Origin: an uncultured Planctomycetales bacterium
Lineage (GTDB): Bacteria > Omnitrophota > Gorgyraeia > Gygaellales > Profunditerraquicolaceae
Direction of reading: 5' to 3'
DNA: 47,210 nucleotides
Assembly (NCBI GenBank): GCA_964582765.1
Contig: CAZOSW010000005.1
Location: 1-47,210, forward strand
A program made the position numbers and the translations under genes. Shown piece by piece: positions 1 through 47,210 of this stretch (its first letter is position 1; each line of letters opens with the position of its first letter). The notes under the pieces are model-generated. The model had not been told where the DNA came from. It was given only the letters and a program-made list of their open reading frames with translations, and searched no databases.

Positions 1-70
1 ATAGTCAATAGTCGATAAAACCCTTTCATTATTGAGATTTTTATCGTCCATAGTCCATCGACTATCGACT
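1..70. repeat. Heptamer-palindrome element family A, copy A1 (truncated by window edge)
   Basis: ATAGTCA ATAGTCG ATAAAA-loop-TTTT ATCGTCC ATAGTCC ATCGACT ATCGACT. Positions 7-70 are the exact reverse complement of 909-972. Confidence 0.9.
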
Positions 71-73
71 AAA

Positions 74-889
74 TTACAATTCCTTTTCCTGTTCAACGAC
101 GAATTTTCTTAATTTTCTTAAAGCTGTTTCTTCTATCTGGCGGATTCTCTCGCGGGAAACACCGAGTTTTTTAGAAACTACCGCCAGTGTCTGTGGTTTG
201 GGATTAGTCAGGCCAAAACGCAAATCCAGGATTTCTCTTTCTCTTTCCGACATTGTCCCAAGAAGGTTATCTACCCTCTCCCGGTTGAACAATCGCTCGA
301 TACCCGCATCAGGGGGAGTAGAATTTTTATCTTCGACTAAATCGGATATCTGATTTTCGCCGTCCTCGCCAAGCGGCGCCTCTAATGAAGAAGTAGTGCT
401 GGACATCCAAAAATTTATCTGCTCTATTTTTTCAAAAGGCAGCTTTATTTTTTTGGCGATCTCTTCATCTGTCGGTATATGTTTTAATTTTTGGCTCATG
501 CGCTCTTTAGTTTTTTTCCATTTAGCGATCAGGTCGTTCATATACACCGGGACGCGGATCATCTTGCTTTGCTCGCTGAGGGAGCGGGTAATCCCCTGCC
601 TGATCCACCAGGCGGCGTAAGTTGAAAAACGAAAACCTTTTCGGTGGTCAAATTTTTCAACTGCTTTTATCAGGCCAAGGTTTCCCTCTTCGATTAAATC
701 AAGAAACGGGGTTCCCATATGCATGTAATGTTTTGCGATATGGATTACAAGGCGTAAGTTTCCACGGATCATATCGCGCCGCGCAATCTCATTGCCTTTA
801 CGCACCTTCTTATTTAGGTCAATTTCCTGCTTTGCGGTTAGAAGAGGAATTGTTCTTACTTCTTTGAGGTATGTTTTGAGAGCTTCCAT
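74..889 (-). CDS. RNA polymerase sigma-70 factor, RpoD/RpoS-like, lacking region 1.1
   Basis: Region 1.2 (LKTYLKEVRTIPLLT), region 2 (NLRLVIHIAKHY, DLIEEGNLGLIKAVEKFD, FSTYAAWWIRQ) and region 4.2 (LGVSRERIRQIE). AGGAG RBS upstream. Confidence 0.95.
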   Translation of the reverse strand: MEALKTYLKEVRTIPLLTAKQEIDLNKKVRKGNEIARRDMIRGNLRLVIHIAKHYMHMGTPFLDLIEEGNLGLIKAVEKFDHRKGFRFSTYAAWWIRQGITRSLSEQSKMIRVPVYMNDLIAKWKKTKERMSQKLKHIPTDEEIAKKIKLPFEKIEQINFWMSSTTSSLEAPLGEDGENQISDLVEDKNSTPPDAGIERLFNRERVDNLLGTMSEREREILDLRFGLTNPKPQTLAVVSKKLGVSRERIRQIEETALRKLRKFVVEQEKEL

Positions 890-908
890 TGATCTCCTAA
901 AAATTAAA

Positions 909-990
909 AGTCGATAGTCGATGGACTATGGACGATAAAAATCTCAATAATGAAAGGGTTTTATCGACTATTTTCTATCGACTATAGTCC
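909..990. repeat. Heptamer-palindrome element family A, copy A2
   Basis: AGTCGAT AGTCGAT GGACTAT GGACGAT AAAA-18 nt loop-TTTT ATCGACT ATTTTCT ATCGACT ATAGTCC. The arms are imperfect reverse complements. Confidence 0.9.
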
Positions 991-993
991 AAA

Positions 994-3744
994 CTATTTC
1001 TTTTTCAACACCGCCTGCGCTGCTGCTAATTTTGCTATTGGTACCCTAAACGGCGAACAGCTGACATAATTCATACCTATATTATGGCAGAACTCAACGG
1101 ATTTTGGTTCTCCCCCATGTTCTCCGCAGATGCCAACTTCAAGGTTTTTGTTAGTTGAGCGTCCCCGTTTAATCCCCATTTTAATCAGCTCACCGATTCC
1201 TTCCTGGTCAATACTCTGGAACGGGTCTTCGGGCAGGATACCTTTTTTGATATATTCCGGGACAAATCCGCCGATGTCATCTCTTGAGAAACCAAAACCC
1301 ATTTGGGTTAGGTCATTAGTCCCAAATGAAAAGAACTTAGCTCTGGCAGCTAATTTATCCGCGACAATTGCCGCCCGAGGTATCTCAATCATTGTACCTA
1401 AAAGATATTTTATTTTTTTAAGGTTATATTTTGCCAGCACTTCCTTATATATTCGTTCTGCAATAGCAAACTGGTCATCTAGCTCTTTTACATCGCAGAC
1501 AACCGGAATCATTATTTCCGGGTAGGGGTCTTTTCCTTCTTTAGCTAATTCAGCAGCCGCCTCAAAAATCGCGCGAATCTGCATAGCGCTTACTTCAGGG
1601 TAAGTGATCCCCAAGCGCACGCCGCGGTGGCCCATCATCGGGTTAGATTCATGCAGGCCCTCTGCTCTTTTGGCCAACTCTTGCATATCAATATTTAAAT
1701 CTTTTGCTAATTGTTCAAGTTTCGCAGTCTCGCGCGGAACGAACTCATGTAAAGGCGGATCAAGCAGGCGGATGACTACAGGGAAACCATCCATTGCTTC
1801 AATTGTCCCTTTAATGTCTTTTTTTACAAAGGGGAACAGTTCATTTAAGGCCACCTGCCTTTCTTCAAGCGTTTTAGAAACAATCATTTTACGCAAGAGA
1901 AATAATGCCTGATCAGAGCCTTTGCCGTAGAACATATGCTCTGTGCGGAAAAGCCCGATACCTTCTGCTCCGAATTGCCGCGCTCTTTTTGCATCTTCCG
2001 GGGTATCGGCATTGGTGCGGACGCCTAATTTTCTTACCGCATCGCACATTTTTAAGAATTCAGAAAGTACGGTATTTTCTTCAGAGACATCCATCATCGG
2101 AAGCTTGCCTTCGTAGACATTGCCCTTTGTTCCGTTCAAAGTAACCCAATCTCCTTCTTTGATTGTTTTATCCCCGATACGGACAACTTTTTTATCAATC
2201 TCAACGTGTATGGCGTTGCATCCGACGATACAACATTTTCCCCAACCGCGGGCAACTAAGGCTGCGTGTGAGGTCATTCCTCCGCGGGCTGTAAGGATCG
2301 CCTGGGCTACGCGCATACCTTCAACATCCTCCGGGTTAGTTTCCTCGCGGACCAGGATTACTTTTTTACCTGCCTTTGCCCATTCTACTGCGTCATTTGA
2401 TGAAAAAACAATCTGGCCGCTTGCTCCGCCCGGGCCGGCCGGTAATCCCTTAGCAAGGGGTTTAACCGTTAACTCGGTTTTAGGGTCGATAATCGGGTGC
2501 AGTAATTCATCAAGCTGTGACGGAGTTACGCGTGTTACCGCAACTTCTTTTTTAATCATTTTTTCTTTGACCATATCTACTGCCATGCGTACTGCTGCCG
2601 GGCCGTTGCGTTTTCCTATGCGGCACTGGAGCATAAAGAGCCTTCCCTTTTCAATGGTAAACTCAATGTCCTGCATGTCGTGATAATGCCTTTCAAGCCG
2701 ATTCTGAATTTTATATAGTTCTTTATAGATATCAGGCATTGTTTTTTCTAAAGTAAGAAGATTCTTATTGTGGCTTGAAGTTGAATATTCGTTAATCGGA
2801 GCGGGAGTGCGGATACCGGCGACTACATCTTCGCCTTGGGCATTAATTAAATACTCTCCGTAGAAATTATTTTCTCCGTTTCCCGGGTTGCGCGTAAAAG
2901 CAACTCCGGTTGCCGAATCATCGCCCATATTTCCAAAGACCATGGTTTGCACGTTTACCGCAGTACCCCATTCATCGGGTATATTTTCGATACGCCGATA
3001 ACTGATTGCGCGTTTTCCGTTCCAGGAAGAAAACACCGCGCTAATGCCGCCCCATAATTGCTCCGTTGGTTCATCGGGGAATTCTTTACCTAAAACTTCT
3101 TTGATTTTAGCCTTAAAACTTGCGCAGAGTTTTTTCAAGTCATCGACAGTTAAATCCGTGTCGCTGGCATATTTTTTAGATTTTTTCAAATCCGCCATAA
3201 CTTTTTCGAGCTGCTTGCGGATTCCTGCCTCGCCGGCAGGCAGGCCCTCTTTGCCCTTTGGCTCGATTCCTGCGGCCTTTTCCATAACTACGTCTGAATA
3301 CATCATAATCAGCCGGCGGTAAGCGTCATAAACAAAACGGCTGTTACCTGCGCTTTGTTTTATCAGTCCGGGAATAGTTTTTTCAGTTAAGCCACAGTTC
3401 AAAATTGTTTCCATCATCCCGGGCATAGATTTTCTGGCACCGCTGCGTATGGAAAACAATAACGGGTTATTGGCGTCGCCGAATTTTCTTCCCATTAATT
3501 TTTCCACTTTTTCCAGAGCCTTTGAAACCTGCTCTTTTAATTCTTTAGGATATCTTTTTTTATTCTGGTAATAATATGTGCAGACCTCTGTGGTGCAGGT
3601 AAATCCGGGCGGCACCGGAAGCAATAAATCCTTATTTCCAGCCATCTCCGCCAAATTTGCACCTTTTCCCCCCAAGAGGTTCTTCATACTTTCGTTGCCT
3701 TCACCTTTTCCGCCGCCGAAGCTGTAAACATATTTCTTTGCCAT
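994..3744 (-). CDS. ppdK: Pyruvate, phosphate dikinase
   Basis: N-terminal LLGGKGANLAEM, phospho-His motif GGMTSHAA, C-terminal FSFGTNDLTQ and GICGEHGG. Confidence 0.98.
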   Translation of the reverse strand: MAKKYVYSFGGGKGEGNESMKNLLGGKGANLAEMAGNKDLLLPVPPGFTCTTEVCTYYYQNKKRYPKELKEQVSKALEKVEKLMGRKFGDANNPLLFSIRSGARKSMPGMMETILNCGLTEKTIPGLIKQSAGNSRFVYDAYRRLIMMYSDVVMEKAAGIEPKGKEGLPAGEAGIRKQLEKVMADLKKSKKYASDTDLTVDDLKKLCASFKAKIKEVLGKEFPDEPTEQLWGGISAVFSSWNGKRAISYRRIENIPDEWGTAVNVQTMVFGNMGDDSATGVAFTRNPGNGENNFYGEYLINAQGEDVVAGIRTPAPINEYSTSSHNKNLLTLEKTMPDIYKELYKIQNRLERHYHDMQDIEFTIEKGRLFMLQCRIGKRNGPAAVRMAVDMVKEKMIKKEVAVTRVTPSQLDELLHPIIDPKTELTVKPLAKGLPAGPGGASGQIVFSSNDAVEWAKAGKKVILVREETNPEDVEGMRVAQAILTARGGMTSHAALVARGWGKCCIVGCNAIHVEIDKKVVRIGDKTIKEGDWVTLNGTKGNVYEGKLPMMDVSEENTVLSEFLKMCDAVRKLGVRTNADTPEDAKRARQFGAEGIGLFRTEHMFYGKGSDQALFLLRKMIVSKTLEERQVALNELFPFVKKDIKGTIEAMDGFPVVIRLLDPPLHEFVPRETAKLEQLAKDLNIDMQELAKRAEGLHESNPMMGHRGVRLGITYPEVSAMQIRAIFEAAAELAKEGKDPYPEIMIPVVCDVKELDDQFAIAERIYKEVLAKYNLKKIKYLLGTMIEIPRAAIVADKLAARAKFFSFGTNDLTQMGFGFSRDDIGGFVPEYIKKGILPEDPFQSIDQEGIGELIKMGIKRGRSTNKNLEVGICGEHGGEPKSVEFCHNIGMNYVSCSPFRVPIAKLAAAQAVLKKK
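3224..3244. repeat. 21-bp GC-rich palindrome inside ppdK (in frame)
   Basis: CCTGCCT-CGCCGGC-AGGCAGG, translated within GLPAGEAG. Confidence 0.75.
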
Positions 3745-3763
3745 TACGTTTCCCTTTCTTTAG

Positions 3764-3845
3764 TTGGTCGATTGTCGATGGACGATGGACGATAAAAATT
3801 TCTCTGTCAGGTTTTATTGACTATAGACCATAGCCTATCGACTAT
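3764..3845. repeat. Heptamer-palindrome element family A, copy A3
   Basis: GGTCGAT TGTCGAT GGACGAT GGACGAT AAAAA-loop-TTTT ATTGACT ATAGACC ATAGCCT ATCGACT AT. Contains the glyQS TAG stop. Confidence 0.88.
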
Positions 3846-5140
3846 ATCAATTTATTTATTAAATACTCTTTCAATTTATCTATGGAAATTCGTTCTTGCA
3901 ACATCGTATCCCTATCGCGGACAGTTACCTGCTTATCTTCCAGCGTTTGCACGTCCACGGTTACGCAGTAGAGTGTGCCTACTTCATCTTGCCTGCGGTA
4001 TAATTTTCCGATAGAGCCCGTATCATCGTAAACCGCAACAATGGATTTTTTTAAATCTTGGGTAATCTTTTTAGCAAGCTCAACGATATCCGGCCGGTTG
4101 CGTAATAACGGCAGAATTGCCAGTTTTGTCGGAACCAGGTTTTTATTTAATTTTAATACTACGCGGGTTTCCTCTTTTACTTTTTCTTCATGGTAGGCAT
4201 CAATTAGAAATGCCAGGACCGCCCTGTCAACTCCACCGGAAGGCTCAATAATATAAGGATAGAACTTTTCCTTTGCCGCGTCATCAAAATACTGCAGGTC
4301 TTTACCGCTGTATTGTGCGTGTTGTTTTAAATCATAGTCTGAGCGGTTGGCAATTCCCTCCAGTTCCGACCAGCCGAAGGGAAAGTTATATTCTACGTCC
4401 ATGCAGGCGTGGGCGTAATGCGCCAATTCATCTTTACCGTGTTGGCGTTTTCTTAAATTTTCTTCTTTTATTCCTAATGATAAATACCAGTTAAAACGGT
4501 TCTCGACCCATTCTGCATGCGCCCTTTCGGCATCCTGCGGCCTTACAAAATATTCGATTTCCATTTGTTCAAATTCCCGCGTGCGAAAAGTAAAATTTCC
4601 CGGGGTTATTTCATTGCGGAATGATTTTCCGATTTGCGCCAGCCCAAAAGGCAATTTAGGATGTTTTGAGTCCAGGATATTCGAAAAATTTACAAACATG
4701 CCCTGTGCAGTTTCAGGGCGCAGATGAATAATATTGGCAGCATCATCTAGCGGGCCCTGGTGCGTTTTGAACATTAAGTTAAACGGCCGGGATTCGGTAA
4801 GTTCTCCGGCGCATTCCGGGCAGCGGTATTTATCTTTTAGGTCTTCGGTTTTAAAACGTTTCTTACAGTTTTTACAATCGCTTTTTAAATCGAAAAAATT
4901 ATCTATGTGGCCGCTTGCCTCCCAGACCCTGGGGTGCATAAGGATAGCTGCATCCATGCCGAAGACATCGCTTCTCTCGTAAACGCAAGATCTCCACCAA
5001 GCGTGTTTGAGGTTATTTTTTAGCTCGACCCCATAGGGCCCGTAATCCCAGGTGTTAGCCAGGCCCCCGTAGATTTCGCTTCCCTGAAAAATAAATCCGC
5101 GCCGTTTACAAAGTGATACTATTTTTTCCATTAATTCCAT
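3842..5140 (-). CDS. glyQS: Glycine--tRNA ligase, alpha2 type
   Basis: CKRRGFIF, YDYGPYG-like WDYGPYG, LRPETAQG, FRNEITPGNF, REFEQME, IEPSGGVDR and anticodon-binding domain (SIGKLYRRQDEVG). Confidence 0.97.
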   Translation of the reverse strand: MELMEKIVSLCKRRGFIFQGSEIYGGLANTWDYGPYGVELKNNLKHAWWRSCVYERSDVFGMDAAILMHPRVWEASGHIDNFFDLKSDCKNCKKRFKTEDLKDKYRCPECAGELTESRPFNLMFKTHQGPLDDAANIIHLRPETAQGMFVNFSNILDSKHPKLPFGLAQIGKSFRNEITPGNFTFRTREFEQMEIEYFVRPQDAERAHAEWVENRFNWYLSLGIKEENLRKRQHGKDELAHYAHACMDVEYNFPFGWSELEGIANRSDYDLKQHAQYSGKDLQYFDDAAKEKFYPYIIEPSGGVDRAVLAFLIDAYHEEKVKEETRVVLKLNKNLVPTKLAILPLLRNRPDIVELAKKITQDLKKSIVAVYDDTGSIGKLYRRQDEVGTLYCVTVDVQTLEDKQVTVRDRDTMLQERISIDKLKEYLINKLI

Positions 5141-5159
5141 AATTTACCTTAAAGAATTA

Positions 5160-6554
5160 TTAATAATTCTTGGATAGTTCATGAGAATACCAGTCGTAGG
5201 TTTCACCGCTGATAATGCCTTGTTCAAAATACATTTTTAAACTGTCGGCAAAAACCTTCATCCCGAAAGCAGCGCCTGTCTGCATGGTGTTGGTTAGCTG
5301 GAACAATTCGTCTTTGCGGATAATTCTTTTTACCGCGTCTGTAGCAATCAAAATTTCCGTAACCAAAATTCTTTCATTTTTATCGCAGCGAGGAATTAGC
5401 ATTTGGGTTAGGATTCCCCTTAAACAATGCGATAGCTGCGAAAGTGTTTGTTTTCTGTTCTCCAGGGGTAAAATATTTGCCAGCCTGTCTATTGCCTGAA
5501 TGGTATCAGGGGCGTGGAAAGAAGCAATAACCAGATATCCGGCCTCGGCGGCAATTAATGCGGTTTTTACCGTTTCGGCATCATCTAACTCTCCAACCAC
5601 TATAATATTCGGGTCCTGGCGCAGGGAACTTTTTATGGCGATAGAAAAAGAAGCGGTGTCTGTGCCGACCTCTCTTTGCTTAATAACGCATTTATCGTTA
5701 ATATGCACATATTCTATCGGCCTTTCCAGAGTTATTAATACGGCTTTTCTTTCATGATTTATCAAATCTACCATTGCGGCAATAGTTGTGCTTTTTCCCG
5801 AGCCGGTAGGCCCGGTTACAAGCACTAATCCGTCCTTCTGACGGGCAAGGACTTGTGCTACCTCCGGCACATTGAGGTCTTTGAAAGTAGGCATTTTTGA
5901 ATTAACTAACCTTAATGCTGCTTCGACAAAACCTTTTTGCTGGTGCACATTTATTCTGAAACGATGCTCTTGGTCAAATTGGATCCCTAGATCCATTTCT
6001 TTACTTTGTTCAAATTTTTTAACCTGCTGTTTACTCATTAAGCTGAAGATCATTTTATAGATTTGGTCCGGGTTTAGTATTTCGGTTCCCAAAAACTCAA
6101 GCTGTCCGTTTAAGCGTAATGCTATGGGCTGGTTAGCGATTAAATGCAGGTCTGACGCCTTTTTACTGATGGCTAGTTTCAATATTTTGGCGACATCGTA
6201 GCGGTCAATCAGTTTTTTTATCGTTTCTCTGTCTGATTCGGCTATGCTGCTAAAAAAAGCCCCGATACCGAATATCTTTTTATTTTCTATTTCGATTACC
6301 TCCATCCTTAGCAGTTTTATGGTTGTGGTAATCAACAAGCTGGTCTCAGGAATGGTAAATTTACATTTGAGCTCGGTTAATAATTTCAACGGTTCTTCGC
6401 TTTCAAAATATATTCCGTCAGAGCTTATATCCCGGGCAACAAATGACCTGGTTATAGAAGCATGTGTTTCAGTATTTATTTCTTCGCAGGAGAGAGGAAT
6501 AGTGTAGTAAATCCTTTGACTTTTTCTGCGGTCAAAACTTCTGATTTCTCCCAT
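5160..6554 (-). CDS. PilZ domain fused to PilT/PilU-family type IV pilus ATPase
   Basis: N-terminal RRKSQR and DISSDG PilZ motifs, followed by ASDLHL, Walker A GPTGSGKST, LRQDP, Walker B IIVVGE and AVKRIIRK (AIRNLIRE-like). Confidence 0.92.
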   Translation of the reverse strand: MGEIRSFDRRKSQRIYYTIPLSCEEINTETHASITRSFVARDISSDGIYFESEEPLKLLTELKCKFTIPETSLLITTTIKLLRMEVIEIENKKIFGIGAFFSSIAESDRETIKKLIDRYDVAKILKLAISKKASDLHLIANQPIALRLNGQLEFLGTEILNPDQIYKMIFSLMSKQQVKKFEQSKEMDLGIQFDQEHRFRINVHQQKGFVEAALRLVNSKMPTFKDLNVPEVAQVLARQKDGLVLVTGPTGSGKSTTIAAMVDLINHERKAVLITLERPIEYVHINDKCVIKQREVGTDTASFSIAIKSSLRQDPNIIVVGELDDAETVKTALIAAEAGYLVIASFHAPDTIQAIDRLANILPLENRKQTLSQLSHCLRGILTQMLIPRCDKNERILVTEILIATDAVKRIIRKDELFQLTNTMQTGAAFGMKVFADSLKMYFEQGIISGETYDWYSHELSKNY

Positions 6555-6583
6555 TGCAAATAATCCTCCTGAGTTAATTCTTT

Positions 6584-6613
6584 ATTTTAATCGCAATATA
6601 GCTTAAAAGTCAA
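6584..6613 (-). promoter_or_regulatory. Putative sigma-70 promoter for the PilZ-PilT gene
   Basis: TTGACT-18 nt-TAAAAT upstream of an AGGAGG RBS. Confidence 0.45.
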
Positions 6614-6631
6614 GTTAATTCTGCCCGGAAT

Positions 6632-7372
6632 TTAGGCTTTCTTAAGCGGCTTAAGTGTTGAAATTATTGCAAATACGTCATTTAGGTCCAGGCGCCCACG
6701 GATATCTTTTATATAAACTTTAAAGAAATTCCCTTGAGTATCGAGCACATTGCAATCAAAATAATTATCCGGTTTAGCCATAGTATAATTAATAAAACCG
6801 CTTTTACCTGCTATTTCAAACTTAATCATTTTGGCTATTTTCTGATTTCCGATATCCGGAGTGAATATGCTTTTCATGATAAGAAAAAAAGCATCAGTAA
6901 TATTATCTATTTTGTCCAGTGTTGCATACATAAGCCGGCGGATAAATTCCTGGTTATCTTTTATTCCCTGTTTTTGCACATCAGGATAGAGTTTAATGAA
7001 AGCGCCTGGTTTTTGGCGTAGAAGGTAAATTACAGCTTTATAATTAACGTTCCTTCTTTTGTAGTATGTTTTTTTAATTAACTCCTGAACCAAGGCAAAG
7101 CCTTTGGGCACCGAGACTGACATTTCAGGGAATGACTGAGGAACCAGCCTATCCAGGTTTTCATTATTAATTTCGGGTGTAAATATTTTTTCCTCAGGCT
7201 GCATGCAAAGAATAGGAATAGTTTTGCAATCACCGATGCCATAAGAAATATATTGTTTTAAAATAGCCGGCCCGGCAAATTTTATTACAAATGCCACGGC
7301 GATAATAAATATAACCGCAAAATTTAAGTATTTAGTTAACTTTTTAGATGCCTTCAATTTTTTTAAGTTCAT
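6632..7372 (-). CDS. Hypothetical membrane-anchored protein
   Basis: 246-aa ORF with one N-terminal hydrophobic helix and a CKTIPILC motif. Overlaps the panB 3' end. Confidence 0.8.
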   Translation of the reverse strand: MNLKKLKASKKLTKYLNFAVIFIIAVAFVIKFAGPAILKQYISYGIGDCKTIPILCMQPEEKIFTPEINNENLDRLVPQSFPEMSVSVPKGFALVQELIKKTYYKRRNVNYKAVIYLLRQKPGAFIKLYPDVQKQGIKDNQEFIRRLMYATLDKIDNITDAFFLIMKSIFTPDIGNQKIAKMIKFEIAGKSGFINYTMAKPDNYFDCNVLDTQGNFFKVYIKDIRGRLDLNDVFAIISTLKPLKKA

Positions 7373-8168
7373 CTTCTTTAATTATAAATGAGTGTTTGGC
7401 CTCAGGAAATTTTTCATTGATAACTTCGTTTTTAAAATCCTCGACCGCTTTTAAAATTAACGGGGAAAGATCGGCATATTTTTTAACAAACTTCGGGGTG
7501 TAACGCGTAAAAAGCCCGAGCATATCATTGATTACAAGGACTTGCCCATCGCAATGAATTCCGGCACCGATACCGATGGCCGGGATTTTTATTTTCTTTG
7601 TGATGAGTTGGGCGATTTTATCCGGCACGCATTCTAAAACAATGGCAAAGCACCCTTTTTTTTCAAGCTCCACTGCTTGTTCAATCAGGCGTAAAGCCGC
7701 CGAAGCATCTTTACCCTGGCATTTAAAACCTCCGATTTTATCTGCGGTCTGGGGGGTTAAGCCAATATGCCCCATTACAGCTATGCCTGCCTTGGTAATG
7801 CGTTCGGTAACTTCTAAACAGCGCTCAAACCATTCCAGCTTCACTGCTTGGCAACCTGCCTCATCGATAAATCTTTGCGCGTTTTTAACGCATTCTTCAG
7901 GGTTAAGCTGATAGGAATCGTAAGGCATATCTCCGATAAGTAGGGCGTTTTTTACAGCACGCCTTACAGCTTTGGCGTGATGCAGCATTTCTGGCATACC
8001 AACCTTAGTAGTTGAATCAAGCCCTAAGACCACATTAGCCAGTGAATCACCTACTAAGATTATATCTATCCCTGCTTGATCAATTAATTCGGCAGTAGGA
8101 TAATCATAAGCAGTAAGCATGGTAATTTTACGCCTACCTTTTAAATTTTTAATATCGCTTGAGTTCAT
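7344..8168 (-). CDS. panB: 3-methyl-2-oxobutanoate hydroxymethyltransferase
   Basis: ITMLTAYD, ILVGDSL, HIGLTPQ and IGIGAG..CDGQVLV. Confidence 0.97.
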   Translation of the reverse strand: MNSSDIKNLKGRRKITMLTAYDYPTAELIDQAGIDIILVGDSLANVVLGLDSTTKVGMPEMLHHAKAVRRAVKNALLIGDMPYDSYQLNPEECVKNAQRFIDEAGCQAVKLEWFERCLEVTERITKAGIAVMGHIGLTPQTADKIGGFKCQGKDASAALRLIEQAVELEKKGCFAIVLECVPDKIAQLITKKIKIPAIGIGAGIHCDGQVLVINDMLGLFTRYTPKFVKKYADLSPLILKAVEDFKNEVINEKFPEAKHSFIIKEDELKKIEGI

Positions 8169-8176
8169 AAAATAAA

Positions 8177-9415
8177 TTATTTAATAAAAGAAGTAAAAAA
8201 TAGAATTAAAGAAAGCAGGATCATCCCGGCCATTATTAATATTGTAAAGAAATTATAGAACCCGGAATTTGTATATTTACCCATCAGGCGTTTATTATTA
8301 ACCAAAAGCAGCATGAATACTAGCACAAAAGGAAGCAGGATTCCGTTAGTAGCCTGAGATATAAGCATAATCGGTATAAGTTTTACTCCCGGTATTAATA
8401 TAACCGCAGCACCGATTGCAATAATTGCCGTGTATAAGCTATAAAATTGCGGCGCTTCTTTAAAAGTGCGGTTAACTCCTATTTCCCAACCCATGCCTTC
8501 GCATACCGAATACGCGGTAGACAGGGGTAAGATGCAGGCGGAAAAAACCGAAGCATTAAGAAGGCCAAAGGCAAAAAGATAAAAACAGTATTGCCCGGCT
8601 AAAGGTTTTAAAGCAAGGGCGGCGTCCTTGGCTGTTTCAATCCTTATGCCATTAGCAAAAAGGGTATTAGCGCATACTATGATGATAAAAATGGCAATAA
8701 TATTAACTATAAATGCGCCAATGATTACATCAAGACGGCTGTATTTATAGTTTTCTATCTTAATACCTTTTTCTACTATCGAAGATTGTTGGTAAAATTG
8801 CATCCATGGTGCGATGGTGGTGCCTACGACTCCGATAAGCATAAAAACATAAGCTTTATCAAAATGAAATTGCGGGGAAATTGAGCTTGAAGCAATCATT
8901 TTCCAGTCAGGCTTAGAGAGGAATCCCGAAACTATATAGCAAAGGTAAAATAAGCAGGCAACCAAAAAAACTTTTTCAACTGATTTATAAGTTCCTTTTA
9001 CAATAAGCCACCAGACGAATAACGCACATATTGGTACAAGTAAGTATTTACTGATTCCAAAGAGTTCGGCGCTGGCGGCAATACCGGCAAACTCTGAAAT
9101 TGTGTTAAAAATATTAGAAAATACCAGAACAGTCATTGCGTAAAAGGTAACTTTGACTCCAAATTCCTCGCGTATTAGGTCTGCAAGGCCCTTGCCTGTA
9201 ACTATAGCCATACGGCTGCACATCTCCTGAATTATTACTAAAGCGATAATAATCGGGATGAATGACCATATCAGGGTGTAGCCAAAATGCGCGCCGGCGA
9301 CTGAATAAGTAGTTATGCCTCCGGCATCGTTATCGACGTTAGCGGTGATAATACCCGGGCCCATTACCGAAAGAAAGATTAAAATTTTTACCCAGTAACT
9401 TTTTAATTTTCTCAT
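8177..9415 (-). CDS. NRAMP-family divalent metal transporter (Mg2+-type NRMT subgroup likely)
   Basis: About 11 hydrophobic helices. TM1 GPGIITANVDNDAGG and TM6 GTTIAPW replace the canonical DPGN/MPH motifs. Confidence 0.9.
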   Translation of the reverse strand: MRKLKSYWVKILIFLSVMGPGIITANVDNDAGGITTYSVAGAHFGYTLIWSFIPIIIALVIIQEMCSRMAIVTGKGLADLIREEFGVKVTFYAMTVLVFSNIFNTISEFAGIAASAELFGISKYLLVPICALFVWWLIVKGTYKSVEKVFLVACLFYLCYIVSGFLSKPDWKMIASSSISPQFHFDKAYVFMLIGVVGTTIAPWMQFYQQSSIVEKGIKIENYKYSRLDVIIGAFIVNIIAIFIIIVCANTLFANGIRIETAKDAALALKPLAGQYCFYLFAFGLLNASVFSACILPLSTAYSVCEGMGWEIGVNRTFKEAPQFYSLYTAIIAIGAAVILIPGVKLIPIMLISQATNGILLPFVLVFMLLLVNNKRLMGKYTNSGFYNFFTILIMAGMILLSLILFFTSFIK

Positions 9416-10740
9416 GTCGCCTGAAAGATTTTTATCTTTTTTAACCTGCGCCAGGCAAAGGCAATTAACTGGCTTAAGATATCATCAACGGTTATAATCC
9501 CCTGCAGGATGTTGTTTTCATCGACAACCGGTATAGCAAAATACTTATATTTTTCCATCAAATAAGCAACTTCCTTGACGCTTGAATCAAGGCGGACGAA
9601 ATATGTTTTAGGAAAAGCAGAATTTTGGATAGGTTCTTCCGGGCCTGCCATAATAAGCCGGCGTAAATTAGTTGCGTTAATAAGGTGCCCGGTTTCATCA
9701 ATAATATAAATAGACTGTACAGGTTCGGACTTAAATTTACGCTCCTTTATTTGGTTTAAGGCAGACTGCACGGGAGTATCTTTGGCAAAGGCGATATATT
9801 CGGTAGTCATCAGCCCGCCGGCAGAATCCCCGGAGTAACCCAGAAGCTGCGAAAGGCGCTTGGAGTATTTATTTTCAATTAGATTAAGAATATGTTTGGT
9901 CTTATCTTGGGGTAATTTTTCTAAAAAGTCCGTGGCCTCATCCGAAGGAATATTGTTAAACAATTCAGAAATCTGTTGGTCAGTGCTTTCCTCAAGAAGC
10001 AGGCGCTGGGTTTTAAAATCAATATTGGTAAAAATTTTAGCTTTGTTTGCAAGATTTAAGGATTTAAAAAGCGCGATTTGATGGTTAATATTCAAATCCA
10101 GAAAGATGTCCCCCAAGTCTGCGGCGGGGATATTAGTAAGATTTTTTTGCGGCATGTCAATTTTTATCGACATGCTTACCGGGTTAATGGTAAGCGGTTG
10201 AATATATTTCCATGAGATTAGATGCTCGTTTTTAAGGTATTTTGCCTTCGGGTTAAATAAATTTACAATTAAATCCACCATTTTTTCAAAACCCAGGCGC
10301 CTAAATAACCCACGGCCGCCGATATCTACGTGGGCAATCATTAATGCATGATCAACGATTAAAAGCTGGATATCATTTACGCGGATAACTTTATGATTAT
10401 AGGTATCAACCACTTGCTGGTCGAGTATGTCGCGCCTTAAGGTAAGTTCTTTTTTATCATCGTGAACTTCAATATAATTTAGCGCAGATCCTTGAGTCTT
10501 TAGGGTACAGCCTTCCTTATCGATGCGTTCAATATCCTGCCAATTTATTAGTGCATATTTACGGTTAGGGAAACCTTTGCGGATAATTAGGCCATCTGAA
10601 ACCGGGTATACCTGCGAAGGTTTTACTATTAAATCATAAATTTCTCCGATTCTCCTGCCGTCTTTGTCCAGTACAGGCCTATCCATTAGCTCGGAGAAAA
10701 AAATAAACATTTTAGTAGCGTTAGCAATAGAGGTAATCAT
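9412..10740 (-). CDS. Soluble MgtE-like protein (PRC-barrel, MgtE N-domain, CBS pair; no membrane domain)
   Basis: PRC-like VLDKDGRRIGEIYDL, DSAGGLMTTEY and CBS motif IPVVDENNILQGIITVDD. No transmembrane stretch follows. Confidence 0.88.
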   Translation of the reverse strand: MITSIANATKMFIFFSELMDRPVLDKDGRRIGEIYDLIVKPSQVYPVSDGLIIRKGFPNRKYALINWQDIERIDKEGCTLKTQGSALNYIEVHDDKKELTLRRDILDQQVVDTYNHKVIRVNDIQLLIVDHALMIAHVDIGGRGLFRRLGFEKMVDLIVNLFNPKAKYLKNEHLISWKYIQPLTINPVSMSIKIDMPQKNLTNIPAADLGDIFLDLNINHQIALFKSLNLANKAKIFTNIDFKTQRLLLEESTDQQISELFNNIPSDEATDFLEKLPQDKTKHILNLIENKYSKRLSQLLGYSGDSAGGLMTTEYIAFAKDTPVQSALNQIKERKFKSEPVQSIYIIDETGHLINATNLRRLIMAGPEEPIQNSAFPKTYFVRLDSSVKEVAYLMEKYKYFAIPVVDENNILQGIITVDDILSQLIAFAWRRLKKIKIFQAT

Positions 10741-11675
10741 CAGTAAATTTTTGCTTTTGCTTTCGGGAACTTTCTTAATAGTTCTTTAGTTTTTTCTTTA
10801 CCCAAGACAAATATTGCAGTAGATAAAGCGTCAGCTTCGAGCCCTGTATCGGCGATTACCGTTATAGCGGCAATACTCGAATCAGCCGGGTATCCTGTTT
10901 TAGGATTTAAAATATGGCTGTAACGCTTCTTGTCCTTAAAAAAGAATTGTTCGTAATCTCCGCTGGTTGAAACGGATTGGTTTTTTAACTCCAAGTTGCC
11001 GGTGATTCCTTTGTTGCGCGGATTTTTTATGGCAATCCTCCATGGTTTGCCAAACCTATCTCCAAGTGCGTAAACTTGTCCGCCGGCATTAATCAGGCAA
11101 CTATCGATCTTGTTTTCTTTTAACTTCTTTATCGCGCAATCTAGAGCAAATCCTTTGGCGATTGCCCCCAGGTCAATTTTCATTCCGGGAAGTTTAAATT
11201 CTACCATATTATCCGATTCACGCAAAATAATTTTATCGCTTCCAATAAGCCGCAAAGTATCTTTGATTGCATCATTACTTGGCAGGCGGTACTTCTGATT
11301 AGTAAACCCCCAAAGCTCGGCTAACGGGGCAATAGTTATGTCAAATGCACCATTGCTTGCTTTCCAGAATTCTTTCGATTTTTTTATTAAGTAAAAAGTA
11401 TCCGGGCTTACTTTTAATTTTCCTCTACGATTAAGGCGGGAGATTTCACTGTCTGATTGGTATTTACTGAGTAATTGCTCAATGCGGCTTGCTTGGCTAA
11501 AAACAATTTGGCTTGCTTTTTTATCAGGCGAGGTTACTTCCCAGAATGTCCCCATTAAAATCTGCCTGCTGCGGTAAAGTTTCCGGGGGCGTTGAGCTAA
11601 AAATGATAGAGTGACAGCCCAGCCAATTATTAAAAAAGCAACTAAATATTTTCGAGTCCTTTTACTAAAAGCCAT
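10740..11675 (-). CDS. apbE: FAD:protein FMN transferase
   Basis: MGT, GAFDIT, IDLGAIAKG, STSGDYE, HILNPKTG and ADALSTA. N-terminal hydrophobic anchor. Confidence 0.95.
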   Translation of the reverse strand: MAFSKRTRKYLVAFLIIGWAVTLSFLAQRPRKLYRSRQILMGTFWEVTSPDKKASQIVFSQASRIEQLLSKYQSDSEISRLNRRGKLKVSPDTFYLIKKSKEFWKASNGAFDITIAPLAELWGFTNQKYRLPSNDAIKDTLRLIGSDKIILRESDNMVEFKLPGMKIDLGAIAKGFALDCAIKKLKENKIDSCLINAGGQVYALGDRFGKPWRIAIKNPRNKGITGNLELKNQSVSTSGDYEQFFFKDKKRYSHILNPKTGYPADSSIAAITVIADTGLEADALSTAIFVLGKEKTKELLRKFPKAKAKIY

Positions 11676-11677
11676 TT

Positions 11678-12607
11678 TTAGCCGGCTGATTGTTTGTAGG
11701 TTAATTCTATGGTGTTTATCAGGTCAAGCAGAAATTTATTGGTTGGCACTTCAATTCCCAGTTCTTGTCCAAGGCGCACGACTACTCCGTTAATAAAATC
11801 AACCTCGGTACGTTTTTTTCTTAATACATCCTGAAGCATCGAAGAAAGATTGCCTGATGTGCTTTCGCATACTGCCTCGACTTTAGCCAGCGGGTCATCA
11901 AAAACCAATTTAATGCGTTTTCTTTTAGCGATTCGGGTGGCTTCGGTAACCGCGTCCCTTAAAATTCGCTTTGTGCCTTCGAATTGCGTAAGTTTACCGT
12001 TCGGCAGCCTGGTAATTGCGCTTAGGGCATTAATGCCGACATTAATAATTAATTTTGACCAGATTAAGCTTTTTATATCGCGGGTCATTTTAGTTTCAAA
12101 TCCTGCTTTATTAAAAGCCTCGCGGATAGCACGCATCTCAACCGGAGTTTTTCCGCAAAGGGTTCCGATTATTGTTTCACCTCGTCCGGCATGGCGGATT
12201 TTTCCTAAGTCAATCAAGGTAGCGCCTTCATTAGTCACGCCTGCGATTACCCTTTCTTCTCCGGCAACCTCAGAAATAATTTCTATGTTTCCTATTCCGT
12301 TTTGCAGGGTCAAAATTTTGGTATTATCAGACAGAAGAGGCTTGGCCAGCTCGATAGCTGATTTAGTATTAAAAGATTTTACGCAGATAAGTATCAGGTC
12401 GCATTTTCCGATATCGGCAATACTGGCTGTGGTTTTTATTTTTATATGCCAAGAACCGCTTAAGCCCTCTAAAGAAATTCCGGATTCATTAAGCCTGGCG
12501 GCATTTTCTTTATTTTTATCTAATAGCCAAACATCTTCCTTTGATTTGGCTAAAAAGGCAGCAAAAAGGCATCCCATGGCCCCCGGGCCGACAACAACAA
12601 TCTTCAT
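11678..12607 (-). CDS. panE: 2-dehydropantoate 2-reductase
   Basis: GPGAMG, LQNG, WSKLIIN and SSMLQD...TEVDFING. Confidence 0.95.
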   Translation of the reverse strand: MKIVVVGPGAMGCLFAAFLAKSKEDVWLLDKNKENAARLNESGISLEGLSGSWHIKIKTTASIADIGKCDLILICVKSFNTKSAIELAKPLLSDNTKILTLQNGIGNIEIISEVAGEERVIAGVTNEGATLIDLGKIRHAGRGETIIGTLCGKTPVEMRAIREAFNKAGFETKMTRDIKSLIWSKLIINVGINALSAITRLPNGKLTQFEGTKRILRDAVTEATRIAKRKRIKLVFDDPLAKVEAVCESTSGNLSSMLQDVLRKKRTEVDFINGVVVRLGQELGIEVPTNKFLLDLINTIELTYKQSAG

Positions 12608-13359
12608 ACCGGCTCCTCCATTTTATTTAATACTTTCTGAGATTTTAGTTCACGGCCAAGATGGAAGTTTAAAAATGCATTCAAAATTAGGTCGAGTTCC
12701 TTTTTTATCTGGGGATTCATTCCTAAACTAAGGCTGCTTAAAAAAGTATTCTTTTCAATATGCAATATCGTCGCAATTGTTCCGCGGAATATTGATCGGC
12801 TACTAGGGTCTTTTTGCATGCAACCGGGGCAAAGCAGGCCGCCGAGTGATAAGCTAAATTTAGATTGGCCCATTATTTTTTCCCTGCAGGAAACGCATGA
12901 ATCAAAATGAGGTTTAAATCCCGACAGATTTAGCATTTTAATTTTAAAAATGGTTGCGATTTTTTCCGGGTTATAATTAGTTTCCAATTCTTTTATGCTA
13001 GCTAGCGCCAAATTAAAAATTTCCTCGTTTTTGTCTTCAGGTTGCATTATTGAGCTCAAGAGCTCCATCATAAATCCTGCTGTAGTTGCCCTCTCTACGC
13101 TTTGCCTTATACCGGAAAAATTATTCAGTTTGTCCGCTTGAGTTATTAAATGCAGGCCTGAGTGGGTCTTTCGATAAAAGATTATTTCATTTAAAGAGAA
13201 TAGTTCTAAATTTGAAGCAAACTTCTCCGGCTCTGTGCGGATACCCTTAAGTATTCCGCTTATTTTTCCAAATTCTTTAGTATAAAGATCTGCAATTATT
13301 GAGGTCTCCCGCAGGTCCCGTTTGTTTAAAACAAGGCCGCAAGCCTTATCTATCGACAT
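12604..13359 (-). CDS. recO: DNA repair protein RecO
   Basis: N-terminal OB fold (RETSII, TKEFGKI) and Zn finger CVSC...GGLLCPGC. Lies downstream of ybeY. Confidence 0.93.
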   Translation of the reverse strand: MSIDKACGLVLNKRDLRETSIIADLYTKEFGKISGILKGIRTEPEKFASNLELFSLNEIIFYRKTHSGLHLITQADKLNNFSGIRQSVERATTAGFMMELLSSIMQPEDKNEEIFNLALASIKELETNYNPEKIATIFKIKMLNLSGFKPHFDSCVSCREKIMGQSKFSLSLGGLLCPGCMQKDPSSRSIFRGTIATILHIEKNTFLSSLSLGMNPQIKKELDLILNAFLNFHLGRELKSQKVLNKMEEPV

Positions 13360-13765
13360 ATTGCTTTTCCTTTTTACGCATTAATTTTATTTGATTTTCG
13401 TTCTGATCGTTATATCCGAGTATATGCAATATGCCATGAGTAACATAAAGAGATAATTCATAATCAACAGTTGTTTTAAAATCCTTCGCCTGTTTTATTA
13501 CCGTATCAGTAGAAATCATAATATCAGCTAAAAGCACCTTCTTGTTATTTTTGTCGCTTAAATTAAATGCTAAAACATCGGTTGAGCTGTTAGTTTTATG
13601 GAATTTAGCATTAAATTTCTTGATAAAAGGATTATCTACAAAACAAATATTAATCCAGCCAGTTTCTTTTACCGCTTCGTTTTTTAAAATTTTAAGGACC
13701 AATTCTTTTATTTTTACCGGATGTATTGTTAATTTCTTTTGTAAATTTTTTATGGTTATTTTCAC
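13346..13765 (-). CDS. ybeY: rRNA maturation endoribonuclease YbeY
   Basis: TDVLAF and HGILHILGYND (the usual third His after D is absent). GTG start with AAGGAG RBS. Confidence 0.92.
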   Translation of the reverse strand: MKITIKNLQKKLTIHPVKIKELVLKILKNEAVKETGWINICFVDNPFIKKFNAKFHKTNSSTDVLAFNLSDKNNKKVLLADIMISTDTVIKQAKDFKTTVDYELSLYVTHGILHILGYNDQNENQIKLMRKKEKQYVDR

Positions 13766-13823
13766 TCAGTCACTCCTTGAGGTATTGATTTAGGCTCTTC
13801 CAAAGAGAGGTTAGGTTATTCTT

Positions 13824-15131
13824 TTAAGAGTAGCTTACGCGGCTATGATATATACCGCTTAATATTTTAATAAAAACGCTTGATATCTTTTCAATATCTT
13901 TTAAGGTAAGTTCGCATTCGTCAAGCTGCCCGTCGATGAATTTATTATTTATTACCTTACGCACCATTTCTTCAATTTTATCCGGGTTAGGATCCTTTAA
14001 AGAACGGGTAGCTGCTTCAACAGAATCTGCCAGTAAGACAATCGCAGTTTCTTTAGTATCCGGTTTTGGCCCGGGATAGCGGAATCCTTCCTCGGTTATT
14101 TCTTGTTTTTCTTCTTTTCCTTCAAGCGCGCGGCGGTAAAAATAATAGACAAGGCTGTTGCCATGGTGTTGTTGGATGAAGCCCCAGAGTGCAGGAGAAA
14201 GGGAATATTTTTTAGCTAGCTCAAGCCCTTCTTTTATATGATTCATGATGATTAATTTACTCATCGTCGGAGAAAGGTCATCGTGACGGTTGATCTTTAT
14301 GTCCTGATTTTCAATAAAATATTCTGGTTTATGTAATTTTCCGATATCATGATAATAAGCGCCGATTCTCGCAAGTAAGCCGTTTGCGCCTACGGCAGTA
14401 CAAGCCGTATCTGAAAGGTTGCCGACAATAAGGCTGTGGTGATAGGTGCCTGGTGCCTCAAGTATCAAGCGTTGTAAAACCGGATGGCTTAAATCCGCTA
14501 GTTCAAGCAGGCTAATGTTAGTTACTCTCTGAAGTATATATTCAAATAAAGGAAGGACACCTAAAGTAATAACACCGCTGACCAGGCCGTTGATTAAAAT
14601 TATTAGATATCTTTGGGGCGCGGTAATTAAGAAGCTCTCAAGAAGAATTAAGCTCGCTAACTGGAATATACCGGAGATGACTCCTGCGCGGATTACTGTG
14701 GTGCGTTTACGCGCTCCGTTTACTAAAAGTATTGCGCCTGTACAAGATGCCATAAAAATAAACCAGGTTTTAAAGGGATCCGGAGTTAAAGTCGCCAGCG
14801 GTAGACTGGTTGCTAGCGCCAGAAAATAAGCCACTTCAAGATTGTTAAATAGCAATACAGCCAGCATTGGGATGATTGCGATGGGAATAAAATAAAACGA
14901 TAATCCCTGTTTAAGAAAGGTGTAGCCGATGCAGAAAGAAATTAAAAAGAGGAAACTTAAATTAGCAAGGTTTGCGTTTTTTATTTTAGAAAACTTTTTA
15001 TAGAAACACAGATAGAGGGTAATTAGAAAAAATGGGACAGCGGGATTTATACGTATGATATAGGCAAATACGCATAAAAGCGCGCATATTCCTATGGGGG
15101 TTAATTTGTTTTTATTGAGCAGTTTTTTCAT
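13824..15131 (-). CDS. 7TM-HDIG phosphohydrolase (PgpH-like, without large extracellular domain)
   Basis: Multiple transmembrane helices, then APGTYHHS, YYHDIGK, HHG, FRYPGPKP and LADSVEAA. Confidence 0.93.
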   Translation of the reverse strand: MKKLLNKNKLTPIGICALLCVFAYIIRINPAVPFFLITLYLCFYKKFSKIKNANLANLSFLFLISFCIGYTFLKQGLSFYFIPIAIIPMLAVLLFNNLEVAYFLALATSLPLATLTPDPFKTWFIFMASCTGAILLVNGARKRTTVIRAGVISGIFQLASLILLESFLITAPQRYLIILINGLVSGVITLGVLPLFEYILQRVTNISLLELADLSHPVLQRLILEAPGTYHHSLIVGNLSDTACTAVGANGLLARIGAYYHDIGKLHKPEYFIENQDIKINRHDDLSPTMSKLIIMNHIKEGLELAKKYSLSPALWGFIQQHHGNSLVYYFYRRALEGKEEKQEITEEGFRYPGPKPDTKETAIVLLADSVEAATRSLKDPNPDKIEEMVRKVINNKFIDGQLDECELTLKDIEKISSVFIKILSGIYHSRVSYS

Positions 15132-16062
15132 ATGCTTCGATAATTCTTTGCACTAAAGAATGCCTGACTACGTCAGAGCCGCTAAAATAAATAAATTTTA
15201 TTCCGTCTATTTCTTTGAGTATGTCTTGCGCCTGGAGCAGGCCAATGGGTTTACCAAGCGGCAGGTCGCTTTGCGTTAAGTCTCCCGTAATTACTGCTTT
15301 TGAATCAAACCCTAAGCGGGTTAAAAACATCTTCATCTGTTCGGCAGTACAATTCTGTGCTTCATCAAGGATAATAAAGGCGTCGTTTAAAGTCCTACCA
15401 CGCATGTAAGCAAGCGGCGCTACTTCGATTATTCCGGTCTCAATATATTTTTCAATGCGTTCTACGTCCATCATGTCATATAAGGCATCATAGAGCGGAC
15501 GCAAGTAAGGTGAAATTTTGTCTTGCATGCTGCCGGGAAGAAAACCTAAAGACTCTCCTGCTTCTATGGCCGGCCGGGTTAAAATAATCCTGCGTACTTC
15601 CTGCTTTTTTAGCGCCTCTACTGCGCATACCATCGCTAAATAAGTTTTACCTGTTCCAGCCGGGCCTATGCCAAAAACAATGTCGCCTTTTCCGATTGCC
15701 TCAACGTATTGCCTTTGGCCGGTAGTTTTTGGCCCAATTTGTTTTCCTCCAAAGGTCCGCCTAATGCCGTTATCTAATTGCCCCAACTGTTTGGCTTCCT
15801 TTCCCTTTTTTAGGCCGGAGATTAAATAAGCTAAATCGTTAGCACCTATTTCCTGGTTTCCGGAACGTAATCCTGTAAGCAGATATTCTATAAGCTGGCT
15901 AGCTCTCTTGATATTTGCCGCAGTTCCGCTTAATTTTAAGTGTTCTCCGCGTAAGTTAAGCTTGACTTTAAATTCTTTTTCAATGCTTTTAATATTAGCA
16001 TCTTGGTTACCCATAATTCCCTGAGCTTCGACTTGGGATTGTAATCTGATTATTTTGTCCAT
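15112..16062 (-). CDS. phoH: PhoH-like ATPase
   Basis: GPAGTGKT, LTRPAIEAGESLGFLPG, YMRGRT and DEAQN. Confidence 0.95.
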   Translation of the reverse strand: MDKIIRLQSQVEAQGIMGNQDANIKSIEKEFKVKLNLRGEHLKLSGTAANIKRASQLIEYLLTGLRSGNQEIGANDLAYLISGLKKGKEAKQLGQLDNGIRRTFGGKQIGPKTTGQRQYVEAIGKGDIVFGIGPAGTGKTYLAMVCAVEALKKQEVRRIILTRPAIEAGESLGFLPGSMQDKISPYLRPLYDALYDMMDVERIEKYIETGIIEVAPLAYMRGRTLNDAFIILDEAQNCTAEQMKMFLTRLGFDSKAVITGDLTQSDLPLGKPIGLLQAQDILKEIDGIKFIYFSGSDVVRHSLVQRIIEAYEKTAQ

Positions 16063-16080
16063 ATTAGAATGATGGCTAAG

Positions 16081-16155
16081 ATCCTGCCTACGGCAGGATA
16101 AATTCGGCCAGGCAACTTATGTTCGCTATCGCTCCATAAATTGCGGCCTCATTTA
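16081..16155. repeat. Dispersed double-hairpin element family C, copy C1
   Basis: ATCCTGCC-TAC-GGCAGGAT hairpin, then GGATAAATTCG...AACTTAT...CTCCATAA...GGCCTCATTTA, which matches 28095-28156. Confidence 0.8.
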
Positions 16156-16704
16156 TTTAAGGTTTTCTTCCGGTTCTTCCATTTTTCCAGGCCCTGTTTT
16201 TAATGCGCCAAGAGAAGGGATATTTAGAACTTGTCCTGGATAAAGCCTATCCGGCCCGCGTAAGATATCTTTATTTGCTTCATAAATTTTGTACCATTTT
16301 TTGGTTGTGCCAAAAAATTTCTTGGAAATTTTCTGCAGAGTATCGTTTTTAGCTACGGTATATTTTTCAAAGCCTTGGGTTGTTGTTTCAGCTTGCATCT
16401 CTTGTTCTTGAATCATCGGAGTTTCTTCTATATTTGTATCTGTTATCAGCGGAGTAGTTGCCGGGCATTTTGCGTTAGATTTTTTCGCTACCCCTAATTC
16501 TATTTCAAAAACTCTAGTCGTGCGTGTGGCTGCTCTTTCTTTAGGATCAGGGGCAGTACCCATAAGGTAACCCCGGTTTCCCGAAGATGAAGATAAATCT
16601 TGGTCAACTCTGTCGCGGGTTAAGTTATACGTCCTTGCTACGCATCCTGATAGTGCTAACGTTGATGTTAATACACAAATTCCTGCGAACTTAAGCCTGT
16701 TCAT
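16153..16704 (-). CDS. LysM domain lipoprotein
   Basis: Lipobox LSGC and C-terminal LysM (YTVAKNDTLQKIS...IYEAN...LYPGQVLNIP). Confidence 0.93.
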   Translation of the reverse strand: MNRLKFAGICVLTSTLALSGCVARTYNLTRDRVDQDLSSSSGNRGYLMGTAPDPKERAATRTTRVFEIELGVAKKSNAKCPATTPLITDTNIEETPMIQEQEMQAETTTQGFEKYTVAKNDTLQKISKKFFGTTKKWYKIYEANKDILRGPDRLYPGQVLNIPSLGALKTGPGKMEEPEENLK

Positions 16705-18098
16705 TCTGTTTTCCTCCTTTTAATGGTTATACCCAATTCTTCTAATTGTTTATCGTCAACTTCAGTTGGCGCGCTGGTTAACGGGCAGAATGCAGCTGAA
16801 GTTTTAGGAAAAGTAATTACTTCGCGAATACTGGATTCTGCGGATAGTATTGCTAGCAGCCTGTCTAATCCAAAAGCAACCCCTCCGTGTGGGGGTGCGC
16901 CGAACTGGAAGGCTTCAAGAAGAAAACCAAAACGTTTGCGCGCCTCCTCTTTTTCTATGCCGATAATTTTGAAAATTTTTTCCTGAAGTTCCTGTCGATG
17001 AATTCTTATTGAGCCTGAACCAAGCTCCATCCCATTTAAAACCAAATCATAAGAACGTGACCTGACTTTATCCGGCTGGCTCTCTAAATTTGCTAAATCT
17101 TCTGCAGCCGGGGCAGTAAAAGGATGGTGCTCGCTTTCCCATTGTTTTTTCTCTAGATTAAATTTAAAAAGCGGGAAATCTATGATCCAGCAAAAAGCAA
17201 AATCCGTTTTTTCATCCTTCCTTAAATCAGGTTTGTCTGATTTATATTTTTCCATTGACTCTTTATAGCTTATACGTTTAAACGGTGTCAGGATATCTAT
17301 GTTCTTTAATTCCTTAATAATTAGCTTCATTAGACCTTCAGTTAAAGTAAAGACATCTTCCTCATCTATAAATGACATCTCAATATCTAATTGGGTAAAT
17401 TCCGGTTGGCGGTCAGCGCGCAGGTCTTCATCACGGAAACATTTAGCGATCTGGTAGTACCTTTCAATGCCGGCGACCATAAGAATTTGCTTAAATAGCT
17501 GCGGTGACTGGGGTAGGGCAAAAAATTGACCGGGGTTTGCCCGGGAAGGAACCAGATAATCCCGCGCTCCTTCGGGTGTTGATTTGGTAAGAATTGGGGT
17601 TTCACACTCAATAAAATCATTACTTCCTAAATAATTGCGGATGATTTTATATAGGTTTGAACGCAGGAGTAAGTTGTTAAAAACTTTCTCCCTTCTTAAA
17701 TCAAGGTAGCGGTACTTAAGCCGGATTTCTTCGGTTATATCAATATCATCCTGAATTTCAAATGGAGGCGTATTGCTGGAGTTTAATATTTCAAGTTCTT
17801 TGGCTAAAACTTCTATTTGGCCCGTAATTAGCTTCTGATTAATAGTATTAGCCGGGCGTTTATTTACGACACCTTTTAATTTAATTACAAATTCACTTCG
17901 CAGCTGTCCTGCTTTTTCATAGACATCAGCGGGGCATTGATTAGGTATAAAAACAACTTGAGTCAGACCATAACGATCACGGATATCAATAAAGACTAAT
18001 TTACCGTGGTCGCGCCTTTTAGCAACCCAGCCGCAAAGTGTAATTTCTTTTCCTGTATCGGCGACGGTAAGCTGGCCGCAGGTATGCGTCCTTAGCAT
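16701..18098 (-). CDS. aspS: Aspartate--tRNA ligase, short form lacking the GAD insertion
   Basis: RTHTCG, RDHG, TPEGARDY, LPQSPQLFKQ, FRDEDLRADRQPEFTQLD and GAPPHGG; only 465 aa. Confidence 0.96.
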   Translation of the reverse strand: MLRTHTCGQLTVADTGKEITLCGWVAKRRDHGKLVFIDIRDRYGLTQVVFIPNQCPADVYEKAGQLRSEFVIKLKGVVNKRPANTINQKLITGQIEVLAKELEILNSSNTPPFEIQDDIDITEEIRLKYRYLDLRREKVFNNLLLRSNLYKIIRNYLGSNDFIECETPILTKSTPEGARDYLVPSRANPGQFFALPQSPQLFKQILMVAGIERYYQIAKCFRDEDLRADRQPEFTQLDIEMSFIDEEDVFTLTEGLMKLIIKELKNIDILTPFKRISYKESMEKYKSDKPDLRKDEKTDFAFCWIIDFPLFKFNLEKKQWESEHHPFTAPAAEDLANLESQPDKVRSRSYDLVLNGMELGSGSIRIHRQELQEKIFKIIGIEKEEARKRFGFLLEAFQFGAPPHGGVAFGLDRLLAILSAESSIREVITFPKTSAAFCPLTSAPTEVDDKQLEELGITIKRRKTE

Positions 18099-19330
18099 TT
18101 TAATTCCTTAGTTATGTTTTCTATGGGGATCTCTCTTTGAGTGCTATTTGACATGTCTTTAACCGAAATAATATTCTTTTTTAACTCATCGTCGCCTAAG
18201 ATTAAGACTACGCTTGCTTCTGCGTCATTAGCTGCGCGCATAGCCCCTTTTAAGGATTTGCTTAAATAATCCGTATCACAGGGGATTTCTGCGGACCTGA
18301 GTTGGTTTAATATTTTTAAACCCCTAGATTTTGCGGCTTGGCCTAAGGTAATTAGGTATACTAATTTTTTCTGCGGTTTTTGCATAACTGAGTTTTTAGC
18401 TAAAAGCAGGCGTTCTACGCCAAAAGCAAAACCTATACCTTCTAAATCCTGGCCGCCCAATTCTTTTACTAGGTTGCTGTAACGGCCTCCTGCTCCGATT
18501 GCGTCCTGGCTTCCCAGATTTGAATGCGTAATCTCAAAGACGGTTCGATTGTAATAATCAAGCCCGCGCACAAGCTGAGGCGTAATTTCAAAAGCTATAT
18601 CTAAATTATTCAATTCGTTTTTTACCTTGCCAAAATGCGCCAGGCATTCCGGACAAAGATGGTTATCTGAAGGATAAAGCTCTTTAACTATTTTTTGACA
18701 AGTTTCATTCTTACAGTCTAATACCCGTAATACATTATTTTTCAATCTTTGCTGGCAGTCAAAACATAGTTGGCTTGATTTTTTTTGCAGTTTTTCTTTT
18801 AGGGCTAAGCTTAACGCCTGTTTATCTTTTGTGCAGCCAAGACTGTTAATTTTAATTTTATATCCCGTAATACCAAAATTTTTGAGCAGCTGTTCGGCTA
18901 AGCTAATTACTTCTACATCAAGAGCCGGTTCAGCAGACCCGATTACTTCACAACCAATATGATGAAACTGGCGCAGCCTTCCTTTTTGCGGACGTTCAAG
19001 GCGAAACATCGGACCGAGATAATATAATTTTATAAAACCGGATTCTTTATCTAAATTATTTTCAAGATAACTGCGCACAATTGAAGCAGTGCCTTCGGGG
19101 CGCAAGGCGTAGATATCCTCTTGATTATGAATAAGAAACATCTGTTTTTGCACAATTTCGGCCGTCGCGCCTAAGGTGCGGTTAAAAAGAGCTGCCTCTT
19201 CTATTATGGGAGTGCGAATTTCCTGATAATTATAAAGAGAGAAAATTTTACGCGCTGTTATTTCAATTTTCTGCCAAGAGGAAACCTCATCAGGCAGTAT
19301 ATCTTTAGTGCCCGGTACATGTTTAAACAT
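18092..19330 (-). CDS. hisS: Histidine--tRNA ligase
   Basis: LRPEGTA, RPQKGRLRQFH, LVRGLDYY and GGRY. Confidence 0.97.
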   Translation of the reverse strand: MFKHVPGTKDILPDEVSSWQKIEITARKIFSLYNYQEIRTPIIEEAALFNRTLGATAEIVQKQMFLIHNQEDIYALRPEGTASIVRSYLENNLDKESGFIKLYYLGPMFRLERPQKGRLRQFHHIGCEVIGSAEPALDVEVISLAEQLLKNFGITGYKIKINSLGCTKDKQALSLALKEKLQKKSSQLCFDCQQRLKNNVLRVLDCKNETCQKIVKELYPSDNHLCPECLAHFGKVKNELNNLDIAFEITPQLVRGLDYYNRTVFEITHSNLGSQDAIGAGGRYSNLVKELGGQDLEGIGFAFGVERLLLAKNSVMQKPQKKLVYLITLGQAAKSRGLKILNQLRSAEIPCDTDYLSKSLKGAMRAANDAEASVVLILGDDELKKNIISVKDMSNSTQREIPIENITKELKC

Positions 19331-19358
19331 AGATTATTTATTAGTTTTTATAGGTTTT

Positions 19359-19400
19359 CCCGTAAAGAGTTCCCTCGGCGCGGGGCGCCACTTCTAACGG
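19359..19400. repeat. Degenerate CCCGTTAGA...TCTAACGG palindromic element (family D, D1)
   Basis: CCCGTAAAGAG...CTTCTAACGG arms resemble those at 37133-37165. Confidence 0.5.
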
Positions 19401-19403
19401 TAT

Positions 19404-19676
19404 TTACTTAATTTTTTGTTTCATTTCCAAGCCTGCTTTGAAGACGACCACTTTTCTGGGCGGGACAGGGATAACCTGATTGGTGCGCGGATTTCTGCCT
19501 GTACGGCTCCTTCTTTGCTTTACCTTAAAAACGCCAAAATTACGTAATTCAATTTTTTCGCCTCTGACTAAAGCATCGATAATACAATCAAAGGTCTTTT
19601 GCACAACTTTTTTAACGTCTATTTGTTTTAAATTGCTTTCATCAGATACTTTTAAGACTATATCTTTCTTGGTCAT
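19404..19676 (-). CDS. HU/IHF-family DNA-binding protein
   Basis: MTKKDIV, IELRNFGVF and GRNPRT. Start reassigned to the ATG at 19676 behind AGGAGG. Confidence 0.95.
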   Translation of the reverse strand: MTKKDIVLKVSDESNLKQIDVKKVVQKTFDCIIDALVRGEKIELRNFGVFKVKQRRSRTGRNPRTNQVIPVPPRKVVVFKAGLEMKQKIK

Positions 19677-19793
19677 GCTAAGCCTCCTTGACAGAATAAT
19701 ACCCCCCGCGCAATTTTCGCTTTCGAGCCGAACACTTGCCAAATTTATATCTCGACAAAGTGCTTTATGAGCATGGGGCCTTACTTGCTAAGT

Positions 19794-19822
19794 ATAATAA
19801 CAGCAGAAAGTTACAATGTCAA
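19794..19822 (-). promoter_or_regulatory. Sigma-70 promoter for HU/IHF-hisS-aspS
   Basis: TTGACA-17 nt-TATTAT. Confidence 0.7.
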
Positions 19823-19850
19823 GGAAATTTTGAAAATTTAAACTCGGTTT

Positions 19851-19932
19851 TAGTTATTAGCTCATAGGTATTAGCTCATAGGTACCATTGTACAGTGACC
19901 TAAGAGCCAAGAGCTATGAGCTAAGAACTAAC
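19851..19932. repeat. Heptamer-palindrome element family B, copy B1
   Basis: TAGTTAT TAGCTCA TAGGTAT TAGCTCA TAGGTAC-CATTGTACAGT-GACCTAA GAGCCAA GAGCTAT GAGCTAA GAACTAA. Abuts the dnaE stop. Confidence 0.9.
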
Positions 19933-22900
19933 TCAAATTACAAGGGATAATCTTTTTTCCCCCAATAGTTCGTCTAAATCTTGAATAAGTTTTTCGTTCG
20001 GGCTGACATAAAGGTTTTCGCCTACAATTAGTTGTATACGGGATTTAGCAGGAGTATCAAGACGTAGATACACGGGAATATTTCCCCGGTAATCTTCAAG
20101 CAGAGTTTTTAAGGATTCAAAAATATTTTCTCTTATCCCTGATAGGTTAATACTCATCGCAGTAATTAATTTATAAATTTCATCAAACGGAATAAGGTCT
20201 TCAACAATTATCTTCGGGTTTTCTTCTTTAAGATCCACTATGCCGCGGATATGCACTATGGTGTTTGGCTGGATATAGCTGCCTATTTTGGCAAAAGCAC
20301 GCGGAAAAACCAATACTTCTACTGCTCCGTCTAAATCCTCTATTTTCAGTATTGCCATCTTTTCTTGCTTGGCGCGCGTAACTGTATGCTTAATCTTGAC
20401 AATTAGCCCGACTATTTTAATCTGATCCTGATCTTTATGTTCATGCAAATTAGACGTGGAGCAAGAGGTGAAACGTTTAAGCTGCTTGGCATATCGGGCC
20501 AGAGGGTGGCCACTAACATAAAAACCTAACATATCCTTTTCAAAACCAAGTAATTGTGGTTCAGGCCATTCTCTTATGTCGGATAAGTTGCTTGTGTTTT
20601 CCACAAATGCGTTATCGTTTAAAGCTTGATCAAAAAATGAAAGCTGCCCGCTTAATTTTTCTTTTTTAATCCTTTGAGCGCCTTCCATCGCCGCATCTAA
20701 GCTGGCAAACATTTGGGCCCTGGATAGATTAAAATAATCCAACGCCCCGCACTTAATTAAGCTTTCTAAAACCTTGCGGTTTGCCAATCTTAAATCGATT
20801 CGGTTGCAAAGATCACTCAAAGATTTAAATTTTTCTTCCCTTCTGGCTCCAACAATAGATTCGGCGGCGCCTTGTCCTACGTTTTTTATGGCTAAGAGTC
20901 CAAAGCGGATGGTTTTTTCATCTTCTACCTTAAAGAGCGGCTCACTTTCATTTATATCAGGAGGCTGTACTTTTAAGCCCATTCGATCTGCCTCATTTAC
21001 ATATTCGACAATCTTGTCGGTATTATTACGTTCTGAAGTAAGTAAAGCGGTCATAAATTCAACCGGGTAATTTGCCTTTAAATATGCGGTGCGATAAGAA
21101 ATTAAGGCATAGGCGGTTGAATGCGATTTATTAAAACCATAGCCTGAGAAATATTCGATTAGATCAAATATTTTGCTGGCGGTACTCTCTCTTATTGAGT
21201 TTTTAATACACCCGCTTATAAAATTCTTCCTTTCTTTTTCCATAACTTCGGGAATCTTTTTACCCATGGCTTTACGCAAAATATCCGCTTGAGCCAGCGA
21301 AAATCCTGCTAAATTGGATGCGATTTGCATAATTTGTTCCTGGTAAACCATAATTCCGTAAGTTTCCTTAAGAATAACCTCTAGCTTAGGATGTTCATAT
21401 TTAATAGGAATAATTCCGTGTTTACGTTTCATAAAATCATCAAGCATTCCTGAGCCGATTGGCCCCGGGCGATACAACGCCAAAAGCGCAATTAAATCTT
21501 CAAAACGCTCAGGCACAAGTTTTTTAAGTAAATCGCGCATTCCGGAACTTTCCACCTGGAATATTCCGATTGTATGGCTTGAGGCAAGGAGTTTATAAGT
21601 GTTTTGATCATCTAAAGAAATTTTCTCGATATCAACTTCAATCCCGCGAATTTTCTTAATTAATTTTAGAGTTTCATCAATAACGGTTAAAGTCCTAAGC
21701 CCGAGAAAATCAACTTTTAGCAGGCCGATTTTTTCAAGCACCCCCATGCTATATCCGGTAGTAATTTGGTCATCTGAGGTTTTAAATAACGGCATATAGT
21801 TATTTAAAGGTTTATCCGCAATAATTACCCCTGCGGCATGAACCGAGGCATGGCGGTTTAATCCTTCAAGAGATAAAGCAATATTAATCAGCTTGGTTAT
21901 CTGCGGGTCATTTTTGTAAAGATTCTTTAATTCCGGTTCGCTTTCCAAGGATTTTTTAAGAGTCATATCAAGTTCGGCAGGAATCATCTTGGCAATACGG
22001 TCAACGTCCGCATAAGTAATTCCCATAACGCGCCCTACATCCCTAATTACTGCCCTGGCCTGCATTGTGCCAAAAGTAATAATTTGAGCAACATCGTCTT
22101 GGCCGTATTTTTTAGTTACATAATCAATTACCTCCTGCCTGCGTTCATAGCAAAAATCAATATCGATATCCGGTAGCCCCAAACGTTGAGGATTTAAAAA
22201 TCTTTCAAAAAGCAACCCGTATTTTAACGGGTCCAGATCGGTAATTCCTAAAAGGAAACTTACTAAGCTGCCTGCGGCTGAGCCTCTTCCCGGGCCGACT
22301 GGAACGCCCTGGCTTTTAGCGTAAGCAATAAAATCCCAGACGATTAAAAAATAACTGATAAAACCCATATCTTTTATAATCTTTAATTCATGATCAAGGC
22401 GCTTTTGTGCACTGGTGTCATTTTTAAGATTTTTTTCAATTAATCCTTTTTCGCAAAGCCCGAGTAAAAACTCTTCCTTATCTTTTCCTCCCGGAGGGCT
22501 AAATTTAGGCAGGTGCATCTTTGTAAAATCTAATTCCAGATTACAACGCCGGGCAATTTCTAAAGTATTTTTTATTGCTTCAGGTAAGTCAGAGAATATT
22601 TTTTTCATTTCTTCAGGAGAACGAAAATAAAATTCATCTGTCTGGAAACGCATATGCTTAGGATCATCAAGGGTGGTTTGGGTTTGGATGCATAACAATG
22701 CTTCGTGAGCAGCGGCTTTATCTTTGGTTGGATAATGCACATCGTTTGTTGCAACTAAGGGAATGTCCAGCTCCTTAGAAATTTTAATCATGCCTTCGTT
22801 TACAATCTTTTGCTCGGGGATAGAGTTGGCTTGGACCTCCAGAAAGAAGTTCCTCCTGCCAAGAATATTTTGATAATTATCAGCGGCTTTTAGGGCATCA

Positions 22901-23367
22901 TTAAAACGTTTTTGCAATAGAAGTGCGGCAACTTCTCCTTTGAGGCAAGCGGATGAGCCGATTAATCCTTTAGCATATTGAGAAAGTACATCTTTGTCTA
23001 TACGCGGACGATAATAAAACCCTTCGAGATAGCCGATAGAAACCAGCTTCATTAAATTACGATACCCCTCTTCATCGCGGGCTAAAAGGATTAAATGGTT
23101 AGCTATATCCTCAATTGCCCCTGTGCTTTTATCTAACCTGCTTTTCGGGGCAACGTAAACTTCGCAACCGATGATCGGTTTGATTCCTGTTTTTTGTGCT
23201 TCTAGATAAAATTCAATCGCTCCGAACATGTTGCCATGATCGGTAATAGCAAGTGCACCCATTTTAAAACTCTTGGCAATGGAAAGTATTTCAGGTATAC
23301 GGCAGGCTCCGTCAAGAAGGCTGTATTGAGTGTGCAGATGCAGGTGGATAAATTCAGAGCTAGGCAT
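19933..23367 (-). CDS. dnaE: DNA polymerase III alpha subunit
   Basis: PHP domain HLHLHTQYSLLDG, GPGRGSAAGS, PDIDIDF and YGFNKSH. Start placed at ATG 23367 because the upstream in-frame extension is repeat B2. Confidence 0.96.
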   Translation of the reverse strand: MPSSEFIHLHLHTQYSLLDGACRIPEILSIAKSFKMGALAITDHGNMFGAIEFYLEAQKTGIKPIIGCEVYVAPKSRLDKSTGAIEDIANHLILLARDEEGYRNLMKLVSIGYLEGFYYRPRIDKDVLSQYAKGLIGSSACLKGEVAALLLQKRFNDALKAADNYQNILGRRNFFLEVQANSIPEQKIVNEGMIKISKELDIPLVATNDVHYPTKDKAAAHEALLCIQTQTTLDDPKHMRFQTDEFYFRSPEEMKKIFSDLPEAIKNTLEIARRCNLELDFTKMHLPKFSPPGGKDKEEFLLGLCEKGLIEKNLKNDTSAQKRLDHELKIIKDMGFISYFLIVWDFIAYAKSQGVPVGPGRGSAAGSLVSFLLGITDLDPLKYGLLFERFLNPQRLGLPDIDIDFCYERRQEVIDYVTKKYGQDDVAQIITFGTMQARAVIRDVGRVMGITYADVDRIAKMIPAELDMTLKKSLESEPELKNLYKNDPQITKLINIALSLEGLNRHASVHAAGVIIADKPLNNYMPLFKTSDDQITTGYSMGVLEKIGLLKVDFLGLRTLTVIDETLKLIKKIRGIEVDIEKISLDDQNTYKLLASSHTIGIFQVESSGMRDLLKKLVPERFEDLIALLALYRPGPIGSGMLDDFMKRKHGIIPIKYEHPKLEVILKETYGIMVYQEQIMQIASNLAGFSLAQADILRKAMGKKIPEVMEKERKNFISGCIKNSIRESTASKIFDLIEYFSGYGFNKSHSTAYALISYRTAYLKANYPVEFMTALLTSERNNTDKIVEYVNEADRMGLKVQPPDINESEPLFKVEDEKTIRFGLLAIKNVGQGAAESIVGARREEKFKSLSDLCNRIDLRLANRKVLESLIKCGALDYFNLSRAQMFASLDAAMEGAQRIKKEKLSGQLSFFDQALNDNAFVENTSNLSDIREWPEPQLLGFEKDMLGFYVSGHPLARYAKQLKRFTSCSTSNLHEHKDQDQIKIVGLIVKIKHTVTRAKQEKMAILKIEDLDGAVEVLVFPRAFAKIGSYIQPNTIVHIRGIVDLKEENPKIIVEDLIPFDEIYKLITAMSINLSGIRENIFESLKTLLEDYRGNIPVYLRLDTPAKSRIQLIVGENLYVSPNEKLIQDLDELLGEKRLSLVI

Positions 23368-23371
23368 GTGT

Positions 23372-23452
23372 TTAGTTCTTAGTTCATAGCTCTTAGGTTG
23401 CAAGGAAACCCACGGTTTTCTAAGAGCTAAAACCTAAGAGCTAAGACCTAAA
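23372..23452. repeat. Heptamer-palindrome element family B, copy B2
   Basis: TAGTTCT TAGTTCA TAGCTCT TAGGTTG-loop (GAAACC-CAC-GGTTTT)-CTAAGAG CTAAAAC CTAAGAG CTAAGAC CTAA. Confidence 0.88.
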
Positions 23453-23467
23453 AGTTTCTAAAATCTA

Positions 23468-25009
23468 TCATTCCCACTCGATTGTTGCCGGAGGTTTAGA
23501 GCTTATATCGTAAACAACTCGATTAATTCCTCTAACTTCATTGATGATTCGGTTAGAAATTTTTTCTAAAACTTCGTAAGGGAGTTTTACCCAATCAGCG
23601 GTCATCCCGTCAAAACTGGATACGCAGCGAAGTGCTGCGACATTTTCATATGTACGCTGGTCACCCATAATTCCTACGCTTTTTATTGGAAGCAGTACTG
23701 CAAAGGATTGCCACACCTGTTCATATAAACCGGCTTTTGAAATTTCCTCGATAACGCGCTTATCTGCTTCACGTAAAAGATCAAGGCGTTCTTGATTCAA
23801 GTCACCAATAATCCTGACTGCCAGTCCCGGCCCAGGAAATGGCTGGCGCTGTACAATATTTTCAGGTAACCCCATCTGCCTGCCAATTTGACGTGTTTCA
23901 TCCTTAAATATTTCCTTTAATGGCTCAATAAGTTTAAGCTTCATTTGTGCGGGTAGCCCGCCGACATTATGATGGCTTTTAATCTTTCTACTTGGGCCGC
24001 CTGTTGGCGAGACGGATTCAATTACATCCGGATATAATGTTCCCTGGCCTAAGAATTTTGCGCCTTTAGTTTTTTTTGCCTCTTCTTCAAAGACCTTAAC
24101 AAACTCATCACCGATTATTTTCCTTTTTTCTTCAGGATCGGTTATTCCTTTTAACCGCAGGAGGAATCTTTTACTTCTATCAACATAGCTTAGGTTAAGA
24201 TGGTATATATCTTTAAATACACTCCTAACCTGCTCTGCCTCGCCTTTTCTTAACAAGCCGTTATCAATAAATATGCAGCGTAAATTCCTGCCGATAGCTT
24301 TATGAATTAATAAGGCGGCGACAGAAGAATCCACGCCGCCGCTTAAGCCTAAAATAACCTTATCGCGGCCGACTGTTTTTTTGATATTTTCAATCGATTC
24401 CTTGATAAATGACTGCATGGTCCATCTGCCTGAAGCGCCGCATGCCTTGAATAAAAAGTTACCCAAGATCTGACTGCCTTTTTCCGTGTGGGTTACTTCC
24501 GGGTGAAACTGAACGGCAAATATCTTTTTCTTATTGTTAGAGATTGCGGCAATCGGGGTATTAGTAGTATGAGCAATAGTATGAAATCCCGGCGGCATTT
24601 TAGTTACATAATCTCCATGGCTTGCCCAACAAGTAAAATTACCCGGCAGATGGTTGAAAAGATCCCGGTTATCATCGATAAATAACTCTACCTTTCCATA
24701 CTCGCGCTCACGGGTATGCTTAACCTTGCCTCCCAAGAGTTCACAAATTACCTGCATTCCATAGCAAATACCTAACACAGGTATCCCTAATTTAAAAATA
24801 TTCTTATCAGGATAGGGTGATTTCTTGTTAACTACTGAAGCCGGCCCGCCGGAAAGAATTATTCCCTTGGGATTTAAAGCAGCAATCTCTTTTGCCGGAG
24901 TGTTGTAAGGAATGATTATTGAAAAAACCTTGTTCTCCCTTACTCTGCGGGCAATTAACTGTGTATATTGTGAACCAAAATCCAATATTAATATTGTTTG
25001 TCTTGTCAT
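23468..25009 (-). CDS. guaA: GMP synthase (glutamine-hydrolysing)
   Basis: [34 protein letters not shown] and KPPATIEWE. Confidence 0.98.
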
Positions 25010-26166
25010 TTTCCCATCCCTACTCTTTGGCCTACCTGAAATATTTTTCCTTCAGTCTGAATAGAAGGAGCAATAATAATTTCCACATCATGCATTTCTT
25101 TTAAACTTGAAGCTCCGAGAGAGCCCATAGATGTCTTTAATGCCCCGAGCAGGTTTTGAGATCCGTCATCTACTTTTGCCGGGCCAAGCAGGATTTCTTT
25201 TAAGGCTCCTGTTGAGCCTACCTGAATACGGGTTCCGCGGGGAAGGTTAACATGCGAAGTAGCCATGCCCCAGTGAAATCCCCTTCCCGGTGCCTCTTTG
25301 GCGCGTGCAAAACTTGAGCCGATCATCACCGCATCGGCACCGCAGGCAAAAGCCTTACAGATATCTCCGCCGCGATTCATCCCCCCGTCAGTAATAATAG
25401 AAACATACCTTCCTGTGCGTTTAAAATAAAAATCCCTGGCGCTAGCAGCATCAACCGTAGCAGTAACCTGGGGTACCCCGATTCCTAAGACGCCCCGGGT
25501 AGTGCATGCTGCCCCAGGCCCTACGCCTATAAGCAGAGCGCTGGCACCTGTAGCCATCAATTCTAAAGTCATTTCATAAGTTACGCAATTTCCAAGAATA
25601 ACCGGAATTTTTAAGGATTTACAAAATTTTTCAAGATTAAGTGTTTTATACTGAGTAGAGAGGTGTTTAATGCTAGCAACTGTAGACTGTAGGACAAAAA
25701 TATCACATCCGGCCCTAACGGCCAATTTTGAAAATTTTTCTGCATTAGCCGGAATACAACTTACTACCGCCATAGCTTTCGCTTTTTTAATTTGGGCAAC
25801 TCTCTTTGTGATTAATTTCTCTTTTATGGGGGTAGTATAAACTTCCTGGATTAGCTCTGTGGCCTTGGCAGGTGTAGCCTTAGCAATTTCTTCCAATACT
25901 TCATCAGGATTTTCATAGCGGGTTTGAATCCCATCAAGGTTTAAAACTGCAATTCCGCCTAAACGGGACATTTCAATTGCAAACTTTACATCTACTACTC
26001 CATCCATGGCTGCAGCGAGTATAGGTATTTTAAAATTTTTCCCGTTAAATTTAAAACTGATATCAACTTCATTAGGATTTACGGTTTTTGAGCCGGGAAC
26101 TAAGGCAATCTCGTCAAACCCATAGCATCTCCTTGCCCTCCTGTTTATACCTATCCACTCTGCCAT
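25006..26166 (-). CDS. GuaB3-type IMP dehydrogenase-related protein (no CBS domains)
   Basis: [16 protein letters not shown], catalytic loop [13 protein letters not shown] and HWGMAT. Overlaps the guaA start. Confidence 0.92.
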
Positions 26167-26260
26167 TTTAAATTCTCCTTAATTATTGTATAACTTGTTG
26201 TTTTGTAATAAGTTACGAATATTTCGCCTCACTTTGGAGAAAATACCGAAAGGATTACAA

Positions 26261-26289
26261 ATTTTATACTATTTGGCGTCTTTTGTCAA
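26261..26289 (-). promoter_or_regulatory. Sigma-70 promoter for guaB3-guaA
   Basis: TTGACA-17 nt-TAAAAT. Confidence 0.7.
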
Positions 26290-26309
26290 TAGATATTTTA
26301 AACGGATAG

Positions 26310-26353
26310 AATACGACCCTGTTTCCATAATAATCGGGAAACAGGGTCGTATT
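26310..26353. terminator. Perfect 17-bp stem-loop downstream of groEL, putative terminator or REP-like element
   Basis: AATACGACCCTGTTTCC-10 nt-GGAAACAGGGTCGTATT. No clear U tract. Confidence 0.6.
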
Positions 26354-26381
26354 GGATACTGATTAATGTTTTTTCTAAAAC

Positions 26382-28028
26382 TTAATACATTCCTCCACCC
26401 ATACCGCCCATACCACCCATACCTCCAGGAGGCATCGGAGGCATCTTTTCATCCTTTTCCGGTTTATCGGCGATTAGAGCTTCAGTAGTAAGCAGTAATG
26501 CGGCAATGCTAGAAGCATTCTGCAGAGCTGAACGAGTTACTTTTGTAGGATCAATTACGCCAGCTTCAATCATATCAACATAGGCATCCTGGCTAACATC
26601 ATAACCTATATTAGTTTTTTCCTGCTTAATTCTTTGTACAACTACTGAACCTTCAAGTCCTGCGTTTTGCGCAATCTGCCTTAAAGGTTCTTCAATGGCA
26701 CGTCTTACAATGTTTGCTCCGATCTTTTCGTCACCCTCTAGCTTTAATTTGTCTAAAGCGCCAATTGTACGGATAAGTGCAATCCCGCCGCCAGGAACAA
26801 TACCTTCCTGAGTAGCAGCACGGGTTGCATGCAGAGCATCTTCTACGCGGGCCTTCTTCTCTTTCATCTCTGTCTCGGTAGCTGCACCAACGTTAATTAC
26901 CGCAACACCGCCGGATAATTTAGCTAGGCGCTCCTGTAATTTTTCTTTATCATAATCTGAATCAGTATCTTCGATCTGTTTTTTAATCTGGCTGATTCTG
27001 GCGTTAATTGCCTGATTTTTTCCAGCACCCTCGACAATCGTAGAATTTTCTTTGTCAATTTTTACTTTTTTAGCGCGCCCAAGATCCTCGATATCAACAT
27101 TTTCAAGCTTAATACCTAAATCTTCGGTAAGGGCTTTTCCGCCGGTTAAAACAGCAATATCTTCAAGCATTGCTTTGCGCCTATCCCCATAACCCGGAGC
27201 TTTTACTGCGCATGCAACAAAAGTACCGCGGATTTTATTAACTACTAATGTCGCCAAAGCTTCTCCGTCAACTTCTTCGGCAATGATTAATAGCGGTTTA
27301 CTTGCGCGGGCGATCTTCTCCAATAAAGGAAGGATATCCTTAATTGAGGATATTTTTTTCTCATAAATAAGGATGTAGGCATCCTCTAAGAGCACTTCCA
27401 TTCTTTCGGCATCAGTTACGAAGTAGGGAGATAAATACCCCTGATCAAACTGCATGCCTTCCACAACATCTAACGTAGTAGCAGTTGATTTTGCTTCTTC
27501 AACCGTAATTACACCGTCTTTTCCTACCTTATCCATTGCCTCAGCAATTAGTTCACCGATATTCGTATCTGAGTTAGCAGCGATACTGGCAACTTGCGCA
27601 ATTTCCTTTTTGTCTTTAATAGGAGTAGAAAGTTTCCCTAACTCTTCGACTATTTTTGCTACTGCTTTTTCAATCCCGCGTTTTAATTCCATAGGATTTG
27701 ATCCCGCAGTAACATTTTTTAATCCTTCGCGGTAAATTGATTCGGCTAGGACAGTTGCGGTAGTGGTTCCGTCACCGGCGATATCAGAGGTCTTTTCGGC
27801 AACCTCTTTAACCATCTGAGCGCCCATATTTTCAAAAGCATCTTCTAGGTCTATCTCTTTTGCTACGGTTACACCGTCTTTGGTTATAGTCGGTGAACCG
27901 AATTTTTTATCGATTACTACGTTGCGCCCTTTAGGGCCTAATGTTACTTTTACCGCAGCGGCAAGCTGTTCAACGCCTGCTAAAATCTTGCGCCGGGCAT
28001 TATCGCTATACAATAGTTGCTTTGCCAT
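26382..28028 (-). CDS. groL: Chaperonin GroEL
   Basis: [21 protein letters not shown] and GGM tail. Start reassigned to 28028 behind AGGAGG. Confidence 0.98.
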
Positions 28029-28070
28029 AAATTCCTCCTTTTTAAGTATGCTGGTTCCGCCGTATTCTTG

Positions 28071-28156
28071 CATTCTGCAAGTATGCAGAATGTGGGATAA
28101 ATTCGTCCAATAACTTATATCGCGCTTTCGCGCTCCATAAGTTATGGCCTCATTTA
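28071..28156. repeat. Dispersed double-hairpin element family C, copy C2
   Basis: CATTCTGCA-AGTA-TGCAGAATG hairpin, then GGATAAATTCG...ATAACTTAT...ATAAGTTAT GGCCTCATTTA, which matches 16096-16155. Confidence 0.8.
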
Positions 28157-28444
28157 CTTAATGATTGCTAAAATATCTTCTTCGCGCAGAATAAGTAATT
28201 CTTCACCTTCCTTGGTCGTAATCTCATTGCCGGAATATTTCCCGAACAATACTTTGTCCCCTACCTTTACCTCAGGGGCCTGAATAGTGCCATTATCTAA
28301 CATCTTGCCTTTTCCTACTGCCATAACTTTCGCCTCTTGTGGTTTTTCTTTAGCAGTATCAGGCAGGACAATGCCGCCTTTACTTTTATTCTCAGCCTCT
28401 AAGGGCTTAACTACGATGCGATCACCTAATGGTTTAATTTCCAT
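28154..28444 (-). CDS. groS: Co-chaperonin GroES
   Basis: [24 protein letters not shown] and VKVGDKV. Confidence 0.98.
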
Positions 28445-28483
28445 TCTGTCACCTCCTTAAAATAGCGGTTTATTAATTTAAAT

Positions 28484-28510
28484 TTAGCACTCTTTTTCCT
28501 AGAGTGCTAA
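28484..28510. promoter_or_regulatory. CIRCE operator (HrcA binding site)
   Basis: Exact TTAGCACTC-N9-GAGTGCTAA upstream of groES. Confidence 0.97.
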
Positions 28511-28537
28511 TTATAGATAAAAAAAATTTCTTGTCAA
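28510..28537 (-). promoter_or_regulatory. Sigma-70 promoter of groESL
   Basis: TTGACA-16 nt-TATAAT, touching the CIRCE. Confidence 0.85.
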
Positions 28538-28545
28538 GAGATTTT

Positions 28546-29163
28546 TTAAATCCGGTGATCTGATTTTCTAATTTCAATAGGGCAATCATTTATAAAGCCC
28601 ACGATTTTACTATCGCTGCTTACCAATACAAATTTATCCTGCTTGTATTCAAAATTCAAATGATAATCTGTGCTAACCGTATAAAAAAATAGATTAGGGT
28701 CGCTGACATTAGGGGGATGATATTTTTCAACAAAAAGTTCCTCTTTTATAACTGCCTCTGCTTTATAGGCAGTTGTAAGAGAGCCAGTCCGCATCACATC
28801 ACTTTTAATAACAGTATATTTATATCCTCTTAGGTAATATTCATAATGGCTCAGTGAAACCTTAAAAGTTAAAGACAGTTTTTCCCAATTTTGTTGGAGA
28901 AAAGTGCCTATTTTAATATCTTTATCTTCCTTAGCAGATTTTATCCAGGCATTAATCGCTTGATATAAGGAATCATTAAGTTTTGCTGTCAAGGTAGCTT
29001 CTTCCTGCTGTTTTTTCATTTCGTGATCCCTTAATACCTTCTCAAAAATTGCAGCTGGATCAGTATTATCTTTAGGTTTATTTGTTTCTTCTGCAAAAGA
29101 TACCACGCTAAAGCAGGCTATTATTAGGATAGTTACGATCTTAAACGCGTTTTTTAATCTCAT
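28546..29163 (-). CDS. Hypothetical exported protein
   Basis: 205-aa ORF with a signal-peptide-like N-terminus (..SVVSFA|EE). Overlaps coaX. Confidence 0.8.
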   Translation of the reverse strand: MRLKNAFKIVTILIIACFSVVSFAEETNKPKDNTDPAAIFEKVLRDHEMKKQQEEATLTAKLNDSLYQAINAWIKSAKEDKDIKIGTFLQQNWEKLSLTFKVSLSHYEYYLRGYKYTVIKSDVMRTGSLTTAYKAEAVIKEELFVEKYHPPNVSDPNLFFYTVSTDYHLNFEYKQDKFVLVSSDSKIVGFINDCPIEIRKSDHRI

Positions 29164-29890
29164 TGATATAGATATAATTTATTCCTTTTAAGGTTAAATT
29201 TTTATCAATTTTTATTTTTATCCCTGAGTATCTTTTAATCAAGTCAATATTGCCCCCGGTTCCTAAAACTAGAACGTTTTTACCGAGATGTCTTCTAATC
29301 CTTATCACCAATTCTTTGCATAAAGCTGAGAAGCCAAAAACAATTCCGCTTAAAATACTGTTTTTAGTATCTCGGGCAATAATCCTGCTTGGAGGGCGCA
29401 ATTTAACAAACGGCAGGAGGGCGGTTTTTTCTCCTAGGGCCTTAAGAGAGATTTCCATCCCGGGAACAATTAACCCTCCTAAGTAGATCTGATTTTTAGA
29501 AACTACATCAAAGGTAATGGCAGTGCCTGAGTCTATAATAATTAAAGGCGCGGAGTAAAAAGCGCAGGCTGAATAAGCATTTACAAGGCGGTCCTGGCCC
29601 AATTGGCCCCGCTGATAAAGATTTTTTATAGGAACTACTGCTTTTTTACCTATTATATATGGCTGTTTTCCGGTAAGAAGCTTTAAATCACGCTGCAAGA
29701 CTTTAGTTAACTTCGGTACGACGCTGCATATGACAGTATCGCATAAATTAAAAGTATTTTTTAATTTTTTTTCAAGTTTTGTTTTAGAATACGCCTCTGT
29801 CGGTATATTAAAATTTCTTAAAATCTTATTTGTAGTGGAAAAGATTGCTACGGATATATTCGTATTTCCGATATTAATTGCCAATAGCAC
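29141..29890 (-). CDS. coaX: Type III pantothenate kinase
   Basis: AINIGNTN, SVVP, LGQDR, IDSGTAIT, GGLIVPG and TGG. Confidence 0.93.
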   Translation of the reverse strand: MLLAINIGNTNISVAIFSTTNKILRNFNIPTEAYSKTKLEKKLKNTFNLCDTVICSVVPKLTKVLQRDLKLLTGKQPYIIGKKAVVPIKNLYQRGQLGQDRLVNAYSACAFYSAPLIIIDSGTAITFDVVSKNQIYLGGLIVPGMEISLKALGEKTALLPFVKLRPPSRIIARDTKNSILSGIVFGFSALCKELVIRIRRHLGKNVLVLGTGGNIDLIKRYSGIKIKIDKNLTLKGINYIYINEIKKRV

Positions 29891-29928
29891 TGCGTAACTC
29901 CTTATCTAAACTGGTAATACTGCGGAAA

Positions 29929-31914
29929 TTACTTGAAGTTAGTAGAACTGGTGATTTCTTTAACCTTGTCTCTTAGTTCGATTGCTTTTTCAAATTGTAA
30001 ATTACGCGCGGCCAGCTCCATTTCATATTCTAACTCACTTATATATTTATGCAACTGGTATTGCTCTTTTGGCTCTCCAGTTAGCTCTTGGACAAAATCA
30101 TCCGCCTGCCCTAGGCCCTGGATTCCCTCTTTAATCGACCTTTCGATAGATCGGGGGGTAATTTTATTCTTCCGGTTATATTCCTGTTGAATAGCCCTTC
30201 TACGGCTACTTTCACTGATTGCCTTTTTCATTGAGCGGGTAATCGTATCAGCGTACATAATTACTGTTCCGTTTAGATTGCGTGCCGCCCGTCCACCGAC
30301 TTGGATAAGGCTTGTAGCAGAACGCAAGAATCCTTCTTTATCCGCATCCAAAATAGCTACCAGCGAAACTTCTGGTAAATCTAGGCCTTCGCGCAACAGA
30401 TTAATCCCTACTAAACAATCAAATTTTTTTTCGCGTAATTCCTTTAATATCACAGAACGCTGGATAGTTTGTATCTCAGAATGCAGGTATTTTACTTTTA
30501 TCCCATTTTCTCTGAGATAATTAGCTAGATCCTCAGAACTTCTTTTTGTAAGCGTAGTCACCAGGACTCTTTGATTATTTTTAGCGCGTTCTTTTATCTG
30601 GCGGATCAAATCTTCTATCTGTCCGTCTGATGGCTTAACAATAATTTCTGGGTCAATCAATCCGGTAGGACGAATAATCTGCTCAACTACCTTATTGCGG
30701 CTTAATTTCAGCTCATATTCATCAGGCGTAGCTGAAACAAAAACAAATTGTTTTGTCAAGCGATTGAATTCATCGAATTTTAACGGGCGGTTATCTAAGC
30801 ATGAGGGAAGCCTGAAACCATAGTTTACCAAAGTCTCTTTCCTTGCCCTGTCTCCGGCATACATACCCCTTATTTGGGGTATAGTTGCATGGGATTCATC
30901 TACAATAGTCAGAAAATCTTCTCCTGTAAAATAATCAATCATTGAATAAGGCCGCGAGCCGGCCGGCCGGCCGCTTAGGTGCCGAGAATAATTTTCTATT
31001 CCGTGGCAATAGCCGACTTCTTTGAGCATTTCTAAATCATAATTTGTACGCGAATCCAGGCGTTGAGCCTCTAACAGTTTATTCTTTTCTTTTAGAATTT
31101 TTAACTGTTCAGCAAGTTCCTCTTTTATGGATTTTATCGCCTCATCTATGCTATCTACGGGAACGATAAAATGTTTTGCCGGATAAATCCCTATTCTGTC
31201 AACCTGATTCAGCGCTTTAGCTGAAACCGGGTCAATTATGGAAATTTTAGCTATTTTTTCATTGGTTAATTCTATGCGTAATGCCTGTTGGCTGTACGAC
31301 GGAAATACTTCAACCACATCACCGCGTACCCTTAATTTTGAGCGCTTAAACTCATAGTCATTGCGTTCGTATTGAATCTGGATAAGTTTAGAAATTAATT
31401 CTTCACGTTGAATAGGTTGGTTTTTATTTAAAATTAATAGCGACTCCCTATAATCCTGCGGAGAACCTAGATTATAAATACAGGAAACCGATGAAACAAC
31501 AATTACATCTTTACGGCTCATAAGCGAGGTAGTTGCCGAGAGCCTAAGACGGTCTAAGTGTTCATTTACAGAAGAATCCTTTTCTATATAAGTATCTGTT
31601 GAAGGGATATATGCTTCCGGCTGGTAGTAATCGTAATAGCTTACAAAATATTCAACCGCATTATGCGGAAAAAATCCCTTAAATTCTGAATAAAGCTGTG
31701 CAGCTAATGTTTTATTATGAGAGATTACAAGCGTTGGTTTATTTACTTTTGCTATTACATTGGCAAGGGTAAAAGTTTTACCGCTGCCGGTTGTGCCTAA
31801 AAGTGTATTGTAGCGCTCCTTAGCCAGGAGAATTTTAGAAAGATCCCGTATTGCTTTAGGTTGGTCACCGCACGGTTGTAAACTTGAAACAAGCTTAAAT
31901 TTACCCATAACCAC
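29929..31914 (-). CDS. uvrB: Excinuclease ABC subunit B
   Basis: GDQP, GTTGSGKT, YYDYYQPEAY, DESH, GRAARN and C-terminal UVR domain. Confidence 0.98.
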   Translation of the reverse strand: MVMGKFKLVSSLQPCGDQPKAIRDLSKILLAKERYNTLLGTTGSGKTFTLANVIAKVNKPTLVISHNKTLAAQLYSEFKGFFPHNAVEYFVSYYDYYQPEAYIPSTDTYIEKDSSVNEHLDRLRLSATTSLMSRKDVIVVSSVSCIYNLGSPQDYRESLLILNKNQPIQREELISKLIQIQYERNDYEFKRSKLRVRGDVVEVFPSYSQQALRIELTNEKIAKISIIDPVSAKALNQVDRIGIYPAKHFIVPVDSIDEAIKSIKEELAEQLKILKEKNKLLEAQRLDSRTNYDLEMLKEVGYCHGIENYSRHLSGRPAGSRPYSMIDYFTGEDFLTIVDESHATIPQIRGMYAGDRARKETLVNYGFRLPSCLDNRPLKFDEFNRLTKQFVFVSATPDEYELKLSRNKVVEQIIRPTGLIDPEIIVKPSDGQIEDLIRQIKERAKNNQRVLVTTLTKRSSEDLANYLRENGIKVKYLHSEIQTIQRSVILKELREKKFDCLVGINLLREGLDLPEVSLVAILDADKEGFLRSATSLIQVGGRAARNLNGTVIMYADTITRSMKKAISESSRRRAIQQEYNRKNKITPRSIERSIKEGIQGLGQADDFVQELTGEPKEQYQLHKYISELEYEMELAARNLQFEKAIELRDKVKEITSSTNFK

Positions 31915-32775
31915 TTAGGTAACCTCTAGATTGATATCTACGGATTTTACCGAATCAGTTAGCTCGCCTACCGAAATTATATCAATTCCGGTGGCTGCAT
32001 ATTTCTTTATGTTACTCAAATTTATGCCTCCACTGGCCTCTAACTTAACTTTTCCGGCGCCCCTAATTTTCACCGCTGCCTTAATATCTTTAATTTTCAT
32101 ATTATCGAGCATGATAACATCCGGATTAAAACGCAAGGCATGCTTAAATTCTTCCAAATTCTGCGTCTCTATTTCAGTTTTATAACCTTTGGGCACGCAA
32201 GGTAAACTAAAGTAACCGCCAAGAATTTTTAAATGGTTATCTTTAATCAAAAGCATCTCATCAAGCCGGATTCTATGATTATAGCCTCCGCCTATCCTAA
32301 CCGCGTATTTCTGCAGCCCCCTTAGGCCGGGGAAAGTTTTACGGGTATCGGTAATTTTTGTTTTGAACGGCCTTATTCTTTTAACAAATTTGCGTGTTTT
32401 TGTGGCAATTCCTGACATTAAAGATAGTAAATTCAAGGCAACTCTTTCTGCCTTTAGAATACTATTGGCGCTGCCTGATATTACAGCAATGGTTTTTCTA
32501 TTCCTAACACTTTTACCATCTTTGGACTTTTTCTCAAACCTGATTCCGGGATCTATGGTTTTAAATACTTTTTCTGCTACACTAAGGCCGCAAAGCAGGA
32601 AATTCTCTTGTGAGATTATTTTAACCCTTATTTGTTTATGCTTAGGGATTGTTAACTGAGTAGTGATATCACCTCTTCCGATATCTTCAGCCAACGCCTG
32701 TTTAATCACTAACATCAGATCCTTTTGATTGATTTGAGGTTTATTATCAGTTAAAAAATATTTATCGTAAGCCAT
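31915..32775 (-). CDS. nadC: Nicotinate-nucleotide pyrophosphorylase
   Basis: AEDIGRGDIT, DTRKT, NHR, IKDNH, MLDN and EASGGI. Confidence 0.96.
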   Translation of the reverse strand: MAYDKYFLTDNKPQINQKDLMLVIKQALAEDIGRGDITTQLTIPKHKQIRVKIISQENFLLCGLSVAEKVFKTIDPGIRFEKKSKDGKSVRNRKTIAVISGSANSILKAERVALNLLSLMSGIATKTRKFVKRIRPFKTKITDTRKTFPGLRGLQKYAVRIGGGYNHRIRLDEMLLIKDNHLKILGGYFSLPCVPKGYKTEIETQNLEEFKHALRFNPDVIMLDNMKIKDIKAAVKIRGAGKVKLEASGGINLSNIKKYAATGIDIISVGELTDSVKSVDINLEVT

Positions 32776-35401
32776 TTTTAATTGTTTCTAACTTAGAAAT
32801 CTGCGCCTGCATATCCGTTAATTTAGTTTTTTCCGCATCTACAATTTCTTTGGGCGCACGGGCAGTAAAATTCTTATTTTTTAGCATTAATTTTTTATTC
32901 CGGATATCTGATTGCAGCCTATCAATTTTATCTTGAGTTTTCTTAAGTTGCCCTGCTACATCAATTAATCCAGATAGCGGCATTATAATATGCATATTTT
33001 TGAATACCACAGCATACTGGTTCTCATGCGGAACATATTTTTCAATCACGCTCAAATTATTAATCCTTGCTAAATTTTTTATATAGTTAAATAATGGCTG
33101 TATGGATTTTTCCGCCAGCGTATCAGGTAACACTAATTTAATATCAATAAAACTAGCGGGATTAACTTCAAGCTCAGCGCGCATATTCCTGATTGTATTA
33201 ATAATATTAAAAGCCGCCTGAATCTGTTTTTCAACTTTATGGCTAATTAATTCAGGCTGCAGATGCGGCCAGCTCTGTTGCATAATTGAATTTTTAGCAC
33301 CCGGCAGCCGCTGCCAAATCTCCTCGGTTATAAAAGGCATAAAAGGATGCAGAAGCCTTAGAGTTTTCTCCAGCACTTTATACATAACTACCTGTGTTTG
33401 CTTCTGGTTTATTTGCGGTTTGATTAATTCCAAATACCAATCGCAGAATTCATGCCAAAAAAACGAGTATAAACTATTAGCTGCTTCATTGAATTTATAA
33501 CTCTCTAATTCTTTTTCAACTTTACTCAAAGTCGAATAGAAACGGCTTAATATCCAGCGGTTGGCAATATCAAGATCCTGGGATTGAGAGAAAACACACA
33601 GATCAACTTTTACTTCCTCGGGTTTAAGGTTTATCAGGATGAATCTTGAAGCATTCCATATTTTATTGGAAAAATTCCTGCCTTGTTCAAACCTTTCCTT
33701 AGAGAGAAACACATCCTGGCCCTGCGAAGTTATAGATACAAGGCTAAAACGTAAAGCATCTGTGCCGTATTCAGCGATAATCTCTAAAGGGTCAATAACG
33801 TTACCTAAGGATTTGGACATCTTTTTGCCTTCAATATCCCGCACGGTGCCGTGAATATAAACATCTTTAAAAGGAAACTGCTTCTTAAATTCAAAACCGG
33901 CCATAATCATACGCGCTACCCAAAAAAAGATGATCTCAGGAGCAGTAACTAAAGTTGAAGTAGGATAAAAATATTTTATATCGGCGTTTTCATTAGGCCA
34001 ATAGAACGTGGCAAAAGGCCAAAGCCAGCTGGAAAACCAGGTGTCTAAAACGTCTTTATCTTGATAAAGGGATTTAGAATGACAAACCCTGCATTCTGTA
34101 GGCGGATTAATGCAAGCAATAGATTCTTGCTTGCAATCATTACAGTACCAAATGGGGATTTGATGCCCCCACCATATCTGGCGAGAAATACACCAGTCCT
34201 GAATATTTTCCATCCAATTTAGATAAACCTTTGTCCAGCGGCTAGGATAAAATTTTATTTTTCCTTTTTTTACAGCTTCAATAGCCGGTTTCGCTAAGGG
34301 TGCCATTTTAACAAACCATTGACGGGACAAATATGGTTCAATAATAGTATGGCAGCGATAACAATGGCCGGCTGAAATTTTATGCAGTTCTTCTTTGACT
34401 AAATATCCTTTATCTGATAGATCTTGTAAAATGCGGCTCCGGGCTACGAACCTATCCATTCCTGAATAGTTACCGGCATTTTCGTTCATTGTGCCATCAG
34501 GGTGCATAACATTAATAAACCCGAGTTTGTGTTTTTTTCCAGTTAAGTAATCATTGAAATCATGTGCTGGTGTAATTTTGACCGCTCCGGTTCCAAATTC
34601 CATATCTACCGAGGCATCAGAAATTATTTTAATCTCTCGGTTCAAAAGAGGCAGAATGACCGTTGCATCAATAAATTTTTTATAACGTTTGTCTTTTGGA
34701 TTGACGGCAACCGCTGTGTCGCCAAGCATGGTTTCCGGACGAGTAGTAGCGACAATAATAGATTCTTTTGTATTTTTCTTAAAAGGATATTTTAAAAAGT
34801 AAAGCTTACCTTGATTTTCTTGATGCAGAGCTTCTTCGTCAGAAAGCGCAGTTTGACAACGTGGGCACCAATTGATAACTTTGTCCCCCTGATAGATAAG
34901 CCCTTTTTCCCAAAGCAAAACAAAAGCAGTTCTTACGGACTTAGAATAGGCTTCATCCATAGTAAAACGCTCGCGAGCCCAATCGCAGGCGCAACCAAGT
35001 TTTTTAAGTTGATTAATTATGGTCGAGCCGTATTGTTCTTTCCATTCCCAGACCCTAGAAATAAATTTATCGCGGCCTAAATCTTGCCGTTTTATCCCCT
35101 CTTTAGCCAAAGCTTTTTCTACAACATTTTGCGTGGCGATACCGGCATGATCAGTCCCGGGCATCCAGAGAGTTTGGAAGCCCTTCATTTTTTTATAACG
35201 GATTAAGATATCCTGAATGCTGTTATTAAGCGCATGGCCCATATGCAGGATGCCTGTAACATTAGGGGGCGGGATAACTATAGTATATGGTTTTTTATCA
35301 GGGGAAATTCCGGCGGAAAAAAGTTTATTTTTCTCCCAGATTGCGTACCACTTACTTTCAGTTTCTTTTGGGTTATATTGTTTAGAAAGTTCTTCAGGCA
35401 T
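32762..35401 (-). CDS. valS: Valine--tRNA ligase
   Basis: PPPNVTGILHMGHA, DWCISRQ, KMSKS and C-terminal coiled coil. Confidence 0.98.
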   Translation of the reverse strand: MPEELSKQYNPKETESKWYAIWEKNKLFSAGISPDKKPYTIVIPPPNVTGILHMGHALNNSIQDILIRYKKMKGFQTLWMPGTDHAGIATQNVVEKALAKEGIKRQDLGRDKFISRVWEWKEQYGSTIINQLKKLGCACDWARERFTMDEAYSKSVRTAFVLLWEKGLIYQGDKVINWCPRCQTALSDEEALHQENQGKLYFLKYPFKKNTKESIIVATTRPETMLGDTAVAVNPKDKRYKKFIDATVILPLLNREIKIISDASVDMEFGTGAVKITPAHDFNDYLTGKKHKLGFINVMHPDGTMNENAGNYSGMDRFVARSRILQDLSDKGYLVKEELHKISAGHCYRCHTIIEPYLSRQWFVKMAPLAKPAIEAVKKGKIKFYPSRWTKVYLNWMENIQDWCISRQIWWGHQIPIWYCNDCKQESIACINPPTECRVCHSKSLYQDKDVLDTWFSSWLWPFATFYWPNENADIKYFYPTSTLVTAPEIIFFWVARMIMAGFEFKKQFPFKDVYIHGTVRDIEGKKMSKSLGNVIDPLEIIAEYGTDALRFSLVSITSQGQDVFLSKERFEQGRNFSNKIWNASRFILINLKPEEVKVDLCVFSQSQDLDIANRWILSRFYSTLSKVEKELESYKFNEAANSLYSFFWHEFCDWYLELIKPQINQKQTQVVMYKVLEKTLRLLHPFMPFITEEIWQRLPGAKNSIMQQSWPHLQPELISHKVEKQIQAAFNIINTIRNMRAELEVNPASFIDIKLVLPDTLAEKSIQPLFNYIKNLARINNLSVIEKYVPHENQYAVVFKNMHIIMPLSGLIDVAGQLKKTQDKIDRLQSDIRNKKLMLKNKNFTARAPKEIVDAEKTKLTDMQAQISKLETIKNGLR

Positions 35402-35442
35402 TTTTATATTATTAATGCAGTAGGCTAGGGAATTTTAAAATT

Positions 35443-35551
35443 GGTCGATAGTCGATGGCCTATGGTTAATAAAACCATTGGTTGTTAGCTCTTGGCTCAT
35501 ATCTCATAGGTCTCATTGTAAGTTTCCTGCGAGCTAAAAACTATGAGCTAA
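35443..35551. repeat. Composite element: family A half-copy (35443-35474) plus family B copy B3 (35479-35551)
   Basis: GGTCGAT AGTCGAT GGCCTAT GGTTAAT AAAA, then TGGTTGT TAGCTCT TGGCTCA TATCTCA TAGGTCT CATTGTA...GAGCTAA AAACTAT GAGCTAA. Contains the cimA TAG stop. Confidence 0.85.
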
Positions 35552-37112
35552 TTTGATCTTTCAGTAGTTTATATTCAACGCTATCAACCAAGGCTTGCCA
35601 ACTGGCTTCAATTATATTTTCATGAACACCGATTGTGTTCCAGACATCTTCTGCATCCTGAGACTGAATCAATACGCGCACGCGTGCCGCAGTGCCCGCT
35701 TTCTCATCTAAGACCCTAACCTTAAAATCAGATAGATGCATCTTGGCTAAAGTAGGATAAAAATCTTTCAGCGCTTTACGTAAGGCATTATCTAAGGCGT
35801 TTATCGGGCCGTCGCCTTCAGCAGCGGTATGTTCTCTTATTCCATTTACCCTTAATTTTATAATTGCTTCAGAAATGATTTTTTTATCCTCTGTTTTTTC
35901 AATAACTACCTTAAAACCTTCCAGCTCAAAAAACTTTTTAAATTTTTTTAGTGCTCTCTGCATTAGTATTTGGAATGACGCCTCAGCAGCCTCAAATTGG
36001 AATCCTTTATGTTCTAAAGATTGCACTAAATCCAGGATCTTTTTTGTTTGCGGGTCACCTTTACTTAAATTATAATTTAAAGCTTTGGCCCTTAGCAGAA
36101 TCCCGGTTTTCCCCCCTAATTCCGAAACTAAAATCCTTCGATGGTTTCCTACTAAACTTGGATCAATATGCTCATAGGTTAGAGGATTCTTCATTATAGC
36201 ATTAATATGCATGCCCCCCTTATGCGCAAACGCAGAATCCCCTACAAAAGGTTGTTCATTTTTGACGCGCATATTGCTGATCTCGCTGACAAAATGCGAA
36301 AGATGTGAGAGTCTTTTTAACTGTACATCGGAAACACAATTAATTCCCATTTTAATCTTTAGATTTGCAATAATAGGAATCAAATCTGCGTTTCCGCAGC
36401 GTTCTCCGTATCCATTAATAGTCCCCTGAATAATGTTTATCCCGGCTTCTACAGCTGCTAAGGAATTAGCTATCGCAACGCCTGCGTCATTATGGCAATG
36501 AATACCTAAATCAATCTTAATTTTACTTTTAATTTCTCTGATTATTCTGACCGTCTTAGCAGTAAGAGTCCCTCCATTAGTATCGCAAAGGCAAATGGAT
36601 TTTGCTCCTGCTGTATGCGCAGAGCTAAGGGTCTTTAAAGCATAATCCTTATTTGCCTCGTAGGCCTCAAAAAAATGTTCGGCGTCATAAAAAACAATAA
36701 ATCCTTTTTTAACCAAAAAACTTACCGTATCAGAAATCATTGCCAAATTTTCGTTCAGCGTTGTTTTTAGGACCTCAGTAACATGAAAATCCCAAGTTTT
36801 ACCGACAATAGTAATAACCTGCGCTTTTGATTTTAGGAGAGCTGCAATGTTGCTATCATGGCTTGCAGAAATTTTTGGCCTGCGAGTCATGCTAAAAGCT
36901 GCTATCTTAGAATTTTTAAGCTGAATCTTGCTTATCTTCTCAAAAAATTCTCTGTCTTTAGGGTTAGAACCGGGCCAGCCGCCTTCAATATAATGAATAC
37001 CGAATTTATCCAGCTCTTCTGCAATACGGACCTTATCCATTACTGAATAAGATATTCCTTCTGCCTGCGAACCGTCCCTTAATGTCGTATCGTATAATTT
37101 TACATTACCCAT
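35541..37112 (-). CDS. cimA: Citramalate synthase
   Basis: YDTTLRDGSQAEG, IEGGWPGSNPKD, YDAEHFF, HCHND, AFAHKGGMH and LeuA-type allosteric domain. Confidence 0.93.
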   Translation of the reverse strand: MGNVKLYDTTLRDGSQAEGISYSVMDKVRIAEELDKFGIHYIEGGWPGSNPKDREFFEKISKIQLKNSKIAAFSMTRRPKISASHDSNIAALLKSKAQVITIVGKTWDFHVTEVLKTTLNENLAMISDTVSFLVKKGFIVFYDAEHFFEAYEANKDYALKTLSSAHTAGAKSICLCDTNGGTLTAKTVRIIREIKSKIKIDLGIHCHNDAGVAIANSLAAVEAGINIIQGTINGYGERCGNADLIPIIANLKIKMGINCVSDVQLKRLSHLSHFVSEISNMRVKNEQPFVGDSAFAHKGGMHINAIMKNPLTYEHIDPSLVGNHRRILVSELGGKTGILLRAKALNYNLSKGDPQTKKILDLVQSLEHKGFQFEAAEASFQILMQRALKKFKKFFELEGFKVVIEKTEDKKIISEAIIKLRVNGIREHTAAEGDGPINALDNALRKALKDFYPTLAKMHLSDFKVRVLDEKAGTAARVRVLIQSQDAEDVWNTIGVHENIIEASWQALVDSVEYKLLKDQISS

Positions 37113-37132
37113 AGTTACCCCTTATCTATTTA

Positions 37133-37165
37133 CCCTGTTAGAAAACTTAAAATTCTTTAACGGGG
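37133..37165. repeat. CCCTGTTAGA...TTAACGGGG palindromic element (family D, D2) overlapping the lysC stop
   Basis: CCCTGTTAGAAAA-CTTAAAA-TTCTTTAACGGGG. Confidence 0.55.
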
Positions 37166-38383
37166 CTTACTCAATCCAAATTCTTCATGTAATTGTTTGA
37201 CCGCAGTCTCTGCGTTTTTTTTCTTAATAATACAAGAAATACTGATCTCGGATGTAGAAATCATCTCGATATTAATATAATTATCGGCTAATACCCCAAA
37301 CATTTTTGCGGCAACGCCATGATGTGATTTCATGCCCACTCCTACAATTGAAACACGTGCAATATCTTCATCTATTAATACATCACCGGCACCTATTTTT
37401 TTTGCTACTTTTTTAGTAATCCTGCTTGCCTTGGCTGAATCTGTCTTGGTAGTTGTAAAAGATATATCTGTTGAGCGGGTATGGCTCACATTTTGCACAA
37501 TCATATCAACGCTAAGGCCAGCTAAAGCCAATTCCTTAAATAATTTTGCTGCGGCACCCGGTTTATCAAGGACACTGCAAAGAGTGATTTTGGCCTCATT
37601 TTTATTTAAAGTTATTCCGCTTACAACCACATCCTCCATTTTTTTTACCTCCTTAATAATCATTGTCCCGATATTATTACTAAATGACGAACGCACATGC
37701 AAAGGTACGTCAAATTTTTTGGCCACTTCAATAGAGCGTGCCTGCATTACTTGTGCGCCTAAAGAGGCCATCTCAAGCATCTCATCATAGGTAATCTCTT
37801 TGATCTTTTGAGCTTTTGGTTCAATTCGCGGATCAGTAGTATAAATTCCTTCTACATCGGTATAAATTTCACAAGAATCTGCCTTAAGTTCTTTAGCAAG
37901 GGCTACGGCAGTAAGATCTGAGCCTCCGCGGCCTAAGGTAGTAATATCATGATTTAAGGTTACGCCTTGGAAACCTGCAACAATAACAATATTTTTTCTT
38001 TTCAGTTCATCCTTAATTTTATCTACATTAATTTTAATAATCCGAGCGCGGGTATGGCTGGTGTCAGTAATTATGCCGACCTGAAAGCCGGTGAATGAAA
38101 TCGCCGGAGACCCTAATTTATGAATTGCCATAGCCAAAAGAGCTACGGAGATCTGTTCTCCGGTTGACAATAACATATCCATCTCTCGCACTGGCGGATT
38201 TAGATTTATTTTATTTGCTAATTCAACTAATTCGTCAGTAGTGTCTCCTAAGGCAGAAACAACTACAACCAACTGGAATCCTTTCTTACTGCGGCTAACC
38301 ACTCTTTCTGCTACCTTTTGAATACGCTCAACATTAGCTACAGATGAGCCGCCATATTTTTGCACTACCAAGCCTTTATGCAT
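37157..38383 (-). CDS. lysC: Aspartate kinase
   Basis: VQKYGGSSV, TTLGRGGSD, YTDVEG and two ACT domains. Confidence 0.97.
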   Translation of the reverse strand: MHKGLVVQKYGGSSVANVERIQKVAERVVSRSKKGFQLVVVVSALGDTTDELVELANKINLNPPVREMDMLLSTGEQISVALLAMAIHKLGSPAISFTGFQVGIITDTSHTRARIIKINVDKIKDELKRKNIVIVAGFQGVTLNHDITTLGRGGSDLTAVALAKELKADSCEIYTDVEGIYTTDPRIEPKAQKIKEITYDEMLEMASLGAQVMQARSIEVAKKFDVPLHVRSSFSNNIGTMIIKEVKKMEDVVVSGITLNKNEAKITLCSVLDKPGAAAKLFKELALAGLSVDMIVQNVSHTRSTDISFTTTKTDSAKASRITKKVAKKIGAGDVLIDEDIARVSIVGVGMKSHHGVAAKMFGVLADNYINIEMISTSEISISCIIKKKNAETAVKQLHEEFGLSKPR

Positions 38384-39591
38384 TATTTTTTTACTCCTCG
38401 AATAAAGTATTCCATAAGCTCGAAACCGTTTTGGAAATACAAATCAGATTTTTGTGCTTCCCTTTCGCTGTAGTTAAGAAAATTCTTTCTAGGTATATCC
38501 TTACCGTAAAGAGCAAAAGGGATTTCGTCCGAAGTATGAGTTTTTAGAGAAATCGGGGTGGCATGATCCGGTAAAACCATAATACGAAAATCGTCCCTGT
38601 TTTTACAGTATTCCAGAATAGTGCCAACTATCAATTGATCAAATCTTTCTATTGCCGTGAGTTTTTCGCGCAGGTCGCCGTTATGCCCGGCTTCATCAGG
38701 CGCCTCTACGTGCACAAAAACAAAATCCTTCTTATTCAGGGATTTAACAGCTGCTTGGGCCTTAGCAAGATAGTCAGTATCGTAATAACCGGTTGCTCCT
38801 GGGACGTTAATTACTTGGAGGCCCAAGATACGACCCAGACCTTTGATTAAATCCACCGCTGAGATTACGCTTCCTGTTAAAGCAAATTTATCAATGAATT
38901 TAGGCATATCCGGTTTCTTACCCTGCCCCCATAACCAAATCATATTTGCCGGATTTTCCTTTAAATCCAGACGCACATGGTTAATTTCATGACAATCAAG
39001 AATCTCCCGGGAATCCTGCATAAGCTTAATAATCAAATCCGCATTATCTCCCTTAGGTAAATTTGTACTGATACTTTGGCCTGAAATATCATGCGGAGGC
39101 AGGCATTTTAAATTTTGCAGCTTTAATTCAGAGCCGCGTTTTACTAAAAGTAGATGCCGGTAACTTATTCCCGGAAAAAAACGTATTTTATTAGTACCTA
39201 ATTTTTGATCAAGAAACTTGATTAATTTTTCAGCTTCTGTTGACTTAATATGTCCTGCGCTGTAATCAAGAAGGGTATCGCCGGAAACAGTAATTAAATT
39301 ACATCGGAAAGCGACATCATCATCTTCCAAGTCAATACCTAAATTTGCCGCCTCCAAAGGCCCTCTTCCCGAATAATACCTTTTCGGATCATAACCGAGT
39401 ATAGAAAGATTGGCTACGTCAGAAGCAGGAGTCATTTTAGCAGGAATAGTTCTCGCCAAACCAAGAGAACCATTTTTAGCGATAAAATCCATATTAGGAG
39501 TGCGCGCCGCCTCTAAAGGCGTACGCATACCCAATTCCTCAATCGGATAATCCGCCATCCCATCTCCAACAAGAACGATATACTTTGTCAT
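38383..39591 (-). CDS. apgM: Cofactor-independent phosphoglycerate mutase (ApgM family; possible homoserine kinase role)
   Basis: GDGMAD, ASDVANL, GRGPLEAA, HVEAPDEAGH and PDHATP. Confidence 0.9.
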   Translation of the reverse strand: MTKYIVLVGDGMADYPIEELGMRTPLEAARTPNMDFIAKNGSLGLARTIPAKMTPASDVANLSILGYDPKRYYSGRGPLEAANLGIDLEDDDVAFRCNLITVSGDTLLDYSAGHIKSTEAEKLIKFLDQKLGTNKIRFFPGISYRHLLLVKRGSELKLQNLKCLPPHDISGQSISTNLPKGDNADLIIKLMQDSREILDCHEINHVRLDLKENPANMIWLWGQGKKPDMPKFIDKFALTGSVISAVDLIKGLGRILGLQVINVPGATGYYDTDYLAKAQAAVKSLNKKDFVFVHVEAPDEAGHNGDLREKLTAIERFDQLIVGTILEYCKNRDDFRIMVLPDHATPISLKTHTSDEIPFALYGKDIPRKNFLNYSEREAQKSDLYFQNGFELMEYFIRGVKK

Positions 39592-40226
39592 GTTATTTTA
39601 TTCCTCATTAATTTAACTAAGCCGCTTGCCATTTTTACTTTCGAAAAGAATGGCCCGTGATGGATAGTATTCTCCAATATATATGCACAATAATTTCCTT
39701 CTCTATTTGAATTGGCAACTACTAAATCTAAATCAGTACGTTTAAGCAGTGCCTTACCCTCATTTATCAGCTTATTATTATTTCCATCCGGTTCAAATTT
39801 AAAACCAACTTTAAATAAATTATTCCTGTAAACCCCTAAACTATTTATCAGTTTTTTTGTCGGGATTAAATTAATTCTCCAGCTGATGCGATCTGAATCA
39901 ACTTTGCTTTTTATTATTTTATTAGGTTTATAATCAGACACTGCCGCGGCATGAATAACGGCGCTATATATTTTTTTCTTTAATTCCTTTTTTAAAAGGG
40001 TTTCGAGCTGCGAAAAGTATTTAAAACGAATTATTTTTATCCCTTCTATGCTGCCTAAAAAATAACCCGGACCAAGTAACAACGTAACATCTATTCCTAA
40101 ACTTTTAAATTTATCTGCTAGAATAAAACCCGTTTTTCCGGAAGCAATATTACTGATTACCCTTGCTTTATCTATGGCAACCCATGTAGGCCCAGCGGTA
40201 ATCAAAACTTTCTTTTTAGTAATCAA
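39588..40226 (-). CDS. coaB: Stand-alone phosphopantothenate--cysteine ligase (CoaB domain)
   Basis: [32 protein letters not shown] and VVAN. No CoaC flavoprotein domain. Confidence 0.85.
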
Positions 40227-41313
40227 TTTCTTTAATTATTGATTTTAAATCCGGCCGTAGCTCCTTAGGCGGTTTGATCGTCTTTATTGCTCGCTCAGGG
40301 TCTTTTAGCCCATGGCCGGTCAGTATGCACACTATTCTAAACTTGGTCGATGGGCTATGGCTGATTGCCGATAAAAATTTCTTAAAATAACCCTTTTTAA
40401 TCAATTTTAATAAGCCGGCAATGGAGGCCGCTGAGGCAGGCTCAGCAAATAGGCCTTCTTTTTCGGCAAGTAATCTATACGCAGAGATAATTTCTTTATC
40501 TGAGACAAGATCAATTAACCCGCCGGATTCATCACGAGCCAAAACTGCACTCTTCCAACTGGCAGGATTTCCGATACGAATGGCTGTGGCCAAAGTTTGC
40601 GGTTCTTTAATTGGTTTATTCCTTACGATTGGCGCAGCTCCTTCTGCCTGAAAACCTAACATCACAGGAAGTTTTTTACTTAATCCCTCCTTTTTATATT
40701 CTTTGTAACCTTTCCAATAAGCAGTAATATTACCAGCATTTCCTACCGGCATAATTTGAAAATCTGGAGCATCACCAAGATAGTCGCAAATTTCAAAACT
40801 TGCGGTTTTCTGTCCTTCAATACGGTATGGATTCAGTGAATTTACCAATACAATAGGATATTTGTTTGTAATTTCTTTTACAAGGTCTAATGCAACATCA
40901 AAATTCCCTTTGATTGCTAAAACCTTAGCACCGTGGATTAAGGCTTGACTAAGCTTACCTAGGGCAATTGCTCCGCTGGGAATAAGTACAATACATTTTA
41001 TCCCGGCTTTCGCTGCATAAGCAGCAGCAGAAGCAGATGTATTTCCTGTGGAAGCGCACATAACTGCAGTTGCATTTTTCTGGCAAGCTTTAGATATAGC
41101 CATCGTCATTCCCCGGTCTTTAAATGAACCCGTAGGATTAAGCCCTTCATATTTTAAATAGACCTCTATGCTATCCCCGGCCAGCTTACTTAAGAATCCT
41201 GCGTAAATTAAAGGAGTATCTCCCTCATTCAGAGTAATTATCGGCGTTTTATCGCTTACCGGTAGGAATTTTTTATACCTTTGGATTATTCCTCTATTGA
41301 TTTTCTGAATCAC
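40216..41313 (-). CDS. thrC: Threonine synthase
   Basis: [33 protein letters not shown] and LTGHGLKDP. Confidence 0.97.
40343..40381. repeat. Family A half-element inside thrC (in frame)
   Basis: 32/39 identical, ungapped, to 3764-3802. Confidence 0.85.
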
Positions 41314-42608
41314 TATAGACCCTCAATTCTTATGGCAACTGATTTTTCTTTAATATCCGCCAATTTATCAATCATCTTTAAAGCTCCGCGTAGATTTTTT
41401 TCTTTTACCTCATGCGTAACCATAACTACCGGGACTACTTGAGACTTTAATCTCTCTTTTTGCGTCACCGAGGCAATGCTAATGCCGAATTTTGACAGGA
41501 TTCCTGCTATTTTGGCCAAAACACCAGGTTTATCCACAGCCATAATACGAATATAGTATTTATTTTCAAATTCATCGATTTTACGCAGGCCTTTAATCGA
41601 ATTATCTTCAATTGAATTTAAAGTAGGCCTGAATAATCCGGCTTTAATATCCTGAGTAAGGTCAACGATGTCTGAAACTACCGCGCTTGCTGCAGGCAAT
41701 TGCCCTGCCCCGGGGCCATAAAACATGATATCTCCTGCCAAATCGCTTGAAACATAGATTGCATTAAAGACGCCATCCACAGAAGAAAGTAAATGTTCAG
41801 AGGGGAGAAAAGTGGGATGCACGCGCACCTCAAGTTCATCAAGTTCTTTTTTTGCGATAGCCAATAATTTTATCTCATATCCTAATTCTTTGGCATAAGC
41901 AATATCTAAGGCAGAAACTTGTGAAATTCCTTCGATAAAAATATCCTTTATTGCTACAATTTTTCCAAAAGCTAAATAAGTAAGCAATACAAGCTTATGC
42001 GCTGAATCAATACCTTGGATATCCATAGTTGGGTCTTTCTCTGCGAAGCCTTTAGCCTTAGCCGAAGCAATTGCATTCTCGAAAGAACAATTTTCTTTAG
42101 ACATCTGCGTAAGTACATAATTTGAAGTACCGTTTACAATACCAAAAATAGAACTAAATTTATTAGCCACTAGGCCTTCTTTTATTGATTTTATAATAGG
42201 GATGCCCGCACCTACAGAAGCCTCAAAATAAATATTTTTTCCACGCTCAGCTGCTTCACTGAATAGTTCATTGCCACACTTAGCAAGTAATGCTTTATTA
42301 GCGGTAACTACATGCTTGCCTTTCTTTAGGGCACTAAGAATAAATTCTTTTGCCGGACTAAGGCCGCCTATCAACTCGACAACTATATCAATCTGAGGGT
42401 CATTGATAATCTCGTTGGCATCAGTGGTAAGTAAATTTTTATCTATAGAAAGGCCTCTTTTCTTTATGATGTCTTTATCACATATTTTCTTTATTACAAT
42501 TTCAATACCTATTTTTTGAGATAACAGAGATTTTCGAAGCTGGAGAATTTTTATTACCCCGCATCCAATATTACCAAAACCGATTAGGCCAATATTAATT
42601 TTTCTCAA
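41313..42608 (-). CDS. hom: Homoserine dehydrogenase
   Basis: [33 protein letters not shown] and C-terminal ACT domain. Confidence 0.97.
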
Positions 42609-42666
42609 AGTTTAATTCCTTTCTTAATTTTAATCCGCGCCTTCTACTAGTGGCAAAACAGTTAAA

Positions 42667-43026
42667 TTACCATTTCTTAAGATAATAATTCACCGTTTCC
42701 TGTATTATTCCGCGGTGTTTTTCATCTATTGCTAAAAAAACAAGCCGTGTATCATAAATTATATTCTTAGTAATTTCCTTTGATTCCAAAACCTTTGCAA
42801 AAATCATGATCGGATTGGGATCAAAGGGCAAGCGAATTTCAAGCGCTAAATTTGTCCCCACTGGAAACTGACAGTTAGTAGTTAACAACATCCCTCCTAA
42901 ACATAAATTTTTACTTTGCGAGATGTCAGAACCGGAGCTACTTGGAATCACCCTATAAGAAACAATGAACCTGCCTTTTGCGCGGGGAAATTTCCTTCTT
43001 TCTTCTCCCTCGTATGCTTTAGTCAT
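42667..43026 (-). CDS. PilZ domain protein
   Basis: ERRKFPR and NLCLGG motifs. AGGAGG RBS. Confidence 0.9.
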   Translation of the reverse strand: MTKAYEGEERRKFPRAKGRFIVSYRVIPSSSGSDISQSKNLCLGGMLLTTNCQFPVGTNLALEIRLPFDPNPIMIFAKVLESKEITKNIIYDTRLVFLAIDEKHRGIIQETVNYYLKKW

Positions 43027-43044
43027 ATAGCCTCCTTTTAACTT

Positions 43045-43383
43045 TTAACCAGTTGGATTGTTTTTAACAAACCAATCGACATAATCGCGAATTATTTTTT
43101 TTTGTTCCTCATTAAGTTCGATAAACCGCAAACGTGTTTTACACTGAAAAGATTCGATTACTTTTCCTTTTGCATTCAACCAGTGCGAAGGATCAAAGGG
43201 TATTTTAAAACGCAATACAAGTACCTGGTCTTTTGTAAAATTCTTATTTGTGCATAACAGAATCCCTTCAGTGCTAATATTTTTAATTGATGTTGAATCC
43301 CAGTGAGTAACTTCTGGCTCATCTTCAGAGTATTGAGCCACTAGGACTTTTTCAATCCGAGAAGCCTTTCGTTTTTCATCCAT
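43045..43383 (-). CDS. PilZ domain protein
   Basis: EKRKASR and NISTEG motifs. Start reassigned to ATG 43383 behind GGGAGG. Confidence 0.88.
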   Translation of the reverse strand: MDEKRKASRIEKVLVAQYSEDEPEVTHWDSTSIKNISTEGILLCTNKNFTKDQVLVLRFKIPFDPSHWLNAKGKVIESFQCKTRLRFIELNEEQKKIIRDYVDWFVKNNPTG

Positions 43384-43435
43384 AGTAATAGTTTCCTCCC
43401 TTAATCCTTGCTCGCGTTGCTGTCGTGGATTAAAT

Positions 43436-43509
43436 TCGGGGCGACAGGACTTGAACCTGTGACCTCTTGAACCCCATTCAAGCGCTCTACCAAGCTGAGC
43501 CACGCCCCG
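43436..43509 (-). tRNA. tRNA-Pro(GGG)
   Basis: CGGGGCG acceptor stem, D arm GCTCAGCTTGGTAGAGC, anticodon arm CTTGA-ATGGGGT-TCAAG and T loop GGTTCAAGTCC. CCA not encoded. Confidence 0.96.
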
Positions 43510-43547
43510 TTTTGCCCTCAATTCTACCAAGTAAAACAATACTAAGC

Positions 43548-44543
43548 TTATTCTTCCTTGCTTTTTCTTGTCATTAAATCCTTTACTGCCTGACGCGGGG
43601 ATTTATTCATATAGAGCAACTGATATACCTCTTTAATTATAGGCATATCTACTTTATATTTTAAGCTTAAAGCATAAGCTGATCTTGCCGTTGGTACTCC
43701 CTCGGCAACCATCTGCATATGCCGGCAAATTTCTTTTAATTTCTTCCCTTTGCCAATCAATTCTCCTACCATACGATTACGGCTTTGTTTACTTATGCAG
43801 GTTGTAACTAAATCCCCCAAGCCGCTTATCCCGCTAAAGGTTTCTAATTTTGCGCCCATAGCCTTACCTAACCTTGAAATTTCTGCAAGCCCCCGAGTAA
43901 GAATTGCCGCCTTTGTATTGGTGCCAAAACCTAAACCATCAGATACGCCGCAGGCAATAGCAATTACATTTTTTAAACTACCGCCTAATTCTACGCCAAC
44001 AACATCGGCATTTGTATAAACGCGAAAGTTTTGCGTACTAAATACTTTTTGAATAACCTTGCGTATTTTTTTATTAGCCGAGGCTACTACAGCAGTAGTC
44101 GGAATCAACCTGGCTACCTCTTGAGCAATAGTTGGTCCGGATAGCACAGCAAATTTAACCGAACCAAGCTCCTTGTGCATTATTTCCGATATCCTGTTAG
44201 AAGATTTAACCTCAATTCCTTTTGTAACACTTAAAAAGATAGTTTTTTTTAAAAAGCAGCCTCTAATTTTTTTTAGTACCGACCTGCTATATTGCGAAGG
44301 AACAGCAAGGACTACGATATCTTTTTCAGCAACTGCGATCTTTATGTCAGTCGTTATTTTAATCTCTTTCGGTATTTTTATGCCCGGTAAAAATTTAGGA
44401 TTAAGGTGTAACCTGCCTATTTCTTTGACGTAGTTATCAAAAGCACCCCAAAGTGTAACCGGATAACCCTTATTAGAGAGTAAAATAGCTAATGTTGTCC
44501 CCCAGCCGCCATCCCCAATCACCGCAATACGCATTTTATCCAT
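43548..44543 (-). CDS. gpsA: NAD(P)H-dependent glycerol-3-phosphate dehydrogenase
   Basis: GDGGWG, TKGIE, LSGP, LKNVIA, GLGDLVTTC..SRN and AEGV. Confidence 0.97.
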   Translation of the reverse strand: MDKMRIAVIGDGGWGTTLAILLSNKGYPVTLWGAFDNYVKEIGRLHLNPKFLPGIKIPKEIKITTDIKIAVAEKDIVVLAVPSQYSRSVLKKIRGCFLKKTIFLSVTKGIEVKSSNRISEIMHKELGSVKFAVLSGPTIAQEVARLIPTTAVVASANKKIRKVIQKVFSTQNFRVYTNADVVGVELGGSLKNVIAIACGVSDGLGFGTNTKAAILTRGLAEISRLGKAMGAKLETFSGISGLGDLVTTCISKQSRNRMVGELIGKGKKLKEICRHMQMVAEGVPTARSAYALSLKYKVDMPIIKEVYQLLYMNKSPRQAVKDLMTRKSKEE

Positions 44544-44545
44544 GA

Positions 44546-45295
44546 CTAAAGCTTAAAATCCCTCTTTTTATTTGTTCTTAACATTGCCAGGTCCCAGGCA
44601 TAATCATAAAGATGAAGGCCTTTACTTACAGCGATAATTTCGCCATCTTCGACACCTATCTCCTGGGCAATATATTGTTTTACCAATTGTAATCCACCGA
44701 GATTTGACGGAAAACCTCCCCAAAGATCCCAGGAACGAAAATAAAGTATAAAATGCAGCTTACCGTAACGTATACGCGTATCGATCAGCCTTAAACAAGG
44801 AGGGTCAATTAATTTTATATCCGAAGGCATTCCAATTTCCATAACAGCCTGATTTGTCCCCGCCCCCTTCTCTTTATAGATTTTTATTACTTCTTCAATC
44901 TGATTGACGTTTAAGGGCATTTCGCTGATTAACTCTTTTCCGTTTAGACTCTGTTTAATCCTTACCTTGGGATCAACTAATCTTTCGCCATAAGTATAAT
45001 CTTCGGTTTCAGTTTTTGCTCCGGTGAGCAAATAACTTAAATACCCCTGAATATAATCCATATCTGTTGGCGCAGGTATGCTCATCCCCTCAGGAATTAT
45101 TGGGATAATCTGATGTGCCGGTTTACGTACCCTTATGCTAACAAAATCAAATTCCAGCCTCTTCTGCCCTTCATAGCTGCCGCGTGTAATTGTATAAACA
45201 TGGCCTTTATCTAATATCGTTGATAAGCACTGAAACCAGGCGTCATCCAAGTCAAAAGCATCTATGAAAACTGGTTTTAAAAATTCTTCAGTCAT
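44546..45295 (-). CDS. Thymidylate synthase-like protein (archaeal-type ThyA family)
   Basis: YTYGER, catalytic PPC, FRSWD...PSN and LHLY. Confidence 0.85.
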   Translation of the reverse strand: MTEEFLKPVFIDAFDLDDAWFQCLSTILDKGHVYTITRGSYEGQKRLEFDFVSIRVRKPAHQIIPIIPEGMSIPAPTDMDYIQGYLSYLLTGAKTETEDYTYGERLVDPKVRIKQSLNGKELISEMPLNVNQIEEVIKIYKEKGAGTNQAVMEIGMPSDIKLIDPPCLRLIDTRIRYGKLHFILYFRSWDLWGGFPSNLGGLQLVKQYIAQEIGVEDGEIIAVSKGLHLYDYAWDLAMLRTNKKRDFKL

Positions 45296-45682
45296 TTATA
45301 GGGGGCCTTTTTCTTTCGCATTTTTTACAAACTGTTTGAAAGTGGCTATAATTTGAGCAACGGGCATATTTTTACCGATATAACCGGAGCAGCCAAACTG
45401 TTTGCTTTTAGCAATTAAATCCTCGTCGAACCCAAAACCGGTAATCATAATAACAGGAAGATTTTTATGTGTATCCCTTATATTCTTAAGTACCTCTAAG
45501 CCGCTCATTCCTGGAAGCTTAATATCCAATAAGACGACATCAAAAACATCATTCTTGAGGTACTCCAATGCTTCTTCTCCGGATGCGCAAGCAACCGAAT
45601 GGCAATCTTCCCTTTTAAACAAATCCCCAAACAAATCCCTTACTGGAGGCTCATCGTCAACAATCAGAATTTTATAGAGCAT
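45296..45682 (-). CDS. Single-domain response regulator
   Basis: ILIVDD, LLDIKLPGMSG, MITG and YIGK. Confidence 0.95.
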   Translation of the reverse strand: MLYKILIVDDEPPVRDLFGDLFKREDCHSVACASGEEALEYLKNDVFDVVLLDIKLPGMSGLEVLKNIRDTHKNLPVIMITGFGFDEDLIAKSKQFGCSGYIGKNMPVAQIIATFKQFVKNAKEKGPL

Positions 45683-45695
45683 GGTTATCTCCTTC

Positions 45696-47147
45696 CTAAA
45701 TAAAAGGTAACTTAATAGTAAAGGTTGAACCCTTGTTAACCTGACTCTCTAACTCAATTGACCCATTATGGTTCTCAATAATATTATGACAAATTGATAA
45801 TCCTAATCCCGTGCCGTCGCTTTTTGTTGAGAAAAAAGGCATAAAAATATCTTTGAGATTATGAGCAGGAATACCCTTGCCTGTATCAATAATTTGAATT
45901 TGCGCGTAAAGATTTTTAAAATTACTCGTAATAATTTTGATTAATCCTCCGCTAGGCATAGATTGATAGGCGTTAATAAGAATATTTAAAAATACCTCTT
46001 GCAATTGATGTAAATCGCCTTTTATCAGAGGCATATTTTTTTCGAAAGTTTTCTCTATTTCAATCTTAGAAGCGGGTAATTTGTTGTAATGGATCAACGG
46101 TAAAACTAGCTCGATTACATCGTTTACGTCAATTGCCTCCAGAACAGGAGTTGATTTGCGAGAAAATTTTAGAATCCTGTCAACAAGTTTGCGAATGCGG
46201 TCAGTCTGTGAATTAATTAATGCAAGATTATCCTTAACCTTTTGGCTAAGTTTCTCTGCTTTAAGCATCTCTATTCTTCCGGAAATAACAAAAAGCGGAT
46301 TATTGATTTCATGCGCCATACCCGCGGAAAGCTGGCCAAGAGCTGCTAACTTTTCAGCCTGAAAAATCTGGTATTCTAATTTTTTTCTCTCAGTCATATC
46401 CTTGGCGATAAATATGTAGCCTATAAGCTTTCCTGTTGAATCCAAAAACTGATTAACCGTTAACATAACCGGGATGACTTCTTTATTTTTATTGATAATC
46501 TCTGTTTCTGTTTCATATTTACCGAATAAGCGGACTTGCTCCAGAATAAAGGATAAATTAAAAACGTTACCATCAATATTATGTATGGTGCTGATATGTT
46601 TAAAGATGATATCACGCTTACTCCAGCCAAGCATTGTTTCGCTACCCATACCAAAATACGTGATGTTACCATCCAGGTTAATTACATATAAAGCATATTC
46701 TTTAATACTAGAGAAAATATTCTTTAAGGAGTCATCAATATTTTTTACTGAAGTTTCCCTTTCTTCAATTTCAGTAATATCATGGCCGAAAAGCGCGCTT
46801 TCTTCGGTTGTTTGATTATTTTTGTTAAAGATAGGAGTGATACTCCAAGAAATAAGCCTTTCAAGGCCATTTGTACTTAAAATATGACATTGAAAATCTT
46901 TGGCTCTTTTATAATTCTTAGAGTCTTCCATTACCGCCTTAAACATCTCTTTTGTCATTATATTGCTTGTACCTTTAAACAAAACTTCAAGCCAATTTTT
47001 ACTTATGATATCAATGCGATTAAGCCCAACCAACGCCTCAGTTTTCTTATTACAAAATAGAATATTTCCATTACAATCTAAGTAAAGCACCGCTACCGCA
47101 GTATTCTCAATTAAATTAGAGAGTTTCTCTTTTATATCTATACCCAT
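45696..47147 (-). CDS. Cytoplasmic PAS-PAS sensor histidine kinase
   Basis: Two PAS/PAC repeats, H box AHEINNP, N box NILINA and G boxes DTGKG, FFSTK, GTGLGL. Confidence 0.95.
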   Translation of the reverse strand: MGIDIKEKLSNLIENTAVAVLYLDCNGNILFCNKKTEALVGLNRIDIISKNWLEVLFKGTSNIMTKEMFKAVMEDSKNYKRAKDFQCHILSTNGLERLISWSITPIFNKNNQTTEESALFGHDITEIEERETSVKNIDDSLKNIFSSIKEYALYVINLDGNITYFGMGSETMLGWSKRDIIFKHISTIHNIDGNVFNLSFILEQVRLFGKYETETEIINKNKEVIPVMLTVNQFLDSTGKLIGYIFIAKDMTERKKLEYQIFQAEKLAALGQLSAGMAHEINNPLFVISGRIEMLKAEKLSQKVKDNLALINSQTDRIRKLVDRILKFSRKSTPVLEAIDVNDVIELVLPLIHYNKLPASKIEIEKTFEKNMPLIKGDLHQLQEVFLNILINAYQSMPSGGLIKIITSNFKNLYAQIQIIDTGKGIPAHNLKDIFMPFFSTKSDGTGLGLSICHNIIENHNGSIELESQVNKGSTFTIKLPFI

Positions 47148-47157
47148 TTTTTATCTA

Positions 47158-47210
47158 AGCGGGAGAGGGGAATCGAACCCCCATTCATAGCTTGGAAGGC
47201 TATTGTTCTA
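47158..47210 (-). tRNA. tRNA-Gly(TCC), 5' part outside the window
   Basis: Anticodon arm ATAGC-CTTCCAA-GCTAT, T arm GGGGG-TTCGATT-CCCCT and 3' end CTCCCGCT. Confidence 0.92.

Follow-up and report, generated by a model that had tools for sequence, protein, structure and literature searches.

A probable in-frame capture of a heptamer-repeat arm by threonine synthase in an uncultured Omnitrophota bacterium

The threonine synthase gene (thrC) of the genome considered here contains, within a loop of the encoded enzyme, a segment that is probably the fossil of one arm of a dispersed heptamer repeat, named family A, copied into the loop in the ancestor of the clade that shares it. The segment is located in the window, i.e., the whole stretch of DNA that was analysed, which is an entire contig of 47,210 bases (C5) from a genome of 1.33 Mb (89 contigs, 39.5% G+C, 92% complete). 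The features of the window are as follows.

1..74: family A element with which the contig begins, complementary to 909-978 (97% over 70 nt).
904..992: intergenic hairpin of family A, flanked by the PPDK and sigma-70 genes.
3761..3847: intergenic hairpin "A3" of family A, whose two heptamer arms are inverted and separated by a short spacer, reaching from the class II aaRS stop codon to before the PPDK RBS.
19849..19931: family B heptamer hairpin with TAGCTCA-type units, with a further copy at 23371-23452.
35437..35481, plus strand: solitary arm of family A, with a family B hairpin (35478-35551) immediately after it.
40216..41313, minus strand: thrC (threonine synthase), 365 aa, assigned by its PALP domain and by ThrC structure alignment.
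40339..40382, plus strand: single, decayed family A arm inside thrC (nhmmer, 33.8 bits), the coding read being the minus strand.
40345..40374, minus strand: 30 nt coding, by translation, the extra ThrC loop residues L314-T323, which fall in an 11-residue gap of four solved ThrCs and in the same 10-residue slot as in the homologues P0003, P0004 and P0010.

The host gene has the properties of an intact threonine synthase. Its ORF contains the PALP domain PF00291 (E 5e-70) and matches the ThrC of Aquifex (2zsj) over residues 7-363 with an E of 1.5e-142. The encoded protein has the full-length PALP fold with the SFKDRG lysine motif and the TGHGLKD motif, and the residues K65, D66 and T332-D338 are invariant across 68 ThrC sequences. 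The gene is single-copy, being the sole close ThrC match in the genome, and follows a homoserine dehydrogenase-like ORF (41313..42608). Every long ORF of the window is located on the minus strand.

A profile search of the genome detects 35 significant family A arms at 23 loci. The arm consists of a short lead, e.g., TTGG, three to about sixteen heptamers of the type RGNCKAT (ATMGNCY on the other strand) and the end GATAAAA. Sixteen of the 23 loci contain a single significant arm and seven contain more than one, with an inverted pair at six of those; full elements such as that at 3761-3847 fold as hairpins. In the window, the family A elements placed between co-directional genes start at or just after the upstream stop codon and end before the next RBS. 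TRF finds period-7 arrays in the genome, and two tRNAs are the only Rfam families that reach the gathering score in the window.

The thrC copy, in the orientation of the model, is composed of TTGG, four RGNCKAT-like heptamers and GATAAAAATTTC, and it matches both non-repeat ends of the arm (TTGG... and ...GATAAAAATTTC) besides the heptamers. The sequence quoted in the original prediction for 40343-40381 of the plus strand is exact, and so is its ungapped identity of 32/39 to the A3 arm at 3764-3802, a value that no other non-self match in the 1.33 Mb genome reaches. The next-best matches are C40:5768-5806 (31/39) and three arms at 29/39; the 22 further genome matches at 25/39 or more are all heptamer arrays of the same type. 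An nhmmer profile built from 17 arms, with the thrC copy left out, finds this copy at model positions 3-46 of 51 with 33.8 bits and an E of 2.4e-8 over the whole genome. The coding strand has a stop-free reading frame across the segment, as had been claimed, and the placement of the peptide in the ThrC loop also holds, whereas the flanking text given for it lacked one F. The heptamer pattern of the copy is decayed, with four different units and no TRF detection, and a partner arm for a hairpin is absent at thrC, where the adjacent codons belong to conserved ThrC sequence. The mRNA folds here at -10.7 kcal/mol without arm pairing. By its profile match, which covers both arm ends, the segment is a member of the family A repeat of the genome.

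The resemblance could in principle arise by chance or from an assembly chimera, a reading whose probability is close to nil. A high AT content characterises the region, and one part of the flank match, AAAAATTTC, shares positions with the codons AAG AAA TTT, which are found in insert-free relatives too. For the control, the codons were shuffled 30 times in all 1026 ORFs of at least 150 aa (1.07 Mb). The top profile score over the 30 shuffled sets is 13.5 bits, so the thought that matches of the score of the thrC copy might be common in shuffled coding sequences fails, as such a score was never reached. The match also coincides exactly with an insertion at the protein level, and related inserts are present in three other lineages. 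An assembly chimera is contradicted by the occurrence of the same sequence in other samples. Logan contigs from three further lake-water runs, which may stem from one sampling campaign, span the insert wholly or for the most part, with 0-1 differences and free of indels (X2, 40226-41400; X3, 40322-40722; X4, 40224-40374), and the 365-residue ThrC length (P0001, P0002) occurs on four database contigs. Thus, the thrC insert is not an assembly artefact, and the reading by chance or chimera is already refuted by these controls. The "skips" in the comparison with these contigs have short sides (<40 nt) at 85% likeness and were taken to come from other organisms. A contig of 151 nt from a metatranscriptome library is an exact match to 40346-40496, which hints at expression of the thrC segment; such libraries can contain DNA.

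The insertion is visible at the protein level when the loop is compared with that of orthologues. An extra loop of roughly 9-12 residues had been expected, and an 11-residue gap is found in all four aligned solved ThrCs (2zsj, 1uim, 6cgq and 2d1f). The loop from GYF to the Cys of CILTGHG comprises 22 residues here vs 12-19 in each of the 29 relatives taken from this genus or order. For the loci that could be parsed by regular expression, the segment from AG to C mostly has 20 residues in distant bacteria and 20-48 in Omnitrophota. The loop lengths of the best 120 database homologues are distributed as follows.

16 residues: 40 homologues.
17 residues: 40 homologues.
12 residues: 18 homologues.
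15 residues: 6 homologues.
19 residues: 6 homologues.
22 residues: 5 homologues.
13 residues: 2 homologues.
18 residues: 1 homologue.
31 residues: 1 homologue.
24 residues: 1 homologue (P0052, by eye).

The objection that distant orthologues might share the length and residues of the loop is thereby not borne out by the solved structures, the relatives or the best 120 homologues. The net gain over the sister group, whose loops have 16-17 residues, is only +5 to +6 residues. For this reason a clean insertion of 30-33 nt is unproven by the loop lengths, and the replacement of native codons must be assumed. No target-site duplication is visible at the thrC junctions. Codons resembling the arm end (AAA AAA TTT) exist in the thrC of insert-free relatives, and the same holds for CTTATCG at pyrK.

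Five loops of 22 residues occur among the best 120 homologues.

P0001 and P0002: this species, 22-residue loop.
P0003: 89% identity to this ThrC, loop GYFKKKLSTIDYRLSTKIRIVC.
P0004: 86% identity to this ThrC, 22-residue loop.
P0010: 83% identity to this ThrC, 22-residue loop.

In a tree calculated with the loop masked, these five rows form one group (SH-aLRT 83), which joins the sister group with loops of 16-17 residues with a support of 92. The inserts of P0003, P0004 and P0010, known as peptides only, are LSTIDYRLST, LSTIDYSPSA and LSGIDLQSSA, and they are close to the direct translation of a heptamer array; LSTIDYRLS is the exact peptide coded by (CTATCGA)n in purM of this genome. The length of the insert is fixed at 10 residues in the four lineages. 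Its identity between lineages is 4-7 of 10 residues, vs 82.5-90.4% for the rest of the protein. Because the insert diverges faster than the remainder of ThrC, it is under relaxed sequence constraint. The simplest reading of these comparisons is one capture in the ancestor of a small Omnitrophota clade, followed by fast drift at constant length. The copy in this genome is decayed, and the other members of the clade keep a more canonical repeat peptide. If the capture took place in this way, the loop codons of P0003, P0004 and P0010 should consist of ATCGACY heptamers with TTTTTATCG and CGACCAA ends. The scans of metagenomes and genomes revealed no DNA locus with a 22-residue loop.

The thrC copy is not the only one of its kind. 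A scan of all coding sequences with the family A and B profiles, which the original prediction had proposed, reveals in-frame family A copies in purM, pyrK, hisF and the gene of an epimerase, and no family B copy in any real coding sequence. Together with thrC, this genome contains at least five in-frame captures of family A. The four further cases are the following.

purM, C20:11992-12026: LSTIDYRLSAIK, with a 32-residue segment in this genome (G000), G018 and G006 vs a constant 29 residues in 22 relatives (+3).
pyrK, C14:18247-18295: (CCATCGG)x4.7, 100% perfect, encoding PSAIGHRPSAI.
hisF, C34, around 8150-8230: about 22 extra residues, corresponding to both arms and an A-rich loop (full hairpin).
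WbpP-like epimerase gene, C36:3-911: about 30 extra residues, formed by one arm and then a palindrome of the GGGACTGTCCC type.

The perfect arrays themselves span C14:18260-18292 in pyrK and C20:11991-12022 in purM. The palindrome type found in the epimerase gene also flanks a RAYT-like gene. Arrays are present at the same pyrK site in G005, G006, G018, G024 and G020, and the pyrK segment has 33 residues in 14 of the 29 relatives parsed. In another Omnitrophota genome, G043, full hairpins are located in frame in uvrA (about 21 extra residues) and trmD (about 22 extra residues). Three other matches were not accepted. The gene of YggS (C17:47-715) is a doubtful capture, with 14.2 bits, barely above the shuffle maximum, and almost no change in length vs solved structures. 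The strong matches at C13:14280-14323 and within the first 33 nt of the dnaE ORF probably precede the true start codons and were not counted as coding.

The ability of family A to be read through depends on the composition of its unit. The unit of family B contains TAG on one strand and TGA on the other, and the ATCGACY units are free of stop triplets. With a period of 7 nt, each triplet falls in frame once every 21 nt, so that an array of family B can never be read through; this is in line with 0 matches of family B, which has 41 arms in the genome, inside real coding sequences in the profile scan. By the same rule, a stop-free unit is open in every frame, as the period visits all three frames every 21 nt. 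In all four single-arm copies within coding sequences, the coding strand is the ATCGNCY strand. For the intergenic family A arms, 36 of 90 arm-frame combinations are open on this strand, compared with 22 of 90 on the opposite one, which amounts to only a moderate filter.

The distribution of the unit among related genomes is patchy. The motif (RGNCKAT)x3 occurs 40 times in this genome (reversed control 0), and elsewhere 9 times in G005, 16 in G006, 54 in G018 and 91 in G030 (reversed controls at most 8). It is therefore found in 5 of 41 genomes, and 0 occurrences were detected in the other 36 of the 40 relatives searched. At orthologous sites the arrays are uniform within a species and differ between sister species. 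An example of this behavior is purM, with (CTATCGA) in one species and a perfect (CTATCAG)x4 in another, and the same pattern is seen in pyrK with (CCATCGG), (CCATCGA) and (CTGTCAA)x4. Such uniform, species-specific arrays show that homogenisation takes place at the site once an array has arrived.

This turnover is also the basis of an unlikely alternative for thrC itself, in which the loop is an indel hot spot where arrays are born and grown by slippage, and a mutational or homogenising process common to both would account for the resemblance to family A. In Omnitrophota this loop is hypervariable, spanning 12-31 residues among the best 120 homologues and up to 48 in the AG-to-C measure of the loci. 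The same loop is occupied in other Omnitrophota by perfect arrays of other units, i.e., (CGAACAC)x4 in L038 and L047, (CGCACAA)x4 in L045, (GGGGCAA)x3 in L133 and two arrays in L123. Dispersed (CGAACAC)-type arrays exist in two of those genomes and not in a third. The (CGCACAA) array has no other copy in its genome, and for two of the ThrC-loop arrays in other genomes no second genomic copy exists at 2 mismatches or fewer. The species-specific uniformity of the purM and pyrK arrays points to concerted evolution by slippage as well. Arrays thus clearly change in place and may even originate there. Against an origin in place, the thrC copy matches both non-repeat arm ends, its unit type is that of the 35 dispersed arms of the genome and is absent from 36 of the 40 relatives searched, and the least-decayed insert of the clade is the canonical array peptide. 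The birth, out of unrelated codons, of a 7-nt array that keeps the frame and converges on the genome's own family would be far less likely than copying, and the copying of a family A arm into thrC remains the preferred reading.

The insertion of such elements can be followed more directly between genes. The syntenic spacer between the class II aaRS and PPDK genes was compared in 24 genomes of the genus. It is bare, with 21-22 nt, in five of them (G009, G013, G045, G048 and G004), and it contains family A in G000, G005 and G018. The remaining 16 genomes have other inserts in the spacer, many of which are hairpin repeats from different families, and heptamers likewise make up some of these. All inserts are located just upstream of the same conserved RBS block, and no target-site duplication is visible at this site. 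The proposal that family A is mobile and contributes new protein to a core enzyme is supported by the full arm in an otherwise intact single-copy thrC. The thrC copy had further been put forward as the best evidence for insertion over expansion in place; the elements do insert, but the stronger evidence comes from the empty and filled aaRS-PPDK spacers, and the arrays also turn over in place. Thus, both insertion and in-place expansion happen.

In the mechanism proposed for thrC, a family A arm of about 30-44 nt would have been copied into the hypervariable loop, which lies between the final helix of the large domain and the strand that precedes TGHGLKD. The copied arm would have replaced a few native codons while the frame was kept, and the captured array would then have drifted by point substitution with its 10-residue length unchanged. 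We favour templated copying at an ectopic site, or gene conversion started from microhomology, with subsequent slippage in place, since no target duplication is visible, no link to Y1 genes was found, codons would be replaced, and identities to the arm ends exist in insert-free relatives. An alternative route would be transposition by some enzyme. The genome encodes four RAYT-like Y1 (PF01797) genes, and none of the four has a family A match (E up to 10) within 1.5 kb; as the assembly is 92% complete, a partner may be missing. Three of the four are flanked by their own inverted repeats, and none is seen at the fourth (C37). The Y1 genes are present in 34 of 41 genomes, with or without heptamers, and no association of Y1/RAYT as the mover of family A was found. 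A gene of the PF05635 type (23S rRNA IVP / bAvd-like) on C36 is flanked by arrays; it has a single copy in the genome, hence there is no general association. Related insertion sequences for family A were not identified. Of the MITE-like features, inverted arms are present, and no duplication is visible at the thrC junctions or the aaRS-PPDK site.

The insert is most likely a passenger that the enzyme tolerates, a piece of selfish DNA within a coding gene. Its survival would be due to the permissiveness of the loop, in which nearly any sequence is acceptable, and to the lack of stop triplets in ATCGNCY-type arrays. The AlphaFold model of ThrC, based on 68 diverse sequences and read for confidence and secondary structure only, has a mean pLDDT of 90.9; it was used in place of a model from 28 close homologues, which was unusable (mean pLDDT 47.6). 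The insert region is predicted as a short helix (309-315), a coil (316-324) and a strand (325-331), and the blocks within 311-330 have a pLDDT of 91-94. The insert is thus modelled with high confidence, and no disorder is predicted. This absence of predicted disorder stands against the passenger view, and the constant length could reflect constraint.

Retention for a function would take one of two forms: an RNA motif through which one regulator acts on the thrC, hisF, purM and pyrK mRNAs, or a peptide that alters the regulation or partner binding of ThrC. Such retention is improbable. It would fit the length of 10 residues in four lineages, the confident model of the insert, the predominance of amino-acid and nucleotide biosynthesis enzymes among the captured genes, and the position of the intergenic copies, which follow a stop codon and precede the next RBS. 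For TAACTGA repeats, a role in translation is put forward in PMC4679880, where CspB-type heptamer-binding proteins are among the candidate binders. A retained function accords poorly with the identity of the insert (40-70% vs 82-90% for the rest of the protein), with the decayed, TRF-negative pattern of four different units, with the lack of a partner arm for an mRNA hairpin at a fold of -10.7 kcal/mol, and with the fact that most orthologues have no insert. The tolerated passenger is therefore preferred over a retained function.

For the phylum as a whole we lean, with slightly better than even confidence, towards a wider reading. In Omnitrophota, hairpins of heptamer arrays with lineage-specific units would be a phylum-wide feature that repeatedly colonises intergenic spaces and permissive loops of core enzymes (ThrC, PurM, PyrK, HisF, UvrA and TrmD), where they are translated and where slippage remodels the loops. 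If this is true, heptamer arrays are frame-independent donors of new peptide, and a second, independent and mechanistically different case of the phenomenon known from the Rickettsia palindromic elements (RPEs) exists. The capture of repeats is one of the few observed routes from non-coding selfish DNA to protein sequence. The in-frame capture by housekeeping genes is documented mainly for Rickettsia, and the title of a 2002 paper is said to call the phenomenon a unique feature of that genus; the hosts here are free-living or episymbiotic, uncultured Omnitrophota. The successive stages are visible together, i.e., a pristine array (pyrK, (CCATCGG)x4.7), different units at this site in sister species, the decayed copy in thrC that a whole clade has in common, and intergenic sites that are empty or filled. 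As a result, the birth, turnover and decay of repeat-derived loops become directly testable by comparative genomics and with enzymes that have or lack the inserts. Perfect heptamer arrays in essential genes are frameshift hazards, and such inserts can mislead the alignment of orthologues and the annotation of metagenome-assembled genomes. No description of in-frame repeat capture in Omnitrophota was found in the open-access literature.

Several known systems can be compared with family A. REPs are extragenic by definition. Family A resembles the REP/REPIN elements, as described in the available text of PMC3116915, in being composed of short extragenic inverted doublets that are capable of forming hairpins and are located after stop codons, and RAYT-like Y1 genes are present in this genome. 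It differs from them in that no Y1 gene here is flanked by family A and in that the arms are tandem arrays instead of a single imperfect palindrome.

The RPEs of Rickettsia (Ogata et al. 2000, 2002, as presented in parts of PMC10969869) are about 150 bp long and fall into ten families, each of which has a conserved peptide of its own, and they are regarded there as selfish DNA that seeds new protein sequence. The likeness is stronger than originally claimed, with at least five in-frame captures here and more in other Omnitrophota, such as uvrA and trmD of G043. In both systems, according to the same parts of PMC10969869, dispersed palindromes occur between genes and also in frame in unrelated housekeeping genes, where the ORF stays intact and a peptide is added. 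As far as the descriptions reach, the units here are set apart as stretches of 30-75 nt made of tandem heptamers in variable number, with Omnitrophota as hosts. The peptide here is periodic with seven residues (STIDYRL-type), and the arrays are homogenised in place. Family A is compared with the RPEs by architecture and not by sequence, and within the limits of the available descriptions it is not filed as an RPE.

The cyanobacterial STRR are dispersed heptameric tandem repeats. Repeats with the unit TAACTGA have been described in Beggiatoaceae and cyanobacteria (PMC4679880), and those with GGGAATC / GGGGAYT in Xanthomonas and Nostoc (PMC4692102), in the accessible parts of these papers. Family A shares with such repeats, as far as these parts describe them, the 7-nt unit, the many dispersed arrays of 2-6 or more copies, the location near gene starts and stops and the patchy distribution; it consists of tandem 7-nt units in 35 arms at 23 loci and is patchy in relatives. 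The coding potential is noted in the same parts as a filter on the placement of arrays. The repeats described there are mainly direct, whereas the arms here are usually paired as hairpins. A further difference is that at least five conserved enzymes in one genome carry arrays here, and no in-frame capture by conserved enzymes is reported in the accessible parts of PMC4679880 and PMC4692102. By analogy with both kinds of system, the capture of family A appears to be RPE-like in function and dispersed-heptamer-like in structure.

Arrays of heptamers within coding sequence are also found outside the study genome. The 31-residue ThrC loops of the metagenome locus L123 (3404-3496) and of the database homologue P0038 carry a double array, in which (CGGTNYT)x4 is followed by (GCGCCAA)x5, giving the peptides CSVFGSR, FSAKRQV and PSAKRQK. 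Heptamer arrays also occur in a long frame from the relative G043, where they encode TENRTPKT, PQTDNRTPKT and SQTENRTPQTGE:

L214 (G043:C1), 876-3020: open frame of 715 residues, family unknown, with three separate in-frame (CGAAMAC)-type arrays

In some loops, namely those of ThrC in L160 and L126 and of pyrK in the relatives G015 (L263) and G016 (L270), the tandem arrays have a period of 8 or 10 rather than 7, e.g., (AAACAGGC)x4 and (GCGCCAGGAT)x2.7. Therefore, the hot spots also tolerate short arrays with periods other than 7.

If the dnaE and leuA-like ORFs are taken at their maximum length, their first codons are overlapped by family A and B arms (window 23371-23404; G000:C13:14280-14361). 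The real start codons are probably located downstream of these arms, which would place the elements in the 5′ leaders. The mechanically listed ORF 43045..43539 is probably no gene, because it encloses the first of two tRNA genes:

Window 43436-43509, minus strand: tRNA gene, 64.3 bits
Window 47158-47210: second tRNA gene, truncated by the contig end

Two inverted 70-nt family A copies (window 1-70 and 909-978), 97% complementary to each other, stand on either side of a sigma-70 family gene, and the first is already underway at the first base of the contig:

Window 74..889: ORF of the sigma-70 family gene, with regions 1.2, 2, 3 and 4

Family A arrays are very abundant on the 10.4-kb contig C36 of the study genome (L033), where a run of N bases (1857-1955) falls within a further array. 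The only PF05635 copy of the genome lies between two of the C36 arrays:

L033 (G000:C36), 9644-10369: region with the PF05635 gene (23S rRNA intervening-sequence protein, bAvd-like) and family A arrays
L033, 10098-10216: family A array of about 16-17 heptamers

Palindromes of another type are associated with one of the four Y1 transposase genes of the study genome, and inverted repeats of other kinds are present at two more:

G000:C1:9524-9865: RAYT-like Y1 gene, with palindromes of GGGACAGT / GAGAACCGTCCC type in its flanks

A palindrome closely similar to these is part of the epimerase insert (L033 110-150, minus strand), with GGGACTGTCCC twice in frame, and it fills the aaRS-PPDK spacer in the relatives G007, G011 and G016 as well. 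These palindromes look like a second, classical REP/RAYT-type family, likewise entering coding sequence.
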